Source: Nitrososphaeraceae archaeon
GTDB taxonomy: Archaea; Thermoproteota; Nitrososphaeria; Nitrososphaerales; Nitrososphaeraceae
Assembly: GCA_035250975.1 (NCBI GenBank)
Contig: DATFEP010000004.1
Coordinates: 31,227-95,226, forward strand
Reading direction: 5' to 3'
Length of the DNA: 64,000 nucleotides
The position numbers and the translations under genes were made by a program. Within the stretch, counting starts at the first letter, position 1; the number at the start of each line of letters is the position of its first letter. The notes below the pieces were generated by a model. The model did no database searches and was not told the DNA's origin. It was given only the letters and a program-made list of their open reading frames with translations. Below are positions 1 through 64,000 of the stretch, in pieces.

Positions 1-1020
1 TCTAGATTCTGGAATCTCGTTCACGTAGATAGTATCTGGTATGTTAGATACAGAAGAATAATACTGTAGTAAAAAAGATGAAAAATTATTATCCCCTAAA
101 ATGTGAAATTCAAATTGTTTTGTGTCGCTTATGACACCACAAGATCTTTTCAATATCAATACATAACCTGTCTGATTTAATTTATCTACTTTGAATCCTA
201 CATATTCTTCATCATTCTTATAAATTAGATCGATTTTCTGTTTTATTTTTAAATTTTCTACTGTTTTTATTGTATCTCTTATTTCTTTAGCACGCTCATA
301 ATCTTGTCTATTCGAAGCCTCAACCATGTCTTTATTCATTCTTGTCAAGAAATCTTGTATGCCATCTCTTTTTTTTAAAATCTGTTTTAGCGAATTAATA
401 TTTTCATGATATTTTTCCATTGTTATCTTTTGGATACAAGGGGCATCACAATTATTTATGAAATATTCTAAACACGGTTTTTTAGGCAAACGATTGCATA
501 TTCTTACCTTGAATATTTTTCTTAAGGTTCCAATGGAGATGAATCTAGAACTTCCATACACAAATGGCCCGAAAATCTCTCCTTGTGGCCCTGTGAAATC
601 ACTCCTCCTGTTCCTTCTCGCAACCAATAATCTGGGAAATGTTTCATCGGTGATATTTAGATATGTATATCTTTCTTGGTCTTTTAATTCGATATTGAAA
701 ATCGGTCTGTATTGTTTAATCAGATTGGCTTCAAGCAAAAAAGCTTCGACTTCATTATCGGTTATTATAAATTCAATTTCTGAAATTTTTTGCAACAATT
801 TTTTAGTTTTCCATATAATTTTGTCATTTTCAATGTTTTTACGTTTCCATCTAAACCCATCTGTATTTATAATACTAAAATAGCTGCAAATTCTTTTTTT
901 GAGGTTTTTTGCCTTTCCTATGTATATTACTTTATCCGAATCATCTTTCATCAAATAGATTCCAGGGTCAGATGGAAAAGCCTTACAAGCCTTCTTTAAT
1001 TCAGAATAAGGGTATGTCAT
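1..1020 (-). CDS. uvrC: Excinuclease ABC subunit C (3' end beyond the window edge)
   Basis: Manual translation from ATG at 1020: MTYPYSELKKACKAFPSDPGIYLMKD...VIYIGKAKNLKKRICSYF (GIY-YIG), then EAFLLEANLIKQYRPIFNIELKD and a Cys-rich region. Directly downstream of uvrA. Confidence 0.95.
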   Translation of the reverse strand, partial: MTYPYSELKKACKAFPSDPGIYLMKDDSDKVIYIGKAKNLKKRICSYFSIINTDGFRWKRKNIENDKIIWKTKKLLQKISEIEFIITDNEVEAFLLEANLIKQYRPIFNIELKDQERYTYLNITDETFPRLLVARRNRRSDFTGPQGEIFGPFVYGSSRFISIGTLRKIFKVRICNRLPKKPCLEYFINNCDAPCIQKITMEKYHENINSLKQILKKRDGIQDFLTRMNKDMVEASNRQDYERAKEIRDTIKTVENLKIKQKIDLIYKNDEEYVGFKVDKLNQTGYVLILKRSCGVISDTKQFEFHILGDNNFSSFLLQYYSSVSNIPDTIYVNEIPESR

Positions 1021-1043
1021 TTTTTCATCTTTTTTTGCTGATT

Positions 1044-3974
1044 TTATTTTGATATCTGTTTTGAGAGATTTAAAATTCTACTCATTTTGGTTTTCAAATA
1101 TTTAACTGTGTAGCTTTTGTTGACGTCTTCTAATAATTCTTCAGGCGTTCCAGAGGTAACAAGGGTTCCGCCTTCGGTTCCGCCTTCGGGTCCTAAATCA
1201 TTTATCCAATCTGCACTTACAATAACATCTAGATTATGTTCAATTACTATAACTGTATTTCCTAACTCTGTCAATCTTTTTAACACTTTTAACAATTTTT
1301 TAACGTCAGAAAAATGAAGACCTGTTGTTGGTTCGTCTAATATGTAAAGCGTCTTTCCGGTATCTCTGCGTGAAAGTTCTGATGCAAGTTTTATTCTTTG
1401 TGCTTCTCCACCAGAAAAAGTAGTAGCAGATTGACCTAATTTGATATATCCTAATCCAACATCATATAACGTGCTCAGTTTCTTGTAGACTATGGGAATA
1501 TTTCTGAAAAATTCCATTGCCTCTTCGACAGTAAAATTTAAAATATCGTATATCGTTTTCTCTTTATATTTTACTAATAGCGTCTCTGAATTGTACCTTT
1601 TTCCAACACATTCATCACATTTAACGTACACATCAGGTAAAAATTGCATTTCTATTTTTTTTACTCCACATCCTTCGCATGCTTCACACCTCCCTCCCCT
1701 AACATTAAAAGAAAATCTTCCTTGGGAATATCCCATTTCTCTTGATCTTATAGTTTTCGAAAATAATTCTCTTATAGGAGTAAATGCGTTGACATATGTA
1801 GCTGCATTAGACCTTGGTGTTCTTCCGATTGGAGATTGGTCAATTCCTATTACTTTGTCTATATATTCTATTCCTGTGATCTCATCGTATTTTCCTGGTT
1901 CTTCTTTCCCGCCAAAATGATTCATAATTGCTTTAAACAAGATATCATTTACTAATGTTGATTTTCCAGAACCTGATACTCCAGTTACAACTGTGAGAAA
2001 ACCAATGGGGAATTTTACATTAATACTTTTCAAGTTATTTGAATTAGCTCCATATACCACCAGCCATTTGTCCATTTTTCCTTTATCTTTTGAAAATATT
2101 GCAGCATTTTTTTCACCTCTTAGATATTTACCAGTTACAGAATTAACACTGTTCATAATATCTAAAATCGTTCCCTCTGCTACTATTTTTCCACCATGGG
2201 TTCCTGCTCCAGGACCAATATCAATAATCCAATCTGAATTTCGAATAACGTCTTCGTCATGTTCCACAATTATTAAAGTATTATCCAAACTACGTAGTCT
2301 TTTTAGGGTGTTTAATAATCTGTCATTGTCTCTTTGATGTAACCCTATCGTGGGTTCATCTAATACATAAAGAACCCCAGTAAGATTAGATCCTATTTGC
2401 GTTGCAAGTCTTATTCTTTGCGATTCTCCGCCAGATAAAGAACCAGTTGTTCTATTCAAGGTCAAATAGTTCAATCCCACGTTTTTCAAGAATTCTAATC
2501 GAGAAAGAATTTCCTTTAACACGTTTTTTGCGATCTCTCTTTCAATAGGTTTGAGATCCAATTCTTTAAAAAATTGATAACAATCGTCTATTGAAAGGTC
2601 ACATATTTCCATAATAGACTTATTTCTTATCTTTACGGATAATGATTCTTCATTTAACCTTCTTCCGTTGCATTTTTCGCACAGCCTTTCTTTCATAAAT
2701 TTCGTTAATGTCTCTCTTTTGATATCTGATTCTGTAGTTTTGAATATCCTCTCTAAATTTGGAATAACTCCCTCAAAATTAGAATTATATTCCCATTTAC
2801 TCTGCGAATATTTTGATTCGTATTTGAAATGAATATTTTCATTCGTACCGTATAAAATAACTCTGATTTGTTCAGAATTCAATTTGTATATCGGTATATT
2901 TAAATTAAATCCGTATTTTCTGCCAACATCTTTAAGCATAGATGCTCTAAAAGAAGCGAACTTTCCTGTCCAAGGAACGATGGCTCCATCTAGGATACTC
3001 TTACTTTTGTCAGGTATAATTAATTCAGGGTCGAATTCTATCTTTATTCCGAGACCATTACAACTGTGGCATGCACCAAACGGGGAATTAAAAGAGAAAG
3101 ATCTAGGTTCGAGATTTCCTACACTGATACTACAATACGGACAAGAGTTGTGTTGTGAAAATAGATAATTTTGATTGTCTACAAAACAAATTATAATCCC
3201 ATTTCCTAAATTCGCAGCCGACTGTATGTCTTCAAATAACCGGCTTCTCTCTTCCGGAATAGGCTTTAATCTATCAATAACTATCTCAATATCATGTTTT
3301 TTTTGCTTTTCTAAATTTAATGTAGGATAATTCAAAATAGAGTTATTACTACTAGAATTTTGAAGATCTGAGTAATTCTTGTTATGCATATTTTGCTCTA
3401 TTTCATTATCAAGATTTACAACTTTACCATCCACTCTTAGTCTGGAATATCCTTTTTTTCTCAAATCTTCAAATAGTCTGTCAAAAGTACCTTTTTTTCC
3501 TATTATTATTGGTGATAAAATCGTAATCACCTCTTTATCTTGTGATAATCTCAAAATTGATTCAGTGATAGAATCAACTGTCTGACTAGTTATTTTTCTA
3601 TGACATCTTGGACAAAATGGTATTCCAATTTTCGCAAACAATAGTCTCAAATAGTCATAAATTTCCGTAACAGTTCCAACAGTAGATCTAGGATTTTTGT
3701 TAGTAGTTTTCTGTTGTATCGAAATAGCTGGTGACAATCCTTCAATTGAATCCACATCTGGTTTTTCCATTAATTCAAGAAACTGTCTTGCATATGCTGA
3801 TAATGATTCGACGTACCTTCTTTGTCCTTCGGCATAAATAGTATCAAACGCAAGGGTCGATTTTCCTGATCCAGAAACACCAGTTAATACTATTATTTTC
3901 TTTTTGGGTATTTCAACATCAATATTTTTTAAATTATGTTGTTTTGCACCTTTTATTACAAGTTTATCTATCAT
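1044..3974 (-). CDS. uvrA: Excinuclease ABC subunit A
   Basis: GAKQHNLKNIDV, two Walker A motifs GVSGSGKS, LSGGESQRIRLA, CxxC zinc fingers. Confidence 0.98.
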   Translation of the reverse strand: MIDKLVIKGAKQHNLKNIDVEIPKKKIIVLTGVSGSGKSTLAFDTIYAEGQRRYVESLSAYARQFLELMEKPDVDSIEGLSPAISIQQKTTNKNPRSTVGTVTEIYDYLRLLFAKIGIPFCPRCHRKITSQTVDSITESILRLSQDKEVITILSPIIIGKKGTFDRLFEDLRKKGYSRLRVDGKVVNLDNEIEQNMHNKNYSDLQNSSSNNSILNYPTLNLEKQKKHDIEIVIDRLKPIPEERSRLFEDIQSAANLGNGIIICFVDNQNYLFSQHNSCPYCSISVGNLEPRSFSFNSPFGACHSCNGLGIKIEFDPELIIPDKSKSILDGAIVPWTGKFASFRASMLKDVGRKYGFNLNIPIYKLNSEQIRVILYGTNENIHFKYESKYSQSKWEYNSNFEGVIPNLERIFKTTESDIKRETLTKFMKERLCEKCNGRRLNEESLSVKIRNKSIMEICDLSIDDCYQFFKELDLKPIEREIAKNVLKEILSRLEFLKNVGLNYLTLNRTTGSLSGGESQRIRLATQIGSNLTGVLYVLDEPTIGLHQRDNDRLLNTLKRLRSLDNTLIIVEHDEDVIRNSDWIIDIGPGAGTHGGKIVAEGTILDIMNSVNSVTGKYLRGEKNAAIFSKDKGKMDKWLVVYGANSNNLKSINVKFPIGFLTVVTGVSGSGKSTLVNDILFKAIMNHFGGKEEPGKYDEITGIEYIDKVIGIDQSPIGRTPRSNAATYVNAFTPIRELFSKTIRSREMGYSQGRFSFNVRGGRCEACEGCGVKKIEMQFLPDVYVKCDECVGKRYNSETLLVKYKEKTIYDILNFTVEEAMEFFRNIPIVYKKLSTLYDVGLGYIKLGQSATTFSGGEAQRIKLASELSRRDTGKTLYILDEPTTGLHFSDVKKLLKVLKRLTELGNTVIVIEHNLDVIVSADWINDLGPEGGTEGGTLVTSGTPEELLEDVNKSYTVKYLKTKMSRILNLSKQISK

Positions 3975-3976
3975 AA

Positions 3977-5947
3977 CTAGATGATCTCTATTATTCCAAG
4001 TTCATTGTTAATTTTTTTCAACTTATCTCTATATTCAATAGCCTTTTCAAATTCCAAGTCTTCTGCAAATTTTTTCATGATAGATTCAGTTTCTATAGAT
4101 AATTTCAACAGATCTTTTCTGCTCATTGCTTTTAAAATCTCATAATCTTTTCTTGGATTATCTTGGGTTAAAATAGGCTTGATTATGGATTTAGGCGTGA
4201 TTTTGTTTTGGATATTATATTCCATCTGTTTTTTCCTTCTTCTATCTGTTTCATTTATGGCAGTTTTCATTGATTTCGTAATTTTTTCACAATACATGAT
4301 TACTTTACCTTCAATATTTCTAGCGGCCCTTCCAAAGGTTTGAATTAAACTGATTTCATTACGTAAAAACCCCTCTTTATCTGCATCCAATATTACAACT
4401 AACGCAACTTCTGGAATATCTAATCCTTCCCTCAGCAAATTAATACCAACTAGAACATCAAAATCTCCGAGTCTCAGCTGACGAATCAAATCTGTTCTTT
4501 CCAAACCTTGGATTTCAGAGTGTAAATATCTTACTTTGATATCTTTTTTTGAAAGAAATTCTGCAAGGTCTTCTGCCATCCTCTTTGTTATGGTTGTTAT
4601 CAGAATTCGTTGATTTTTTTTAACTCTTTTTCTTATTTCTGAAATTAAATCAACAATCTGGTTACTAGTAGATCTCACTTCAACTTCAGGATCTAATAAA
4701 CCGGTTGGTCTCACAAGTTGTTCAACCACATTAAGGCTAGAATCTAATTCATAAGATGATGGTGTAGCTGAAACATAAATGACTTTGTTCAAATATTTTT
4801 CAAATTCCTTAAAGTTTAGCGGTCTATTGTCAAAAGCGCTTGGTAATCTAAAACCGTATTCTACAAGTGTCTTTTTTCTTGTATGATCTCCATTATACAT
4901 TGCTCTAAGTTGAGGCATAGTTACGTGCGACTCATCTATTACAATCAAAAAATCCTCACCAAAAAAATCTAATAGACAATAAGGCGGTTCACCTTTTTTT
5001 CTGTCATCAAAATGACGAGAGTAATTTTCAATTCCAGAACAATATCCTAATTCCTTTAACATTTCCAAATCATATTTAGTTCTAGAACGTAATCTTTCCT
5101 TTTCTAGCTCGCCCTTCAAATTTGTGATCCATTCTTTTAATTCTGTTTCTATGGAACTTATTGCTTTATCCCTGATCTTTTCGTCTATAACATAGTGTTT
5201 AGCAGGAAATATCTTTATTCTGGTAACATTCCTTATTTTCCTTAAAGTAATAGGGTCATGTATGCTTATATTTTCAATCTCATCTCCAAGTAACGCAATT
5301 CTAACTATATCGTTTGAATAGCCGGGAAAAATGTCAATTACATCTCCTTTTGCTCTAAAATTTCCTTGAATTAATGAGGTGTCGTTTCTTTCATATCTTG
5401 ACTCTATCAACTTGCGAATTATTTCTTTTCTATTTGTCATACTTCCAATACAGAGAGAAATAGAATTCTTCTCCCATTCTATTGGAGAACCTAAAGAGTA
5501 AATACATGAAACTGTAGCAACAATAATTGTTGGTTCGCCTGACATCAACATTGCAGTAGCTTCTAGTCTCATTTTCTCAATTATTTCGTTTACCTCTGTA
5601 TCTTTTTCAATATATGTATCAGTTTGGGGAATATAACTTTCAGGCTGGTAATAATCGTAAAAACTAACAAAATATCCAACATTATTTTCAGGAAAAAAAT
5701 CTTTAAACTCTGAATAAAGTTGGCTAGCCAATGTCTTGTTTGGAGAAATAACAAGTGTATTCTTATTAACCCCTGCAATCACGTTAGCTATTGTAAAAGT
5801 TTTTCCACTTCCCGTCACACCCAACAATGTTTGAACTGATCTTTTTTTTGTTTCTAGTCCTTTCTTTAACTCATCTATAGCTTTTTGTTGATCTCCTCCG
5901 GTAGAAAAAGATGTGTTCAGCTCAAAAATTGAAGAAATTTTTTGCAA
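3977..5947 (-). CDS. uvrB: Excinuclease ABC subunit B
   Basis: LGVTGSGKT, YDYYQPE beta-hairpin, DESH, GINLLREGLDIPEV, C-terminal UVR domain. TTG start is uncertain. Confidence 0.98.
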   Translation of the reverse strand: MQKISSIFELNTSFSTGGDQQKAIDELKKGLETKKRSVQTLLGVTGSGKTFTIANVIAGVNKNTLVISPNKTLASQLYSEFKDFFPENNVGYFVSFYDYYQPESYIPQTDTYIEKDTEVNEIIEKMRLEATAMLMSGEPTIIVATVSCIYSLGSPIEWEKNSISLCIGSMTNRKEIIRKLIESRYERNDTSLIQGNFRAKGDVIDIFPGYSNDIVRIALLGDEIENISIHDPITLRKIRNVTRIKIFPAKHYVIDEKIRDKAISSIETELKEWITNLKGELEKERLRSRTKYDLEMLKELGYCSGIENYSRHFDDRKKGEPPYCLLDFFGEDFLIVIDESHVTMPQLRAMYNGDHTRKKTLVEYGFRLPSAFDNRPLNFKEFEKYLNKVIYVSATPSSYELDSSLNVVEQLVRPTGLLDPEVEVRSTSNQIVDLISEIRKRVKKNQRILITTITKRMAEDLAEFLSKKDIKVRYLHSEIQGLERTDLIRQLRLGDFDVLVGINLLREGLDIPEVALVVILDADKEGFLRNEISLIQTFGRAARNIEGKVIMYCEKITKSMKTAINETDRRRKKQMEYNIQNKITPKSIIKPILTQDNPRKDYEILKAMSRKDLLKLSIETESIMKKFAEDLEFEKAIEYRDKLKKINNELGIIEII

Positions 5948-5978
5948 TTTAAGAAAAAATTAAATTTTTGTAAAAAAG

Positions 5979-6554
5979 TTATTCCTTCCACTTGATAGAA
6001 CATCCTATAGAAGGATCGAAATCCTTTTCTATTCTTTCTACATTTAGTATTTTTTTTATGTTTTCATGCATTATGTGTTTCTGTGGCTTCGATCCTGGCT
6101 CCATCGCATCATTTATTCTCCCATGAAAAACCAAAGTTTTATTCGAATCGAACAAAAATGGATCTGGAGTACATACAGCACCATATAACTTTGCAATCTC
6201 TTGTGTTTCATCTATAAGATATGGGAAATTCAAGTTATTTTGTTTTGCAAATTCCTTCATGTTATCAAAACCTTCATCTTGATAAGAAGGATCATTACTA
6301 TTGATTGCGATTATTTGAAGGTCATCAGTATTAAATGTTGACTGCAAAACAACAATGTCATTTATTCTTGCTTTAACAAATGGGCAGTGGTTACAAATAA
6401 AAATAACCAACAAAGTCCTGCTGTTAAAATCATTTAATGAATAATTTTTTTCATCTATACCTTTTAGAGTAAAATGAGGAGCTTTCTGACCTGTTACTAA
6501 TTTCTGATTTGAGAAAGTTCTGACCATAAACCAAGAAATATTATTCAGGTACAT
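5979..6554 (-). CDS. Thioredoxin-fold AhpC/TSA (PRX-like) redoxin
   Basis: FICNHCPFV, AVCTPDPFLFD, SIGCSIKW. The true start is probably the second Met (MVRTF). Confidence 0.88.
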   Translation of the reverse strand: MYLNNISWFMVRTFSNQKLVTGQKAPHFTLKGIDEKNYSLNDFNSRTLLVIFICNHCPFVKARINDIVVLQSTFNTDDLQIIAINSNDPSYQDEGFDNMKEFAKQNNLNFPYLIDETQEIAKLYGAVCTPDPFLFDSNKTLVFHGRINDAMEPGSKPQKHIMHENIKKILNVERIEKDFDPSIGCSIKWKE

Positions 6555-6608
6555 ATATTTTCGTTTTCGATTATATGTTCGATTATTTAGAAAAGTGGAT
6601 ATGATAAG

Positions 6609-6830
6609 TTAATGAATGGTATTGTTTTTTGTAAATATGAATACAGATTCACCATTAGTGTCACCATAACAATATTTGAACCTATATCCTCCACGTCTAA
6701 TCAAACTTCCAACAGAATATGATAATATTGACTTATTTCTTACTACCAACAATGATCCGTATGGCATGCTCTGAATTTCAGCATTGTATCCATTAGATAA
6801 TATCTTTCCTAATAGGTCTATTGGTCTCAA
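6609..6830 (-). CDS. Small hypothetical protein
   Basis: 73-aa ORF co-oriented with its neighbours; no recognised motif. Confidence 0.5.
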   Translation of the reverse strand: MRPIDLLGKILSNGYNAEIQSMPYGSLLVVRNKSILSYSVGSLIRRGGYRFKYCYGDTNGESVFIFTKNNTIH

Positions 6831-6977
6831 TGTTATACTCGGTACAAATAAAATAGAGAAAATGATAAAATGTTCTGTCTATTTATACAAGCTAATAGGT
6901 ATAAACAATTTTAATGAATAATTTTTTCCAATTCTTGCAAACTTTCTAAATTTTTTTTAAAAAAATACCACATATTG

Positions 6978-7640
6978 TTATTCTGAATTTAATATTACAA
7001 CTTCGCAAACTTTGACGAGTTCCTTAAATTTATTAGCATCTATCTCTGTCCCTACGATGGTCCCATAATGCATAGGAATAGCGGCCTTTGAAGGTTTTAT
7101 CATGTTATTTATGGCATTAGCTGCTTCTTCTGCTGTCATTACGTATACTCCTGATACTGGAACTAATGCAATATCAGGTTTAATCTCATTCATCTCGGGA
7201 ATTGCATCTGTATCTCCGGAGTGATATATCCTTGTGCCGTTAGTTGTGATTATAAATCCTACCTTTTTATCTTCTTTTGGATGATAATTTTTATCTATGT
7301 TGTATGCAGGCACAACCTCAATATCGATACCATCTTGCAGTATTTTTTGACCTGGTTCTACTTCTTTTATATTTTTGAATCCTTCTTGTTTTAATTTTTC
7401 TACACATTCTGCTGCTGCAATAATCGATGTTTTTTCGTTATTGATTATACGTAGATCTTCTGGACTTAAATGATCGAAATGATTATGTGAAATTAAAATT
7501 AGGTCTGCATCGTGTTCGTTATGTTTTTCCTTGAGTTTGTATGGATCAATATATACTATTTTGTCTTCATTATTTACTATTTTGTATCCATCATGACCAA
7601 GCCAATATATATTAATATTATTAAATTCCATATTTTTCAA
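6978..7640 (-). CDS. MBL-fold metallo-hydrolase (UPF0173/UlaG-like)
   Basis: WLGH, IDPY, SHNHFDH, YHSGDT, IPMHYGT. Confidence 0.92.
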   Translation of the reverse strand: MKNMEFNNINIYWLGHDGYKIVNNEDKIVYIDPYKLKEKHNEHDADLILISHNHFDHLSPEDLRIINNEKTSIIAAAECVEKLKQEGFKNIKEVEPGQKILQDGIDIEVVPAYNIDKNYHPKEDKKVGFIITTNGTRIYHSGDTDAIPEMNEIKPDIALVPVSGVYVMTAEEAANAINNMIKPSKAAIPMHYGTIVGTEIDANKFKELVKVCEVVILNSE

Positions 7641-7672
7641 TATTCTATTTCAAATTTAAATTTGTCTATTGC

Positions 7673-8047
7673 TTAATTGTTCACTACTATCATCTTGTTT
7701 TTTCTCAATGATATTACTAAAGTGTTCTGAGAAATTAATCGTCTAATTAGATCCTTGTCAATAGTTGCGACAGCACATTTATTAAAATAGGCATACTCCA
7801 CTAAATTATCATCAATATGTTTAGTTCTTGATGTTTTTATCTTCTTAAATCTTTTAGAAATTTCTAAAGCTAGTTTAGCGTCTCTTGACCTTCGAGGATT
7901 AGAACTAACGAGTTTGATTAATTCTTCAATCACTACATCAGGTATCAAGAAATTAATCTTACCAAACATATTCTCAATGTTTTCCAATAATTTGGTTGGT
8001 TTTGTCACTAAGACTATAAAAAAACTTGTATCGCATATGACATCCAT
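7673..8047 (-). CDS. PIN-domain nuclease (archaeal Fcf1/Utp24-like)
   Basis: VICDTSF, VIEEL, IDD, VATIDKDL acidic motifs. Confidence 0.85.
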   Translation of the reverse strand: MDVICDTSFFIVLVTKPTKLLENIENMFGKINFLIPDVVIEELIKLVSSNPRRSRDAKLALEISKRFKKIKTSRTKHIDDNLVEYAYFNKCAVATIDKDLIRRLISQNTLVISLRKNKMIVVNN

Positions 8048-8114
8048 TATAAAGGCTTATTTTTTGATATTCAAATAAAAATTTTGGAAAATAAAAAATT
8101 TTATTTGTCGATAA

Positions 8115-8504
8115 TTATTTTTCGTATCCTATTCTATCTGCTAGTTTAACTACTTCTCTTCCCTTATTTGTTAAGGCGTTGTATATTCTTGGTTTGCCTC
8201 TGCCTCTTGATTTTTCTTTTTTGATTTTCCTATCAATTAATGCTAGATTTGTTGCTCTTTTCATAAGAGATTGTCCATATCCCCAGCTTCCCATTGTTAT
8301 CAATAACTCTCTTGTGTGTAATTCTTTGTTTGTCTTTAATACACGAAGTAGTGGTATTAACGGCCTTTCGTTAATCAGTATTTTTAGGATGTCCAATTCT
8401 ACTGTAATTGGTACAGATTTTACTGGTTTTACTTCCTTTGGTTTTACCTCTTTTGTTTCTTTTACAATATCCTTTTTAGGTTTTGAACCTTTTTTTGCTA
8501 CCAT
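8115..8504 (-). CDS. Probable winged-helix DNA-binding protein with Lys-rich N-terminal tail
   Basis: Wing-like segment KEKSRGRGKPRIYNALTNKGREV; N-terminus has KEVKP repeats. Confidence 0.65.
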   Translation of the reverse strand: MVAKKGSKPKKDIVKETKEVKPKEVKPVKSVPITVELDILKILINERPLIPLLRVLKTNKELHTRELLITMGSWGYGQSLMKRATNLALIDRKIKKEKSRGRGKPRIYNALTNKGREVVKLADRIGYEK

Positions 8505-9175
8505 TTTTTCTACCGATGTGACTTTACAAAAGATAAATATTTAATCTTTTGTTTCTGTTATCAATTTTAATAGGAATATATTTAGAAAAAAGTTACAAAA
8601 TGAAATATTAGAAACTTAAAATTTATATATGTCTCATTAGACGTAGTGAGGCTAATCAAAATCCTACTTATTCTCTATATGATAACTTAATTTAATAATG
8701 AATTTATTCAATTTGGACGTATTTTCATGTCTTTTACAAGATATTCAGTAATCAATCATTCTTCTTTCAAAAATATCAGAATTAGTGACTTTATACACAA
8801 CTGATTTGAATTAAATAATTTTTTGCTGAATTATATAAGAATATTAGATGTTAAATCTGTTGTAAAAGTACAAAATAAATAAAAGAGGGATTAATTCAAA
8901 TAAAAAATCTTTGTAAAGAAAACACTATTATTGTTTATAGAAAGTTTTTTAATATATCCTTTAGTGCATGAAACAGAGAGAAGAAATCAGTATTTTTCTG
9001 TTGCTGATAAAATAAAAATCATTGACCATTTTGATTGTTGCCTTGTACATAGGAGGTTATAAAATTAGTTACATTAAATAAATAAGGACTAGTGTCTCGT
9101 ATAGAAGTATAAACTATGTTAATTCCTTGTTTATATATATTTTTTATTTTCCTGTATTGATATTGTTTTTATATG

Positions 9176-9313
9176 TCACCAAAAATTTCCTTTATCAGAG
9201 CAGGTTAATTCTGTACCACATTTGCTACACCTTAAATGGCAAGTTTGTAAATGGATCATTATATTCTCACATCTAGGACAATACACAGCCTCTTGAGGAT
9301 ATTTTTCTTCCAT
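9176..9313 (-). CDS. 45-aa zinc-finger microprotein (HVO_2523-like pattern), not in the ORF track
   Basis: Manual translation MEEKYPQEAVYCPRCENIMIHLQTCHLRCSKCGTELTCSDKGNFW; CPxC...C...CxxCG...CSD. Confidence 0.75.
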   Translation of the reverse strand: MEEKYPQEAVYCPRCENIMIHLQTCHLRCSKCGTELTCSDKGNFW

Positions 9314-9387
9314 AATAATCATCTATATTTTTTTGACTTTTAACCTTTTGCAAAGATTAATTAATGATTAAATTGGTTGACTTTTTG

Positions 9388-9789
9388 TTGGTTAATTTCA
9401 AAGTAGTAGTTTCTGATAAAAAGGGTAAGAGTGTGTCACATGAACTTAAAGATAAAGAGGCGCAACCATTTCTTGGTGGAAAAATAGGCGACTCATTTGA
9501 TTCCACCACTATTGGCGTCTCTGGTGGAAAATTAAAAGTCACTGGAGGTAGTGACAAATCTGGCACTCCGATGCGCTCAGATGTTCATGGAGGAGTAAAA
9601 AAATATGTATTGTTGAGCAAGGGGGTAGGGATGAATGATTCTAGCGACGGTAAAAGGATAAGAAAACTCGTTAGGGGAAATATGATCACTGAAGAAATAT
9701 ACCAATTAAATTGTATTTTAGAGGGAGTTAATCTAACACAACCTGAGAATTCAGAGGAAAGTAATGAATCAAATAAACCAGTCACCTAG
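9388..9789 (+). CDS. rps6e: 30S ribosomal protein S6e
   Basis: KVTGGSDKSGTPMRSDVHG, RIRKLVRGN. Start placed at TTG 9388 (MVNFKVVVSD); the track starts at 9364. Confidence 0.95.
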   Translation: MVNFKVVVSDKKGKSVSHELKDKEAQPFLGGKIGDSFDSTTIGVSGGKLKVTGGSDKSGTPMRSDVHGGVKKYVLLSKGVGMNDSSDGKRIRKLVRGNMITEEIYQLNCILEGVNLTQPENSEESNESNKPVT

Positions 9790-9863
9790 TATCTTTGTTT
9801 TTTAGATATCGTTTTTTTCAAGAACCTCAATTACCTTAATATCCCTCAATAAAATAAAAGACG

Positions 9864-11126
9864 ATGTTGCACTGGAAAGAAACTCTGCCTGATTGGTACA
9901 TTAAAGATTATGGTTATCAACCTAATATTAACATCGGAACTTCAGGACATGTGGACCATGGAAAAACAACACTTATCGAAGCTATAACTGGAGTTTGGAC
10001 TAGTGCTCATAGTGAGGAATTGAGGCGAGGAATTACAATAAAAGTCGGATATGCCGACGCAGCTTTTTATAAATGTACGGACTGTCCTGCTCCAGAATGT
10101 TATTCAACACAACCAAAATGTAATAATTGTGGTAAAGAAAGCAATTTATTGCGGGTGGTAAGTTTTGTGGATTCTCCAGGACATGAAAGTTTGATGGCGA
10201 ATATGTTATCCGGAGCAGGTTTGATGGATGGGGCTATCCTTGTAATCGCTGCCAATGAGTCTGTCCCCAAACCTCAGACGAGAGAACATATGCTTGCTCT
10301 TCAAGTACTAGGAATTAAACAGATTGTAATTGTCCAGAATAAGGTAGATTTAACCGAAAAAGATACCGCTTTGCAAAATTATGACCAGATTAAGGATTTT
10401 GTTAGTAGTTCCGTTGCCAAAGATGCACCTATAATTCCCATTTCTGCTCAACATAATGTCAATATTGATCTATTAATAGAATCAGTTGAAAATTATATCA
10501 AAACTCCTGAAAGAAATAAAAGTACTTTTCCAATAATGCATGTTTTAAGGTCATTTGACATAAATAAACCCGGACTACGCATAGATGAAATAAATGGTGG
10601 AGCAATTGGCGGTGCTTTGATCCAAGGAGAATTTAATGTTGGAGATGATATAGAAATAAGGCCAGGATTATTAAATAGTAAAGGAAAATACGAGGTAATT
10701 TACTCTAAAATTTCTGGTCTAGGAACAGGTGCAGGATTGGTAGAAAACGTCAAACCTGGTGGGTTGGTATCAATTGGCACTACATTAGATCCCTCTTTTG
10801 TAAAGAGTGATTCTCTGATAGGATCGGTTGTTGGCAAACCGGGAACACTTCCTGAAGATGTATATGATATATCTGTGGAAACAAATCTTTTTGATACTGC
10901 TGTAGGAACTCAAGAATTGGTTAAAGTTGATCCAATAAAAAAGGGTGAACCTCTTAGAGTAAATATAGGTACATCTGCTACTACCGCACTGGTGACTAAT
11001 TCTAGAGATAAAAAAATAGAAATAAAATTAAAAAAACCAATTTGTCTTATACAAAACAGTCGTATAGCACTAAGCAGAAAGATTGGAGAAAGGTGGAGAT
11101 TAATTGGAGCAGGTATTATAAAATAA
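9864..11126 (+). CDS. eif2g: Translation initiation factor 2 subunit gamma
   Basis: GHVDHGKTT, RGITIKVGYA, Zn knuckle, DSPGHE, NKVD, WRLIGAG. Confidence 0.98.
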   Translation: MLHWKETLPDWYIKDYGYQPNINIGTSGHVDHGKTTLIEAITGVWTSAHSEELRRGITIKVGYADAAFYKCTDCPAPECYSTQPKCNNCGKESNLLRVVSFVDSPGHESLMANMLSGAGLMDGAILVIAANESVPKPQTREHMLALQVLGIKQIVIVQNKVDLTEKDTALQNYDQIKDFVSSSVAKDAPIIPISAQHNVNIDLLIESVENYIKTPERNKSTFPIMHVLRSFDINKPGLRIDEINGGAIGGALIQGEFNVGDDIEIRPGLLNSKGKYEVIYSKISGLGTGAGLVENVKPGGLVSIGTTLDPSFVKSDSLIGSVVGKPGTLPEDVYDISVETNLFDTAVGTQELVKVDPIKKGEPLRVNIGTSATTALVTNSRDKKIEIKLKKPICLIQNSRIALSRKIGERWRLIGAGIIK

Positions 11127-11141
11127 ATTATAAATAGATAA

Positions 11142-11354
11142 TCAACTAAATTTATTCTTGTTAAAATTACCTTGGTAATCAAAACCCATATTTATTGCTC
11201 TGTCTTTCATTACTTCCAAGTATTCTTCGTAAGATATCTCTGACAAACAGTTGGGACAGCTGACCATAGTCATATCGTCATTAACTTGTGCACTCTTATT
11301 ACATTTATGGCATTTTGCTTCCAACATTCGATAGGATAATAGATCACATCTCAT
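11142..11354 (-). CDS. Small zinc-ribbon protein
   Basis: CHKC...CPNC; likely start at MLEAKC. Confidence 0.7.
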   Translation of the reverse strand: MRCDLLSYRMLEAKCHKCNKSAQVNDDMTMVSCPNCLSEISYEEYLEVMKDRAINMGFDYQGNFNKNKFS

Positions 11355-12165
11355 AATAAAAAGTTTATTTTATGTTAAAAACGGCGAGTACATTGGCTTT
11401 CGTGATATTTCTTCAAATCCAATAAATCCCGAAAAAAAACTGGCAAGTTATATTCTAATAAAAAGAACGAATAATACGATTAATAGAATATTTTTGGTTT
11501 ATTAATAACATACAAATAGTCAGCAGATTCGATAAATAAGGCTGAAAAAGGTATGGATTTTAGGAGAATTGACGAAATATTCAAAATTTCATTTTAAATT
11601 GAAATTGTTCTTTTATTTGATTAATATTATGGTAACCTGAAATCTTTATTTTCCGCCATTTCTTTTATTGGTTTAATTTTAACGTGTTTACCCCTTTTGA
11701 TTCTAATTATTTAGTCGTATGTAGTTGGGATTGTTAATCTATTACATTAAAAACCTAAAAATTATTTTTAAAAATGAACAGAAGTATTCTTGATTTGGAG
11801 TTTTTATATTCCAAGTTGACTAATTGTTGGATTGAAAACCTAAAACTAACATTAGATAAAATAAAAATTATCATAACATAGTATAATATCAAAAATACAA
11901 TTTGTTATATGATTACGTAACATATTTGATTTACAATAATAGGCTCTGTCAGGAGAGCACTGTCTTTATCTTTCTATTTTGAAGGATGTCTTTAAGCAGA
12001 GTATGACCATTATATTGTTTAAAGGGGTTAATTTTGGGATAGGCTCTAAATAATATTTGTTACCTTTGGACTAGATAATTGACTAATTGAGAAATCGCAA
12101 TATTTTACAACTAACAATTCCAAGTCTAGAGTTTGGTTGTCATAATGATCCTAAAATAATATTTG

Positions 12166-13281
12166 CTATATTACTCCCGCTTCCGTTAATTTTCTTGGCA
12201 AATAAACTTCTGCCAAGTATTTAAAACCATGCTTAAAAAATGCGTCTAATTCGCATTTTTCCTTTCTCTTCAAAAAAATATTTAGTTGATTTTGCCACTG
12301 TTTTTCTTGTAACCATGGTTTTTTCTTCATATCATTAGCCCGATTTATGTCCTCTTGAGAAGCAGTTAATCTTGCTACCTCTGGAATGTTATAGTCATAT
12401 ATATCAGAAAACATCATTCCAAGTACTTTTGCATTTGGTGTCACCAATCTATCACTATCATAACTTAAAGATTCGCTTCCTATCTTGTATCTCAAAGCTA
12501 TGCCCAGACCCCATGGGTCTGCATCGGCAAAAACTACAACGGGTTTATTCCATTTTTCACTAAGCATCTTGACCATCATTCTTGTTGCCCTATCTGGCTC
12601 CCCTGAACCTGTCATAAGAATGGCATTATATTTCTGAATAAAACCCGATTTTCTTATGTTATTTAGTACAGTATCTTTTTCTACAACCATCACAAAGTCT
12701 GCTGTAACATTAATTATTTCAACATCAAGTATATTGGTTGGTATCAGTTGCGAGGTAGCCCTACTTCCTAAATTGCAATCTATAATATCTCCGCCTACTC
12801 TCAAAGTTATTGGACCTGAGATCATTCCTTTTGGCTTGGAAGTAACAGAAAATTCTTCTCTAGGTATGCCTGTTATTAATTCCACTGCTTTGATGGCATT
12901 GTCTGAATCATCCTGACCTTTCCAAAATTTTTCTTTATTTTTCTCATCACCTACCGAGCTCAAAGTTGCATAATACATTCCTCTAATTGTACTTTCCATT
13001 TCTTCGTCGAGTAATCTTCTAACTGCATTTGCCATGACAAGATATTGTGCAAAAGTTGGGATCTTTTTAATACTGTTTGGACTCACTACAACCTTCTTTT
13101 CTCCGATCGTAAGCATTCTCTTTTTTTCAGACCAAAAAGTATTATCATAACCTACCTTTGAAACTTCTAGTGATGGCATTTTGTTTTCGACCAGAACATC
13201 GTCTGAAACCCTTTTCATTATCTGTTGTATTTTTTTTATTATCTCTTTGTGTCTTCTATTTCTGACTGGCAAAATTCTCAC
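12166..13281 (-). CDS. top6A: DNA topoisomerase VI subunit A
   Basis: IRGMYY catalytic Tyr region, VVEKD, Toprim DADPWG, KCELDA; overlaps the top6B stop. Confidence 0.95.
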   Translation of the reverse strand: MRILPVRNRRHKEIIKKIQQIMKRVSDDVLVENKMPSLEVSKVGYDNTFWSEKKRMLTIGEKKVVVSPNSIKKIPTFAQYLVMANAVRRLLDEEMESTIRGMYYATLSSVGDEKNKEKFWKGQDDSDNAIKAVELITGIPREEFSVTSKPKGMISGPITLRVGGDIIDCNLGSRATSQLIPTNILDVEIINVTADFVMVVEKDTVLNNIRKSGFIQKYNAILMTGSGEPDRATRMMVKMLSEKWNKPVVVFADADPWGLGIALRYKIGSESLSYDSDRLVTPNAKVLGMMFSDIYDYNIPEVARLTASQEDINRANDMKKKPWLQEKQWQNQLNIFLKRKEKCELDAFFKHGFKYLAEVYLPRKLTEAGVI

Positions 13282-15245
13282 CTTAAATTAAAATCGTAAA
13301 GTGTCACTTTTTCGGAATTTTTTTGTTTATTCATTTTAGTTTCAAAAGCTATCTTTTTACCTCCCTTTTCTTTTCTTACATTACTCTTCTTATTCTCTAT
13401 TTTAGACCTTTTGAATTTTTCTTTAGATCTCATATTTTTATTAGTATTATTATGTTTATCTTTAAATTCATCATTTTTGCTTTGTTTGTTTTCTTTGGAA
13501 ATTATTTCTCCATTAACGTGGCTTTCTGCAATATAATTAAACGCCTGTGTTAATTTCTCAACATCAATAGCTATCGAATCAGATATTGCTTCAGTTATAA
13601 GTGGAATATAAAATTTGTAGAGTTTTAATCTGTTTTCTGCATCCTTTATTTTCAGATCCCTGCGGATTTGGGCACTAACCTTTCTATAAAGATCGGAAAG
13701 ACAAAATTTCATGTATCTTTTCATATCGCCTTCTGATGCAATACTTTCTTTTCCTGCGCTTTTATAGGGAATTTTTGTAGAACAAATATGGAAAAAAATG
13801 TGAATTGGTAGGAATTCTACTGCTCTTTCTGACTTTGTATTATTTTGTTCACTTCCAAAATGTTCTTTTGCTTCTTTTTTTGTTATTCCCATTTTGTTAA
13901 TTCCAACTTCTGATACTACCTCCCTAGCAACGTCAGATCCCTCATCATATAACAACGGTATCTTATTAGCAAATCTGTATAATTTGAAAGAACCTATATC
14001 GCCTCCATAAGCTATTCCACATTCGATAATAGTTGGTCTGTTGTTTATTACAGTAGAACGAGAGGAATATGAAGTGAGTGCAGGTTTTAGAATTGTTACT
14101 TTGAGGTTCTGCTGATTCATATGTCCATTTTGACCAGAATTTTGGTCCTTATTGTTTATTATAGAATATTCGGATGTCATACCTGCTGTTAATATTTGTT
14201 CCCCTATGGGACTTAAATGCTCTGTGTTAGGAGATTGAAATTTTGTCTGTTTACATACATTGACTATCTTAATTAATTCTTGTTCTGAATATTGGTGTGA
14301 CGGTTTATTATGTATCTCAGCAATATTTATTATTTCTTTTGCCTTCTCGTTAGACAGTTTTTGAAATGAGGTTGATAATACCCCTTGTATTGTTGTTTTT
14401 TGGTTCATAAAGTTAAAAATTGCTTTTTTTAAAGTCTGCAAATCCATATCCGCTGGATGAGGAAGAACCTCCTTAGATGGCTCAGGCATTTTCTCGGTCC
14501 TTCTTTTAAATACTATTTTTCCTTCATGATTTTCAAATGTAATGTTCACATATGGATTTACTACACTAGTTTGAGTAACGTAATCATAGATCTTGTTCTT
14601 TGTAACCGGAGATAATCTAGCTCTTAGAGTTGCAGAAATATGAAATCCATGTTCTTTATTTATTATTGACTCCGATTCAGATACAGTCCTTTTGGTTAAT
14701 ACAACTGGTTTATTTGTAGATATATCGGTCCTAAGTTCATGATAGTATTCTATCCCCTCTTCAAATGCTTTTGACCATACCTGGAGTGGTCTGTCCGTAT
14801 CTTTTGTAGAAAATGCAGCTATCATTTTCAGACCTACGCCAAATAATCCTCTCTGTTGTTTTTCCACATATTTTCCAGAAGTTAGGAAAGAACAAACAGC
14901 TACGGGAACTTTTTCTGCAGGTATCCCAATTCCGTTATCGCTGCATGAGATGGACCACAAATCATTTATCGGGTCAATTTGTTTTAATGATATCATTATC
15001 TCTGGTAGTATGTGATTTGCTTCGCAAGAGTCCAGTGCATTTTCTATCAGTTCTCTTATTGCCATATAAAGAATACGTTCTCCAGTAAATCCAGCTAAAG
15101 CAGAATTGTCTACGAAAAATTCAGATTCTGCTTTCCTGTGATATTTTACTTTAATTTTTTTAATATCATGATTATTATTAGATATTTTGCGAATTTTCTT
15201 GTCTTTATTTTGATATTCTAATTCTAATTTAGCAAGAGATTTCAA
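13278..15245 (-). CDS. top6B: DNA topoisomerase VI subunit B
   Basis: GHKL motifs RELIENALD, DNGIG, SGKY...RGLFGVG; RFANKIPLLYD; KIPYKSAGKE. Confidence 0.95.
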   Translation of the reverse strand: MKSLAKLELEYQNKDKKIRKISNNNHDIKKIKVKYHRKAESEFFVDNSALAGFTGERILYMAIRELIENALDSCEANHILPEIMISLKQIDPINDLWSISCSDNGIGIPAEKVPVAVCSFLTSGKYVEKQQRGLFGVGLKMIAAFSTKDTDRPLQVWSKAFEEGIEYYHELRTDISTNKPVVLTKRTVSESESIINKEHGFHISATLRARLSPVTKNKIYDYVTQTSVVNPYVNITFENHEGKIVFKRRTEKMPEPSKEVLPHPADMDLQTLKKAIFNFMNQKTTIQGVLSTSFQKLSNEKAKEIINIAEIHNKPSHQYSEQELIKIVNVCKQTKFQSPNTEHLSPIGEQILTAGMTSEYSIINNKDQNSGQNGHMNQQNLKVTILKPALTSYSSRSTVINNRPTIIECGIAYGGDIGSFKLYRFANKIPLLYDEGSDVAREVVSEVGINKMGITKKEAKEHFGSEQNNTKSERAVEFLPIHIFFHICSTKIPYKSAGKESIASEGDMKRYMKFCLSDLYRKVSAQIRRDLKIKDAENRLKLYKFYIPLITEAISDSIAIDVEKLTQAFNYIAESHVNGEIISKENKQSKNDEFKDKHNNTNKNMRSKEKFKRSKIENKKSNVRKEKGGKKIAFETKMNKQKNSEKVTLYDFNLR

Positions 15246-15315
15246 TAGATAAGGGTTTTATTTATTTGCTCAATTTATCTTTTAGGATTTTAATAGTATT
15301 TCTGAAATTATGAAG

Positions 15316-15477
15316 CTAAACCTGTGATCCATATGGAGTCGTGGAATTCTTTAATTCTTTTAAAGTTTTGAAATTAACTTCAATTAAATATCTTGTTTTT
15401 TCCTTTTCGATAACAATGAAATCAGATCCCGTTCCCACTATTTCCGCACCTACGAGTTCTTTATTTTTAACTGCCAA
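15316..15477 (-). CDS. 53-aa hypothetical microprotein, not in the ORF track
   Basis: TTG start preceded by GGGGTGA SD just after the upstream stop; MAVKNKELVGAEIVGTGSDFIVIEKEKTRYLIEVNFKTLKELKNSTTPYGSQV. Confidence 0.6.
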   Translation of the reverse strand: MAVKNKELVGAEIVGTGSDFIVIEKEKTRYLIEVNFKTLKELKNSTTPYGSQV

Positions 15478-15489
15478 TCATGTCACCCC

Positions 15490-15897
15490 TTATATTTGAT
15501 CTATATTATGCGAGTTCTTGACAGCGGAGATTATTTTCCAATAGTCTTGTACTAAAAAGGAATCTACTATTCCTTGAACAACAAATTGGTTTCTATCTGA
15601 CAGCGTTATATCCATTGCCACAGCACTATAAGGAATTTCAAATTTTTCAACTATTTCCTCTTCGCTTGTATCAAAAACCTTATTTATACTCTTGTCATTG
15701 TTGTATTCAAATCCCATTACTCGTGTTATTTTTCTGTGACCAGAGCCTCCTCCTCTCCCCCCTGCAGAGCCTTTAGATTCATCGACTATGAGAAGAAATA
15801 GTTTATTTTCGAAGTCTTCTGACAAATTAATATTTCTACTTGATACCACTAGCTTCCTCTGTGGTCTTAATAAAGTCTCTTCAAATTCATTTATCAT
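15490..15897 (-). CDS. Hypothetical protein with Gly-rich loop
   Basis: 135 aa, ESKGSAGGRGGGSG; co-oriented with aglB. Confidence 0.75.
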   Translation of the reverse strand: MINEFEETLLRPQRKLVVSSRNINLSEDFENKLFLLIVDESKGSAGGRGGGSGHRKITRVMGFEYNNDKSINKVFDTSEEEIVEKFEIPYSAVAMDITLSDRNQFVVQGIVDSFLVQDYWKIISAVKNSHNIDQI

Positions 15898-15989
15898 TTC
15901 CTTTTAATGATTTAACTTATTATAATATTCTTGGCATTAATAAGAAATAAGTTGAAAAGATAGTTTTTATATTTTTGGTTATTATCTCC

Positions 15990-18776
15990 TCATCTATTTT
16001 CAATTATTACCCGTTTTATTTTTGCATCTTCTAGATTAATTGGTTGGTTGTTTTGATTAGTTTTTTGGGATTCTATCTTTTCAACTATATCTATTCCTTC
16101 AATTACTTTTCCAAAAACTGTATATTGATTGTCTAGAAATTGAGAATCTCTTGTAACTATGAAGAATTGGGAACCCGCGCTATTGGGATCAGAAGTTCTT
16201 GCCATTGACAATATCCCTTTCTTATGAGGTATATCATTGAATTCGGCGTTTATCGTGAAGTTGGGTCCTCCTGTTCCCCATCTCTCTTTTTCTGTTTCAT
16301 TATTCTTTGTGTTGGGATCTCCAGCTTGGATCACAAAATCCTTAACTATTCTGTGGAAAACAACGCCGTCGTAGAAGCCACTCTTTGAGAGCTTAATAAA
16401 ATTTTCCACATGTTTTGGTGCTGCCTTAGGGAAAAATTCTAGCGTGATATTCCCCTGTGTTGTTTCAAGAATTGCAATATTTGCTGATGGTGTCATATCT
16501 GCCTTTATCATGTCCTCAGAATTTACTTTTGTATTATTTGATTCTTTGTCTGTTTTGTTTTTGGTAATGTTTGACTGTTCGCTTGAGACTGGTTTTGGCA
16601 TGTAATCTTTATTTATCTGATACAATAATACTCCAAAAACAATGTCATCCATGTTATTTTCAAAACTTGGTGATGAATAAACAAGTGTTAATGGTTGATC
16701 ATTTGTACCATCAATTGGATATTTAATATCCTTCACATTGATAGCAATTGTTCCTGACGAGTAATCTGGCTGTAAATTAGCTAACATACCATTATTAACA
16801 GAAGCATATTGAACAGGTGTGAATGGAGTAATTTTTCCTAGTAACGTATTATTCCAAAAGTTTGAATTTGGTGTGAAACCATCGTCTTGAACATAATCTC
16901 TCTCATTAAATCCACCTATTCTCATGAACCATTGTTTTTTGCTTTCGTCTCCACCGCTTCCAAGGGTATAGAAGGCATTACCATCAGGCCCTTGGTGTCT
17001 GTCTGCAACGATATATACTAATATATAATCCGCCTTGAGATCTTTAGCGATGGTCATTCCAGTTTCTGGGTCACTCATAAGCATTTTTGCGATGGTCTGT
17101 ATCCTTGTCTGATTAATAGTGGCATTATCTGCCAATGTTATTCTATTTCCAAGAGTCGTAATCCAATAACCGTAATCCCACCACGAAGCAATGACTGAAT
17201 CCTTAGGCGTGTTATTAGATATCCAATCCAACGCATCGGTCCAATCATCAACTTGAATCCTAAATCCTGTTGCGCCATTAGCGATAGAAGGCGGAATATC
17301 TGCTGAACTTATCCAGTTGAAATTTCTTGGATAAAGGATACCGCCAGTGTCTAGTAATGGAATGGAAACCAAAAAAATGAGTACTACTACATAGGATACC
17401 TTTACTAACGATTTTACTTGAGGTGAAATCTTTCCTTGTCTAACACTCTTTTTAAATTCCTTTTCGCTTAACCTTCCCTGGCTGGCTACTTTGTATTGAA
17501 GAATACCTCTTGTTATCTCATAAATTCCAATTGAACCAAGCATGACTATTGAAATAGAAGAATAAACCATTAACCTTGCAAAAGTAGCACTTACATACAG
17601 TCCTGTAATACCTATTATCAGTGCAAATATCGTCATGTCATTTCTTTTGGAGAATGCAACTAGGACTCCAAACCCTGCAAAAAATAACAGAATAGAATAA
17701 TCAGTAAAATAATCTACTACAGTGGGCGTGGAGTGTTCTGCAACAGATTCCACAAGGGGAATTTGAGATGATAAAAATGGATTTATTGCGTTTAGGTATC
17801 TAAATGACGATGGCTGATAAGCTCCAGCAGCAACAATGCCTATGGCTAGAGTTATGAATATTGCCAAGCTAGCAATAAGATTCCGCGTAATTTTTGATTG
17901 TTTACTTTTTTCCCTGATTATAGATCCGATCACACAAAATAGAGCACCCCCAATTAATGCTATACCAGGGAGTCCTATAACAAAAGATAATCCCGGTCTA
18001 GGAAACGCTCCTGCTGCGATTAAAGTAACAATGGTAAATATTACCACTGCAGATACAATTGATTTTGAATCTTTTCTAATAAACGGTAACGCAAAGAAAA
18101 AGATAGCTAATGGTATGCTAAAATATTGTATTCCTCCCCATGAAGCATTAGCCAATCCCAAAATTAATCCAGCTCCTACTACCTTTACAATTGTTATTCG
18201 AAGATTCTTTTCCTTTATTGCAGAGAGAAAAAGATAAATCGATAGAATTCCGAGGAATAATCCCAAAGGTTCTGATTTGAACCAGCCCAAATTCCCTCTC
18301 TGAATTATTGCGGGCATAAATGCAAATAACAAACTTGCAAACATTCCAGCTGTAGTACTACTGATAATTCTCACGAATGCAAAAATAACTATTGTGGTAA
18401 GAGAACCGATCACTACCGGGAACATTATCACAAAATCAAGCAACGATGACCCAAAACCAAATATCTTGTATAGTACTGCTGCTGTGAGGTGAAGTCCAAC
18501 TTGTGAAGATTTTGGAACATCTCTACCTTCTGGATACCAAGACATGTTATCATGCCAATGAAGATATTCGGAAAAACCGTTGTCCACTATGTATTTTGTT
18601 GCTCTATAATCAAAATACGGATCAAATTCATTTAGCACGAAACCGTACTTGATTGGATACGATCTCATTATAAAAGCAGTCGAAAAAGCAATTATCAAAA
18701 CTGCGATTACGAGTAAATGTTTAGTTCTAAAATCAAAAGAATTTACACTGAATAATATTTCATTTCCTTGTAACAT
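15990..18776 (-). CDS. aglB: Oligosaccharyltransferase AglB (STT3) fused to a C-terminal cyclophilin-type PPIase
   Basis: EFDPYF, many TM helices, SVAEH, WWDYGYW, DESK; C-terminal FHRIVKDFVIQAGDP, SMART, AGSQFFI, LDNQYTVFGKV. Confidence 0.95.
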   Translation of the reverse strand: MLQGNEILFSVNSFDFRTKHLLVIAVLIIAFSTAFIMRSYPIKYGFVLNEFDPYFDYRATKYIVDNGFSEYLHWHDNMSWYPEGRDVPKSSQVGLHLTAAVLYKIFGFGSSLLDFVIMFPVVIGSLTTIVIFAFVRIISSTTAGMFASLLFAFMPAIIQRGNLGWFKSEPLGLFLGILSIYLFLSAIKEKNLRITIVKVVGAGLILGLANASWGGIQYFSIPLAIFFFALPFIRKDSKSIVSAVVIFTIVTLIAAGAFPRPGLSFVIGLPGIALIGGALFCVIGSIIREKSKQSKITRNLIASLAIFITLAIGIVAAGAYQPSSFRYLNAINPFLSSQIPLVESVAEHSTPTVVDYFTDYSILLFFAGFGVLVAFSKRNDMTIFALIIGITGLYVSATFARLMVYSSISIVMLGSIGIYEITRGILQYKVASQGRLSEKEFKKSVRQGKISPQVKSLVKVSYVVVLIFLVSIPLLDTGGILYPRNFNWISSADIPPSIANGATGFRIQVDDWTDALDWISNNTPKDSVIASWWDYGYWITTLGNRITLADNATINQTRIQTIAKMLMSDPETGMTIAKDLKADYILVYIVADRHQGPDGNAFYTLGSGGDESKKQWFMRIGGFNERDYVQDDGFTPNSNFWNNTLLGKITPFTPVQYASVNNGMLANLQPDYSSGTIAINVKDIKYPIDGTNDQPLTLVYSSPSFENNMDDIVFGVLLYQINKDYMPKPVSSEQSNITKNKTDKESNNTKVNSEDMIKADMTPSANIAILETTQGNITLEFFPKAAPKHVENFIKLSKSGFYDGVVFHRIVKDFVIQAGDPNTKNNETEKERWGTGGPNFTINAEFNDIPHKKGILSMARTSDPNSAGSQFFIVTRDSQFLDNQYTVFGKVIEGIDIVEKIESQKTNQNNQPINLEDAKIKRVIIENR

Positions 18777-18877
18777 TGTATTAAAATACTGTTTTTAACT
18801 TCCTTTATAAGTTAATGTCTATAATAAGCAATTATAAGAATTTTCAATTCAATTTACGTTGTTAGTCATTTTGCTTA

Positions 18878-19267
18878 TTATCCACGATTACATGGTACGA
18901 TGTATTTAAGTTTCATCTCTTTTCCTCCTTTATCAACCTTATAATCATTATTTTTATCATCTATAAAACGGAGTGTATATCCATCAAGATATAAATCCTC
19001 TACAATAGCATAATCATGAAATCCACCCGTGCTATTAGTGTTATAATAACTAAATGTGTCTAATACCTGTTTAGAGTTGATAAATTCCGAATACACGTTT
19101 CCATATGGGTTGAAACCATTAACTGTAATATTTAACCTATGATCATAGAATTTTCCGCAGCTTGGAGATATCTTAATTATTGGATCTAGAGCGTAGACAT
19201 AAGAGAAATAGAAGTTACACAATATAAACAGAATCCCAATAGTAATGTGCACCCTAAAATTTTTCAT
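18878..19267 (-). CDS. Secreted hypothetical protein (Ig-like)
   Basis: Signal peptide ending VYA, beta-rich body, two Cys in the mature part. Confidence 0.65.
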   Translation of the reverse strand: MKNFRVHITIGILFILCNFYFSYVYALDPIIKISPSCGKFYDHRLNITVNGFNPYGNVYSEFINSKQVLDTFSYYNTNSTGGFHDYAIVEDLYLDGYTLRFIDDKNNDYKVDKGGKEMKLKYIVPCNRG

Positions 19268-19344
19268 TCATTTGTATATTAAATATTGATATCTAAATTA
19301 TTACTCGATTTTCGTATGGGAAAAAAGAATCAAATAGTTTGATA

Positions 19345-20334
19345 TTATCTATACAAGGATGCATATATGAAAGGTAGTAGAGTTGTAATTTCTCCATGTA
19401 TCGTTACTTGTTTTGCATTTACGTTTACCTTGTTCCATGATATTGCTTCTCTCACTTCAGCTCCACTTAGACTTCCATCCCACTCATTTGCAGTGGTAAC
19501 ATATACAGCATAATCTAGACCATCCCTAAATTGGTTCCACCATAATGTATGGTGTTTTGATATTCCTCCACCTAGCATTAAAGCACCTGTTTTTTTTGCA
19601 TCGAATACAAGATCCGAAATTCTTGATTGGTCTTTCAATAAATTTAGTACAAAATCCTTGTGTTGCTGATAAAATAACCATATTTGGCTTCCAACCGCTC
19701 CGTCAACCAAACCAGGAACAATCACTGGAATCTTATTCTTATGTGCCCAATATAAAATGGAATTATCGTCTAATTTGCTACCAATGTAATCCACAATTTC
19801 ATGACCAGAAACTTCTTTATGTTTGTCATAATACTCCAAAAGAAAATGTTGAACTTTGTTTTCGATTAATGGTCCGTAATTTTTAGTTGGAATAAATACG
19901 TTTCCTAATCTATGTATATTTCGTTTCTTCAAATAACTATCATTAATATTAAATTCTCCTGCATAATATTTTCCAAATGTTTTAGCAACATCATGATCTA
20001 AAGCGCCGCATGTAGTTATTATACAATCAAACATCTTTCTTTTTATCATATCTTTTACGATACCTCTTGCTCCGGTGGAAATAATAGCGCCAACAAAGGA
20101 TAAGAAACGTGTACATTGATTGTCATCTATCATATTCCTTGTAATATTTATCGCCTTCGTTAAATTTGTTGATTCAAATCCACCGGAATAAGACATTTGA
20201 CTTATTATTTCCTTCAAATCATTTTTTTTAATTTCATAATCTATTATGTCATAATTTTTAATGCTTTTACTCTTATCATTATTTATCATATCAAGAGTCT
20301 TATAAGTATCAATATAAAATATCTTCTGTCTCAT
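19345..20334 (-). CDS. dys: Deoxyhypusine synthase
   Basis: GGGISKHH, WDGSLSGA..EAISWNKV with the active-site Lys. The start may lie further downstream. Confidence 0.92.
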   Translation of the reverse strand: MRQKIFYIDTYKTLDMINNDKSKSIKNYDIIDYEIKKNDLKEIISQMSYSGGFESTNLTKAINITRNMIDDNQCTRFLSFVGAIISTGARGIVKDMIKRKMFDCIITTCGALDHDVAKTFGKYYAGEFNINDSYLKKRNIHRLGNVFIPTKNYGPLIENKVQHFLLEYYDKHKEVSGHEIVDYIGSKLDDNSILYWAHKNKIPVIVPGLVDGAVGSQIWLFYQQHKDFVLNLLKDQSRISDLVFDAKKTGALMLGGGISKHHTLWWNQFRDGLDYAVYVTTANEWDGSLSGAEVREAISWNKVNVNAKQVTIHGEITTLLPFIYASLYR

Positions 20335-20386
20335 TCTTGATATTGATATGGATTTTTATAAATGACCGTACTCTTAAAGAATTAAC

Positions 20387-21466
20387 TTGCATAATAAACA
20401 TTCGTTTAAGGGTAAAAAAATAGACCCTCCAAAAGTTTCTCCAAACATGTCTATTTCAGATCTTATTTCTTTCTACAGCTCTACTGGCTTTAATGCTAGG
20501 AGATTGGCTGAAGCAGCGGAAATGTTCAAGAAAATGATAGATTCTGATGCTACTGTCTGTCTGACAATTTCCGGAGCAATGTCCCCAATTGGTTTAGGAG
20601 GTTGTATTTCTACTCTTATAGAAAAAGGTTATGTAGATTGGATTATTACAACTGGAGCAAATGCGTATCACGATCTCCACTTCGCTTATGGTCTCCCTGT
20701 TCGCCAAGGTCACTTTGATGTAGACGATGATATCTTGTATTCGAAGCAGATTGTTAGGATATATGATGTATACATAAAAGAAATAGAAACACTTCAAAAG
20801 CAAGATGATATCATTCAAAATGAAATTGCAAAAATTAACGTAGGAGATTCTACTTCATCGTTGTCTTCATCTGATATTTCTTTTTATTTAGGAAAAGCAG
20901 CCTCAAACAATTCTCATTTTCCAGAAAAGTCGTTTATGGTTTCAGCTTATAATAATAATGTTCCAGTGTACATTCCTGCAATAACTGATTCATCTATAGG
21001 AATGAATATGCTTCCATTACTATTTGAGTCAAAATTACCTAACTATAATCTTATTTCAGATATTGCCGAATCAGCAGCAATTTTGTGGAAAACCAAATTA
21101 TCCGGAGGTATTGAATTAGGCGGAGGTGTCCCAAAAAATTTCTTCCAACAAACTGGTCCAACACTCTATCAAATTTTAAAGATTAAAGAAGGTGGACACG
21201 ATTATGTCATACAATTGACAGATGCGAGACCTGATACTGGGGGCCTTTCCGGAGCAACTATCCAAGAAGGAAAAAGCTGGGGAAAAATCAAGTCGTCTCA
21301 CACGGGTAACGTAATAGTATATGGTGATTCTTCTGTGTATTTCCCAATACTCTGTTCATACGTTCTATCCGAATGCCAACAAAGAAAACCAAAACAGCTC
21401 TACACTTTAAAAAATCAGTACGTAAGGGAAATGAAATCTGAATATCTTAAAAGAAAGTATGTATAA
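20387..21466 (+). CDS. Deoxyhypusine synthase-like paralog (homospermidine synthase-like)
   Basis: TGANAYHDLH, GGGVPKNF, DARPDTGGLSGAT..EGKSWGKI. Confidence 0.88.
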   Translation: MHNKHSFKGKKIDPPKVSPNMSISDLISFYSSTGFNARRLAEAAEMFKKMIDSDATVCLTISGAMSPIGLGGCISTLIEKGYVDWIITTGANAYHDLHFAYGLPVRQGHFDVDDDILYSKQIVRIYDVYIKEIETLQKQDDIIQNEIAKINVGDSTSSLSSSDISFYLGKAASNNSHFPEKSFMVSAYNNNVPVYIPAITDSSIGMNMLPLLFESKLPNYNLISDIAESAAILWKTKLSGGIELGGGVPKNFFQQTGPTLYQILKIKEGGHDYVIQLTDARPDTGGLSGATIQEGKSWGKIKSSHTGNVIVYGDSSVYFPILCSYVLSECQQRKPKQLYTLKNQYVREMKSEYLKRKYV

Positions 21467-21493
21467 TATATAGATGTGATATTGAAAATTGAT

Positions 21494-22087
21494 TTAGATA
21501 GTAAATCTCGAAACTTGCTTATTTTCTATTATATTTTTGAGTTTTGCTTTTATTATGTCGACATTGATTGTATAATAAGTTCCACTACTGGAGAACAGTT
21601 TTGTCAAAGCTCTTTGAAGAATCGAAAGAGATATCTCCTTCTCATTTTTTTGGTCATGAACGAATGCTGCTGCGACTAAGATCAACCCATTCAATAACTC
21701 CTTTTCAGACCCTGAAGCTATTTTCCAAATACCCTCCAATACTTCATGTGACCACCAATATTTTTCCTCGTTAAATAGCTGAATTGATCTTTCTATCGCT
21801 TCTTTTTTTTTAAATACTCTTCCCTTCACTTCTACGAATTCCTTTAATGATGAAATTTCTTTCAACAAGTCAATTATATTCTCAATTTTTTCTTCTTTAG
21901 ATATAGTAATATCTAATTCAATAAAAAATCTAGAAACCCTGCAGTCTCTAACTATTACATCATGTGTTCCTACTGATTTACGAGCATTTTTTAGTATAGA
22001 ATTCGCATCCAGTGAAGAAAATTGTTGATTATTCAGGTAAACCATAAATCTAATCATGCTTGATTTATTTATCATATTTTGTTGCAA
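21494..22087 (-). CDS. DUF309 domain protein
   Basis: LFNEEKYWWSHEVLEGIW...GLILVAAAFVH. Confidence 0.85.
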   Translation of the reverse strand: MQQNMINKSSMIRFMVYLNNQQFSSLDANSILKNARKSVGTHDVIVRDCRVSRFFIELDITISKEEKIENIIDLLKEISSLKEFVEVKGRVFKKKEAIERSIQLFNEEKYWWSHEVLEGIWKIASGSEKELLNGLILVAAAFVHDQKNEKEISLSILQRALTKLFSSSGTYYTINVDIIKAKLKNIIENKQVSRFTI

Positions 22088-22170
22088 CCCGAAATCTTGT
22101 ATAATCTTATTTATTTTGTAGGCATTTTTATAATCATCTTAAAATAAACGATCGAATTTACAAGATTGTC

Positions 22171-22455
22171 TTGGGTTTAAGTCTTTCAGATAAAAAAGAG
22201 TTAGAGTCAATTTTAAAGATTGATGCCCGTCAATTGGATAAAATGATTACTTTTTCGAGAAAAATAGTTCCTTCCCAGGGATCTCTTTATGATTTCATAT
22301 ATGGTTTGGTATTGGGAATGATTCTAGGTAACTATCTTGAAAAATTCTTTCTAAAATATAAACGTGATCCTGATAACGATGAGTTAATTGATATCTACTT
22401 CACGTTATCTTTGCGTTCCCCTAAAATCAGAAAGCTGATTTTAAGTAATTTATAA
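22171..22455 (+). CDS. Hypothetical protein
   Basis: 94-aa ORF with DFIYGLVLGMILG helix. Confidence 0.6.
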   Translation: MGLSLSDKKELESILKIDARQLDKMITFSRKIVPSQGSLYDFIYGLVLGMILGNYLEKFFLKYKRDPDNDELIDIYFTLSLRSPKIRKLILSNL

Positions 22456-22721
22456 GAATTTTTTTTATTAATATATGCTTTGCATTATTGTGAAACTGCT
22501 AATTTCAAGCCAAATTTCGACTAGAAAAAAATTTTTTATGTTAAAATTTATTTATGAATTATTTAACGATGATCTGAAAAATGAAGTTATGCAAATGAAC
22601 ACGCAACAAATCATTAATCCATTCTTTTGATATATTTATTTAAAGATGCCCTAAGTGTTAAGATATATAGTCCGCAATATTTTTCAATTACATTTTTAAC
22701 CAAGATTCACAATTTTTTTTT

Positions 22722-22946
22722 ATGGCCAATGATCCAGAATTTGGATTAGCTGTTATGAGCAGACTAATTAAGAAGGCAGGTGCTGATAGAGTTAGTGATG
22801 AAGCAGCAAATGAATTGAGGCTTATCTTAGAAGAAATTGCAATAGAAATTTCAAAGACTGCAATACTTTTGTCTAATCATGCAAGACGAAAAACTATAAA
22901 ATCAGAAGACATATTGCTTGCGTACAAAAACACAATTAGAAGATGA
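22722..22946 (+). CDS. Archaeal histone (HMf-like)
   Basis: RLIKKAGADRVS..A...HARRKTIKSEDI histone fold. Confidence 0.95.
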   Translation: MANDPEFGLAVMSRLIKKAGADRVSDEAANELRLILEEIAIEISKTAILLSNHARRKTIKSEDILLAYKNTIRR

Positions 22947-23066
22947 TTCTTATCAAATCCTTATACTTAATTAATTTAGTATTGAAAAATAATATTTTGA
23001 AATTTTGAATCTCTTGTTCTTAATCTCGCTCAAATTTATATGACGCCATTTTATGGCTATTGTTAT

Positions 23067-23151
23067 GGTGGGGTGGCAGAGCGGCTATGCGTTCGCCTGC
23101 AGAAAAATCATAGAAAGCGAATTTATAAGGGTTCGAATCCCTTCCCCACCT
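23067..23151 (+). tRNA. tRNA-Cys(GCA) with 13-nt intron at 37/38 (23103-23115)
   Basis: Acceptor GGTGGGG/CCCCACC plus U73; anticodon stem TTCGC/GCGAA; CT-GCA-G; T-arm AAGGGTTCGAATCCCTT; CCA not encoded. Confidence 0.93.
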
Positions 23152-23204
23152 TAAATAATTTTTATATGATGATAATCATTTCTTTAGATATGGAAGTATA
23201 TTCT

Positions 23205-23546
23205 TTACTTTGTATAGGTCTCTTTTAGCGCTTGACCATAGGTTAGAATTGCTCTCTTTCTTAGGTATGGGATAAGTCGATAATGTAGAGAATAAGTATT
23301 TTCTTCTTTTATAAGAATTCCCTTCACCACCAATGAAATGAGTCCTCCAGAAAGCTTAGAAGATGGTATGGGATTATCTCTTGAAAAATTAATTCTCTTT
23401 AATTGATATTCATCTTTTGAAAAATATGGTTTATTTTTTTCTAGTATTAATGGCCATACAATCATTTCCCAAATTAATCGTCTATATTCTGTTGAATGAG
23501 CATGTTTGCCTTTGGGATTCAAGTTGCTATTTTTACTAGAAGTCAT
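23205..23546 (-). CDS. Hypothetical protein (possible winged helix)
   Basis: 113 aa, basic, LSGGLISLVVKGILIKE..YSLH. Confidence 0.65.
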   Translation of the reverse strand: MTSSKNSNLNPKGKHAHSTEYRRLIWEMIVWPLILEKNKPYFSKDEYQLKRINFSRDNPIPSSKLSGGLISLVVKGILIKEENTYSLHYRLIPYLRKRAILTYGQALKETYTK

Positions 23547-23753
23547 TTTTCATTAATGATATATTTTCATTATCCAACTTGGTTTTATAATCTAATACTT
23601 TAACGTGTAATTTTGGTTTTCTAGAGTATTATAATCTTTTTAATTTAACAATTACTTGTTATTTTGTAATCAAATTAATATTCTGATAAAAAATTTAAAC
23701 TATATAAAACAACATAAAAAACAATATAAAAACCTCATAAAATATATCTAATC

Positions 23754-23918
23754 ATGATAATTATGCTAGCGTTATATATTTATGCAATTCTTCCTGAAGG
23801 GATGGTTGTAAATGAAACATTATTTTTTTCCTTTCTTGTTATTATGCTAATATTATTAGTTATTGCATTTATACTAAGAAGGAGAAGAATTGGTCCAGAT
23901 GAACCTCACTCGAATTAA
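23754..23918 (+). CDS. Small membrane protein (up to 54 aa), not in the ORF track
   Basis: MIIMLALYIYAILPEGMVVNETLFFSFLVIMLILLVIAFILRRRRIGPDEPHSN: TM helix followed by RRRR. Alternative in-frame starts at 23763 and 23802. Confidence 0.55.
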   Translation: MIIMLALYIYAILPEGMVVNETLFFSFLVIMLILLVIAFILRRRRIGPDEPHSN

Positions 23919-23964
23919 TATTAGATAATCTTAACAATTTTTACATAACCGTTGAAATAATCGT

Positions 23965-24675
23965 TTATTTACTATACTCATGTAATGTATTGGTTATCAT
24001 TAGGATATCCTCTTTAGTTTTGGCTAATTTTGCTATTTTTACGCTATCCCTTATGTCTCTGGATTTAAGTTTATTCCAAACACTCTCTGAAATTGTATTG
24101 GCTAAATCATGGTTTGTTCCGTTATTTACTAGTATTTTATTTGAAATTTCAATGAATTTGTTTCGATTATATGGTTTCAGATGAAAAATCATGAATCTGG
24201 ATAAAATAGGAGTTAATAATCTTTCTTTATTGTTACATGTGGCAAAAACCCATGTTTTTAGTTGGGTATTTCTAGTTTTTTGTGACTTCGTTTCAGATAA
24301 TATACCAGTTTCCATAAGGCTCAAAAGAATTGTTTGATCCTTGTAAGGCATGTGCTCAATCTCATCAATTAACAAATACCTCGGTCGATTTTCAAATAAA
24401 TAATCGATCATTCCAGCCTTTGTACTGTGGCTACCCAAGGTAAAGAAAGATCTTTCAAGTTTCATACATTCTAGCATGAATAATGTTTTAGCAGATGCAG
24501 GAGGTCCAACCAAAAGTATATGAACGGGTTTATCAGATTCTAAAGACATTTTAAAAATCTGTTTAATATCGTTATAACCAACTATATCTTCAAAAAGGAT
24601 CTCATTAATACAGGATGGATCGCAATTAGAAAAAACTTTTTTTGAATTTACACTCAGCGATTTGCTTTTGCTCAT
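23965..24675 (-). CDS. Stand-alone AAA+ ATPase (RuvB/MCM-like)
   Basis: Walker A GPPASAKT, Walker B LLIDEIE, ATCN sensor I, LSRF Arg finger. Confidence 0.88.
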   Translation of the reverse strand: MSKSKSLSVNSKKVFSNCDPSCINEILFEDIVGYNDIKQIFKMSLESDKPVHILLVGPPASAKTLFMLECMKLERSFFTLGSHSTKAGMIDYLFENRPRYLLIDEIEHMPYKDQTILLSLMETGILSETKSQKTRNTQLKTWVFATCNNKERLLTPILSRFMIFHLKPYNRNKFIEISNKILVNNGTNHDLANTISESVWNKLKSRDIRDSVKIAKLAKTKEDILMITNTLHEYSK

Positions 24676-24862
24676 CAGAGGTAATAATCTATTTTAGCTT
24701 ATAGATTTATTGATTTCTAAACATATTTTTCTCTGTTAACTCAATTTCTCTTATTTTATGACACTTGCATTTTGATTAAATATCTCCATAATTAATATAA
24801 ATTTTTTATTGTGAACCTATCTCGTTTTCAAAAAAAAGAAACAATTGAAAGAGGCTCATTTT

Positions 24863-25513
24863 TTATAGCTCTTCCCATTCACATGAATATTCTGGACTAA
24901 TTTCCCATAATTTCAAGAACGATTTGTAATAAATATCAAAAATTTCATGGTTTTTCCTCTTGAGCAATTGAATAATCTTTCTATTCTGAGATTTTATTCC
25001 GAATAAGAAATGCTCGACTAATATCGTACCATTAGATTCTATGTCCTGATCAATTGTGATGGTGTTATGAGTTAATATCGTCTTGTAGCACCTTATCTCA
25101 AAGTTAGCTAATTCATTTGTTGAAAGTGATATTATTTTCATATTACAAAGTCTCGATAGACACGATGTTAAATTTTCTTCAATTTTGGGATAGACTGTTA
25201 AATACTTGATATGATCTAATAAATCTGATTTTGGATCGCAAATCAAGATTTTTATTTTTATATTATTTTTTAAAATATTTTTGAAAACCTCGATGTAATT
25301 AAATGAGAAGATCTGATCCAAAGTAACACAGGCAATGCATATTTCTTTCTTGGCACTTACCAATATGTCAAAGATCTTGACATTTTCCTTCGAAAATATG
25401 TCGATGGTATCCTCCTTACTTTCTTTTTTTAAAATGTCTTTAATCCTGGATGTCACAAAAGGTGAAAATGAAGAGATATTGGTTCCTTTTTCTATAATGT
25501 TTTTTACAGTCAA
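24863..25513 (-). CDS. Hypothetical protein, DUF5919/PLD-like fold
   Basis: SAKKEICI...IKIKILICDPKS...EIRCY...ITID...ILVEHF...FLKLWE pattern. Confidence 0.55.
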   Translation of the reverse strand: MTVKNIIEKGTNISSFSPFVTSRIKDILKKESKEDTIDIFSKENVKIFDILVSAKKEICIACVTLDQIFSFNYIEVFKNILKNNIKIKILICDPKSDLLDHIKYLTVYPKIEENLTSCLSRLCNMKIISLSTNELANFEIRCYKTILTHNTITIDQDIESNGTILVEHFLFGIKSQNRKIIQLLKRKNHEIFDIYYKSFLKLWEISPEYSCEWEEL

Positions 25514-25758
25514 TTATACATTAATTGATAGAATTCAAATAAAAATACTTTTTTTTGTTTATACAATTTCAATTTTTATTTTTTAAACAATCTCTATTTA
25601 TTAACAATATGTGTTTCTCTATCTAAAAACTGCAAATGCAATAATATTATCATAAATATATTTTTAGCTATAAATACGATATTAATTTTTTTTAAGTTAA
25701 AGTCAGAGAAAACTAGCTTATATTCTTTTTAACGTTATTTTGATATAACATACAGGAT

Positions 25759-25968
25759 TTGACTACAACTCCCTCCAAATTAAAATTTAGACTAAATTAC
25801 AAACCAATAAATTATGATCTTAAAACCGGTATGTTCGAGGTGAATTCTGAAAAATATTCTAGATATGAAGAAGCACGTGCTAATCATTGGCGCTGTGATA
25901 AATGCGGAAACAGATTTTCAACTTTTAAGAAACTTCGTCAACATAAAAAAGAAATTCATGCCTATTGA
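25759..25968 (+). CDS. C2H2 zinc-finger protein
   Basis: CDKCGNRFSTFKKLRQHKKEIH. Confidence 0.8.
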   Translation: MTTTPSKLKFRLNYKPINYDLKTGMFEVNSEKYSRYEEARANHWRCDKCGNRFSTFKKLRQHKKEIHAY

Positions 25969-26069
25969 TTGTTATTTATATTTATTTTGACCTCTATTCT
26001 GCCTTTTTCATGCTTAATTAGTGAAATTTTATATCAATATTTTTATTGTGGTCTATTTACTCAATAAGC

Positions 26070-26207
26070 ATGGAAGGATATTGCGTTAAATGTAAATCAA
26101 AGAGAGAAATGCTGAATGAAAAGAAAGTAACCATGAAAAATGGTAGACCAGCAACACAGGGAACTTGTGGCGTTTGTGGAACAAAGATGTTCAAGATTGG
26201 TAAATAA
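26070..26207 (+). CDS. 45-aa DUF5679-like zinc-binding microprotein, not in the ORF track
   Basis: MEGYCVKCKSKREMLNEKKVTMKNGRPATQGTCGVCGTKMFKIGK. Confidence 0.88.
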   Translation: MEGYCVKCKSKREMLNEKKVTMKNGRPATQGTCGVCGTKMFKIGK

Positions 26208-26419
26208 ATTTAAAAATAAAACATTATAGAAGGATAATGTTTTATATTTACTTTTTTTAGATTTACATTTAAATTATCTTTATCTCGAAAAATTATTTGA
26301 ATATTCAATTTTAAAAATTATAAATAATTTTTTTTACTTATTTATTTCCTAAAATAATAGTAGAAAGTTATAAGAGAATTATTATTAATTTAAATATAGT
26401 GCTATGAGGATGATATTGT

Positions 26420-27829
26420 ATGAATTTTTCAGTCGTCTTTTTTTTGACAATCTTTATTGGATTGTTTATCATTCCTCATTTAGGTGAAATACAATTTGTT
26501 TATCCACAACAAATGAATGAAGATAATCCTGTAGATTCCTTTACTAGACCAGTATCAGTTAAAATTACATCTCACTCGGAGGGGGAGAAAGTACCTGTTG
26601 GAAAGTTGACTATTTCAGGGATATCAAGTGACGATTCGGACAGAAATTGTTTGGTATATGTAGATTGGAATAACAAGAAACCGTTTCAGCAAGTTAGAGC
26701 GTCTGGTCCTGGCGGAGTAGATGATTTTTCTGAATGGTTTTTTATTTATGATTCGAATTACCACCAAATAATGGAAGGAAACAATGACCTTACCTCCAAG
26801 ATAATGTGCGTAGATGATAATGCTCAGTCCGGAACAAAATGGTACTCAATAAATTTGATAGGAATTTTGAACCCTTCTATGGTTGAATCCATCCAAAGGA
26901 ATAACACTGTGAAAATGCCAGATGAACCCTTTCAAAATATTATTCCCGGTTTTAACTCCAATCCTGAAAACATAATAGGAGAAAACAATTTACCAAATCC
27001 AAATCTTCCATCAGTCAAAGAACCTTCACAGAATATTATTCCCGGTTTTAACTCCAATCCTGAAAACATAATAGGAGAAAACAATTTACCAAATCCAAAT
27101 CTTCCATCAGTCAAAGCAGGTTTAAAACCCTTGCCAAATTCAGATGGAAATGATGCTATTTATGAAGAAAATAGGGAAATCGAATCCATACCTCAAACCA
27201 ATACTTCTATTCTGGAAACAAATATGACGAACTTCCAGAATATTCAAAACAACTTTACTAATGTCAATAATGATTCTGGGATTGATATGATTGATGCCAC
27301 TAATGATCAAATAACTGTTGAGGAAAATTCAAATAATTCCTCCATAAATACAAATAATCTCAATATTCCAATTTTTGATGAAAACACAATGAGGGATAAT
27401 AATTTGAATTTAACTTCTGAAAAAAGAACAAATGAAGTGTTATCTGACAAATTCAACGTAATTCTTTCTTTACCTGATAACATTGCTTTAGGTAATACAT
27501 ATACCTTAGAAATTTCAGTAATTAATAATGGTTCCTTGCCAATACACGATGCCATTATATCTGGTGAGATATACAACAGTGATAGCTTAACTTATGACAA
27601 AATAAAATTTTTTGGCAAGACAGATATTGACGGTTCCTACAAATTTCCATTAGAGATTAATAAAATTTTTCCAACGGGAGAATATAGTATTAAAGTTTTA
27701 GCTACAAAACTTGGATCTCCAGACAGTGTTGTTTCTAAATCCTTTATGGTATCAGATAATTTTAAATCATCTAACAGTCAAGACATACCTTTAGGAGGTA
27801 ACGTTACAAATGAAGTTAAAAATAATTAA
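26420..27829 (+). CDS. Secreted or surface protein: N-terminal Ig-like domain, Asn-rich linker, C-terminal Ig-like domain
   Basis: Signal peptide; VKITS...LTISGISSD...C.VYVDWNNKKPFQ...GPGGVDDFSEW...EGNNDLTSKIMC; many N-x-S/T sequons. Confidence 0.8.
   Translation: MNFSVVFFLTIFIGLFIIPHLGEIQFVYPQQMNEDNPVDSFTRPVSVKITSHSEGEKVPVGKLTISGISSDDSDRNCLVYVDWNNKKPFQQVRASGPGGVDDFSEWFFIYDSNYHQIMEGNNDLTSKIMCVDDNAQSGTKWYSINLIGILNPSMVESIQRNNTVKMPDEPFQNIIPGFNSNPENIIGENNLPNPNLPSVKEPSQNIIPGFNSNPENIIGENNLPNPNLPSVKAGLKPLPNSDGNDAIYEENREIESIPQTNTSILETNMTNFQNIQNNFTNVNNDSGIDMIDATNDQITVEENSNNSSINTNNLNIPIFDENTMRDNNLNLTSEKRTNEVLSDKFNVILSLPDNIALGNTYTLEISVINNGSLPIHDAIISGEIYNSDSLTYDKIKFFGKTDIDGSYKFPLEINKIFPTGEYSIKVLATKLGSPDSVVSKSFMVSDNFKSSNSQDIPLGGNVTNEVKNN
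26924..27115 (+). repeat. In-frame tandem duplication, 2 x 96 bp (32 aa)
   Basis: EPFQNIIPGFNSNPENIIGENNLPNPNLPSVK / EPSQNIIPGF...PSVK; copies start at 26924 and 27020 and are nearly identical. Confidence 0.95.
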
Positions 27830-28333
27830 TACTTCTATCGATTTATAACAACAATCGTAAAAATACTTAATGATCAGGATAAAATGGATTTATTAAATAA
27901 TTCTAGTGCAACTCTACCGTTTAAGTCGAGGAATTCTCCATCGACGGACAATTTCGAACAGCTGCCAACTTTTGAACAGCCACAAGAGGAGCAGAATCCC
28001 TCTTCATTTGTTGAAATGCCTTCGTTTAGTTTACTATCACTTTTTCTTTGAGTTTTTAATAGTAACGCAAATTAAGATTTAAATAAAATTCTTACAATCA
28101 TGAATATTAAATGAACTTGGCTTGATTTGTTACATTTTTTCGGAAGTAAAATTTCACAATTCTACGATAAAACCGTTTCTAAAGGCTTTATCAATCCAAT
28201 AGCAGACATATAAGATCTGAAGAGGTATCATTTATACAAAAAATAGATTAATTATACTTAAAGTATCTTTTATAAAAGAGGTATCTAAATAAGAAAAAAA
28301 GTACTAATAATTATGCTTTCATTGAAAGTTCAT

Positions 28334-28813
28334 TTATTTTCTAGTAAATTTTTCAATTATTTTTTTATGTTCTGGAAATAAAGAAAGTAGTTTATCCCTC
28401 TCTCCTAACTCATAATGCTCAAATTCAAATCCTGGAATGACTGTACATCCTACAAGTGAATATGACAATTTGTTATTTACTTGTGCTGCTAGCCAATTAT
28501 CACTCTCTATCACAATCTCCAAACTGTCTTTTTTCTTATAATTATTTCCTAATACTTTTCTAGTTAACCTAGAATTTCTTTCATTAATGATAAATAAGGT
28601 TAAACTACTACCATAATAAAAATGCCATATCTCGTCAGCATCTATCTTGTGAAAAGAAGAAAAATCATTACCATCTAGTAGGTAATATATGGATGTTACA
28701 AATGACCTGTTATTTCTACTCCCTTGGGATCGATAGGTCTCTCTAAAGTATCCTCCCTCGGGATGTTTTGAAAGGCATAATTCATTAATCCAATGTGATG
28801 AATTCAATATCAT
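28334..28813 (-). CDS. Cupin_5 (DUF985) protein
   Basis: KHPEGGYFRETY, TSIYYLL, SSFH...DEIWHFY, LVGCTVIPGFEF. Confidence 0.92.
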   Translation of the reverse strand: MILNSSHWINELCLSKHPEGGYFRETYRSQGSRNNRSFVTSIYYLLDGNDFSSFHKIDADEIWHFYYGSSLTLFIINERNSRLTRKVLGNNYKKKDSLEIVIESDNWLAAQVNNKLSYSLVGCTVIPGFEFEHYELGERDKLLSLFPEHKKIIEKFTRK

Positions 28814-28835
28814 CTTGGATAATGAAATTTCTTGG

Positions 28836-28976
28836 TTGAGATATTAATATTTCCACATATTGAGATATTAATATTGTCACTGAATTTTTTTAAGTATCAC
28901 AAATATTAATGTCAGCTCATTTGTTATTTAAAATTAGATTCAGATCCATTAATATTAAAATTCCTCCAAATTGGAG
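28836..28976. promoter_or_regulatory. Candidate operator sites between the divergent cupin and MCO genes
   Basis: TTGAGATATTAATATT twice (28836, 28860) and inverted repeat CTCCAA-A-TTGGAG (28964-28976). Confidence 0.35.
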
Positions 28977-29118
28977 ATTTGGAATTTTGGTTACTTAGGA
29001 ATACGATAGAAAAAAATCACATATTTTTTATTTAAATCTTATATCTAAATTAACTCGTTAAATTTATTATTTGAATATTAGGTGATAGGTACCTTGAACT
29101 TTTAATCCATCACATTAT

Positions 29119-30267
29119 ATGCATATTTCTGAAATTTTTTACATGAGGTATTATCTGTCATATTCCTTAATGTTGGTTGTTATTATGGTTTCGATAATAG
29201 GATTAGGCAATATTGGCTCGGCTATACCACCAGTCGTAGCACAATCTAATGAGAACGGAAATCCCGTTTATCCTTACCCTGTTCTTCACAAGATTGAGAT
29301 GTCTGTGCAGAAAATTGAGAAACCGGGTGATGATTTGTTTGGTTACCAGCTTGATAAACATGAAATTTTCGATCCAAAAAGTGGTGAATTGTTGAATGAT
29401 ATTACAGATCGATATACAAAGGGACCTACCATCCCTGGACCAACATTAATGTTTGAAGAAGGTGATTCTGTTGAATTAACTTTTACTAATCCTGGTAAGT
29501 CAATGAATGGAATATGTAACACTAATCCATCTCCAGAGAATACAGGTGCTCCAGGTAGGGTAAGTATTCACGTCCATGGGATTCATTATTCTATAGCAAG
29601 TGATGGGACTTTAGGAATTCTTAATGGCTTAAGAGACGAAGGTGTTTGCCCCGGAGAATCAATAAAATATCATTACACCGCTGGTCCCGGAACAGCTGGT
29701 ACATGGCCTTATCATGATCATGCGCTTGGTCTGAATCCTTCCGGAATTTATATTGATGGTTCAGAAACATTAGGATTGTTTGGTAATCTTGTAATTGAGA
29801 GTCATACTGGAAAAACAGTGGCCTTGGTTAACGGAATACCAACTAAGGTGAACGTAGCCGATATTGCTAAGGACGTCTTCTGTTATGTTACAGATGATGC
29901 TTTTTGGTGTGACGAAATAGATTACATCAATAACGCTATTCGCACAGCATTATGGGAAAATCCAACTATCGGTGCTAAGGATGGTGACTTGATAAGATTC
30001 CATTTATACGGAATGGGTACCGATTTTCATATCTTTTCATTAACAGGGTATGAATGGCTTGAACCTGGAACAGCGCAGATAATCAAAGATAAAAAATTCG
30101 GGGCTCTCGAAAACCATGTTTTTACTATTCAGGCCAAAAATGGTATTGCTGAATATAGGGACACAATAACATCGCATCTTTTATCTGGAATGAAAGGATC
30201 ATTTATGGTAGATAGTGTTGGAAAAAGTGTTCCTGGAAAATCACCATTGGAGGGAGTTGTAAATTAA
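29119..30267 (+). CDS. Secreted two-domain multicopper oxidase-like protein A (domain 1 ligands intact, domain 2 degenerate)
   Basis: Signal peptide; IPGPTL..EEGD; SIHVHG; WPYHDH; domain 2 reads FHIFSLTG and YRDTITSHLLSGM. Confidence 0.9.
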   Translation: MHISEIFYMRYYLSYSLMLVVIMVSIIGLGNIGSAIPPVVAQSNENGNPVYPYPVLHKIEMSVQKIEKPGDDLFGYQLDKHEIFDPKSGELLNDITDRYTKGPTIPGPTLMFEEGDSVELTFTNPGKSMNGICNTNPSPENTGAPGRVSIHVHGIHYSIASDGTLGILNGLRDEGVCPGESIKYHYTAGPGTAGTWPYHDHALGLNPSGIYIDGSETLGLFGNLVIESHTGKTVALVNGIPTKVNVADIAKDVFCYVTDDAFWCDEIDYINNAIRTALWENPTIGAKDGDLIRFHLYGMGTDFHIFSLTGYEWLEPGTAQIIKDKKFGALENHVFTIQAKNGIAEYRDTITSHLLSGMKGSFMVDSVGKSVPGKSPLEGVVN

Positions 30268-30269
30268 AG

Positions 30270-33200
30270 ATGAACAAATTAAAAAATAATATCATAATGA
30301 TTTTATTTGCAGTAATATTGCTGTCCTCTACATTAACAATTGGGACACAAAATAATGTACACAAACCTGAGCTAGTGGATAGAAACGGAAACACTGGTCA
30401 AATAAAAATCGGTGGGACACATCCTATAATACAAATTGCTGAAGCAACTAGCGAAGAAAAGATGAAAAACGAAATGAGAAACAATGTTCCTTACAAGAAC
30501 ACAAACCAAGATTCTGAAATAAACTACTACGCTGATAAAAAATCATTTCAAGATAATAGTCAATCTAATTCTGACCTTGGCATAATTCATGAGGTAACTA
30601 TCGAATCAAAGGAACTACCAAACGGACAATATGGTTATATTATGAAAAAGCATATAGTAAGAGATGAAGACTCAGAGACTGATTTAACATCTAGGTATCC
30701 TAATTTCCCTACTATCCCTGGTCCTACATTAGAAATTCATGAAGGGGATTTGCTGATCCTTACTTCGATAGATCAGAACGGATCCCAAAAAGTACAGCAA
30801 ATAAAAGCAAAATCACCTGGAACTTTTGAATATTATGGTGAGAATTTTAGAACTTTAGGATTGTTTGGTGCTATAATTGTTGATCCATATGATAATGTTC
30901 CTGCACAATTAAACGGCAAAGTCGTATCAGTTGATCTAAGAGATCTTGAGAAACAATATGTTCTGTTCATGGTGGGTTCTACTTTCTGGGGTCAAGAGAT
31001 TGATTCAAAGCATAATCAAAAACCATTATGGACAAATCCTACATTAGGAGCAGATTTGAATCAGTTAGTCAGGTTCCATGTGTTAGGGGCCTTACATCAG
31101 CATACTTTCCATCTACACGCTCACAGATGGCTGGATCCGGGAACCACAAACATTATTGATACAAAATTGATTTTTCCATATCAGAGTCACTCCTTCATAG
31201 TTGAAGCAGGCGACAAAGTAGGAATTGGCAATTGGCAATATCATTGTCATGTATTTGCTCACATGGAAGCTGGAATGATGGGTACGTTTAAGGTAGGGCC
31301 TGTTGGGAGTTTCACCAAAAGTATACCTGGTGCGTCTCCACTCGATGGAGGGCCAACTGAACAAGGGGACTTCATAACATTTTCTATAACAGATGATCCA
31401 GGAAGATACTTTAAGAACGTAGGCGGAGAAATAAAAATAAAAGACGAAAGAGGAGAGCTTGTAGCATTAACAGATACAACAGAATCATTTGGAGTAGTAG
31501 GTAAAGGAGGAACTGTACACTTCATAATGGACGATACAAATGCTGTACATACGATTACTAGTCTTTTATGGCCATCAGAAGCAAACAATATGCCTATGCA
31601 AACTATAAGCAGCCATAATGAAAAAGTAAACTCTAACCAGAAGCTCAACCAGATATCATTACCCCCACATATGCCATTCGATCAAATTACCGCATATTCT
31701 GGAGGTGGCATAGTAAAACTTGAAACGCCTGGATTGTATGTTTTTACTTGCAAAATACATCCCTATATGTTTGCAGGAGTAATAGCAGATGACCCTGAAA
31801 CGACTGGTTTTGACTTAGGTGATGAGCTTGAATTAAGCACGGGAGATAAAGTAGCCTCTAGTAATGACCTCTCATTAGCTTTATTAAGGACATTCTTCAT
31901 TGCGAATAATCCCTCTAACTGGAAGGATTATAGTACAGATATTCCTTCAGATTTGAAGGATTCTAGTGTTGCCAATTCAGAATGGACACCTAAATTTCCT
32001 CATATTCCAGTAAAAACAGACCAAAAGGACGTATTCTATCTTGATGAAGCACTTATGACTTCTATGAAAGAAACGACTATTCTCGGAAATACACAACAAC
32101 AAATTACCGGACTAGACACAATTCAAAATCCATCTATCCCAGGAGTTGGCGAAGTGTGGATAGATACACAATTTGAGGAAACAGCTAACAAGACAAAACC
32201 AGGAACAGCAACCAAGGTGAATGTCGAGAATTGGAAGGTTGAAAGAAAGGTTTCATTGCCTCAAATAAATATGAATCATCCACATAATATGTGGAGTGAC
32301 TCCAATCAAGAAGTGATGTATCAAACTCAATGGTTTGATAATCGGTTGACTGCATTTGACAGAAATACTGGGACATTACTTGATGATATCAAGGTTGGGG
32401 ATGCACCGTCACATGTTATGACAAACCCTACAAATGACCGACTCTATGTTGTGTTAAGCGGTGAACAAGGAGTCGCAGAACTTGATTTTGACAAACAAAA
32501 TAATAAATTCAATATATTGAGAATAATGCCCATGCAAGATTCTGGTCAACTCCCAACACATCCTCACGCACATTGGATTACTCCAAATGGAGAGAAGATG
32601 ATTACTCCAAATCATTTCACGAATGATGTAACTATCTTTGATTTCACCAAAAATCAAGGAAAAGGGGAAATCCAATCCAGAGTAAATACAGGCATGATGC
32701 CCATTGCAACTGGCATGATGCCAGACGGAAAGAAAGCTTACGTCTCTAGCCTGCTTAATAGTACGGTTGATCTTGTAGATATAGAATCAGGTGAGGTGAT
32801 CAAGACTATAAATCTTGCAAAATCAGGTAATTTCTGGCCAATTCAAACCCCAGTTAGTCCAAATGGTCAATACGTAGTTACAGCAAATACATTGTCGGGA
32901 ACAATAGCGGTAATAGATACAGATGCAGATGGCAATGGTGTTTACGATGATCCAGAGTTAGTATTAAACTCAACCTTGCCCTGTGATCCAGGATGTCATG
33001 GGGTTAACTTTGGTGCAAAGAATGGAGTCGACACTAACATAACGAACGATGACGGATACTATGCATATGTTTCTAGCAAATTCTCGAATAGAATGATAGT
33101 CGTAGATGCAGATCCTAACAATGATGGTAATGTAACAGACGCAAAAATCGCTGGTTCCGTATTATTAAGTGGAAATTATTCAAGTACTGGAACGCCAGAA

Positions 33201-33647
33201 TATGAAGTAGATGATGAAATCGTAAAATTTGATGGCATGGGTGGACAAGGGGTATATGCAGTTCCAAATGTATACCCAGGATGGGTCGAAAAATTAGATT
33301 CAACATTTGATAGTCAATTAGCAGATTTGCAGAGAGATCCTATAGGAACATTCAAGGATTTTCATACTCTACCCATTCCGACGTTAACCAATAGCTCAAA
33401 AGATATAGATAGCCCAGAATCATTGCAGTCTCAATATAACGAGGATAAAAAAATCATGTTGAAACAACAAGAAATCATGTTGAAACAACAAGAAATACAG
33501 AAACAAATGATTCAACCGCTGGTAAAAAAAGAACAACAAGAATCATCATCTTCGGCGATGATTAAATCTCATTCCAAGACAGAATCTAGCCTAAACATCC
33601 TTCAACCTAACAACATCTTGGGAATGATACCAATTCCTTATCCATAA
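30270..33647 (+). CDS. Secreted multidomain copper protein B: two-domain MCO (domain 2 intact), cupredoxin, YncE/cd1-like beta-propeller
   Basis: HTFHLHAHRW and YHCHVFAHMEAGM; second T1 site HTITS...CKIHPYM; propeller with NHPHNMW, PSHV, HPHAHW, PGCHG. Confidence 0.9.
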   Translation: MNKLKNNIIMILFAVILLSSTLTIGTQNNVHKPELVDRNGNTGQIKIGGTHPIIQIAEATSEEKMKNEMRNNVPYKNTNQDSEINYYADKKSFQDNSQSNSDLGIIHEVTIESKELPNGQYGYIMKKHIVRDEDSETDLTSRYPNFPTIPGPTLEIHEGDLLILTSIDQNGSQKVQQIKAKSPGTFEYYGENFRTLGLFGAIIVDPYDNVPAQLNGKVVSVDLRDLEKQYVLFMVGSTFWGQEIDSKHNQKPLWTNPTLGADLNQLVRFHVLGALHQHTFHLHAHRWLDPGTTNIIDTKLIFPYQSHSFIVEAGDKVGIGNWQYHCHVFAHMEAGMMGTFKVGPVGSFTKSIPGASPLDGGPTEQGDFITFSITDDPGRYFKNVGGEIKIKDERGELVALTDTTESFGVVGKGGTVHFIMDDTNAVHTITSLLWPSEANNMPMQTISSHNEKVNSNQKLNQISLPPHMPFDQITAYSGGGIVKLETPGLYVFTCKIHPYMFAGVIADDPETTGFDLGDELELSTGDKVASSNDLSLALLRTFFIANNPSNWKDYSTDIPSDLKDSSVANSEWTPKFPHIPVKTDQKDVFYLDEALMTSMKETTILGNTQQQITGLDTIQNPSIPGVGEVWIDTQFEETANKTKPGTATKVNVENWKVERKVSLPQINMNHPHNMWSDSNQEVMYQTQWFDNRLTAFDRNTGTLLDDIKVGDAPSHVMTNPTNDRLYVVLSGEQGVAELDFDKQNNKFNILRIMPMQDSGQLPTHPHAHWITPNGEKMITPNHFTNDVTIFDFTKNQGKGEIQSRVNTGMMPIATGMMPDGKKAYVSSLLNSTVDLVDIESGEVIKTINLAKSGNFWPIQTPVSPNGQYVVTANTLSGTIAVIDTDADGNGVYDDPELVLNSTLPCDPGCHGVNFGAKNGVDTNITNDDGYYAYVSSKFSNRMIVVDADPNNDGNVTDAKIAGSVLLSGNYSSTGTPEYEVDDEIVKFDGMGGQGVYAVPNVYPGWVEKLDSTFDSQLADLQRDPIGTFKDFHTLPIPTLTNSSKDIDSPESLQSQYNEDKKIMLKQQEIMLKQQEIQKQMIQPLVKKEQQESSSSAMIKSHSKTESSLNILQPNNILGMIPIPYP
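33451..33492 (+). repeat. In-frame tandem duplication, 2 x 21 bp (IMLKQQE)
   Basis: aaatcatgttgaaacaacaag repeated exactly. Confidence 0.9.
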
Positions 33648-34373
33648 TTTTTTTATTTTTCATTTAATTTTATAAAATTGGTCGTAAAAAATATTTTCAA
33701 ATGTAAATAGAAAATTGTTTTATTTCTATTTGTTTATAGTTGTGAGCTTTAATGTTGAGTATAACGTAATCAAGAATAAATTTCATTTTAGGAACATTAT
33801 CGATTTCGTCATTTAGTATATCTTGAAACTTGGCTTTTAATTTCTTATTTGGTAGTTCATTTAGAAAAGGATTAATATTAATTTAGTTTGAAAACTCAGA
33901 ATATTATTTCTCATGTTTGAAAATTACTTGGATCGGATTGGAAAAGATGAATATACATTTTTTAATACTATTTTTTTACATAATTTAACATATCACCTCA
34001 CTAAAATTCTAAGGATCTTGCCACTTCAAATAAGGCATTTTTTTTCATTTTAAAAATTTTATCTTATATTTTATGTAGTATAGTAAGTTCCATATTGATT
34101 ATGGTAATAGATTCTTTAAATCTTTAATTAATTTGTATTCATAATTTATACAATCAAGTTCTACAAATTAACGAATATATTCTACTTTCCTTTCTGAAAA
34201 CGGTACAATACTTCTCTGTTTACATAAACTATGAAGATCCTTTGTTTTTTAAATTTTTTCATCCCTATTTTTCTTATCTTCAAATTGTGACTATGATTTC
34301 GACTTGATTTGTTAATATAATATATTCTGAACTTATTTTAAATATAGTGGTGAGACTTTTATATTACGAATAT

Positions 34374-35351
34374 CTACTCTTTGATACCAAATATCTGCAC
34401 TCTCGAATTGCCAGTATCTGATACGAAAATTTTTCCAGATGGATTTAACGCCAAATCTTCCGGTCGTTTGAACTGACCGTCTCCAGTACCTTTAGAACCA
34501 AATTCTGTCATAAAATTACCTTGATTATCAAAGACTTGAACTCTTGTCGATAACTTGTCGACAACGAAAACCAGATCATCTTTTTCAAAGTAGTCAATGC
34601 CAGGGAAAGTAAGAGAAAACTGTCCTGTTCCATTTCCATATGATCCCCATTGTTTAATTAAATTAAGATCCTTGTCTAGTATTTGGACACGAGAATTTCT
34701 CATATCTGTAATATACATATTATCTTTGGAATCAAAAACTATTCCATGAGGTCTAACAAATTCTCCATCACCTGAACCTTCCCTTCCTATTATTTTGATA
34801 AATTTTCCATTTTCATCAAATTTAAGAATTTGGTGACCATTTTTATCAGTTAGATAGACAAAACCTTGTGAATCCACAGTCAATTGATGTGGAGTTCTTT
34901 CTGCCCCCTTACCGCCAGTATTTTCAAATCCCCATTTGAGCAAAAATTTTCCATCAGACGTGAATTTTTGTACTCGATGATTTTTTAGTTCTACTGTGTA
35001 GACATATTTACCAGATGGATCTACTGCCAAGTCATGTAATTTTAGAAATTGACCATCATCTGTACCCATATCTCCCCATTTGAGCAGAAATTTTCCATCA
35101 GACGTGAACTTTTGAACCCTGTTATTGCCAGTATCTGTGACATAAATATTGCCAAATTTATCAATATCAATACTATGAGGTGCGTTGAATTGACCATCCC
35201 CTGATCCTTTTCCTCCGAATTGATCTAAATAATAATAATTGATAAGATAATCTTTACCTTTTTCACTGAAAGCGTCGGTAAACAAAACGATATTACCTAA
35301 GGAAAAGAGTGAAATCCCAAATAATATCTTAATATAGTATTCAATTTTCAT
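34374..35351 (-). CDS. Secreted NHL-repeat six-bladed beta-propeller
   Basis: Repeated G.GDGQF..P..I..D..G.IYV.D..N.RVQKF units after a signal peptide. Confidence 0.92.
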   Translation of the reverse strand: MKIEYYIKILFGISLFSLGNIVLFTDAFSEKGKDYLINYYYLDQFGGKGSGDGQFNAPHSIDIDKFGNIYVTDTGNNRVQKFTSDGKFLLKWGDMGTDDGQFLKLHDLAVDPSGKYVYTVELKNHRVQKFTSDGKFLLKWGFENTGGKGAERTPHQLTVDSQGFVYLTDKNGHQILKFDENGKFIKIIGREGSGDGEFVRPHGIVFDSKDNMYITDMRNSRVQILDKDLNLIKQWGSYGNGTGQFSLTFPGIDYFEKDDLVFVVDKLSTRVQVFDNQGNFMTEFGSKGTGDGQFKRPEDLALNPSGKIFVSDTGNSRVQIFGIKE

Positions 35352-35578
35352 GAAGACAATAAATTTATTTCCAATAATTCTTTATAAATTCATCTGTTGT
35401 TTCCTATGCACGTACTTGACTAATCCTATCAATGACTGAATCCAAAAATATTAAAAGTACTACATTTGACCCTAACTTTTTTACTTACATTTTTTATAAG
35501 AAAATTTATATAACATAATATAGTAGTGAAGTTTAACAACAATCAATACAAATCTTAAAAAGAGCCTAATGCAAATTT

Positions 35579-36796
35579 TTGAGTAGTATGATTTATAGTT
35601 ATAATGTATTGTTAATTACTTTTTTCTCTTTTTTACTATTGCTTTCTACTATCTCTTTAAATTCTTTATCGGCCCAAAATGATGAATATTTTGGCATATT
35701 CCCAGATGATTATTATGATCCTGAAGATTATGGTATAGAACCTTCTGTTCCAAAAGAATTGGATAAAGATAGCTCCAAACAATTAAAATCTCCAATAGAT
35801 ACTCAAGGTATAAACTTTATTGCTGCGGGAGATTGGAAATGTAACAAGGAAACTGAAAAAACCATAACAAACATCCTCAAATTTAAGCCTGAACTAATAG
35901 TAGGATTGGGCGATTACCTTTTTGAAAATACTTCTGCAAATTGCTGGTTTGACTTGTCCAAACCAATAAATGATTTAATGAGAATAGCAATAGGAAATCA
36001 TGATCTTGATTTTGCGGCCTCCTACAAGCAGTTAATCGATCACTATGGTCTTAAAAAACCATATTATTCTTTTAATTTTGGAAATATTCATTTTGTAACA
36101 ATTTCTACGGAACATCCATTTGAAAAAGGTAGTATACAATACGATTTTATAAAAAGTGATCTAGAAAAGACATCAGCAGATCCTAATATTTTATGGAAGA
36201 TAGTATTCCTTCACAAACCATTTTATTCCGCATCTAACTTTGACGAAAATGCCAGCGAAGATTTAAGAAAGACTTTTCAAAAAATGTTTGAAAAAAATGG
36301 TGTAGATATAGTGCTAAATGGTCATACACAATATTACCAGAGATCTCTTCCATTATCTTATAACAAAGATAATCCTCTTTATCCAATTGTTACAAACCAA
36401 GAAAATCATGAATATAAAAACAATAATGGAATAATATTCATTACTGCAGGTACTGCGGGTGATAGCCTTCATACTATTGACTATTATTTGCCTTATGCAG
36501 TGATACAAAAACGTTCTTACGGTTTCCTTAATTTTGATATAAAAGATAATGGTAATACGCTGGTTGGAACATTTTATGACAATAAGAAATTGACCATTTT
36601 GGACAAATTCACATTGTCTAAAAATGAAAATGGCGAAGATTATTCATTCGATGATTTCAATTCAATTAGTCAAGAATATTACTCAACTGCTGAAAACAAA
36701 GGAGGAAATAAAAATCAGCAACCTTCATTGTATTCAAGTATCCACAAGCAAAATCTTCCTTTAGATAATTTTGACAAAATGTCATTCCCGAATTAG
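35579..36796 (+). CDS. Secreted calcineurin-like metallophosphoesterase (purple acid phosphatase-like)
   Basis: AAGDW, GLGDY, GNHD, FLHKP, NGHTQ (last His of GHxH replaced by Gln). Confidence 0.88.
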   Translation: MSSMIYSYNVLLITFFSFLLLLSTISLNSLSAQNDEYFGIFPDDYYDPEDYGIEPSVPKELDKDSSKQLKSPIDTQGINFIAAGDWKCNKETEKTITNILKFKPELIVGLGDYLFENTSANCWFDLSKPINDLMRIAIGNHDLDFAASYKQLIDHYGLKKPYYSFNFGNIHFVTISTEHPFEKGSIQYDFIKSDLEKTSADPNILWKIVFLHKPFYSASNFDENASEDLRKTFQKMFEKNGVDIVLNGHTQYYQRSLPLSYNKDNPLYPIVTNQENHEYKNNNGIIFITAGTAGDSLHTIDYYLPYAVIQKRSYGFLNFDIKDNGNTLVGTFYDNKKLTILDKFTLSKNENGEDYSFDDFNSISQEYYSTAENKGGNKNQQPSLYSSIHKQNLPLDNFDKMSFPN

Positions 36797-37432
36797 TTCG
36801 ATTTCACGAAATTTTTCATTAGAAAATCCGATTTTTTAATACATGATCCATAAATATAGATTTGATATCCATAATCAATTTTTTTTCGAATAAACATAGA
36901 AAGGTATTTTGTATAAGGGTTAGATATGTCATAAAATACATGAGAATACTGTAACAGCAGAATTTCATGTATTATAATTTACTAAATGATTTGCTTGATT
37001 ACGTCGCAACTGGGAAAGCCAATGAGTGGATCAATTATGTTATTAACCCAGTTTTTATCATGTATTAATTTTTTATAAATCGAGTTAAATTTCGGCATAA
37101 TGATTGAATGTGAAGTCCATTGCTAAGTAGTAAGAGTATAGGTATTACTAGTATTGGGTATTATGCTGTCAGTTACTTACAAGATATCTAAATACCTCAA
37201 GTATGAAAACCAAATCGATTATTCTTAACTTAACCTGTTTATATTTGCATATGGATAATTTCTAGATAAAAAATATCCGAAAGTTAGTAACAGTCGTGGA
37301 AATAATTTTACTCATGTCACCTCAAAATATAATAAGATTTTGAATGTATCATGTATATTTTCTATGCAATACAACCTAAATTCAATTTATTCTCAGGAAA
37401 GTTTTATTACCTAAAATACGATTAATAGTTCA

Positions 37433-37648
37433 ATGAATTCTAATGATTCTTCTCATGAATGGGTTCAGATAATTACAGAAATTCTTGACAGGTTGACTGG
37501 CAAAGGAGCTTTAATAGAATATAGCTTCGAAAATCTAACAATAGATCTTCCTAAAGCAACAGGCCTGAATGGAAAAGAGCTGAGTGCTAAATGGACAATC
37601 AATGGCAAAATTACGATTAAAGCTGAGACTCATTCAACTGATAATTAA
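37433..37648 (+). CDS. Hypothetical protein
   Basis: 71-aa ATG ORF preceding a co-oriented ORF. Confidence 0.65.
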   Translation: MNSNDSSHEWVQIITEILDRLTGKGALIEYSFENLTIDLPKATGLNGKELSAKWTINGKITIKAETHSTDN

Positions 37649-37666
37649 TTTTTTAAAGGACATGAA

Positions 37667-37945
37667 ATGCCTCTTCAAAACAATCCGATAGATGCGTTAT
37701 TGTATTGTGGTCACATCATCAAAAAAGGACGTTTGAATATAAAAAGAGATGATGAACAATATTTGGACATAGAATTTATTGATGGTAACATATCCATTAA
37801 TTTACATTCATTAAGTGTTGCGTCTTATGATGAGTCTATGGATAATATTTTTCTAAAATTAAATTTACTAAAAAATCTATTTACATTGTCTCAACACAAA
37901 AAAGTTATTTTCAAGTATAAAGGAAGAGTCATATTCAAGAAATAA
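37667..37945 (+). CDS. Hypothetical protein
   Basis: 92-aa ORF with AAGGA upstream. Confidence 0.55.
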   Translation: MPLQNNPIDALLYCGHIIKKGRLNIKRDDEQYLDIEFIDGNISINLHSLSVASYDESMDNIFLKLNLLKNLFTLSQHKKVIFKYKGRVIFKK

Positions 37946-38450
37946 AAATATTATCTTTTAAAAAATTTGGAACAGAAAGAAAAACTATAGATGTTTCTTT
38001 TGTGCAGTTTTAAATAATTCTTCGACTTTGCTCACATTCATGTTGATTTTATCGAAAAGAGAATCTATTTAGTCTATTGCTTTTTCGCATTAAGGACCAC
38101 CAAATATTATCTTATCATAACTTAGATCTCTTCCATGAGACCTTGTCTAGTTAATTCCAAAGAACTTCAAATATATTCATTATTGTGGATATACCATATA
38201 TCTATCCGCTCCTCTGCTCCTGAATATCACTCATATTATATACTACAATTGATTGATTTAGTAACATTCTCATCTTTTTGAGCATTGCTGTGATAAGGAT
38301 TTAAACTTAAGACATTTCTGAGAATTCCAGTACTAACAAAAAGAGAATATTTTAGAGACAATATTCTTTGTAAATCCCTTAGTATACTAACTAATATTTA
38401 TTTTCATTCGAGTTTTCATAAGAGAAACAATTTTCTTTATAATAAAATTT

Positions 38451-38496
38451 TAATACTAAACAATATTAATACTAAACAATATTAATACTAAACAAT
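38451..38496 (+). repeat. Tandem repeat, about 3 x 16 bp (TAATACTAAACAATAT)
   Basis: Units start at 38451, 38467 and 38483, just upstream of the MDR gene. Confidence 0.85.
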
Positions 38497-38523
38497 TTAT
38501 TAAATTTCTTTAATAATATTTGT

Positions 38524-39555
38524 TTGATGAGAACTATTATTTTTGAAAAACCAGGTCTCGAAAATCTTAAAGATATGGAGGTCCCGATTCCAAAGATTAA
38601 TGAAAATGAAGTATTGATAAGAGTAAAAAGGGTGGGTATTAATCCGATAGATTATTTTACGGTCACTGGATTTTACGGTCTATTTTCTGAAAAGAGGATA
38701 TTCCCGAATCCTATGCCGCATATTCCAGGTATGGAGTTCTCCGGAGAAGTAGAAAAAGTAGGTAGCAAAGTTAGTGAAGTAAATGTAAATGATCATGTAA
38801 TCGTCTATAATAGAACCTTTGATTCGGAATGTGATCAATGCATCTCTGGAAGGGAAATGTTATGCAGAAAAGGATCTCTGATAGGAGTTACTACCAATGG
38901 TGGATTATCGGAATATGTATCCTTACGAAAAGAAAATGTCATCAAGATTCCAAAAAATTTAGATTGGAATATTGCTTCAAGTTTGTCAGTTTCTGCTCTG
39001 ACCGCATATCATGCTCTTAACCTTTCTTTAATAACCGAAAATGATACTCTTCTTGTTTATGGTGCATCGGGCAGTACTGGTATGTTTGCTATACAATTCG
39101 GTAAATTAAAAAAGGCTAAAGTAATTGCTGTGAGTAAAAAATCATGGCTGAAAGAACTTGGTGCAGATTTTTCTATATCAGATTATGATAAAGTTCCGGA
39201 AATTACATCAAATTTGACAAGTGGTAAAATGGCTGATGTAGTGATTAACTCCCTTGGAAAACAAACTTGGGAATCAAGTCTAAATTGTTTGAATTTTAAT
39301 GGAAGACTGGTTATCTTTGGAATATTGACTGGTAATATAGTTCAATTTGATCTTCAACCTATTTATCTAAAACAAATTCAAATCATTGGCTCAAATGGCG
39401 GAACTATACTAGAACTAAAAAATATTATAAAATCTTCTAATAGCCTTAAGGTTAGGGTATGGAAGGTATTTTCTTTAGAACAGACTGGAGATGCGTTCAA
39501 AAGTCTATTTGATACCTCCAGAGATGGAAGGATAATGATAGACCTGGAGAGATAG
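38524..39555 (+). CDS. Medium-chain dehydrogenase/reductase (Zn-ADH-like, structural Zn only)
   Basis: GINPIDY, PGMEFSG, D-x2-C-x2-C-x7-C, GASGSTG Rossmann motif. Confidence 0.9.
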   Translation: MMRTIIFEKPGLENLKDMEVPIPKINENEVLIRVKRVGINPIDYFTVTGFYGLFSEKRIFPNPMPHIPGMEFSGEVEKVGSKVSEVNVNDHVIVYNRTFDSECDQCISGREMLCRKGSLIGVTTNGGLSEYVSLRKENVIKIPKNLDWNIASSLSVSALTAYHALNLSLITENDTLLVYGASGSTGMFAIQFGKLKKAKVIAVSKKSWLKELGADFSISDYDKVPEITSNLTSGKMADVVINSLGKQTWESSLNCLNFNGRLVIFGILTGNIVQFDLQPIYLKQIQIIGSNGGTILELKNIIKSSNSLKVRVWKVFSLEQTGDAFKSLFDTSRDGRIMIDLER

Positions 39556-39637
39556 AATGAAATCCAGATAAATCCTAATTTTCACCATCATTGCTATTTT
39601 ATAAAAGTAGGAAATTATGTTTTATTAAGGATATGGT

Positions 39638-40183
39638 TTACTCTAATAATTTGAAATTTATTTTCTTGCCTATTTTAAGGTCATGACTATCTGCAAATCC
39701 TGAAACTGTTTCTAGAACAAATAGTGAATTGGATGCTGGCCTATATGAAGGACAAGATATAAATGATTCGCAGGGTTGTAAATTTTTCTCAATATGCACT
39801 ATGGATAGGTTGCCATCCAACCATACGATATCTATTGGGAATTTCATACCTTTCATCCAAAAACTTTGTTGTTTCGGTTCTTTGAAAACAAATATCATTC
39901 CTTCGTTTTCTTGCATATTGTTCCTTATTGATAGACCATCTTGTTTCTGCTTATCTGTCAATGCAATATCTATATTAATTACGAATCCTCCTATCTCTGC
40001 TATACCCTTCAAATATTGCGTGTCCAAAACATTTTTACTCATTATATCATTGTGAATTTCTTCGGAGGTTTCTGAGAGAACATAAACAAATATTGCTTCA
40101 TTCACATTATATGCTATAAAACCTAAAAGTACTGTGACTATGATTGTCAGTGTTAATCTACTGTTAAAATTTTTTATTTTCAA
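39638..40183 (-). CDS. DUF192 domain protein, membrane-anchored
   Basis: GLSIR...GMIFVF...FWMKGMKFPIDIVWLD...PC...CPSY...VLE. Confidence 0.92.
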   Translation of the reverse strand: MKIKNFNSRLTLTIIVTVLLGFIAYNVNEAIFVYVLSETSEEIHNDIMSKNVLDTQYLKGIAEIGGFVINIDIALTDKQKQDGLSIRNNMQENEGMIFVFKEPKQQSFWMKGMKFPIDIVWLDGNLSIVHIEKNLQPCESFISCPSYRPASNSLFVLETVSGFADSHDLKIGKKINFKLLE

Positions 40184-40243
40184 TATCTAGTCCTCAGTTT
40201 ATTTAAGATTGTTTTTAGGATTTATCTATTTTGTATATTGAAT

Positions 40244-40687
40244 TTATTTATTACTTTCATGGATTTTTGTTTCATTAATTAGGGATCCACAGTTTCTGCA
40301 AAATCTAGGTATGGTTTCATCCTTTTCTAGGTCGGATTGGGGAATGTGTTTTGTAACAGTGATACCACAATTAGGACAAAATCTAGTTGTATTAAACTTT
40401 GACGAATTACTATAATAATAGTTATTTTGAACTGTAGGTTGGACCTCTTCTTTGTGTTTTTTTGCAATTGGTACCACTTTGATATTCTCCCATTTACATC
40501 CTATCTCATCGTATACTTTTATTATTACAAAAACGAAGATAAATTCCATTATGATTGATATAACAAATTTAGGCATCTGTATGTCGTTTTTTATAAAGGA
40601 GTAGACTGTCTGTACTATGATTAATGTTAAAATACTCATTGCCGCAAAGAATAAAATGGAATAAAGTTGATTTGAAAATTTAACCAT
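40244..40687 (-). CDS. Two-TM membrane protein with C-terminal zinc ribbon
   Basis: Two hydrophobic helices; FCPNCG...FCRNCG. Confidence 0.75.
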   Translation of the reverse strand: MVKFSNQLYSILFFAAMSILTLIIVQTVYSFIKNDIQMPKFVISIIMEFIFVFVIIKVYDEIGCKWENIKVVPIAKKHKEEVQPTVQNNYYYSNSSKFNTTRFCPNCGITVTKHIPQSDLEKDETIPRFCRNCGSLINETKIHESNK

Positions 40688-40814
40688 CTGATATTATAGA
40701 ATATTTATACAAATTAAAATAGTCTAATACTCAATTTTTTCAAATTAATAGATAAAATTTTTTCATAATTTTTAAAAATTAGCATTTGACTGCATTCACT
40801 AGTTTAGTTCTCTA

Positions 40815-41012
40815 TTACTGTTTGTAGTCTTCCTGATCCCTTCCAAATGATCTGAAGAAAAATCCACTAAATACCATAATTCCTGCCAAGGCTGTAGCAG
40901 CTATCACTCGTTCAATAGGTAGATTAAGTAGGAAAGTGATGACAAAAGATGCTCCAGCAACAATTGCTGCAATCGGAAACCATTTTCTAATAGCTTCTTC
41001 TTTCCTTAACAT
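40815..41012 (-). CDS. Small two-TM membrane protein
   Basis: 65 aa, two hydrophobic segments. Confidence 0.65.
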   Translation of the reverse strand: MLRKEEAIRKWFPIAAIVAGASFVITFLLNLPIERVIAATALAGIMVFSGFFFRSFGRDQEDYKQ

Positions 41013-41100
41013 GATATTGTTTTGAATTAATGATTGTTAAATATTTCTATGAAATTCCTATACATATTTTAAAGAAAAAATAAGATTTTTTTAGAAATTC

Positions 41101-41268
41101 CTATCTCTGATTTTCTTCGCTACAGTGCGGACATGCTCTCCATGAAACTGGATCATTATAAAATTCATATATCCAGCCATTTCCATCGCAGCTCGAACAT
41201 TCCTCGTGATTGTTTCTCTCATCTATAAAAGATTGAACGTATCGATTCTGATGGGTAACTTTTATCAC
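41101..41268 (-). CDS. 55-aa DnaJ-type zinc-finger microprotein, not in the ORF track
   Basis: GTG start; MIKVTHQNRYVQSFIDERNNHEECSSCDGNGWIYEFYNDPVSWRACPHCSEENQR (CxxCxGxG...CxxC). Confidence 0.6.
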   Translation of the reverse strand: MIKVTHQNRYVQSFIDERNNHEECSSCDGNGWIYEFYNDPVSWRACPHCSEENQR

Positions 41269-41459
41269 ACATTATTATAGAAACTTGTTCTAATTAAACA
41301 TTATGAAAATTATTCTAATACTTAATATTAGAAATTTCATAAGGAATATAATTACTATAATTTCCGGCAATACAATATAACTCGTTTGTTAGACGTTTCT
41401 AAATTTGTGATTTCTATATGAAATAGTTCCTTGAATTACAGATTACATTTTTAACACCT

Positions 41460-42662
41460 TTGTTGTCATCAAAAATTATTATCTTCATGACCAATCTTTT
41501 GAATGAATTATCAATAAGTAATCCACCTACTATTGGAATTATAGGTGGTGGACAACTAGGTAAAATGATCGCCCAGGAAGCTAAAAGGATGTCACTTAAA
41601 GTTATTATTCTTGATCCAAGTAATAATTGTCCTGCCTCTGCTATTTGTGATAAACTTATCGTAGCTGATTTTAAGGATGAGGAGAAAATCTATGAACTTG
41701 CTAATGATTCTGATCTTATAACTTATGAAATCGAATTGGCAAATTCAAGCGCACTAAAAAACCTTGAATCTAACGATTATCCAATATTTCCATCTCCGCA
41801 TACATTAAAAATTATTCAAAATAAATTTAGGCAAAAAACATTTCTAAGGGAAAATAATCTTCCCACAACAGATTTTTACAAAATAGATTCTAAAGATGAT
41901 TTGTTGTTATGTTTAGAGAAATTTGGATTACCAATAATGTTAAAAGCCTCGGAAGATTCTTACGACGGTCATGGCAACCTGCTAATTTCTTCTGCAAATG
42001 AAATTCAGAATGGATTGTCGTACTTTCTAGGTAAAGACATATTTTCAGAAAAATTTGTTGATTTTACAAATGAGATCTCTATAATTGTCGCTAGAAATAA
42101 ATCTGGTCAAACTACATCGTTTCCTGTAGCAGAAAATATCCACAGAGATAATATTTTAGATACGACAATTGTTCCTGCAAGAATTTCATCTACATCTGAA
42201 GAGAATGCCAGAAAGATTGCAGAAAGAGTTGTAAACTGTTTAGATGATGTAGGTCTGTTCGGAATAGAAATGTTTGTTTCAAAGAATGATGAAATTTTGA
42301 TTAATGAGATTGCTCCAAGACCTCATAATTCCGGTCATTATACAGTTGAAGGATGTTCCGTATCTCAATTTGAACTACATATACGCTCCATATTGAACAT
42401 GCCATTAACAAGACCGGAGTTACTTAGACCTGTAGTTATGAGGAATATTTTAGGACCTAGCGGTTTAACTGGCAATTATAGAGTAACAGGATTGACAAAA
42501 CTATTTTCCGTTCCTGGAGTCAAGATCCATCTATATGGGAAAAAAACTACAAAACCTAAGAGAAAGCTTGGTCACATTATTGCATTAGCTAATTCCCTTG
42601 ATGAGGCATTAAAAAGGGCAAATGAAGCAAAAAATTCAATAGATATCATAACAGACTTATAA
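41460..42662 (+). CDS. purK: N5-carboxyaminoimidazole ribonucleotide synthase
   Basis: [31 protein letters not shown]...RKLGH. Confidence 0.96.
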
Positions 42663-42672
42663 TTATATACAG

Positions 42673-43197
42673 TTGACTAAAGCGCAAGTAGCCATAATTA
42701 TGGGTAGTGATTCTGATTTGAAAGTAATGAAAGAGGCTGCAGAAATTCTAGAGTATTTTGATATTCCTTATGAAATGACAATAGTTTCAGCTCATAGAAC
42801 GCCTGTAAGATTGATGAAATATTCACTTAATGCAAAGAAAAGGGGAATAAAAGTAATCATTGCAGGTGCTGGGGGTGCAGCCCATCTGCCAGGAATGGTA
42901 GCCTCATTTTCCATCATTCCAGTTATAGGAGTTCCCATTAATAGCTCGAGTTTAAATGGTTTAGATTCTCTATTGTCAATTGTTCAGATGCCTTCTGGAA
43001 TTCCTGTTGCTACAGTAGCTATTAATGGTGCAAAGAATGCAGCTATTTTAGCATGTCAGATTCTAGCTATCGAATCACCGACTATATCAGCCAAGATCGA
43101 CAAGTATAAAGTTCATCTGAACAAGGAAGTACACTACAAACTGGAAAAATTAGAAAAAATTGGATGGAAAGGATATCTTGATTATATTCAAAAATAA
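42673..43197 (+). CDS. purE: N5-CAIR mutase
   Basis: [34 protein letters not shown]. Confidence 0.97.
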
Positions 43198-43219
43198 AAC
43201 GAATTTTGTAATGATTAAT

Positions 43220-43600
43220 CTAAGATCCCATCATTCCCGGCATTTTTATGGGCGTTCTGTATTCTTGAGTGATGTTGATACCCTCATCAGTAGTCACTCT
43301 TAACTTTTCAAGGTCGCTTCCGGGAGGAGGACTTAATGGATAACTTTGTCCTGGTTCCAATATAGATATCGTCTCACTTTTATTTCCATAATTTATTGTT
43401 ATATTTGTAAGAGGTTGGATTCCGTTATTAGTTATCTTTACCCGTGTATGTGTAAATAGTGACTGTTCTTCCTTCGTTGCGTCGATTTGTAGATCAAATT
43501 TTTTCTTATTAATTAAACTTGTATTACTAATCATGAAAATCAATATTATAATCGCAATTATAGCAGGTATTGACAATAGGTAAATTTTTCTAAAACTCAT
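43220..43600 (-). CDS. Membrane-anchored hypothetical protein
   Basis: N-terminal TM, beta-rich domain, C-terminal YRTPIKMPGMMGS. Confidence 0.75.
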   Translation of the reverse strand: MSFRKIYLLSIPAIIAIIILIFMISNTSLINKKKFDLQIDATKEEQSLFTHTRVKITNNGIQPLTNITINYGNKSETISILEPGQSYPLSPPPGSDLEKLRVTTDEGINITQEYRTPIKMPGMMGS

Positions 43601-43651
43601 TGCTTTTTTTAATCTCTCTGCAGAATATTATCATTTCTATACTTTTATTTT

Positions 43652-44392
43652 TCATTTATCATTTACCTTACTTCTCTTTTCCAGGGAAATCAAGTCATTT
43701 CCCCATTTTTCTAAGAAAATAAGATCCTTTAGATTCATTCTTTGTAGCCATCTTGATCTTTCTAGATCTGGCTTATCTACAAATTCTGAAACATATCCAA
43801 GACACAAATAAGCTATTGGTTTTATATGTCTTGGAATCGATAGTATTTTTTTCAAATCCTTGTTAGATAAAATGCTTACCCATCCTACGCCTACTTCTTC
43901 TGCTCTTGCGGCCAACCAAAGATTCTGAATTGCACAGCAAACACTGTATATTCCAGTGTCAGGTATGGCAGTTGTGCCTATTATAAATGGTCCAAACCTT
44001 GTAGAATCATATGTGATACAGATATTTATATTGGATTCCAAAATTCCTTCTAGTTTTAGAGACTGATATTTCTTCTTCCTTTTCTTATCTGTTTCTAGCA
44101 TTTCTACTGATTTTTTATATTCCTTCAAAAACGAATTCCTTATCTTTTCCCTAGTTTGGATATCTTTTATCACGATGAAATTCCATGGCTGCGAGAAACC
44201 AACTGATGGTGCATGATGGGCTGCATCTAATATCTTGAATAGTGTTGAAATGGCAATATCTTTTTTACTTGTAAAATGTGATCTAACATCTCTTCTTGAA
44301 AATAATATTTTGTAAAATCCTTCTCTTTCTGATTTGGATATTTTAATAAATTTTTTCTCTTTTTTTTCTCTTATATAATTTGAAGCAAGCAA
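43652..44392 (-). CDS. bluB: 5,6-dimethylbenzimidazole synthase
   Basis: RRDVRSHF, AAHHAPSVGFSQPWNF, LKLEGI, AIQNLWLAARAE.VGVGWVS. Confidence 0.93.
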   Translation of the reverse strand: MLASNYIREKKEKKFIKISKSEREGFYKILFSRRDVRSHFTSKKDIAISTLFKILDAAHHAPSVGFSQPWNFIVIKDIQTREKIRNSFLKEYKKSVEMLETDKKRKKKYQSLKLEGILESNINICITYDSTRFGPFIIGTTAIPDTGIYSVCCAIQNLWLAARAEEVGVGWVSILSNKDLKKILSIPRHIKPIAYLCLGYVSEFVDKPDLERSRWLQRMNLKDLIFLEKWGNDLISLEKRSKVNDK

Positions 44393-44543
44393 TATGTTTT
44401 CTTTGAAATATTTGTATATTTATATTTAATATTAAAAATATTTCAATTTCTTCATGTAATGTCAAACTGTCTTTGTAATAGTAACGATTTCCAGTAAGAC
44501 AGCGCAGCGGTCTAAATAACTTAACTATAACAATACATTTTCC

Positions 44544-45134
44544 CTATCTAAAATTTGAACAAACTAGATAAATTTCACTGCTTTCTTGTCTACTTGCCAT
44601 CGGTTTGGTAATAATGACTCTTTCGAAGCTTTCTTTCAATTTGATGATTAGGTCATTTAACATATCTCCCTGGAATACCTTGAAAACTGCAGTACCATTT
44701 CTTTTTAAAACCTTTTTTGCCAAATCAAATACACTCTCTGTCAATGAAATCTGTCTTGCATGATCTAATTCCCAATTTCCACTTACATTGGGGGCAATAT
44801 CTGACAGAATTACATCTGCCTTCTTATCCAGCAATTTATTAAGTTCGGCTATGACTTTTTCATCCTCTATACTACCATGAATAAGTATTGTACCATATAT
44901 CGATTCCATATTTTTCAGATCTATGCCTATGACCTTCCCCTTTTCTCCCACCTCTTCCATTGCAACCTGAATCCATCCCCCTGGAGCACATCCAACATCT
45001 ACTACTATACTTCCCTTTTTTAGGATGTGATGTGTTTTGTTAATCTGCTTTAGTTTGAATGCTGATCTGCTTCTGTATCCTTGATATTTCGCCATTTTTC
45101 TAAACTGGTCTCTTCTTGAATCTTGTAGCTTCAT
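44544..45134 (-). CDS. rlmE: 23S rRNA Um2552 2'-O-methyltransferase (FtsJ/RrmJ)
   Basis: YRSRSAFKL, DVGCAPGGW, SDIAPN, KPMASRQESSEIY. Confidence 0.95.
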   Translation of the reverse strand: MKLQDSRRDQFRKMAKYQGYRSRSAFKLKQINKTHHILKKGSIVVDVGCAPGGWIQVAMEEVGEKGKVIGIDLKNMESIYGTILIHGSIEDEKVIAELNKLLDKKADVILSDIAPNVSGNWELDHARQISLTESVFDLAKKVLKRNGTAVFKVFQGDMLNDLIIKLKESFERVIITKPMASRQESSEIYLVCSNFR

Positions 45135-45211
45135 TTAGTTACCATATTTTAAGATGCAGAAAATCAATATATGTTTAATATTCCAGAATCTTTTATATTT
45201 TTCTTAAATTT

Positions 45212-45225
45212 CCTAGTATACTAGG
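45212..45225. promoter_or_regulatory. Perfect 14-bp palindrome CCTAGTATACTAGG upstream of the TATA-like box of abfD/hcd
   Basis: Read directly; lies between divergent rlmE and abfD; TATATAAA near 45259. Confidence 0.5.
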
Positions 45226-45289
45226 GAAAAACGGAACTACCACGCTCTTTACTAATAATATATAAATAACATTCAGACGTTAATAAAAT

Positions 45290-46810
45290 ATGCCTATTAG
45301 AAACGGAGCCGAGTATATAGAAAGTTTGAAAAATAGAAATCTAAAGGTCTATCTTTTTGGGGAATTAGTCAAAGAACCAGTTGACCATCCTATGATTCGG
45401 CCTTCGATCAATGCTGTGGCAGAAACGTTTGATTTGGCTAACGAAGATCCAGAATTAGCTTCTGCTGAATCTTCAATTTCTGGTTTACGTGTGAATAGAT
45501 TTCTACACATCGCTGAAAATGCTCAAGATCTTGTAAACCAAAATAAGATGCAACGAAAACTTGGACAATTAACGGGTACTTGTTTTCAAAGATGTGTAGG
45601 TATGGATGCATTAAATTCTCTTTATTCTACTACTTTCGAAATTGATGAAAAGAATAACACGCAATATCATCAAAGGTTAAAAGAATTCATAAAGAAAGTT
45701 CAGCAAGAAAATCATGTTATTGGAGGAGCTATGACTGATGTTAAGGGAGATAGAAGTCTCTCTCCATCACAACAAGAAGATCCGGATTTATTCGTACATA
45801 TTACAAAACGGGATGAAAAAGGTGTTTATATTACAGGCGCCAAGGCTCATCAGACAGGATGCATTAATTCTCATTGGATTTTGGTAATGCCTACGATGAG
45901 GCTTAGAAGCGAAGATAAAGATTATGCCATTGTTGGTGCTGTACCAGCAGATGCCCCGGGTATTACCTATATCTACGGAAGACAATCATGTGATACTAGA
46001 AGCATGGAGGGTGGAGATCTCGATTCAGGAAATGCCAAATTTTCAGGACAGGAAGCTATGATGATTTTTGACAATGTCTTTATTCCAACCGATCTTATTT
46101 TCATGGATGGGGAATATGAGTTTGCTTCAATGTTGGTTGAAAGGTTTACTTGTTACCACAGAAGGAGCTATGTTTGTAAGACTGGTCTGGGTGACGTGCT
46201 AATAGGTGCAGCAGCATCAATCGCTGATTATAATGGCGTTTCCAATGTATCTCATATTAAAGATAAATTAGTAGAAATGACTCATCTTAACGAGACGATA
46301 TTTGGCTCAGGCATAGCATCGTCTTATCAGTCATACAAAACAAAGTCTGGCAATTTTCAGAATGATGAAATGCTTGCCAATGTATGCAAACACAACGTTA
46401 CTCGTTTCCCTTATGAGATAGGGAGACTGGCTCAAGATATTGCAGGAGGATTAGTTGTAACAATGCCTTCTGAAAAAGACTTTAAAAGTCCAGAAACTGG
46501 ACCTCTCTTGGACAAATATCTTAAAGGAAGGAAGGGCATCCCCACTGAAAATCGGGTTAGGGCATTAAGATTAATAGAGAATATGACACTCGGAAGAAAT
46601 GCAGTTGGTTATCTTACAGAATCTATGCATGGTGCCGGTTCACCACAAGCACAACGGATTCAAATCGCTAGACAGATGCAATTAGGTTACAAGAAAAAAC
46701 TAGCAAGACGACTAGCAAATATTCCTGAAACAGAAGCAGAAGATCTAATTCAGGAACAATCAGACTATTTTGATAGAATATTCAGAATTAACAAGAATAA
46801 AACAAAATAA
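45290..46810 (+). CDS. abfD: 4-hydroxybutyryl-CoA dehydratase (3HP/4HB carbon fixation)
   Basis: TGTCFQRCVGMD, AMTDVKGDRS, GAKAHQTG, YHRRSYVCK, ESMHGAGSPQAQ. Confidence 0.96.
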   Translation: MPIRNGAEYIESLKNRNLKVYLFGELVKEPVDHPMIRPSINAVAETFDLANEDPELASAESSISGLRVNRFLHIAENAQDLVNQNKMQRKLGQLTGTCFQRCVGMDALNSLYSTTFEIDEKNNTQYHQRLKEFIKKVQQENHVIGGAMTDVKGDRSLSPSQQEDPDLFVHITKRDEKGVYITGAKAHQTGCINSHWILVMPTMRLRSEDKDYAIVGAVPADAPGITYIYGRQSCDTRSMEGGDLDSGNAKFSGQEAMMIFDNVFIPTDLIFMDGEYEFASMLVERFTCYHRRSYVCKTGLGDVLIGAAASIADYNGVSNVSHIKDKLVEMTHLNETIFGSGIASSYQSYKTKSGNFQNDEMLANVCKHNVTRFPYEIGRLAQDIAGGLVVTMPSEKDFKSPETGPLLDKYLKGRKGIPTENRVRALRLIENMTLGRNAVGYLTESMHGAGSPQAQRIQIARQMQLGYKKKLARRLANIPETEAEDLIQEQSDYFDRIFRINKNKTK

Positions 46811-46886
46811 TATTTTTTTCTATTCTATTTTATTTGCAATTTTATTTTATTATAAAAGAAAAAAGAATCAAATTTTGTGACTCGAG

Positions 46887-47873
46887 TTGAAAAATCATCT
46901 GCTAAATGTTTTTAATCTAAACAAGTCATTTCCTAGCAACCAAGATCTGACAAGATCATTTGGTTTCAGAAAAAAAAATGTCGTCAAAGTCATAGATAAC
47001 GTAAATTTTCAACTTGATATTGGTGAAATACTAGTGATTGCAGGTGAATCAGGTTCAGGCAAGACCACTTTAGCTCGATTGATAATGAAATCTATAGATC
47101 AGGATTCAGGAAAAATCATTTTTGATAATGAAGATATCTCAAATCTAAAAGGCAAAGAATTACTAAGGTTGAGAAGAAAGATGCAAATGATACTACAAGA
47201 TCCCTATTCCTCTCTTGATCCTAGAATGAAGGTATTTGATATAATTAAGGAACCATTACAAATACACAATAAATCATTAAAGAAACATGAAACTCGAGAA
47301 ATAATATTTTCTGCACTAAAAAAAGTTAATCTGGAACCTTTAGAAGAAATCTCTAACAAATATCCACATATGCTTTCTGGAGGACAAAGACAGCGAGTAA
47401 GTTTTGCGAGATCTTTGGTATTGCAACCAAAACTTATAATTGCAGATGAACCCGTTTCAATGCTAGATGTTTCTATAAGATTTCAGATTCTAGAATTAAT
47501 GAGAAGGTTGAAGGAGGAAGAGAAAATATCATTTCTGTATATAACTCACGATCTTTCCACTTCGAGAATAGTAGGGGACAATATTATGATCTTATACAAA
47601 GGACAAATAATTGAATATGGGAATATTGAGAAAGTGATTACAAATCCTCTTCATCCATATACCAAAGCCTTAATATCTGCCATCCCCAAAATAAGTAATA
47701 CTGAAGATAAAGAGATCATGATCAAGAATGAATATGATCAATCACATGTTTCGAAAGGATGCAAATTTTTTAATAAATGTATCCATTCTATAAATAAATG
47801 TAACGATGTTGAGCCGGATCTGACGATGGAAGAAAAAGATCATCACGTTCGTTGTTTCAATTACAAGCCTTAA
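46887..47873 (+). CDS. Oligopeptide/dipeptide ABC transporter ATP-binding subunit (OppF/AppF-like)
   Basis: GESGSGKTT, QDPYSSL, LSGGQRQR, DEP, HPYTKAL, C-terminal Cys cluster. Confidence 0.92.
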   Translation: MKNHLLNVFNLNKSFPSNQDLTRSFGFRKKNVVKVIDNVNFQLDIGEILVIAGESGSGKTTLARLIMKSIDQDSGKIIFDNEDISNLKGKELLRLRRKMQMILQDPYSSLDPRMKVFDIIKEPLQIHNKSLKKHETREIIFSALKKVNLEPLEEISNKYPHMLSGGQRQRVSFARSLVLQPKLIIADEPVSMLDVSIRFQILELMRRLKEEEKISFLYITHDLSTSRIVGDNIMILYKGQIIEYGNIEKVITNPLHPYTKALISAIPKISNTEDKEIMIKNEYDQSHVSKGCKFFNKCIHSINKCNDVEPDLTMEEKDHHVRCFNYKP

Positions 47874-47936
47874 TTTCTATAAATTTCTGTTCTATTCTAT
47901 TTTTTACACTTTTTTCGTTATTATATTCTTTAATTT

Positions 47937-50900
47937 TTACGCTATAATCTCAGTTGATCCGGAGGATTTTCCAGGATATTTGTATTTTAATATCTGAGAT
48001 ACACCGTTTTTAGGATAAACTCCATAAATTTGATCAACTTTTGAAATTGTTGAATCTTTCAATGTTACCATTATTATTTGATTTTTTCTAGCTCGTTCGA
48101 ATAAGATCCTTGACAATCTCTCTGTATTTTGTGCATCCAAGTGTGCATCAATTTCATCCATAAGATAGAATGGTGATGGTTTTATAGATTGTAATGCTAA
48201 AAGAAATACTGTTGCTGCCATTGTTTTTTCTCCCCCTGACAATGCAGTAGAATCTCTCCTAGGTTTTCCTGGGAACTGAACAACCAACCTAACACCCCCT
48301 GAAAAGACATCTTCTTGATTTTCAATTTCTAACCAAGAGTTTCCACCTATGACTGTTGAAAATGTGTGATTGATATCTTGATTGATTTTAAGAAATGCAT
48401 CCATAAACATACTCTCTTTTTCTTTATTTATTTCTTCAATAAATAATATGATAGAATTACGTTCCTTTTCCAAGTCATTTTTCCTTTCAGACATTCCTCT
48501 GTAACCTTCAATCACTTGAATATAACTTTCATTCGCTCTGAGATTTATTCTATTCTTTAATGAATCGTATTCCTCAGATAGTTCAGTTACTAATTCATCT
48601 ACGTCATAATCTTCCTCAATAATCTGTTTATATCCTAGCCAGACCAGATCATTATTTAATTTTCCTTGTTGTTCTCTTAAGTTGGAATTTTCTTTATCTA
48701 ATAATGCTATCTCTCTCTCAAACGAGTTGTATTCCCTTGAAACTCTTCTCTCATTTTCCAATAACGATTTGATTTTTTCTTCATAAGTTTGCAAAATTGA
48801 ATACGAATTTCCTGAAGCATTTATTATTTCCTGTTCTTGATCTCTTAGTGTCTTCAAATCAGTCTCTTTATTTTCGATTATTTCTTTATCTAGATTAATT
48901 GTTGATGCTTTATCTTCTAATTCTTTTTCCAGATTTCTCTTCTCTTCTTCTAATATAGATTTACGGTCAGAATGTAGTTCTCTGTCATTTCGTTGGGAGG
49001 TCGTTTTTATTGTCAGATCCTGTATTCCGTAGTTTTTCGAATCGATAATGGTTTGAAGATTGGTTCTCTCTGTATTTAGGTTATTTAATTCGTAGCTATT
49101 ATAATTTGCATCAATTTCTGATAATATATTTTGTAATTTCTTTTTAGTGTTGGATACAATTTCAAACCTAATTTCATTCTTGTAGATTTTTTCTGTAATT
49201 GAACTAGTCTCCATTTCGATTAACTTTTTTGAATTTATTTGTTGATCTAAATCATTTTGTAGTTCATAAAGATTATTTTCGTTGAATTTGAGCATTTCTT
49301 CGTGATGGTTTATGGAATTGTCCAGTTTAATCTTCATAGTTTCCATTTCGCTAGCATGCTTGACCACCTTCTTTAATTTTAGGATTTTATTTTCTAACAA
49401 TTTTTTAAGGTTAAGAATTAAATTTCTAAGGGTTTTTATATCGTTATCCAGATTTATCTCTTTTACGACATCGATAATTTTAGAATTATAGTCTATCAAT
49501 AAAGATCTTGATCTAGCTCCAAATAATTCACCCTCTATGGATACAGTTTTGTATCCATTTATAGATAAATTATATGCATCTTTTGCCGTTCGAACAACAA
49601 TTGTATTTCCAAATAAAAATTCCACCAATACTTTGAAATCTGAAGTAACAAAATTGGAAAGATGACCTATTATTCCTATGTTGTCTTCCTTTAGTATCAC
49701 CTTATCAGAAGACTTTATTAGATCGAGTGGAATGATTTTGACTCGAGGCAATTTCCTTGATTTTGCAAATTCGGCTATTTTTATCATGCTTCCCGCATCT
49801 CTTACAACTATGGCCTTCATCCATTCAGATGCTGTGGCTATTACACTTCGATGATAATTTTTATCCCATTTTATAAGGTCATGTACGATGCCTATTATAT
49901 CTAGATTCTTATTCTTTAATATCTCTGAGATGGTGAAATCTTCTGCCATTGAATTGACTAAAATAGCATTCTTTTCCTGAAATTTTAAAGAGTCTTGATC
50001 AGATTCATCTAATGTTCTTCTTGAATTTTCAAGTTCATTTCCATATTTTTTTATCTTATCTTGCAAATTTGATATCGATCTAGCTATAGTATCTCTCTCT
50101 TTTAATTGAGTCTTTAGTTTATTTTTGTGATCTGAAATTTGGAACATGCAATTGGTGATGTTGGAATTAAGTATATTTATTTTATTATAAATTTCATTAA
50201 GATGTTGGGTTTTTATTTCTAATTTCTCTTGATTGGTAACAATATGTCTTTCAAGATTGTTATATAAATTTATTAATTTGGAATTCCTATTTTCTATTTT
50301 TGATTTAAATGAAATTATCTCTGCATTTTTATTGTTTTCAATTACGATGTTTTGATCAATTTTTTTTAATAGGTTGATATTTTGGTTCTTTTCATCGTTT
50401 AGTTTCTCTATATTAATTTCAGTTAAATTAACTATCTCTTCAATACGATCTATTTTTTTATCAATATCCTCAAATGTTTCATCTATCGTTTTTAATCTGT
50501 TTTTGATTTCTGCTATTCTTGATACTGTCTGTTTATAAATGGCCTTCAATTTTTCTACTTCATAGACAATTAAAGAAATTTTATTGCTAACTTCTGCCTT
50601 TTGTTTATTCATCGTGTCTACTTGTTTTATGAATTCAATTTTTTCAACATCCAATTTTTCAGTTTCTTCTCTTAATTCCTTGAGGTTCAAAAATAATTCC
50701 ATTGACTTGTTATTTTTTCTATCTAATTCTAAATCATTTCTTGAAACTGTGTTTTCTAGTCTTTTAACCTCATTTGATATTTTTATTGCCTTGTACTTTT
50801 TAATATCTGCTTCTATGTGTTCAAATCGTAATTGTTCATTCCTTTCTATCTCTAAATCATCAATTCTCTTTCTGATTTCACCTATACGTGCCAATGCAAT

Positions 50901-51470
50901 GTCTAGTCTTCTGTCAGATTCTTCAAGTTGTGTTAATGATTCTTCTTTTTTTTCGTCAAAGTATGACAATCCTACAATATCTTCAATAATTTTCCTTCTT
51001 TCATCTGAATTTAATTCTGATATTCTGGTAATCATTCCCTGTTGTACAATGTTTAACTTATTTGGAACCGCTACAACTATCTGGAGTAATTCGGTGATCG
51101 TCGATTTAGTAACCTTCTTTCCATTCAAAAAATATTGACTGTCTCCAACAGAACCTTCCATTTCTCTTGTTAATGTTACATGATCAGAATTAATTGGAAT
51201 AGCTCTATCTTTGTTATCAAATGTAACACTTACTCTAATGAGTCTGTGTCCTTTATTTTGAGTATCATGGAACAGAGATTGAAATTTATCAACACGCAAG
51301 GATTTAGGACTATTTTCACCCAATGAAAACATTATGGCATCCAAAACATTACTTTTTCCAGAGCCATTCGGTCCTGTAACCGCTACTAGACCATTATTAA
51401 AATTGATAATAGTATTCTTAAATCCAAATGATTTAAATCCATAAATTTCAATTTTTTTTATAAAAACCAT
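47937..51470 (-). CDS. smc: Chromosome segregation protein SMC
   Basis: GFKSF, GPNGSGKSN, coiled coils with hinge, LSGGEKT, MDEIDAHLD. Confidence 0.97.
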   Translation of the reverse strand: MVFIKKIEIYGFKSFGFKNTIINFNNGLVAVTGPNGSGKSNVLDAIMFSLGENSPKSLRVDKFQSLFHDTQNKGHRLIRVSVTFDNKDRAIPINSDHVTLTREMEGSVGDSQYFLNGKKVTKSTITELLQIVVAVPNKLNIVQQGMITRISELNSDERRKIIEDIVGLSYFDEKKEESLTQLEESDRRLDIALARIGEIRKRIDDLEIERNEQLRFEHIEADIKKYKAIKISNEVKRLENTVSRNDLELDRKNNKSMELFLNLKELREETEKLDVEKIEFIKQVDTMNKQKAEVSNKISLIVYEVEKLKAIYKQTVSRIAEIKNRLKTIDETFEDIDKKIDRIEEIVNLTEINIEKLNDEKNQNINLLKKIDQNIVIENNKNAEIISFKSKIENRNSKLINLYNNLERHIVTNQEKLEIKTQHLNEIYNKINILNSNITNCMFQISDHKNKLKTQLKERDTIARSISNLQDKIKKYGNELENSRRTLDESDQDSLKFQEKNAILVNSMAEDFTISEILKNKNLDIIGIVHDLIKWDKNYHRSVIATASEWMKAIVVRDAGSMIKIAEFAKSRKLPRVKIIPLDLIKSSDKVILKEDNIGIIGHLSNFVTSDFKVLVEFLFGNTIVVRTAKDAYNLSINGYKTVSIEGELFGARSRSLLIDYNSKIIDVVKEINLDNDIKTLRNLILNLKKLLENKILKLKKVVKHASEMETMKIKLDNSINHHEEMLKFNENNLYELQNDLDQQINSKKLIEMETSSITEKIYKNEIRFEIVSNTKKKLQNILSEIDANYNSYELNNLNTERTNLQTIIDSKNYGIQDLTIKTTSQRNDRELHSDRKSILEEEKRNLEKELEDKASTINLDKEIIENKETDLKTLRDQEQEIINASGNSYSILQTYEEKIKSLLENERRVSREYNSFEREIALLDKENSNLREQQGKLNNDLVWLGYKQIIEEDYDVDELVTELSEEYDSLKNRINLRANESYIQVIEGYRGMSERKNDLEKERNSIILFIEEINKEKESMFMDAFLKINQDINHTFSTVIGGNSWLEIENQEDVFSGGVRLVVQFPGKPRRDSTALSGGEKTMAATVFLLALQSIKPSPFYLMDEIDAHLDAQNTERLSRILFERARKNQIIMVTLKDSTISKVDQIYGVYPKNGVSQILKYKYPGKSSGSTEIIA

Positions 51471-51569
51471 TTAATTGTAATTTAAAGCACTTTAATTATC
51501 TATTATATTTTTTGTTTTCTTACAGGATAATTATGAGATTTAATCTATTTATGAAATTTAACTATATTT

Positions 51570-52307
51570 TTACCCAAAACTAAATATGGAACTTTTATCC
51601 ACGATTTTGAAATTCAGTTTATTATAGAAATTCATATAATCATCGTTCAAAAGTGTATGTAGGAATACATTGCTGAAACCCTTGAGATTAGCTGTTTCCA
51701 CGGATTTTTTAATCATAGTTCTAGCAATTCCTTTATTTCTATATTCTGGGATGGTTCCTAGACAATATAAGCCCATACATCCATAATTTTCGAAAAGTAA
51801 GCAACATCCTACAGGTATTTTTCTATTAGTTTTTTCACTAACTTCTACAAGCAAAAAAATAAATCGTTCTCTATTTTTATGTAGGATCTGTTTTACATGA
51901 GTAATCCGGCTTGTTATCAGGAATGACTTACAAAATATATCATTCCAATCTTCAATGTTATTCGTCTCTTTGACATTTACGCTAGATCCTTTTTTATATA
52001 ACTTAACAATTTTACTAGGAGATACCATGGTATAAATTGTGTCGATATAATGAAAACGATTTTTTTCTAAATGTTTAATTACTTGCTTGTTCAAGTTTTG
52101 CAAATGGAAAAATCCTCTCAATGCGTTTTCTGTTAAAAAGACTTTTGAATTTGAAATGCCTTCATTTATAACCTTAGACTTTGAAGCTTTGCTTATTATC
52201 CTATTAAAAAAATAATCCTCAGGAAAATCTGAATTAACAAAAATATTTGTCGACAAATCGATCTGATAATTTTTGACCCAGTACGAACAAAATTCTAATT
52301 CGTTCAT
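51570..52307 (-). CDS. GNAT-family N-acetyltransferase (about 245 aa)
   Basis: LYCLGTIPEYRNKGIA acetyl-CoA motif, NFYNKLNF. Start moved to ATG 52307, preceded by GAGGT, 13 nt after the cysS-like stop. Confidence 0.88.
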   Translation of the reverse strand: MNELEFCSYWVKNYQIDLSTNIFVNSDFPEDYFFNRIISKASKSKVINEGISNSKVFLTENALRGFFHLQNLNKQVIKHLEKNRFHYIDTIYTMVSPSKIVKLYKKGSSVNVKETNNIEDWNDIFCKSFLITSRITHVKQILHKNRERFIFLLVEVSEKTNRKIPVGCCLLFENYGCMGLYCLGTIPEYRNKGIARTMIKKSVETANLKGFSNVFLHTLLNDDYMNFYNKLNFKIVDKSSIFSFG

Positions 52308-52320
52308 TTTATACCTCGTT

Positions 52321-53454
52321 CTAATATCTAAGTCCAAAAATTTCCACCATCTTCTTGATTTCACAATATCTTTTTTCTTTTACAGCTTCTTTTAAAACAG
52401 TAAGAGCATCTACTGTGTTAAAATCATCTGTTAAGTACTCTATGAACTTTTTTATTTTACTACTATTTTTGTCAGGAACGCTATTTTCTGAAATGAGTAT
52501 TTCGTTTATTCTATTCTCTAATTTTCTGTATTCGTTTATGCTTTTATAGGAAAAAAATAATGGATCGTGGTAATTTTCAGAATATGAATAGAGTCTTATG
52601 GTGTTAGCATTATATTTATTTAATAAATCATTAATCGAAATAAAATGTCCTGTAGATTTAGACATTTTTTTATTTTTCAGGTATACTAGTCCTACATGCA
52701 TCCAAATATTTGGGTATTTCTTCATATTTTTTATACTATAGAGAATGGAACTTATATATTCGTGATGAGGAAGAATGAGATCCGTTGCCCCACTGTGGAT
52801 ATCATACTTTCCTGAAAATATTCCAAATATAACGGAAACATCTTGAATATGCCACCATGGGACGCCATTCCCTAATTTCGAATCATTAAATAGATTCTCA
52901 AATGCATCCGAACAATTCCATAACAGAATATCTGTAGGAGATTTTTTTCCGGGATTAATATCAAACCTCATATCCTTCATTTCTTCCTTGGACAATCCTG
53001 ATAATTTAGATTTAGTTCCAAATTCTGCTTTCAGGTAAATATTTCCTAAACTGTAGTATGCTTTTTTGTCTCTAATTAGTTTTTCTATGATCCTTTTTGT
53101 GTAGTCTACGTAGTCAGACACCTTCACATAAATAAAAGAATTATTAAGACCGAGTTTCTCAAATGTGTTTAAAAAGTCTTGAATATTTTCTTCTACTAGC
53201 GATGAATATTCAACTCCTTTGTCTTTAGATCCTGCTACAATTTTTGGATCAATATCTGTGATATTGATTACCATTGTTGGTTCAATATTTCTTAATTTAA
53301 ATAATCTATAGACTAGGTCAAAAAAAAGAAAAAATCTGGCATGGCCAAAATGAATAGCATCATAAACCGTTGGACCGCATAAAAAAACCTTTATATTATT
53401 TTTTTTTGCATTTATCATCTTTTTTTTATTATTCAATTTATCAAATAATCTCAA
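52321..53454 (-). CDS. Cysteinyl-tRNA synthetase-like paralog, C-terminally short
   Basis: CGPTVYD..HFGH (HIGH), NITDID, WHIQD (canonical WHIEC), DL..PHHE, KMSKS, DDFNT; ends at 377 aa. Confidence 0.88.
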   Translation of the reverse strand: MRLFDKLNNKKKMINAKKNNIKVFLCGPTVYDAIHFGHARFFLFFDLVYRLFKLRNIEPTMVINITDIDPKIVAGSKDKGVEYSSLVEENIQDFLNTFEKLGLNNSFIYVKVSDYVDYTKRIIEKLIRDKKAYYSLGNIYLKAEFGTKSKLSGLSKEEMKDMRFDINPGKKSPTDILLWNCSDAFENLFNDSKLGNGVPWWHIQDVSVIFGIFSGKYDIHSGATDLILPHHEYISSILYSIKNMKKYPNIWMHVGLVYLKNKKMSKSTGHFISINDLLNKYNANTIRLYSYSENYHDPLFFSYKSINEYRKLENRINEILISENSVPDKNSSKIKKFIEYLTDDFNTVDALTVLKEAVKEKRYCEIKKMVEIFGLRY

Positions 53455-54060
53455 TATCTATGTACAAAAAACTGGATAAATTATAAATTTTTGTGTTTTA
53501 AGAGCTCTTACAATATGAAAATCTTTCTTAGATGATATACAAGTTTCTTTTGTATTTTAAGCTAGGTCCAAAATTAGCCTACTGGGTGTGAAAGTGAGGA
53601 TCTGACTGAACCCATATCCGAGCGACTAGAAGGTATATGGATGTTTGATTTTACAAGCAGAAAAAATAAAAAGAATGTAAACACAGCTAGAGTATATTGT
53701 CATAGATAATTGTAATGGATAATTTTTAATATTATGGTTTATAAGAGAATATTACACTTGACAGGAACATAAGGATAGGATTATACAGATGTAGATTTTC
53801 ATTGATGTCAAGTAAAAGCTATAGCAAACAACGTTCTTTTTACGTGTGATATAAAAATTACATTTGAAAGAAATAGAACATCTACGTCTATTTTAAGGCA
53901 CTTTACTTATGCCTACTTTGTCAGTCTTGAAAATATGTCTAAAATATTAGTTGTATTTAAGGATGAAAATAGGCATTACGTTGTTGAACGAAAATAGATG
54001 CAAAGATATGTTTTTATCTAGTTTGTAGCATTATTATCCTGCAATTTCATTATTCTTCTA

Positions 54061-54792
54061 ATGTCCAAGAGAAACTGGTCTGCATATAATGAATCCCTCA
54101 TAGAACGTGGTCATATCTTGATGGATATTGGATTTATTAAATCACAAAGAAGGGAACTTGCAAAGATGAACAGAAAGAAAGTTGGCAGACCGTTTTTATA
54201 TCCTGATAGTTATGTACAATTTCTAGCATTTATCAAAATTGGATTTTCTATTTCATACAGAGCAGTACAGGGAATTGTAAGAGGATTATTATAATATATC
54301 AAAATTGAGGAAATATATTTTACAAAGCTGAGAAGACGTATCAAGAAAATGTGTACTAATTTTAGAGATATTTACAACAATAACAGGATGAGTAAATCAA
54401 TAACCATTGTAATTGGTGCATCTGGTCTTACCACATCATCTAAGAAAGGTAATTACATTGAAGACAAGTGGAAGAAGGAAGGTAGAGAGTATCTCAAATT
54501 ACATATTGCAGTTGATGTAAAATCAAAACAGATAATCTTATTCAGAGTAACTAAAGGTACAGTTCATGACAACAAGAAATTTGTACCAATGATAAAAGAG
54601 ATTTCGAAACATCACAACATTGCTAAAGTATATGCAGATAAAGCATATGACAGTACAGTTAATTTCAATTTGCTAGACAAATTGCATATTGAACCTGTGA
54701 TATATATTAGAAAGAATGCTAGTGGTAGAACCAGAAAATGCAAATCAAGAAATGAACCGGTACATTATATTAAATCACTAAAGGTTTGTTAG
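54061..54792 (+). pseudogene. IS5-family (IS903/ISH1-like) transposase pseudogene
   Basis: NWSAYNESLIERG, YLKLHIAVD, HD, YADKAYDS; in-frame TAA at 54292; first catalytic Asp reads Gly (VIGASG); 3' truncated. Confidence 0.88.
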
Positions 54793-55203
54793 ATATTCAT
54801 ATTTGAGAAGAGAAAAAAATGCTCGTAATATATGATTTTATTCGTTCTCTATTTGATAAATATGGAAAAATACATTTACATCAATGGTTGTCCATGATAT
54901 CCGGGCCTGTATTTTCCAGTACGGAAAACACAAGTTGAAATCACCTCTAGAAAAAGTATGATAAAAAAAGAAATGCAGAATTTCAGGTATCATTAGTACA
55001 TTCTGATGATTGGTACTAATGACTTAATAAAAATATTAAATGAGATTTATTACGTGTGTGAATTTGCATTCAATTATTTGTCTATTCATTCATGTGTTTA
55101 CAATTTAAAAATGGTGTTTCTGAACGAAAACGAATCACTCCTAGGTTAAAGTAGCTGTAGCTGTTTTATCTTTTATCTTTTACTCTTCTTAATTTAGAAT
55201 TTG

Positions 55204-55452
55204 TCAATATTCTATAAAATGAAAATTCTTGTGGTATCTTTTTTTCACATCATTTATCACCCCCTGCAAATTATCATAATATCTTATTTCATTAGATTCT
55301 GTTCCTGTAAATTCAACGACATACTGGTCTAGAATGTTTTTATTTATGAAAATTTTTTCATTAGTTGAATCTACACTAATTTTGATTCCTTCATCATAAT
55401 CTAAATCTCTTAAGCTCAATTTTAAATCATGGAATTTCTTTTTTTGAATCAT
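55204..55452 (-). CDS. Hypothetical protein
   Basis: 82-aa ATG ORF. Confidence 0.6.
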   Translation of the reverse strand: MIQKKKFHDLKLSLRDLDYDEGIKISVDSTNEKIFINKNILDQYVVEFTGTESNEIRYYDNLQGVINDVKKRYHKNFHFIEY

Positions 55453-56035
55453 ATACTGATTATTTATTTGGTTTTAATTAAATATAGCATTAATTTATCC
55501 GATATGAATTCAAATAATCCCGCAACAGAATGTTGAGGGTCATGAACTTTCCACAACGATATATATATTCTTTAGACTGTAGCAAGAAAATCCTAAAGAT
55601 CTGGACATTCATAAAAATTTAGAATATTTTTCCTTTTCATTTTGAATAAGAATAATAAGCTGTAAAAATATAATTAGGTTACAAAATAAGTCTTTGAATA
55701 ACTCTTTTACTTTGTTTATAATGATAAACTTAAATGAACATTTAATGTTACCTTAAAGGAAAACAAATATGTTAATGCGTGTCTCAAAATAATCTCCCAA
55801 ATTCTAATTTAAATTTTTTATAAAATTATCGGAGACAATCCATATTCAAAATAAATAAAAACTTGTATATAAGATATCATAAAAATTATCTAAAAGTAAT
55901 GAAGTTTTGTATTATTATGAGCACAGCATTTGAAAAATACTAACAATAATAAATTCAACAAACTATAAGTTTTGAATATAAATAAATTATAAAAACTAGA
56001 AAATTAAATACAAAAAACAAAAAACTTTTATGGAT

Positions 56036-56341
56036 CTAATTTCTAGAAACAGCTACCTCGATGGTTGAAACATTTCTGATTCTTCCATCTTCGGATTTTA
56101 CTGATTCGGAGCCTATTTTTACAGAATCTACCTTATATCCAAGTGTATCCATTCGTTTCACAATGATTTGAGATACATCTACAGCTCTTGGGATACTTTT
56201 GCCTCTTGCTTTGATGACTACAAGCGGTTCGTTGGCCAGCTGTACTAATGTTGCTGTCACATAGGTCATCAAGGGCTTCTTGCCAATAAAAATCTCATTA
56301 CTTCTCTTTACATTTCCAGTATTTTCAATATTTGCGGTCAT
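56036..56341 (-). CDS. albA: DNA/RNA-binding protein Alba
   Basis: IFIGKKPLMTYV, IKARGKSIPRAVDV, RNVSTIEV. Confidence 0.96.
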   Translation of the reverse strand: MTANIENTGNVKRSNEIFIGKKPLMTYVTATLVQLANEPLVVIKARGKSIPRAVDVSQIIVKRMDTLGYKVDSVKIGSESVKSEDGRIRNVSTIEVAVSRN

Positions 56342-56378
56342 GCTTATAATAACTCATCTAATGTGGAATATAATGTTT

Positions 56379-56627
56379 TCAACTCTTGATATTTTTGTTA
56401 GACTCTTCGACTAATTCATTGAAAATATCGCTGATGCTATTGGGGTTTTCCCTAATCTTGGTAATGACATTGGGATCACCTACCTCATAACAATGAAGGA
56501 TGTCATCATTATCTTTGTAAAAAAGGAAGACTCTATTTTGAAAAATACAATGATACAATTCTTCTTTTATCATTATTTCAGGCTTTAATTTGATACCCTC
56601 TTGGTTAATTGTAATCGGATCATCCAA
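56379..56627 (-). CDS. Hypothetical protein upstream of Alba
   Basis: 82 aa, LYHCIF...LFYKD...LHCYEV. Confidence 0.7.
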   Translation of the reverse strand: MDDPITINQEGIKLKPEIMIKEELYHCIFQNRVFLFYKDNDDILHCYEVGDPNVITKIRENPNSISDIFNELVEESNKNIKS

Positions 56628-56743
56628 TGATAGATTAATTGGTTTGGTTCTAGAAAAGTATATCTAACCCTGATACAAGAATAATTATTTCCACAAATAT
56701 TATAACTGTGACTTTTATTTACATTAATGAATGAATTGATTTC

Positions 56744-57880
56744 ATGACATTCCGATATTTTGACGTATTATCTGAAAATAGCGATATCAGAATTATATTT
56801 CACATTGATTTTGATTATTTTTTTGCTCAATGTGAGGAAAACAGAAATCCATCCATTAAAAATTTTCCAATAATAGTGTGCGTGTATTCCGGAAGAACAA
56901 GTGATAGCGGAGTAGTTAGCACATCTAATTATGTAGCAAGAAAATATGGTGTAAAGTCTGGAATCTCAATTATGGAAGCCAAATCAAAATTAAGTTCTGT
57001 GAATAATCCGGTTTTTCTTCCAATCGATATAAAATATTATTCAGAAATTTCTAACAAAGCCATGAACATTATTAAATCTGTAGTTGATAAATGCGAAATC
57101 GTCGGCCTTGATGAATGTTACGTAGAACTTACCGAATTTTTAAATGGAGATTTTAGTAAGGCTGTAGAAATTGCTCAAATGTTAAAGACAAAACTCTATG
57201 AAAAAATTCATATCTCCTGTTCAATAGGGATATCTTATAATAAACTCTTAGCAAAAATAGGTTCAAAATATCAAAAGCCAAGTGGTTTGTTTCTTATCGA
57301 ACCAAAAAAATCTATAAATTTCATTTCAGATCTTGACATTAGTTTGATTCCTGGAATAGGGCCAAAAAATAAAAAAAAACTTTATGAAATGGGGATAAAG
57401 ACTTTCAAAGATATTTCTGTTGCTAATACGGACATGCTTAAAAAAGAATTTGGATCTGCTTGTTCTAATTATTTATGTAATTCCGCACGTGGTATAAATT
57501 ACGATCCTGTAAAAAGTGATAATGATATAAAACAGATTGTTAGAATAAAAACTTTAAAAGAAAATTCTCATGATGTTGAATATTTTAAATTTGAACTACA
57601 CAAATTATGTAACTCGATTCTAGAAAAATTAACTCAAAGAAATTTATTTTTTAAAACGTTGGCTTTAATTTTTATAAGCGAGACGTTTGAAATCAAAACA
57701 AAATCTAGAACATTAAGGATTCCTAGTCAAGATCCCCATGAGTTATTCATTAATGCTGAAATTATTTTAAATGATTTTATTTCAGCTAATCAAGATGTTC
57801 ACATAAGAAGATTGGGTATTAAAGTGTTGGATCTTAAAGATAAATCTGGACAGAGTACGCTTTTAAATTTTATAGAGTGA
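56744..57880 (+). CDS. dinB: Y-family DNA polymerase IV (Dpo4/DinB)
   Basis: HIDFDYFFAQ, NYVARKYGV, GLDECY, KPSG, IPGIG, C-terminal PIP box QSTLLNF. Confidence 0.95.
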   Translation: MTFRYFDVLSENSDIRIIFHIDFDYFFAQCEENRNPSIKNFPIIVCVYSGRTSDSGVVSTSNYVARKYGVKSGISIMEAKSKLSSVNNPVFLPIDIKYYSEISNKAMNIIKSVVDKCEIVGLDECYVELTEFLNGDFSKAVEIAQMLKTKLYEKIHISCSIGISYNKLLAKIGSKYQKPSGLFLIEPKKSINFISDLDISLIPGIGPKNKKKLYEMGIKTFKDISVANTDMLKKEFGSACSNYLCNSARGINYDPVKSDNDIKQIVRIKTLKENSHDVEYFKFELHKLCNSILEKLTQRNLFFKTLALIFISETFEIKTKSRTLRIPSQDPHELFINAEIILNDFISANQDVHIRRLGIKVLDLKDKSGQSTLLNFIE

Positions 57881-57916
57881 CCTTTACTATGCAAATTTTA
57901 TATACTTTTTTATATT

Positions 57917-59626
57917 TTATCTTTGGATAATTGCTTCGGTGAACCATTGAGGAAACATTTCTTTGGCATTTTTCAAAAGATAACTTATGTTACTATCTAA
58001 AATATATGTACTGGCATGATCTTCTTTACTCCTAACGCTTCTTCCATACGCTTGTACTACTTTAATAACAGTATTCCAAAGATACCAATTCATGTCTTTT
58101 TTTCTCATCGTATATACTTTCCTGTCACTCAGATCTGGATATGGAACTTTAGTGATTATTTGAAACCTAGATAAATCGTCTTTAAGATCAAGTCCATAGT
58201 ATAGGGAAGGTGAAATCAGGACAGTGGGATTCTTATTTTTAAAGTGTTTTTGTAATATTTCAGTTCTATCCATATTTGGTCCGGTTTCTATCAGCCTCAT
58301 CTTATTCTGCGTACTCAGGTTATTCTTGATATAGTTTAATTGAAAGTAGGATGTTGTATGAATAATTCCTTTTTCTTTTTTGTGAATACTCATTATATTA
58401 TCAATAGCTTTTGCGATAGGGGGAAGATTTGACGTTATTGTTTTGCTGTTTAGCCAAGCTACATTCATTAGATGTATGGGTCTATTTTCTTTTGGGAAGT
58501 CAGATTCTTTTATTCTGATAAAGGTAATTTTATCTTCAGGAAGACCAGAAATTTTACTCAAATAATCTTTGTTTAGAATGGTCGCACTCATGAACAATCC
58601 GTAGGAACTGTTTTCAAGAATTTCTTTAAAATAGTCTGCAATATCCAAAGGCGTAATTGTTATTTTTCGTATGGAATTATCGACAGCTCTATCGATATTT
58701 GTTACCAACCAATTGGACTTGTGTCTTTTCATGTCATTTAGAACTTGGGAAATATTTTTTTCTCTGTTGATGAAATCTATAAGATTTTTCTCGGTATGAG
58801 GTTCTCTTAAATCGTTTCTTTCTATAGCCATCTGAGCATCTTCTATAAAGTCAAGAATATGATTTCTATAATCTTCACAAAAACCTATCCATGTTTCTAT
58901 CTCTTCTTCTTTTTTATGAGGCAATTTGAGAGTTGGAAACATTTTTGAAATAAGATCCCCATTTATTGTGAAACTCTTGAAATCAGAAATTTCTGATTCT
59001 ATATTATGAACCTCGTCAAAAACTATCAAATCTCTTTTCACAATATTGTTAGAGAAATATAGGTCTGATAAGAAATATTTATAGTTGTAAATGGTATGGG
59101 ATGATTTTATTGCTATCCATTTCTGATGAAAATAATAACATGGTTCCCAGTCAATTTTCTCAAATCGAAGTTGTGAATCATGTTTTCTGATATATTTCAT
59201 CTTTTCCATTTGACCTATTCCTGCATATTCAAATTTTGTTCCAAGACCACTTACCTTGTAATCTAGTAGTCTAGTCTTATAATTGCAGTCAAATTCTTCT
59301 TCTTTCTGACAAGGTCCATATTCACAAGTTTCACTTATTCCTTCATTTTGTTTTAACAGACACATAAAATTTCTCTTTCCTTTTGCTTCTCTTACAAAGG
59401 GAAAATCCTTAGAATACTGGTTTTGTAAGTCCTTTGTCGAAGTACAAATATGAGAACTTCCGAGGTATCTTGCTAATGCAATGGCTATGGGACTCTTTCC
59501 AAATCCTGTAGGTGCTTCCAGAAATATGTATTTGATTCCATTTTCTATCTCTTCTTCTATTTTTTGAATGACATTCTTTTGTCTTTCTCTTATAGTGTTA
59601 AATGGGAAATAATTTATTAGATTCAT
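57917..59626 (-). CDS. DinG/Rad3(XPD)-family helicase
   Basis: APTGFGKS, Cys cluster (likely Fe-S), DEVH, SAT, QAYGRSVRS..D. Confidence 0.9.
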   Translation of the reverse strand: MNLINYFPFNTIRERQKNVIQKIEEEIENGIKYIFLEAPTGFGKSPIAIALARYLGSSHICTSTKDLQNQYSKDFPFVREAKGKRNFMCLLKQNEGISETCEYGPCQKEEEFDCNYKTRLLDYKVSGLGTKFEYAGIGQMEKMKYIRKHDSQLRFEKIDWEPCYYFHQKWIAIKSSHTIYNYKYFLSDLYFSNNIVKRDLIVFDEVHNIESEISDFKSFTINGDLISKMFPTLKLPHKKEEEIETWIGFCEDYRNHILDFIEDAQMAIERNDLREPHTEKNLIDFINREKNISQVLNDMKRHKSNWLVTNIDRAVDNSIRKITITPLDIADYFKEILENSSYGLFMSATILNKDYLSKISGLPEDKITFIRIKESDFPKENRPIHLMNVAWLNSKTITSNLPPIAKAIDNIMSIHKKEKGIIHTTSYFQLNYIKNNLSTQNKMRLIETGPNMDRTEILQKHFKNKNPTVLISPSLYYGLDLKDDLSRFQIITKVPYPDLSDRKVYTMRKKDMNWYLWNTVIKVVQAYGRSVRSKEDHASTYILDSNISYLLKNAKEMFPQWFTEAIIQR

Positions 59627-59722
59627 GCTTTTTTTATTTCAGTCTTTAAATTCTAGTGGATTTCCGATATATCTAATTATGGATCTATCCTTAAACAGCT
59701 TTTTTTGATAATCAACACCTAA

Positions 59723-59932
59723 TCAATATGAATAATGTGAATAACTTTGATTTCTATCCCTTTTTGTGGGCTTCTTGTTTTTTCTTCTATTCACAAAATG
59801 TCTGTTAAGCACCCTTCCAGTGGTCCAGTCTTCGCTCAATGGTTTTCTTGCACGTCTTGCAGATTTGGGACCTATCCTTTTTCCCAAAAAAATTCTGCCT
59901 TTTTTTGATATGCCACCCATTTCTACATGCAA
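59723..59932 (-). CDS. Small highly basic protein
   Basis: MGGISKKGRIFLGKRIGPKSARRARKP...RRKNKKPTKR; likely start at the second Met. Confidence 0.6.
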   Translation of the reverse strand: MHVEMGGISKKGRIFLGKRIGPKSARRARKPLSEDWTTGRVLNRHFVNRRKNKKPTKRDRNQSYSHYSY

Positions 59933-59996
59933 CTTTAAACTGGATAATCTTATTAATTCTTTGTTTCATGTTTGCGATTTAATTATAAATGATTTG

Positions 59997-60230
59997 TCAT
60001 TCAAGAAAAATCTCTTCCGTAGTCTTTTTCAAATCGACTGAGTTATTGATTTTGTCATGGATAATTAACAACACATCTTCAAATTCTAGTTTTTTTTGAA
60101 GAGTTTGAAGATAAAAATTTAGCTCATACAAATCGTTGAAACTCGCCTCATCTATGACTTCTGTAACCAAATCATTATAAATAACCGAATGATATTTCTT
60201 TTCTGATTTTACGATTTTGATCACTTTCAT
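59997..60230 (-). CDS. Hypothetical protein
   Basis: 77-aa ATG ORF. Confidence 0.6.
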   Translation of the reverse strand: MKVIKIVKSEKKYHSVIYNDLVTEVIDEASFNDLYELNFYLQTLQKKLEFEDVLLIIHDKINNSVDLKKTTEEIFLE

Positions 60231-60335
60231 ATTCCCAAATATTTAGATTTTAATCTGATCTAAAATACCTTCTTTTAGTTTGATGAAATTAATTTTAGTT
60301 AAACATATCTTTGGTTAACCAGCAAGTATTGTCAT

Positions 60336-60503
60336 ATGGTTAATATTCAGATTCAGGATCTTACGTTAAGAAGGCTGGCGTCATTAAAAGATGATTTAAT
60401 GCAAAGACGAAAAAAAAATATTGAGTTCGATGAATTAATAAACGAACTAATTGACAATTATCAACAAAATACGTGGGACCAAGACATGCCCGCTGGAGGA
60501 TGA
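60336..60503 (+). CDS. 55-aa ribbon-helix-helix-like microprotein, not in the ORF track
   Basis: MVNIQIQDLTLRRLASLKDDLMQRRKKNIEFDELINELIDNYQQNTWDQDMPAGG. Confidence 0.7.
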   Translation: MVNIQIQDLTLRRLASLKDDLMQRRKKNIEFDELINELIDNYQQNTWDQDMPAGG

Positions 60504-60681
60504 TTTATCTTCAATATCGTTTCTTCCCCTATATTGAATTACCAACATATATTCTATACTCTTCTCAAAATTCTGTCTATTTAATTTGCTATTTTTTTAT
60601 AATGTATTAAATCATAAAATTTAAAATCAAATGTCTATCTTTTAGATAGTTTTTAATAATTGATAATTCTTATGATTTTTA

Positions 60682-60969
60682 ATGAATTTATTGCATCATG
60701 ACAAATATAACTGTGAATTCGATGATGAGAAATTCCATACCTATCAAGAATTAATCGATCACATTAGACATGTTCATCATCATGCTATTTTAAAATGCGA
60801 TAATTGTGGAAAAGAGTTCATTCATGAAAAGGACAGACTTCATCATGTAAGAGAAGAACATGAAAAAGAGTATGATAAGAGAGAACATAAAGATATCTAT
60901 CAGAAAACCACCAAAAGACCACAAGATCAGGTCGATGAACGTACAAGACAATTCAGTGATAACTTCTAG
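60682..60969 (+). CDS. Double C2H2 zinc-finger protein
   Basis: CEFD...F....L..HIRHVH and CDNCGKEF......LHHVREEH. Confidence 0.85.
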   Translation: MNLLHHDKYNCEFDDEKFHTYQELIDHIRHVHHHAILKCDNCGKEFIHEKDRLHHVREEHEKEYDKREHKDIYQKTTKRPQDQVDERTRQFSDNF

Positions 60970-61057
60970 TTATATATAATTTCATAATTTCAAATATTTT
61001 TAATAACAAAGGTATTCTGGTAATTATAATAAACGCTTTCTTGAGGAACTGATAAAT

Positions 61058-61297
61058 TTAAAGATATGTATTTAATTCGGAAATTTCATTTTCAATTATT
61101 TGTTTATCTTCATTATGTGGAGTTGCTATGAGCAAATTCTCGCATGCTTCTATCTGAGATGCTAAAATATCCCTTTTATCTAAACATAAGCTATGATATT
61201 GATCTACAAAAGAATATATTATTTTCTTGTTGCTCTCCTTACACCCGCATATTTTAGCAATGAGTACTTGAGAAATTTCCGTGCCTGTAATATTCAT
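61058..61297 (-). CDS. Hypothetical protein
   Basis: KICGC...YSFVDQYHSLC...QIEACENLL; overlaps the upstream ORF (ATGA). Confidence 0.7.
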   Translation of the reverse strand: MNITGTEISQVLIAKICGCKESNKKIIYSFVDQYHSLCLDKRDILASQIEACENLLIATPHNEDKQIIENEISELNTYL

Positions 61298-61533
61298 TTA
61301 TAATAATCTGACCTCCTTGAAAACATGATGTAAGAATTATTCGACGTATTTTGTCCGTAAATTTCTTTCATAAATTCAGAATAATTTTGAGATATATCTT
61401 TGTAATAACTATAAAAATATTCCATGAGCTTGTTAAATAACGTTGAAGTATCTCTTAAAATGTATGTCACATGTCGTGGTGTAATGTCTCTAAGGTCTGT
61501 AATATTCCTTTTGTCATTTTTATATGTAACCAT
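61294..61533 (-). CDS. Hypothetical protein
   Basis: 79-aa ATG ORF, coupled to the next gene. Confidence 0.5.
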   Translation of the reverse strand: MVTYKNDKRNITDLRDITPRHVTYILRDTSTLFNKLMEYFYSYYKDISQNYSEFMKEIYGQNTSNNSYIMFSRRSDYYK

Positions 61534-62093
61534 GGAGTAATTATTGGGTACTTATTTATTAATATGATTGAACAATGTTAATTGTATAACCTTACTATAT
61601 ATTTCAATTCTTCTGATAATTATATTAATCATTATTGCTTTTCTATTTTATCTTTTTAATAGATTATTATTTACAAAAATTCGAAAGAATTCACTTAAGA
61701 CTTAGATTTTTATTTGATGAAAATAAAAAAGTAATGAAAAACTTGAACAAGACACAGAATTAGAAATAAGCAAACAAAAATGCGAAAATCCACTCTTGCT
61801 ACCAATATGATGTGAATCAATTATGCAGATAAATAAAACACATGCATATTCAACATATTCTGTTTGTTCATAAATGGAATTTGTAAGTTAATAGGTATAT
61901 TTTAGCCTGTTTACATATTTAACACATTTCATTATTACCATATGTAGTTTTTTTAGTATAACTTAAATTAACATTTTGACTAAATTTATTAAATTTATCT
62001 ATATTTTGTCGGACAAAATCTAGTAAATAATTGAACCTGAATTGAACAATAATATTTAAAAATACCAAATGGGAAACTATATTTCAGTCAACC

Positions 62094-62732
62094 TTGTTAT
62101 CAGATGTGTTTAGTTCCTTTTTTATTGAAATAGTTAGTTTTTTGAATGCGTTTCATGGAGATCTATTAAAATCAATTATTGCCCTTTTCGTAGTGATAGA
62201 TCCTATCGGAAATATTCCAATCTTTATTTCTCTCACACAGAAACTGGAAATAAAAGATAGGCAACTTGTTTCAAAGACAGCAATTTTAACTGCTTTAATT
62301 TTATTAATGATATTTGGAATAGCTGGTAAACAAATTTTAGATATTTTCGGGATCACAATATTTAGTTTTATGATTGCTGGTGGTGCCCTTTTATTTATAA
62401 TAGCGATAGAGCTGTTAACATATGGTGAATGGAGATTCAATAAAACTTCACCTACAGGTGAAACTGGTGTTGTACCTATTGCATTTCCATTATTGGCTGG
62501 TCCTGGAGCGATCACGACTGTGATAATAACATATCAAACTAGTGGATTTGTAGTAACCATAATCTCTATAATAATCGTTTTATTGATGACGTATTTTATA
62601 TTTCGTCTTATAAATCCAATCTATAAATTATTGGGTAATCGAGGTTCTTTAATTATTTCGAGAGTATTTGCAATAATAATAGCTGCAATTGCTGTTCAAT
62701 ATGTAGTAGACGGGTTCAAGAATTTAATATGA
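62094..62732 (+). CDS. marC: MarC family integral membrane protein
   Basis: LFVVIDPIGNIP, IAGG.LLF, VPIAFPLLAGPGAIT. Confidence 0.93.
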   Translation: MLSDVFSSFFIEIVSFLNAFHGDLLKSIIALFVVIDPIGNIPIFISLTQKLEIKDRQLVSKTAILTALILLMIFGIAGKQILDIFGITIFSFMIAGGALLFIIAIELLTYGEWRFNKTSPTGETGVVPIAFPLLAGPGAITTVIITYQTSGFVVTIISIIIVLLMTYFIFRLINPIYKLLGNRGSLIISRVFAIIIAAIAVQYVVDGFKNLI

Positions 62733-63126
62733 ATATTTTGTTCGTGAGTTGTATATCGAGCTGTAGTGTAGGAACGCATCTTGTGGATCTATAGTAATTA
62801 CCAACACAAAATTGTTTTGTCGTAATAGTCCCTTCACAACATCAATAAATGATTTTAGAAAGATTTGACATGTCACAGAGAGAATAAGAAACGAAATTGA
62901 CAAGATCTGGCAAATAATTTTTTGTATATCAGACTTGACGATTAAGAAAAATTATTCTAACTAAAGATTATCAACGGTAATGTTTTTGTAAATCATAATT
63001 TTCTTTTGAAGCTTTTATTGAAATTAATGTACTTTAATCAAAAGTTCCCATTTCTAATTTTCTACTCTGTTAACGTAGTTAACTAATGGATATATAATTA
63101 AAAATACAAGTATATATTGATTGACC

Positions 63127-63297
63127 ATGTATCATAATAGAACCATTACTTTAAATAAAAACTTTTATGATAGAAATAAGTGTGAATTCGTATTTTGTAA
63201 TTCATGTTGTTGGTGTGCAACTATTTTAAAAGTTGAATATGATATTGGCAAATGTCCTATTTGTAGAAAAAATAAACTTTATATTCAAAATATATAA
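63127..63297 (+). CDS. 56-aa zinc-finger microprotein, not in the ORF track
   Basis: MYHNRTITLNKNFYDRNKCEFVFCNSCCWCATILKVEYDIGKCPICRKNKLYIQNI. Confidence 0.72.
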   Translation: MYHNRTITLNKNFYDRNKCEFVFCNSCCWCATILKVEYDIGKCPICRKNKLYIQNI

Positions 63298-64000
63298 AGA
63301 TTAATGATAAAAGTCAATACTACTTTAGAATCATTGGCCTAATTATATTAATATCTTTATTGGATTCCAATTCTCTTTGTAATGAAACTAGGTCAAATAT
63401 TAAGGTATTTTGTACGAGAATAAGGGCTCTGACTGAATGAATATCGGAATGGTTATACAACTATCTCTAGAATGTGTTATGGAAATATATGTACTTCTTA
63501 GATGTTTGTTAGTGTGCATTATAACGTTGGCTATATCCGTGACATTCATGGTTATTCTCACAGGAGCAACAGAGCGAACAATGTGGATGTCTTAAGCAGC
63601 TCTTCTAGTTGTGCTTAAGTGTATATACCTAGCTTCCACGTCTTACAAAAAATATAAAAAAAGAAGAAAAGAGGAGTAGAAACAAAAATAGAAGAGTCAA
63701 TCTACTCATATATTTGATTTAAATTGTTTCTTATGGGAAGATGTTAAATGGTTCTAAGTATGAGAATAAGGTTAATTTGTGTATTTTTATTGGACTATTA
63801 ATCGGTGTATTATTAAACTATCATAGCAATATAAAAAAGAATGAAAATGTGAATGCCTAAAAAATTTTGTACTTGTATACTTCATTTGTATCGATACTCA
63901 AGAAAACTTCTCTGCCATTACATAAATCAATGAATTGAATAGGAAATTTGAAGATTCGTTTGCCCTGGACAGTGATGTATCCACTATCTGTCGCTATCAC

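Follow-up and report, generated by a model that had tools for sequence, protein, structure and literature searches.

Two adjacent multicopper oxidase genes

We analysed a 64,000-nt stretch of DNA (the window) from a soil-dwelling ammonia-oxidising archaeon (AOA) of the Nitrososphaeraceae, in which two adjacent genes, here called A and B, encode relatives of the SLAC-type two-domain multicopper oxidases (MCOs). The other window neighbours of the pair are housekeeping or unrelated genes. The features of the locus are the following.

29119..30267, + strand: gene A, open reading frame of 382 aa (Pfam Cu-oxidase_3, E = 1.5e-8; SLAC-type PDB chains, E = 1.5e-9)
29569..29577, + strand: A H151-V-H153, domain-1 HxH of the trinuclear centre, invariant in 19/19 A-type proteins
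29713..29721, + strand: A H199-D-H201, domain-1 HDH, aligned to SLAC YHDH, invariant in 19/19
30028..30045, + strand: A H304-IFSLT, replacing SLAC HTFHMH; domain-2 HxH lost (HxH in 0/19 A-type proteins)
30157..30165, + strand: A R347-D348-T349, replacing H-C-H (SLAC alignment, comparison of A-type proteins)
30249..30269, + strand: A/B junction, with GGAGGGAG at 30249-30256 and the A stop TAA at 30265-30267, 2 nt before the B ATG at 30270
30270..33647, + strand: gene B, one open frame of 1125 aa (Pfam Cu-oxidase_2 and Lactonase; structure models)
30582..30914, + strand: B MCO domain 1, shortened (about residues 105-215), HxH segment deleted, Y189-G-E at the HDH position
31101..31124, + strand: B H278-TFH281-L-H283-AH, one T1 His and the domain-2 trinuclear HxH, aligned to SLAC HTFHMHGH, invariant in 19/19
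31242..31277, + strand: B H325-C326-H327...H331...M336 (H325-CHVFAHMEAGM), aligned to SLAC HCHVQSHSDMGM, invariant in 19/19
31362..31799, + strand: B cupredoxin (about residues 365-510), T1-type ligands H427, C494, H497, and M500 (C-x2-H-x2-M)
31800..32141, + strand: B linker, partly helical (about residues 511-624), with conserved N550-W551-x-D553-Y554
32142..33284, + strand: B seven-bladed YVTN/lactonase-type beta-propeller (about residues 625-1005; Pfam PF10282, E = 4.7e-11, above the cut-off)
33285..33647, + strand: low-complexity C-terminal tail of B, which repeats the unit MLKQQEI and lacks conservation among relatives

Gene A begins with an N-terminal hydrophobic leader, followed by a two-domain MCO; since its homologues align from residues 6-9, translation may in fact begin at the second ATG, at 29143. 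Domain 1 has its trinuclear-centre (TNC) His ligands intact, and domain 2 is without copper ligands. The T1 site of domain 2 (His, Cys, His, and Met) is broken in A by replacement of the Cys with Asp, and this Asp is invariant in all A proteins (D294 of alignment A2).

Gene B is considerably longer than the initial annotation had it: rather than ending near 31320, its single frame runs to 33647, in the order leader, degenerate MCO domain 1, intact MCO domain 2, cupredoxin, linker, seven-bladed beta-propeller, and low-complexity tail. The name "small laccase" given there does not fit B, a 1125-aa fusion of an MCO part with a cupredoxin, a propeller, and a tail. The positions assigned to the ligand motifs all hold in a sequence check, as does the placing of B 2 nt downstream of A. 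About 45 residues holding the HxH strand are missing from B domain 1, which was aligned to A and to unsplit forms of the protein (see below). Domain 2 matches the small laccases of the PDB (E = 5.8e-16) and has a full, invariant T1 site (H278, C326, H331, and M336); the segment from H325 to M336 carries two T3 His and then the T1 Cys, His, and Met.

The four T1 ligands of the B cupredoxin are invariant in 25/25 full-length relatives, and the domain has the Greek-key beta-sandwich and His...Cys-x2-His-x2-Met pattern of the plastocyanin/pseudoazurin/amicyanin class. Its model has a pLDDT of only 72.6, with plastocyanin and pseudoazurin as the best folds (probability 1.00); Foldseek returns plastocyanin 1b3i (E = 8.2e-5, TMt 0.70) and pseudoazurins too. 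Pfam has no match for the domain, and its sequence, compared with the PDB on its own, gave no meaningful match either.

The propeller is modelled with a pLDDT of 88.6 and a pTM of 0.90, and both its blades and its family profile place it in the YVTN/lactonase-type seven-bladed class (1l0q_A: Z = 38.8, rmsd 1.9, 295 aligned; profile E = 2.7e-30). Conserved residues occur at the starts of the inner strands (H672, H715, H764/766/768, and C905-x3-C909-H910); six His are conserved in the propeller, four of them with one exception each. A copper propeller like that of NosZ or thiocyanate dehydrogenase was considered and set aside except within the tentative reading given below, neither being among the 29 PDB matches of the propeller profile. 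The NosZ propeller carries its copper-sulfide cluster (CuZ) on seven His at the hub; the fold match to NosZ 2iwf_A (Z = 30.9, rmsd 2.8, 316 aligned) is no better than those to many unrelated propellers. The NCBIfam matches to L-NosZ (37 bits, cut-off 700) and hydrazine-synthase-beta are far under their cut-offs, and the Protein Atlas look-alikes of the C-terminal part of B reach a best score of 0.87, under the trust level.

The layout of the junction suggests a single transcript with coupled translation. A fusion of A and B by read-through or frameshift is ruled out by the different frames and the clean TAA. Both genes are covered by RNA-library contigs from four runs of four studies (soil metatranscriptomes), and one contig of 2473 nt, spanning 29157-31629, bridges the junction; such contigs cannot prove a single transcript, and RNA libraries can contain DNA. 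No RNA-library contig lies in 28700-29047 or in 33572-33900, and one RNA contig is without 21 nt at 33450, in the B tail.

Complementary ligand halves in linked genes

The initial annotation claimed that the ligands of the two genes are complementary, A domain 1 and B domain 2 together supplying all eight His and a T1 site. Alignment to SLAC bears this out, and so do all the relatives that we compared. Every one of the 19 A-type proteins keeps the domain-1 HxH and HDH, and none has the domain-2 HxH or HCH. The B-type proteins are the mirror image: domain-2 motifs are kept in 19/19, and the domain-1 HxH and HDH are each present in 0/19. The pattern holds down to about 38%-45% identity in both sets, and, judged from these sequences, the complementarity is old and fixed and not due to chance.

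One could read the absence of half of the ligands from each gene as the decay of one or both laccase copies, a pattern of loss without function. This seems hardly credible, and both conservation and expression contradict it. The two genes have long open frames, and the ligands that they keep do not vary at the identities just given; both also occur in RNA libraries and are among the most expressed genes of Nitrosocosmicus franklandianus (PMC12448741). There, NFRAN_2029 (B) and NFRAN_2030 (A), whose assignment to B and A we infer from gene order and annotation, change together in biofilm, where they are strongly induced (log2FC 3.16 and 3.17; biofilm TPM 14073 and 9353; PMC12448741).

Among 151 Nitrososphaeraceae genomes, A is found in 33 and B in 34 (the pair in 24 of the 102 high-quality genomes). 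B lies directly downstream on the same strand at 36 of the 44 A places. The remaining eight A places are all at contig ends, and none is followed by another gene: three show a B start before the contig ends, three are on contigs ending within about 600 bp, and the coordinates of the last two put them no more than 531 bp from a contig start. Genes that look like a lone A or B (G100, G028, G036, G026, G150, G069, and G142) are likewise all at contig ends. A genome survey for co-occurrence, proposed with the original claim, thus finds B following A wherever the assemblies allow judgement. These linkage counts take in an unpublished genome (G035) and its pair, and since kin are not independent, they overstate the number of independent observations. 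In an ORF clustering of 26 loci, we found no neighbour beyond A and B that is common across the Nitrososphaeraceae.

The distribution also bears on function. The genes had been linked to the missing hydroxylamine oxidoreductase, and this suggestion fares poorly: with the pair in 33/151 Nitrososphaeraceae genomes and an unsplit relative in 9/56 Nitrosopumilaceae, the patchy distribution rejects a general role as hydroxylamine oxidase, and the pair is therefore not a universal one. MCO3, the published name for the lineage, is given as absent from N. viennensis and N. maritimus (PMC12448741). The pair is an accessory system and not part of the core ammonia-oxidation machinery.

An unsplit relative and a predicted A/B interface

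A survey for a fused form, also proposed at the outset, recovered an unsplit protein of about 1100 aa in 9 of the 56 Nitrosopumilaceae searched. This protein (loci L029-L036) has the same three modules as B in identical order, namely, MCO, cupredoxin, and propeller. Its identity to B is 36%-39% in the C-terminal 650 residues; in the MCO part, its identity to A and to B alike is 33%-36%. The protein differs from the pair in being one gene with all eight His and the T1 ligands, and it could therefore form a SLAC-like homotrimer with three centres. In the unsplit frames that we fetched, the domain-1 HxH and HDH and the domain-2 HxH are present in 10/10 and the HCH in 9/10. A tree of 47 MCO parts places all A sequences in one clade (SH-aLRT 99), all B sequences in another (99), and the unsplit proteins on one side (78), with A and B subtrees that mirror each other; this tree is unrooted, made by a quick method, and carries a tool warning that long branches meet.

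Because the Nitrosopumilaceae have an unsplit protein with all ligands, the pair probably arose by duplication and reciprocal loss. The ancestor would be a single protein of about 1100 aa (MCO, cupredoxin, and propeller, with all ligands), surviving in some Nitrosopumilaceae; in the Nitrososphaeraceae, the MCO part would have been duplicated and the copies would have lost opposite half-sites.

A fold of A(55-378) with B(100-365) gave a score of 0.89, compared with 0.00 for the best of three controls; the mark for this score is reached by 116/157 solved complexes and 2/215 mismatched pairs. At least 96% of the contacts recur between runs, with a partner pLDDT of 88 or more. The predicted complex uses the interface proposed in the initial annotation, between A domain 1 and B domain 2, and puts HxH against HxH (A H153 to B H281 and A H151 to B H283). 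Since SLAC-type homotrimers have been solved, the pass may reflect the model's memory of them, and in a family with solved homotrimers, a passing predicted fold is a sign of likeness rather than of binding. With ligands excluded, conservation at the A interface is 0.71 versus 0.49 elsewhere (1/10,000 draws as high) and at the B interface 0.71 versus 0.54 (33/10,000 draws). As to a trimeric ring, what we observed is the SLAC-like contact of A domain 1 with B domain 2, in a fold of two chains.

With a probability of roughly three in four, we think that A and B are two subunits of one exported SLAC-like MCO, which has its trinuclear centre only between them and descends from a single-protein ancestor. 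Each gene holds only half of the cluster His, and the two therefore most likely work only as a pair, as a heteromeric MCO that is probably obligate and has a single trinuclear cluster. A domain 1 would supply four of the cluster His (H151, H153, H199, and H201) and B domain 2 the other four (H281, H283, H325, and H327), with the H-C-H triad connecting the B T1 site (H278, C326, H331, and M336) to the cluster. The assembly may be A2B or AB2 in a SLAC-like three-membered ring, in which we would expect one trinuclear centre because such a ring has one A-to-B junction of the right polarity. Electrons would pass from the substrate to the T1 of the pendant B cupredoxin, then to the T1 of the B MCO part, to the A/B trinuclear centre, and to O2; the B propeller most likely binds substrate or the cell surface. 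Physical A-B binding, copper loading, stoichiometry, and electron path are what we infer from these data. The proposal of a duplicated, subfunctionalised heteromeric oxidase is thus supported by the invariant His halves, the linkage, the unsplit relative, the mirrored subtrees, and the A+B fold.

It is conceivable that A and B share a pathway, reflected in their linkage, but no active site: B would transfer electrons or serve as a partial copper protein by itself, with one or two Cu in its four-His half-site beside its two T1 sites, and A would be a scaffold, chaperone, or surface protein with its own four-His site. Either four-His set could in principle bind metal without the other, G012 has an orphan B, and the invariant Cys-to-Asp change in A hints at constraint on a "dead" site. 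We nevertheless consider this quite unlikely, as the eight His make up exactly one SLAC interface, are invariant in complementary halves, and all occur in the unsplit relative, and the predicted contact places the A HxH on the B HxH. In SLAC structures, moreover, the half-sites lie on subunit faces, solvent-exposed and incomplete without the neighbour, which counts against independent sites.

The number of gene copies bears on stoichiometry. The source genome has two pairs, the second at C12:68537-72536 with the same pattern and about 45% identity, and a third B fragment; G012 has two A and three B genes, the third B copy being intact, without an adjoining A, and beside a transposase-like frame. 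Instead of a simple A/B ring, the subunits might therefore be mixed paralogues (A, A', B, and B') or have another stoichiometry, such as an AB heterodimer with the gap filled by the B cupredoxin; a ring with an odd number of members of two kinds is asymmetric by nature. This appears very unlikely to us: in several complete genomes, e.g., G001 and G043, a single pair is all there is, and one A with one B must be enough there; the pairwise mirroring of the A and B subtrees is also what co-evolution of each A with its own B would produce. We note that in a three-membered A/B ring at least one half-site would stay unpaired; this seems wasteful, and the true assembly may differ.

A more elaborate form of the heteromer, in which the propeller is itself active, is tentative and on balance unlikely. 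This would be a natural heterotrimeric two-domain MCO with one centre, in which a new, His/Cys-lined metal or substrate site at the propeller hub (putatively H672, H715, H764/766/768, and C905-x3-C909-H910) feeds two T1 coppers and then O2. If true, it would be a self-contained extracellular oxidase of a small nitrogen, sulfur, or metal substrate and would matter in the biofilm life of soil AOA.

Comparison with known multicopper oxidases

SLAC-type small laccases (PDB 3cg8, 3tas, and 4m3h) have two cupredoxin domains and the four ligand motifs that A and B have in combination. Their T1 site is in domain 2, and the trinuclear centre lies where domain 1 of one chain meets domain 2 of its neighbour. 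These laccases are the best PDB sequence matches, to A across both domains and to B in domain 2 (E-values above), and with two SLAC-homologous cupredoxin domains (Pfam PF07732 and PF07731), A and B have the domain make-up of the type-B two-domain class. Three complete centres occur in the SLAC homotrimer, whereas the eight trinuclear His are in no single A or B chain, A having the domain-1 four and B the domain-2 four; two different chains are therefore needed, and no more than one centre per ring is possible. B also carries about 770 additional residues.

Within the AOA, the pair belongs to the MCO3 lineage: the G001 pair, whose B frame equals N. franklandus protein P0200 at 944/945 residues, lies inside the A and B clades. 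The window pair is of another paralogous type, about 40%-48% identical to the N. franklandianus MCO3 pair. Whether the complementarity had been reported was left open in the initial annotation. The N. franklandianus genes have been published as "two copies of MCO3" (NFRAN_2029, which carries a beta-propeller arCOG, and NFRAN_2030, the adjoining MCO), for which cell-surface modification in biofilm is proposed (PMC12448741). The complementarity is not found there: the main text mentions no complementary ligands and is without the words heteromer, trinuclear, subunit, and propeller (PMC12448741). A literature search for heterotrimeric two-domain multicopper oxidases returned only the Nmar_1354 paper (PMC11761707). 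A search for papers on an AOA multicopper oxidase with propeller and hydroxylamine returned nothing, and a search by Nmar locus tags found nothing relevant. We found no mention of the ligand complementarity in the searched literature; Kerou et al. 2016, which reportedly defined MCO1-4, lies with its supplement outside that search and may already note the missing ligands. Treating A and B as two separate oxidases would inflate the oxidase count of soil AOA, and either "MCO3 copy" expressed alone would be expected to give an inactive protein. The N. franklandianus pair is highly expressed and biofilm-induced (PMC12448741), and its chemistry is therefore likely to matter for soil nitrifiers.

MCO4a Nmar_1354 (PDB 9CCK), as described in PMC11761707, is a two-domain MCO of an AOA in which a pendant T1 cupredoxin at the C-terminus lies 13.5 A from the MCO T1. 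B is like it in its MCO-then-cupredoxin order; Nmar_1354 differs in having complete ligands in one gene product, in being without a propeller, and in belonging to another lineage (PMC11761707). B, without domain-1 ligands and with an added propeller, falls outside the Nmar_1354-like MCO4 group, and the NH2OH-to-HNO activity of Nmar_1354 cannot be transferred to the A/B pair.

Two-domain multicopper oxidases are taken to be homotrimers, and six-domain oxidases with a single centre have been postulated to derive from homotrimeric small laccases. Six-domain MCOs such as ceruloplasmin are single chains of eukaryotes, with six cupredoxin domains in a ring and a single trinuclear centre at one junction. 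If the heteromeric reading is true, the pair would be the first natural heteromeric two-domain MCO found in the searched literature and would show how duplication followed by reciprocal loss of ligands can produce the asymmetry seen in six-domain oxidases. A natural heterotrimer with exactly one trinuclear centre would, if true, be a living counterpart of the postulated transition. An A/B trimer would match the six-domain layout of ceruloplasmin, with the difference that its asymmetry would come from two separate subunits.

Complementary ligand loss and linkage of genes A and B

The host genome (2.49 Mb, 91 contigs, 94.6% complete) encodes an archaeal amoA (E 1.1e-118). Since its relatives are also named Nitrososphaeraceae, the host is a soil-type ammonia-oxidising archaeon, as the initial annotation held. 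The two multicopper oxidase (MCO) genes and other features of the window are listed here; the motif positions originally given for A and B all proved correct.

Features of the window
29119-30267, + strand: gene A, 382 aa
A/B junction: GGAGGGAG, followed by 8 nt, then TAA, AG and ATG
30270-33647, + strand: gene B, 1125 aa
15990-18776, - strand: 928-aa frame, an unusual fusion of STT3/AglB oligosaccharyltransferase (PF02516, E 8e-30) with a C-terminal cyclophilin-type prolyl isomerase (PF00160, E 1.6e-50)
19345-20334, - strand: deoxyhypusine synthase (E 9e-106)
20387-21466, + strand: its divergent paralogue, back to back (E 4e-82)
26420-27829, + strand: 469-aa frame, Asn-rich and of low complexity, that has a hydrophobic leader and an internal stretch of about 29 aa repeated exactly (…QNIIPGFNSNPENIIGENNLPNPNLPSVK…); Pfam assigns it no family

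Four more MCO or NirK-like genes lie elsewhere in the genome (C68:756-1082, C87:74262-74951, C15:81823-82125 and C12:11740-12066), one of them a 537-aa NirK-like gene with a C-terminal cupredoxin.

Motifs were placed by HMMER alignment of A and B to solved small laccases. HVHG and YHDH of A align to the domain-1 ligand motifs of SLAC, a two-domain homotrimeric small laccase; its HIFSLTGYEW falls on SLAC HTFHMHGHRW and its YRDTITSH on YHCHVQSH. In B, HTFHLHAHRW and YHCHVFAHMEAGM align to these same two domain-2 motifs; its domain 1 lacks a stretch of about 45 residues bearing the HxH strand and reads YYGE in place of YHDH. The comparison took in 17 frames of each type, A and B, drawn from other genomes, plus the two pairs of the host. 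Domain-1 HxH and HDH are kept in 19/19 A frames and domain-2 HxH or HCH in 0/19; the B pattern is reversed, with domain-2 HxH and HCH in 19/19 and domain-1 HxH or HDH in 0/19. The complementary loss first noticed in one pair therefore extends to every sampled frame, and persists down to about 38-45% identity. The host's second pair (C12:68537-72536), about 45% identical to the window pair, has the same motif pattern; a third B fragment lies at a contig start.

The heteromer proposed in the initial annotation called for A and B to occur together, and this is what we find among 151 Nitrososphaeraceae genomes (102 of them high-quality). A is present in 33/151 (24/102 high-quality; 20/21 of the host's genus) and B in 34/151, and at 36 of 44 A-type places B follows immediately in the same orientation, a tally that includes one genome and one pair from unpublished data (G035) and describes one lineage of related genomes rather than 36 separate events. 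The other eight lie near contig ends: three show B beginning before the contig stops, three are on contigs ending within about 600 bp, and two have coordinates no more than 531 bp from where a contig starts. At none of the 44 is A followed by a gene other than B. B without an adjoining A occurs once, on contig G012:C14; that genome has two further pairs. This lone copy (locus L008, G012:C14:36000-48000; frame 5558-8710) is intact, has no A upstream and neighbours a transposase-like frame (8972-9646), as if B alone had recently been duplicated.

Predicted interface and expression

We folded A(55-378) with B(100-365), using an 18-row alignment for each and three controls. The pair scores 0.89, 0.88 and 0.89 and the best control 0.00; the mark applied is reached by 116/157 solved complexes and 2/215 mismatched pairs. 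The runs share at least 96% of contacts, with partner pLDDT of at least 88. Confident predicted contacts join A H153 to B H281 and A H151 to B H283, so the model picked the productive A-domain-1/B-domain-2 face that had been proposed. The pass may reflect structures memorised by the fold model, small-laccase homotrimers having been solved; the predicted complex shows that the pair still resembles the SLAC interface, which is not proof of binding. With copper ligands excluded, conservation at the predicted interface is 0.71 in A (rest, 0.49; 1/10000 random draws as high) and 0.71 in B (rest, 0.54; 33/10000). Residues close to an active site are usually conserved regardless, so this is mild support.

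Both genes are covered by contigs of four soil or outdoor metatranscriptome runs from four studies (95-100% likeness). The A/B junction lies within one 2473-nt RNA-library contig (29157-31629); contigs are no proof of a single transcript, and some DNA may be present in such libraries. Positions 28700-29047 and 33572-33900 have no cover in any of the four runs. In N. franklandianus, NFRAN_2029, annotated as a beta-propeller arCOG (PMC12448741), corresponds to B and NFRAN_2030 to A, a pair paralogous to that of the window; the B frame of one genome (G001) is identical to the named protein at 944/945 residues. As reported there, the two are very highly expressed (TPM 14073 and 9353) and are induced in parallel in biofilm (log2FC 3.16 and 3.17); they are termed two copies of MCO3, and cell-surface modification is suggested (PMC12448741). 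The main text of that paper nowhere uses heteromer, trinuclear, subunit or propeller; Kerou et al. 2016 may describe MCO3 ligands.

Domains of gene B beyond the MCO part

Gene B was initially taken for a small laccase, which overlooked four further pieces of this 1125-aa protein: after the MCO part, ending at about residue 360, come a cupredoxin, a partly helical linker, a propeller and a low-complexity tail that is not conserved. The cupredoxin (model pLDDT 72.6; best fold matches plastocyanin and pseudoazurin) has invariant H427, C494, H497 and M500. A 642-aa frame in another genus (G139:C1:158000-158275) matches this part only (59%, query residues 369-460) and may be a cupredoxin-propeller protein without MCO. 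In the tail, 21 nt at window position 33450 are absent from one RNA-library contig; they are one unit of a repeated MLKQQEI stretch, and the gap is a strain difference in repeat number.

The propeller is seven-bladed and of YVTN/lactonase type (PF10282, E 4.7e-11; model pLDDT 88.6, pTM 0.90), with fold matches to 1l0q_A (Z 38.8), hydrazine synthase beta (Z 32.8) and NosZ (Z 30.9). It is nearest to a propeller of an archaeal S-layer and to hydrazine synthase beta, neither of which is known to carry a hub metal. H715, C905, C909 and H910 show no variation, and H672, H764, H766 and H768 almost none; in the model all lie at inner-strand starts, and they may group in space. The C905-x3-C909-H910 segment (window 32982-32999), a C-x3-C-H invariant in 24/24 propellers, follows the pattern of a variant haem-c binding motif. 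The host's organism group is said to lack c-haem maturation (PMC11761707), and a disulfide or metal ligand is the more likely role.

Origin and proposed working

Among 401 genomes sampled from the phylum, only two families gave matches: the host's own, and a second one in the same order (9/56 genomes). The 342 genomes from 59 other families gave none. The second-family matches lie within frames of 686-1224 aa. Ten that we fetched have the module order of B (MCO, cupredoxin, propeller), at 36-39% identity to the C-terminal part of B; domain-1 HxH and HDH and domain-2 HxH are present in 10/10 and HCH in 9/10. One unsplit copy is interrupted by a stop codon. Another (L028 5580-7718, genome G210), truncated to 713 aa with P-C-Y replacing H-C-H, may be decaying or diverging. 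PMC12448741 lists Nitrosopumilus ureiphilus and N. sediminis among MCO3 holders, consistent with the unsplit frames belonging to Nitrosopumilus relatives. In Nitrosopumilus-type genomes (L033 2935-8907 and five syntenic loci) the unsplit gene immediately follows, in the same orientation, the genes for an NMT1/NitT-TauT-type ABC transporter (binding protein, ATPase, permease), which could hint at the substrate or be genus-level synteny only.

A tree of 47 MCO parts (quick method, unrooted, without broken copy L037, with a long-branch warning) gives an A clade and a B clade (SH-aLRT 99 each), with the unsplit forms on one side (78) and A and B subtrees mirroring each other. The simplest history is that the MCO part of an unsplit gene was duplicated once, half-sites were lost reciprocally, and the pair was then duplicated as a unit.

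The suggested link to the missing hydroxylamine oxidoreductase of ammonia-oxidising archaea is not supported: we reject a universal hydroxylamine oxidase, as most genomes of both families lack the genes, and MCO3 is reported missing in N. viennensis and N. maritimus (PMC12448741).

A and B would most likely assemble in the manner of SLAC subunits. Eight His would meet only at an A-domain-1/B-domain-2 junction; a three-membered ring, whether A2B or AB2, would then contain a single trinuclear centre, with one MCO type-1 copper site (T1) and one pendant T1 per B. Nmar_1354 has a comparable pendant T1 13.5 A from its MCO T1 (PMC11761707), and by analogy electrons would reach O2 by way of the pendant cupredoxin, the MCO T1 and the cluster, in that order.
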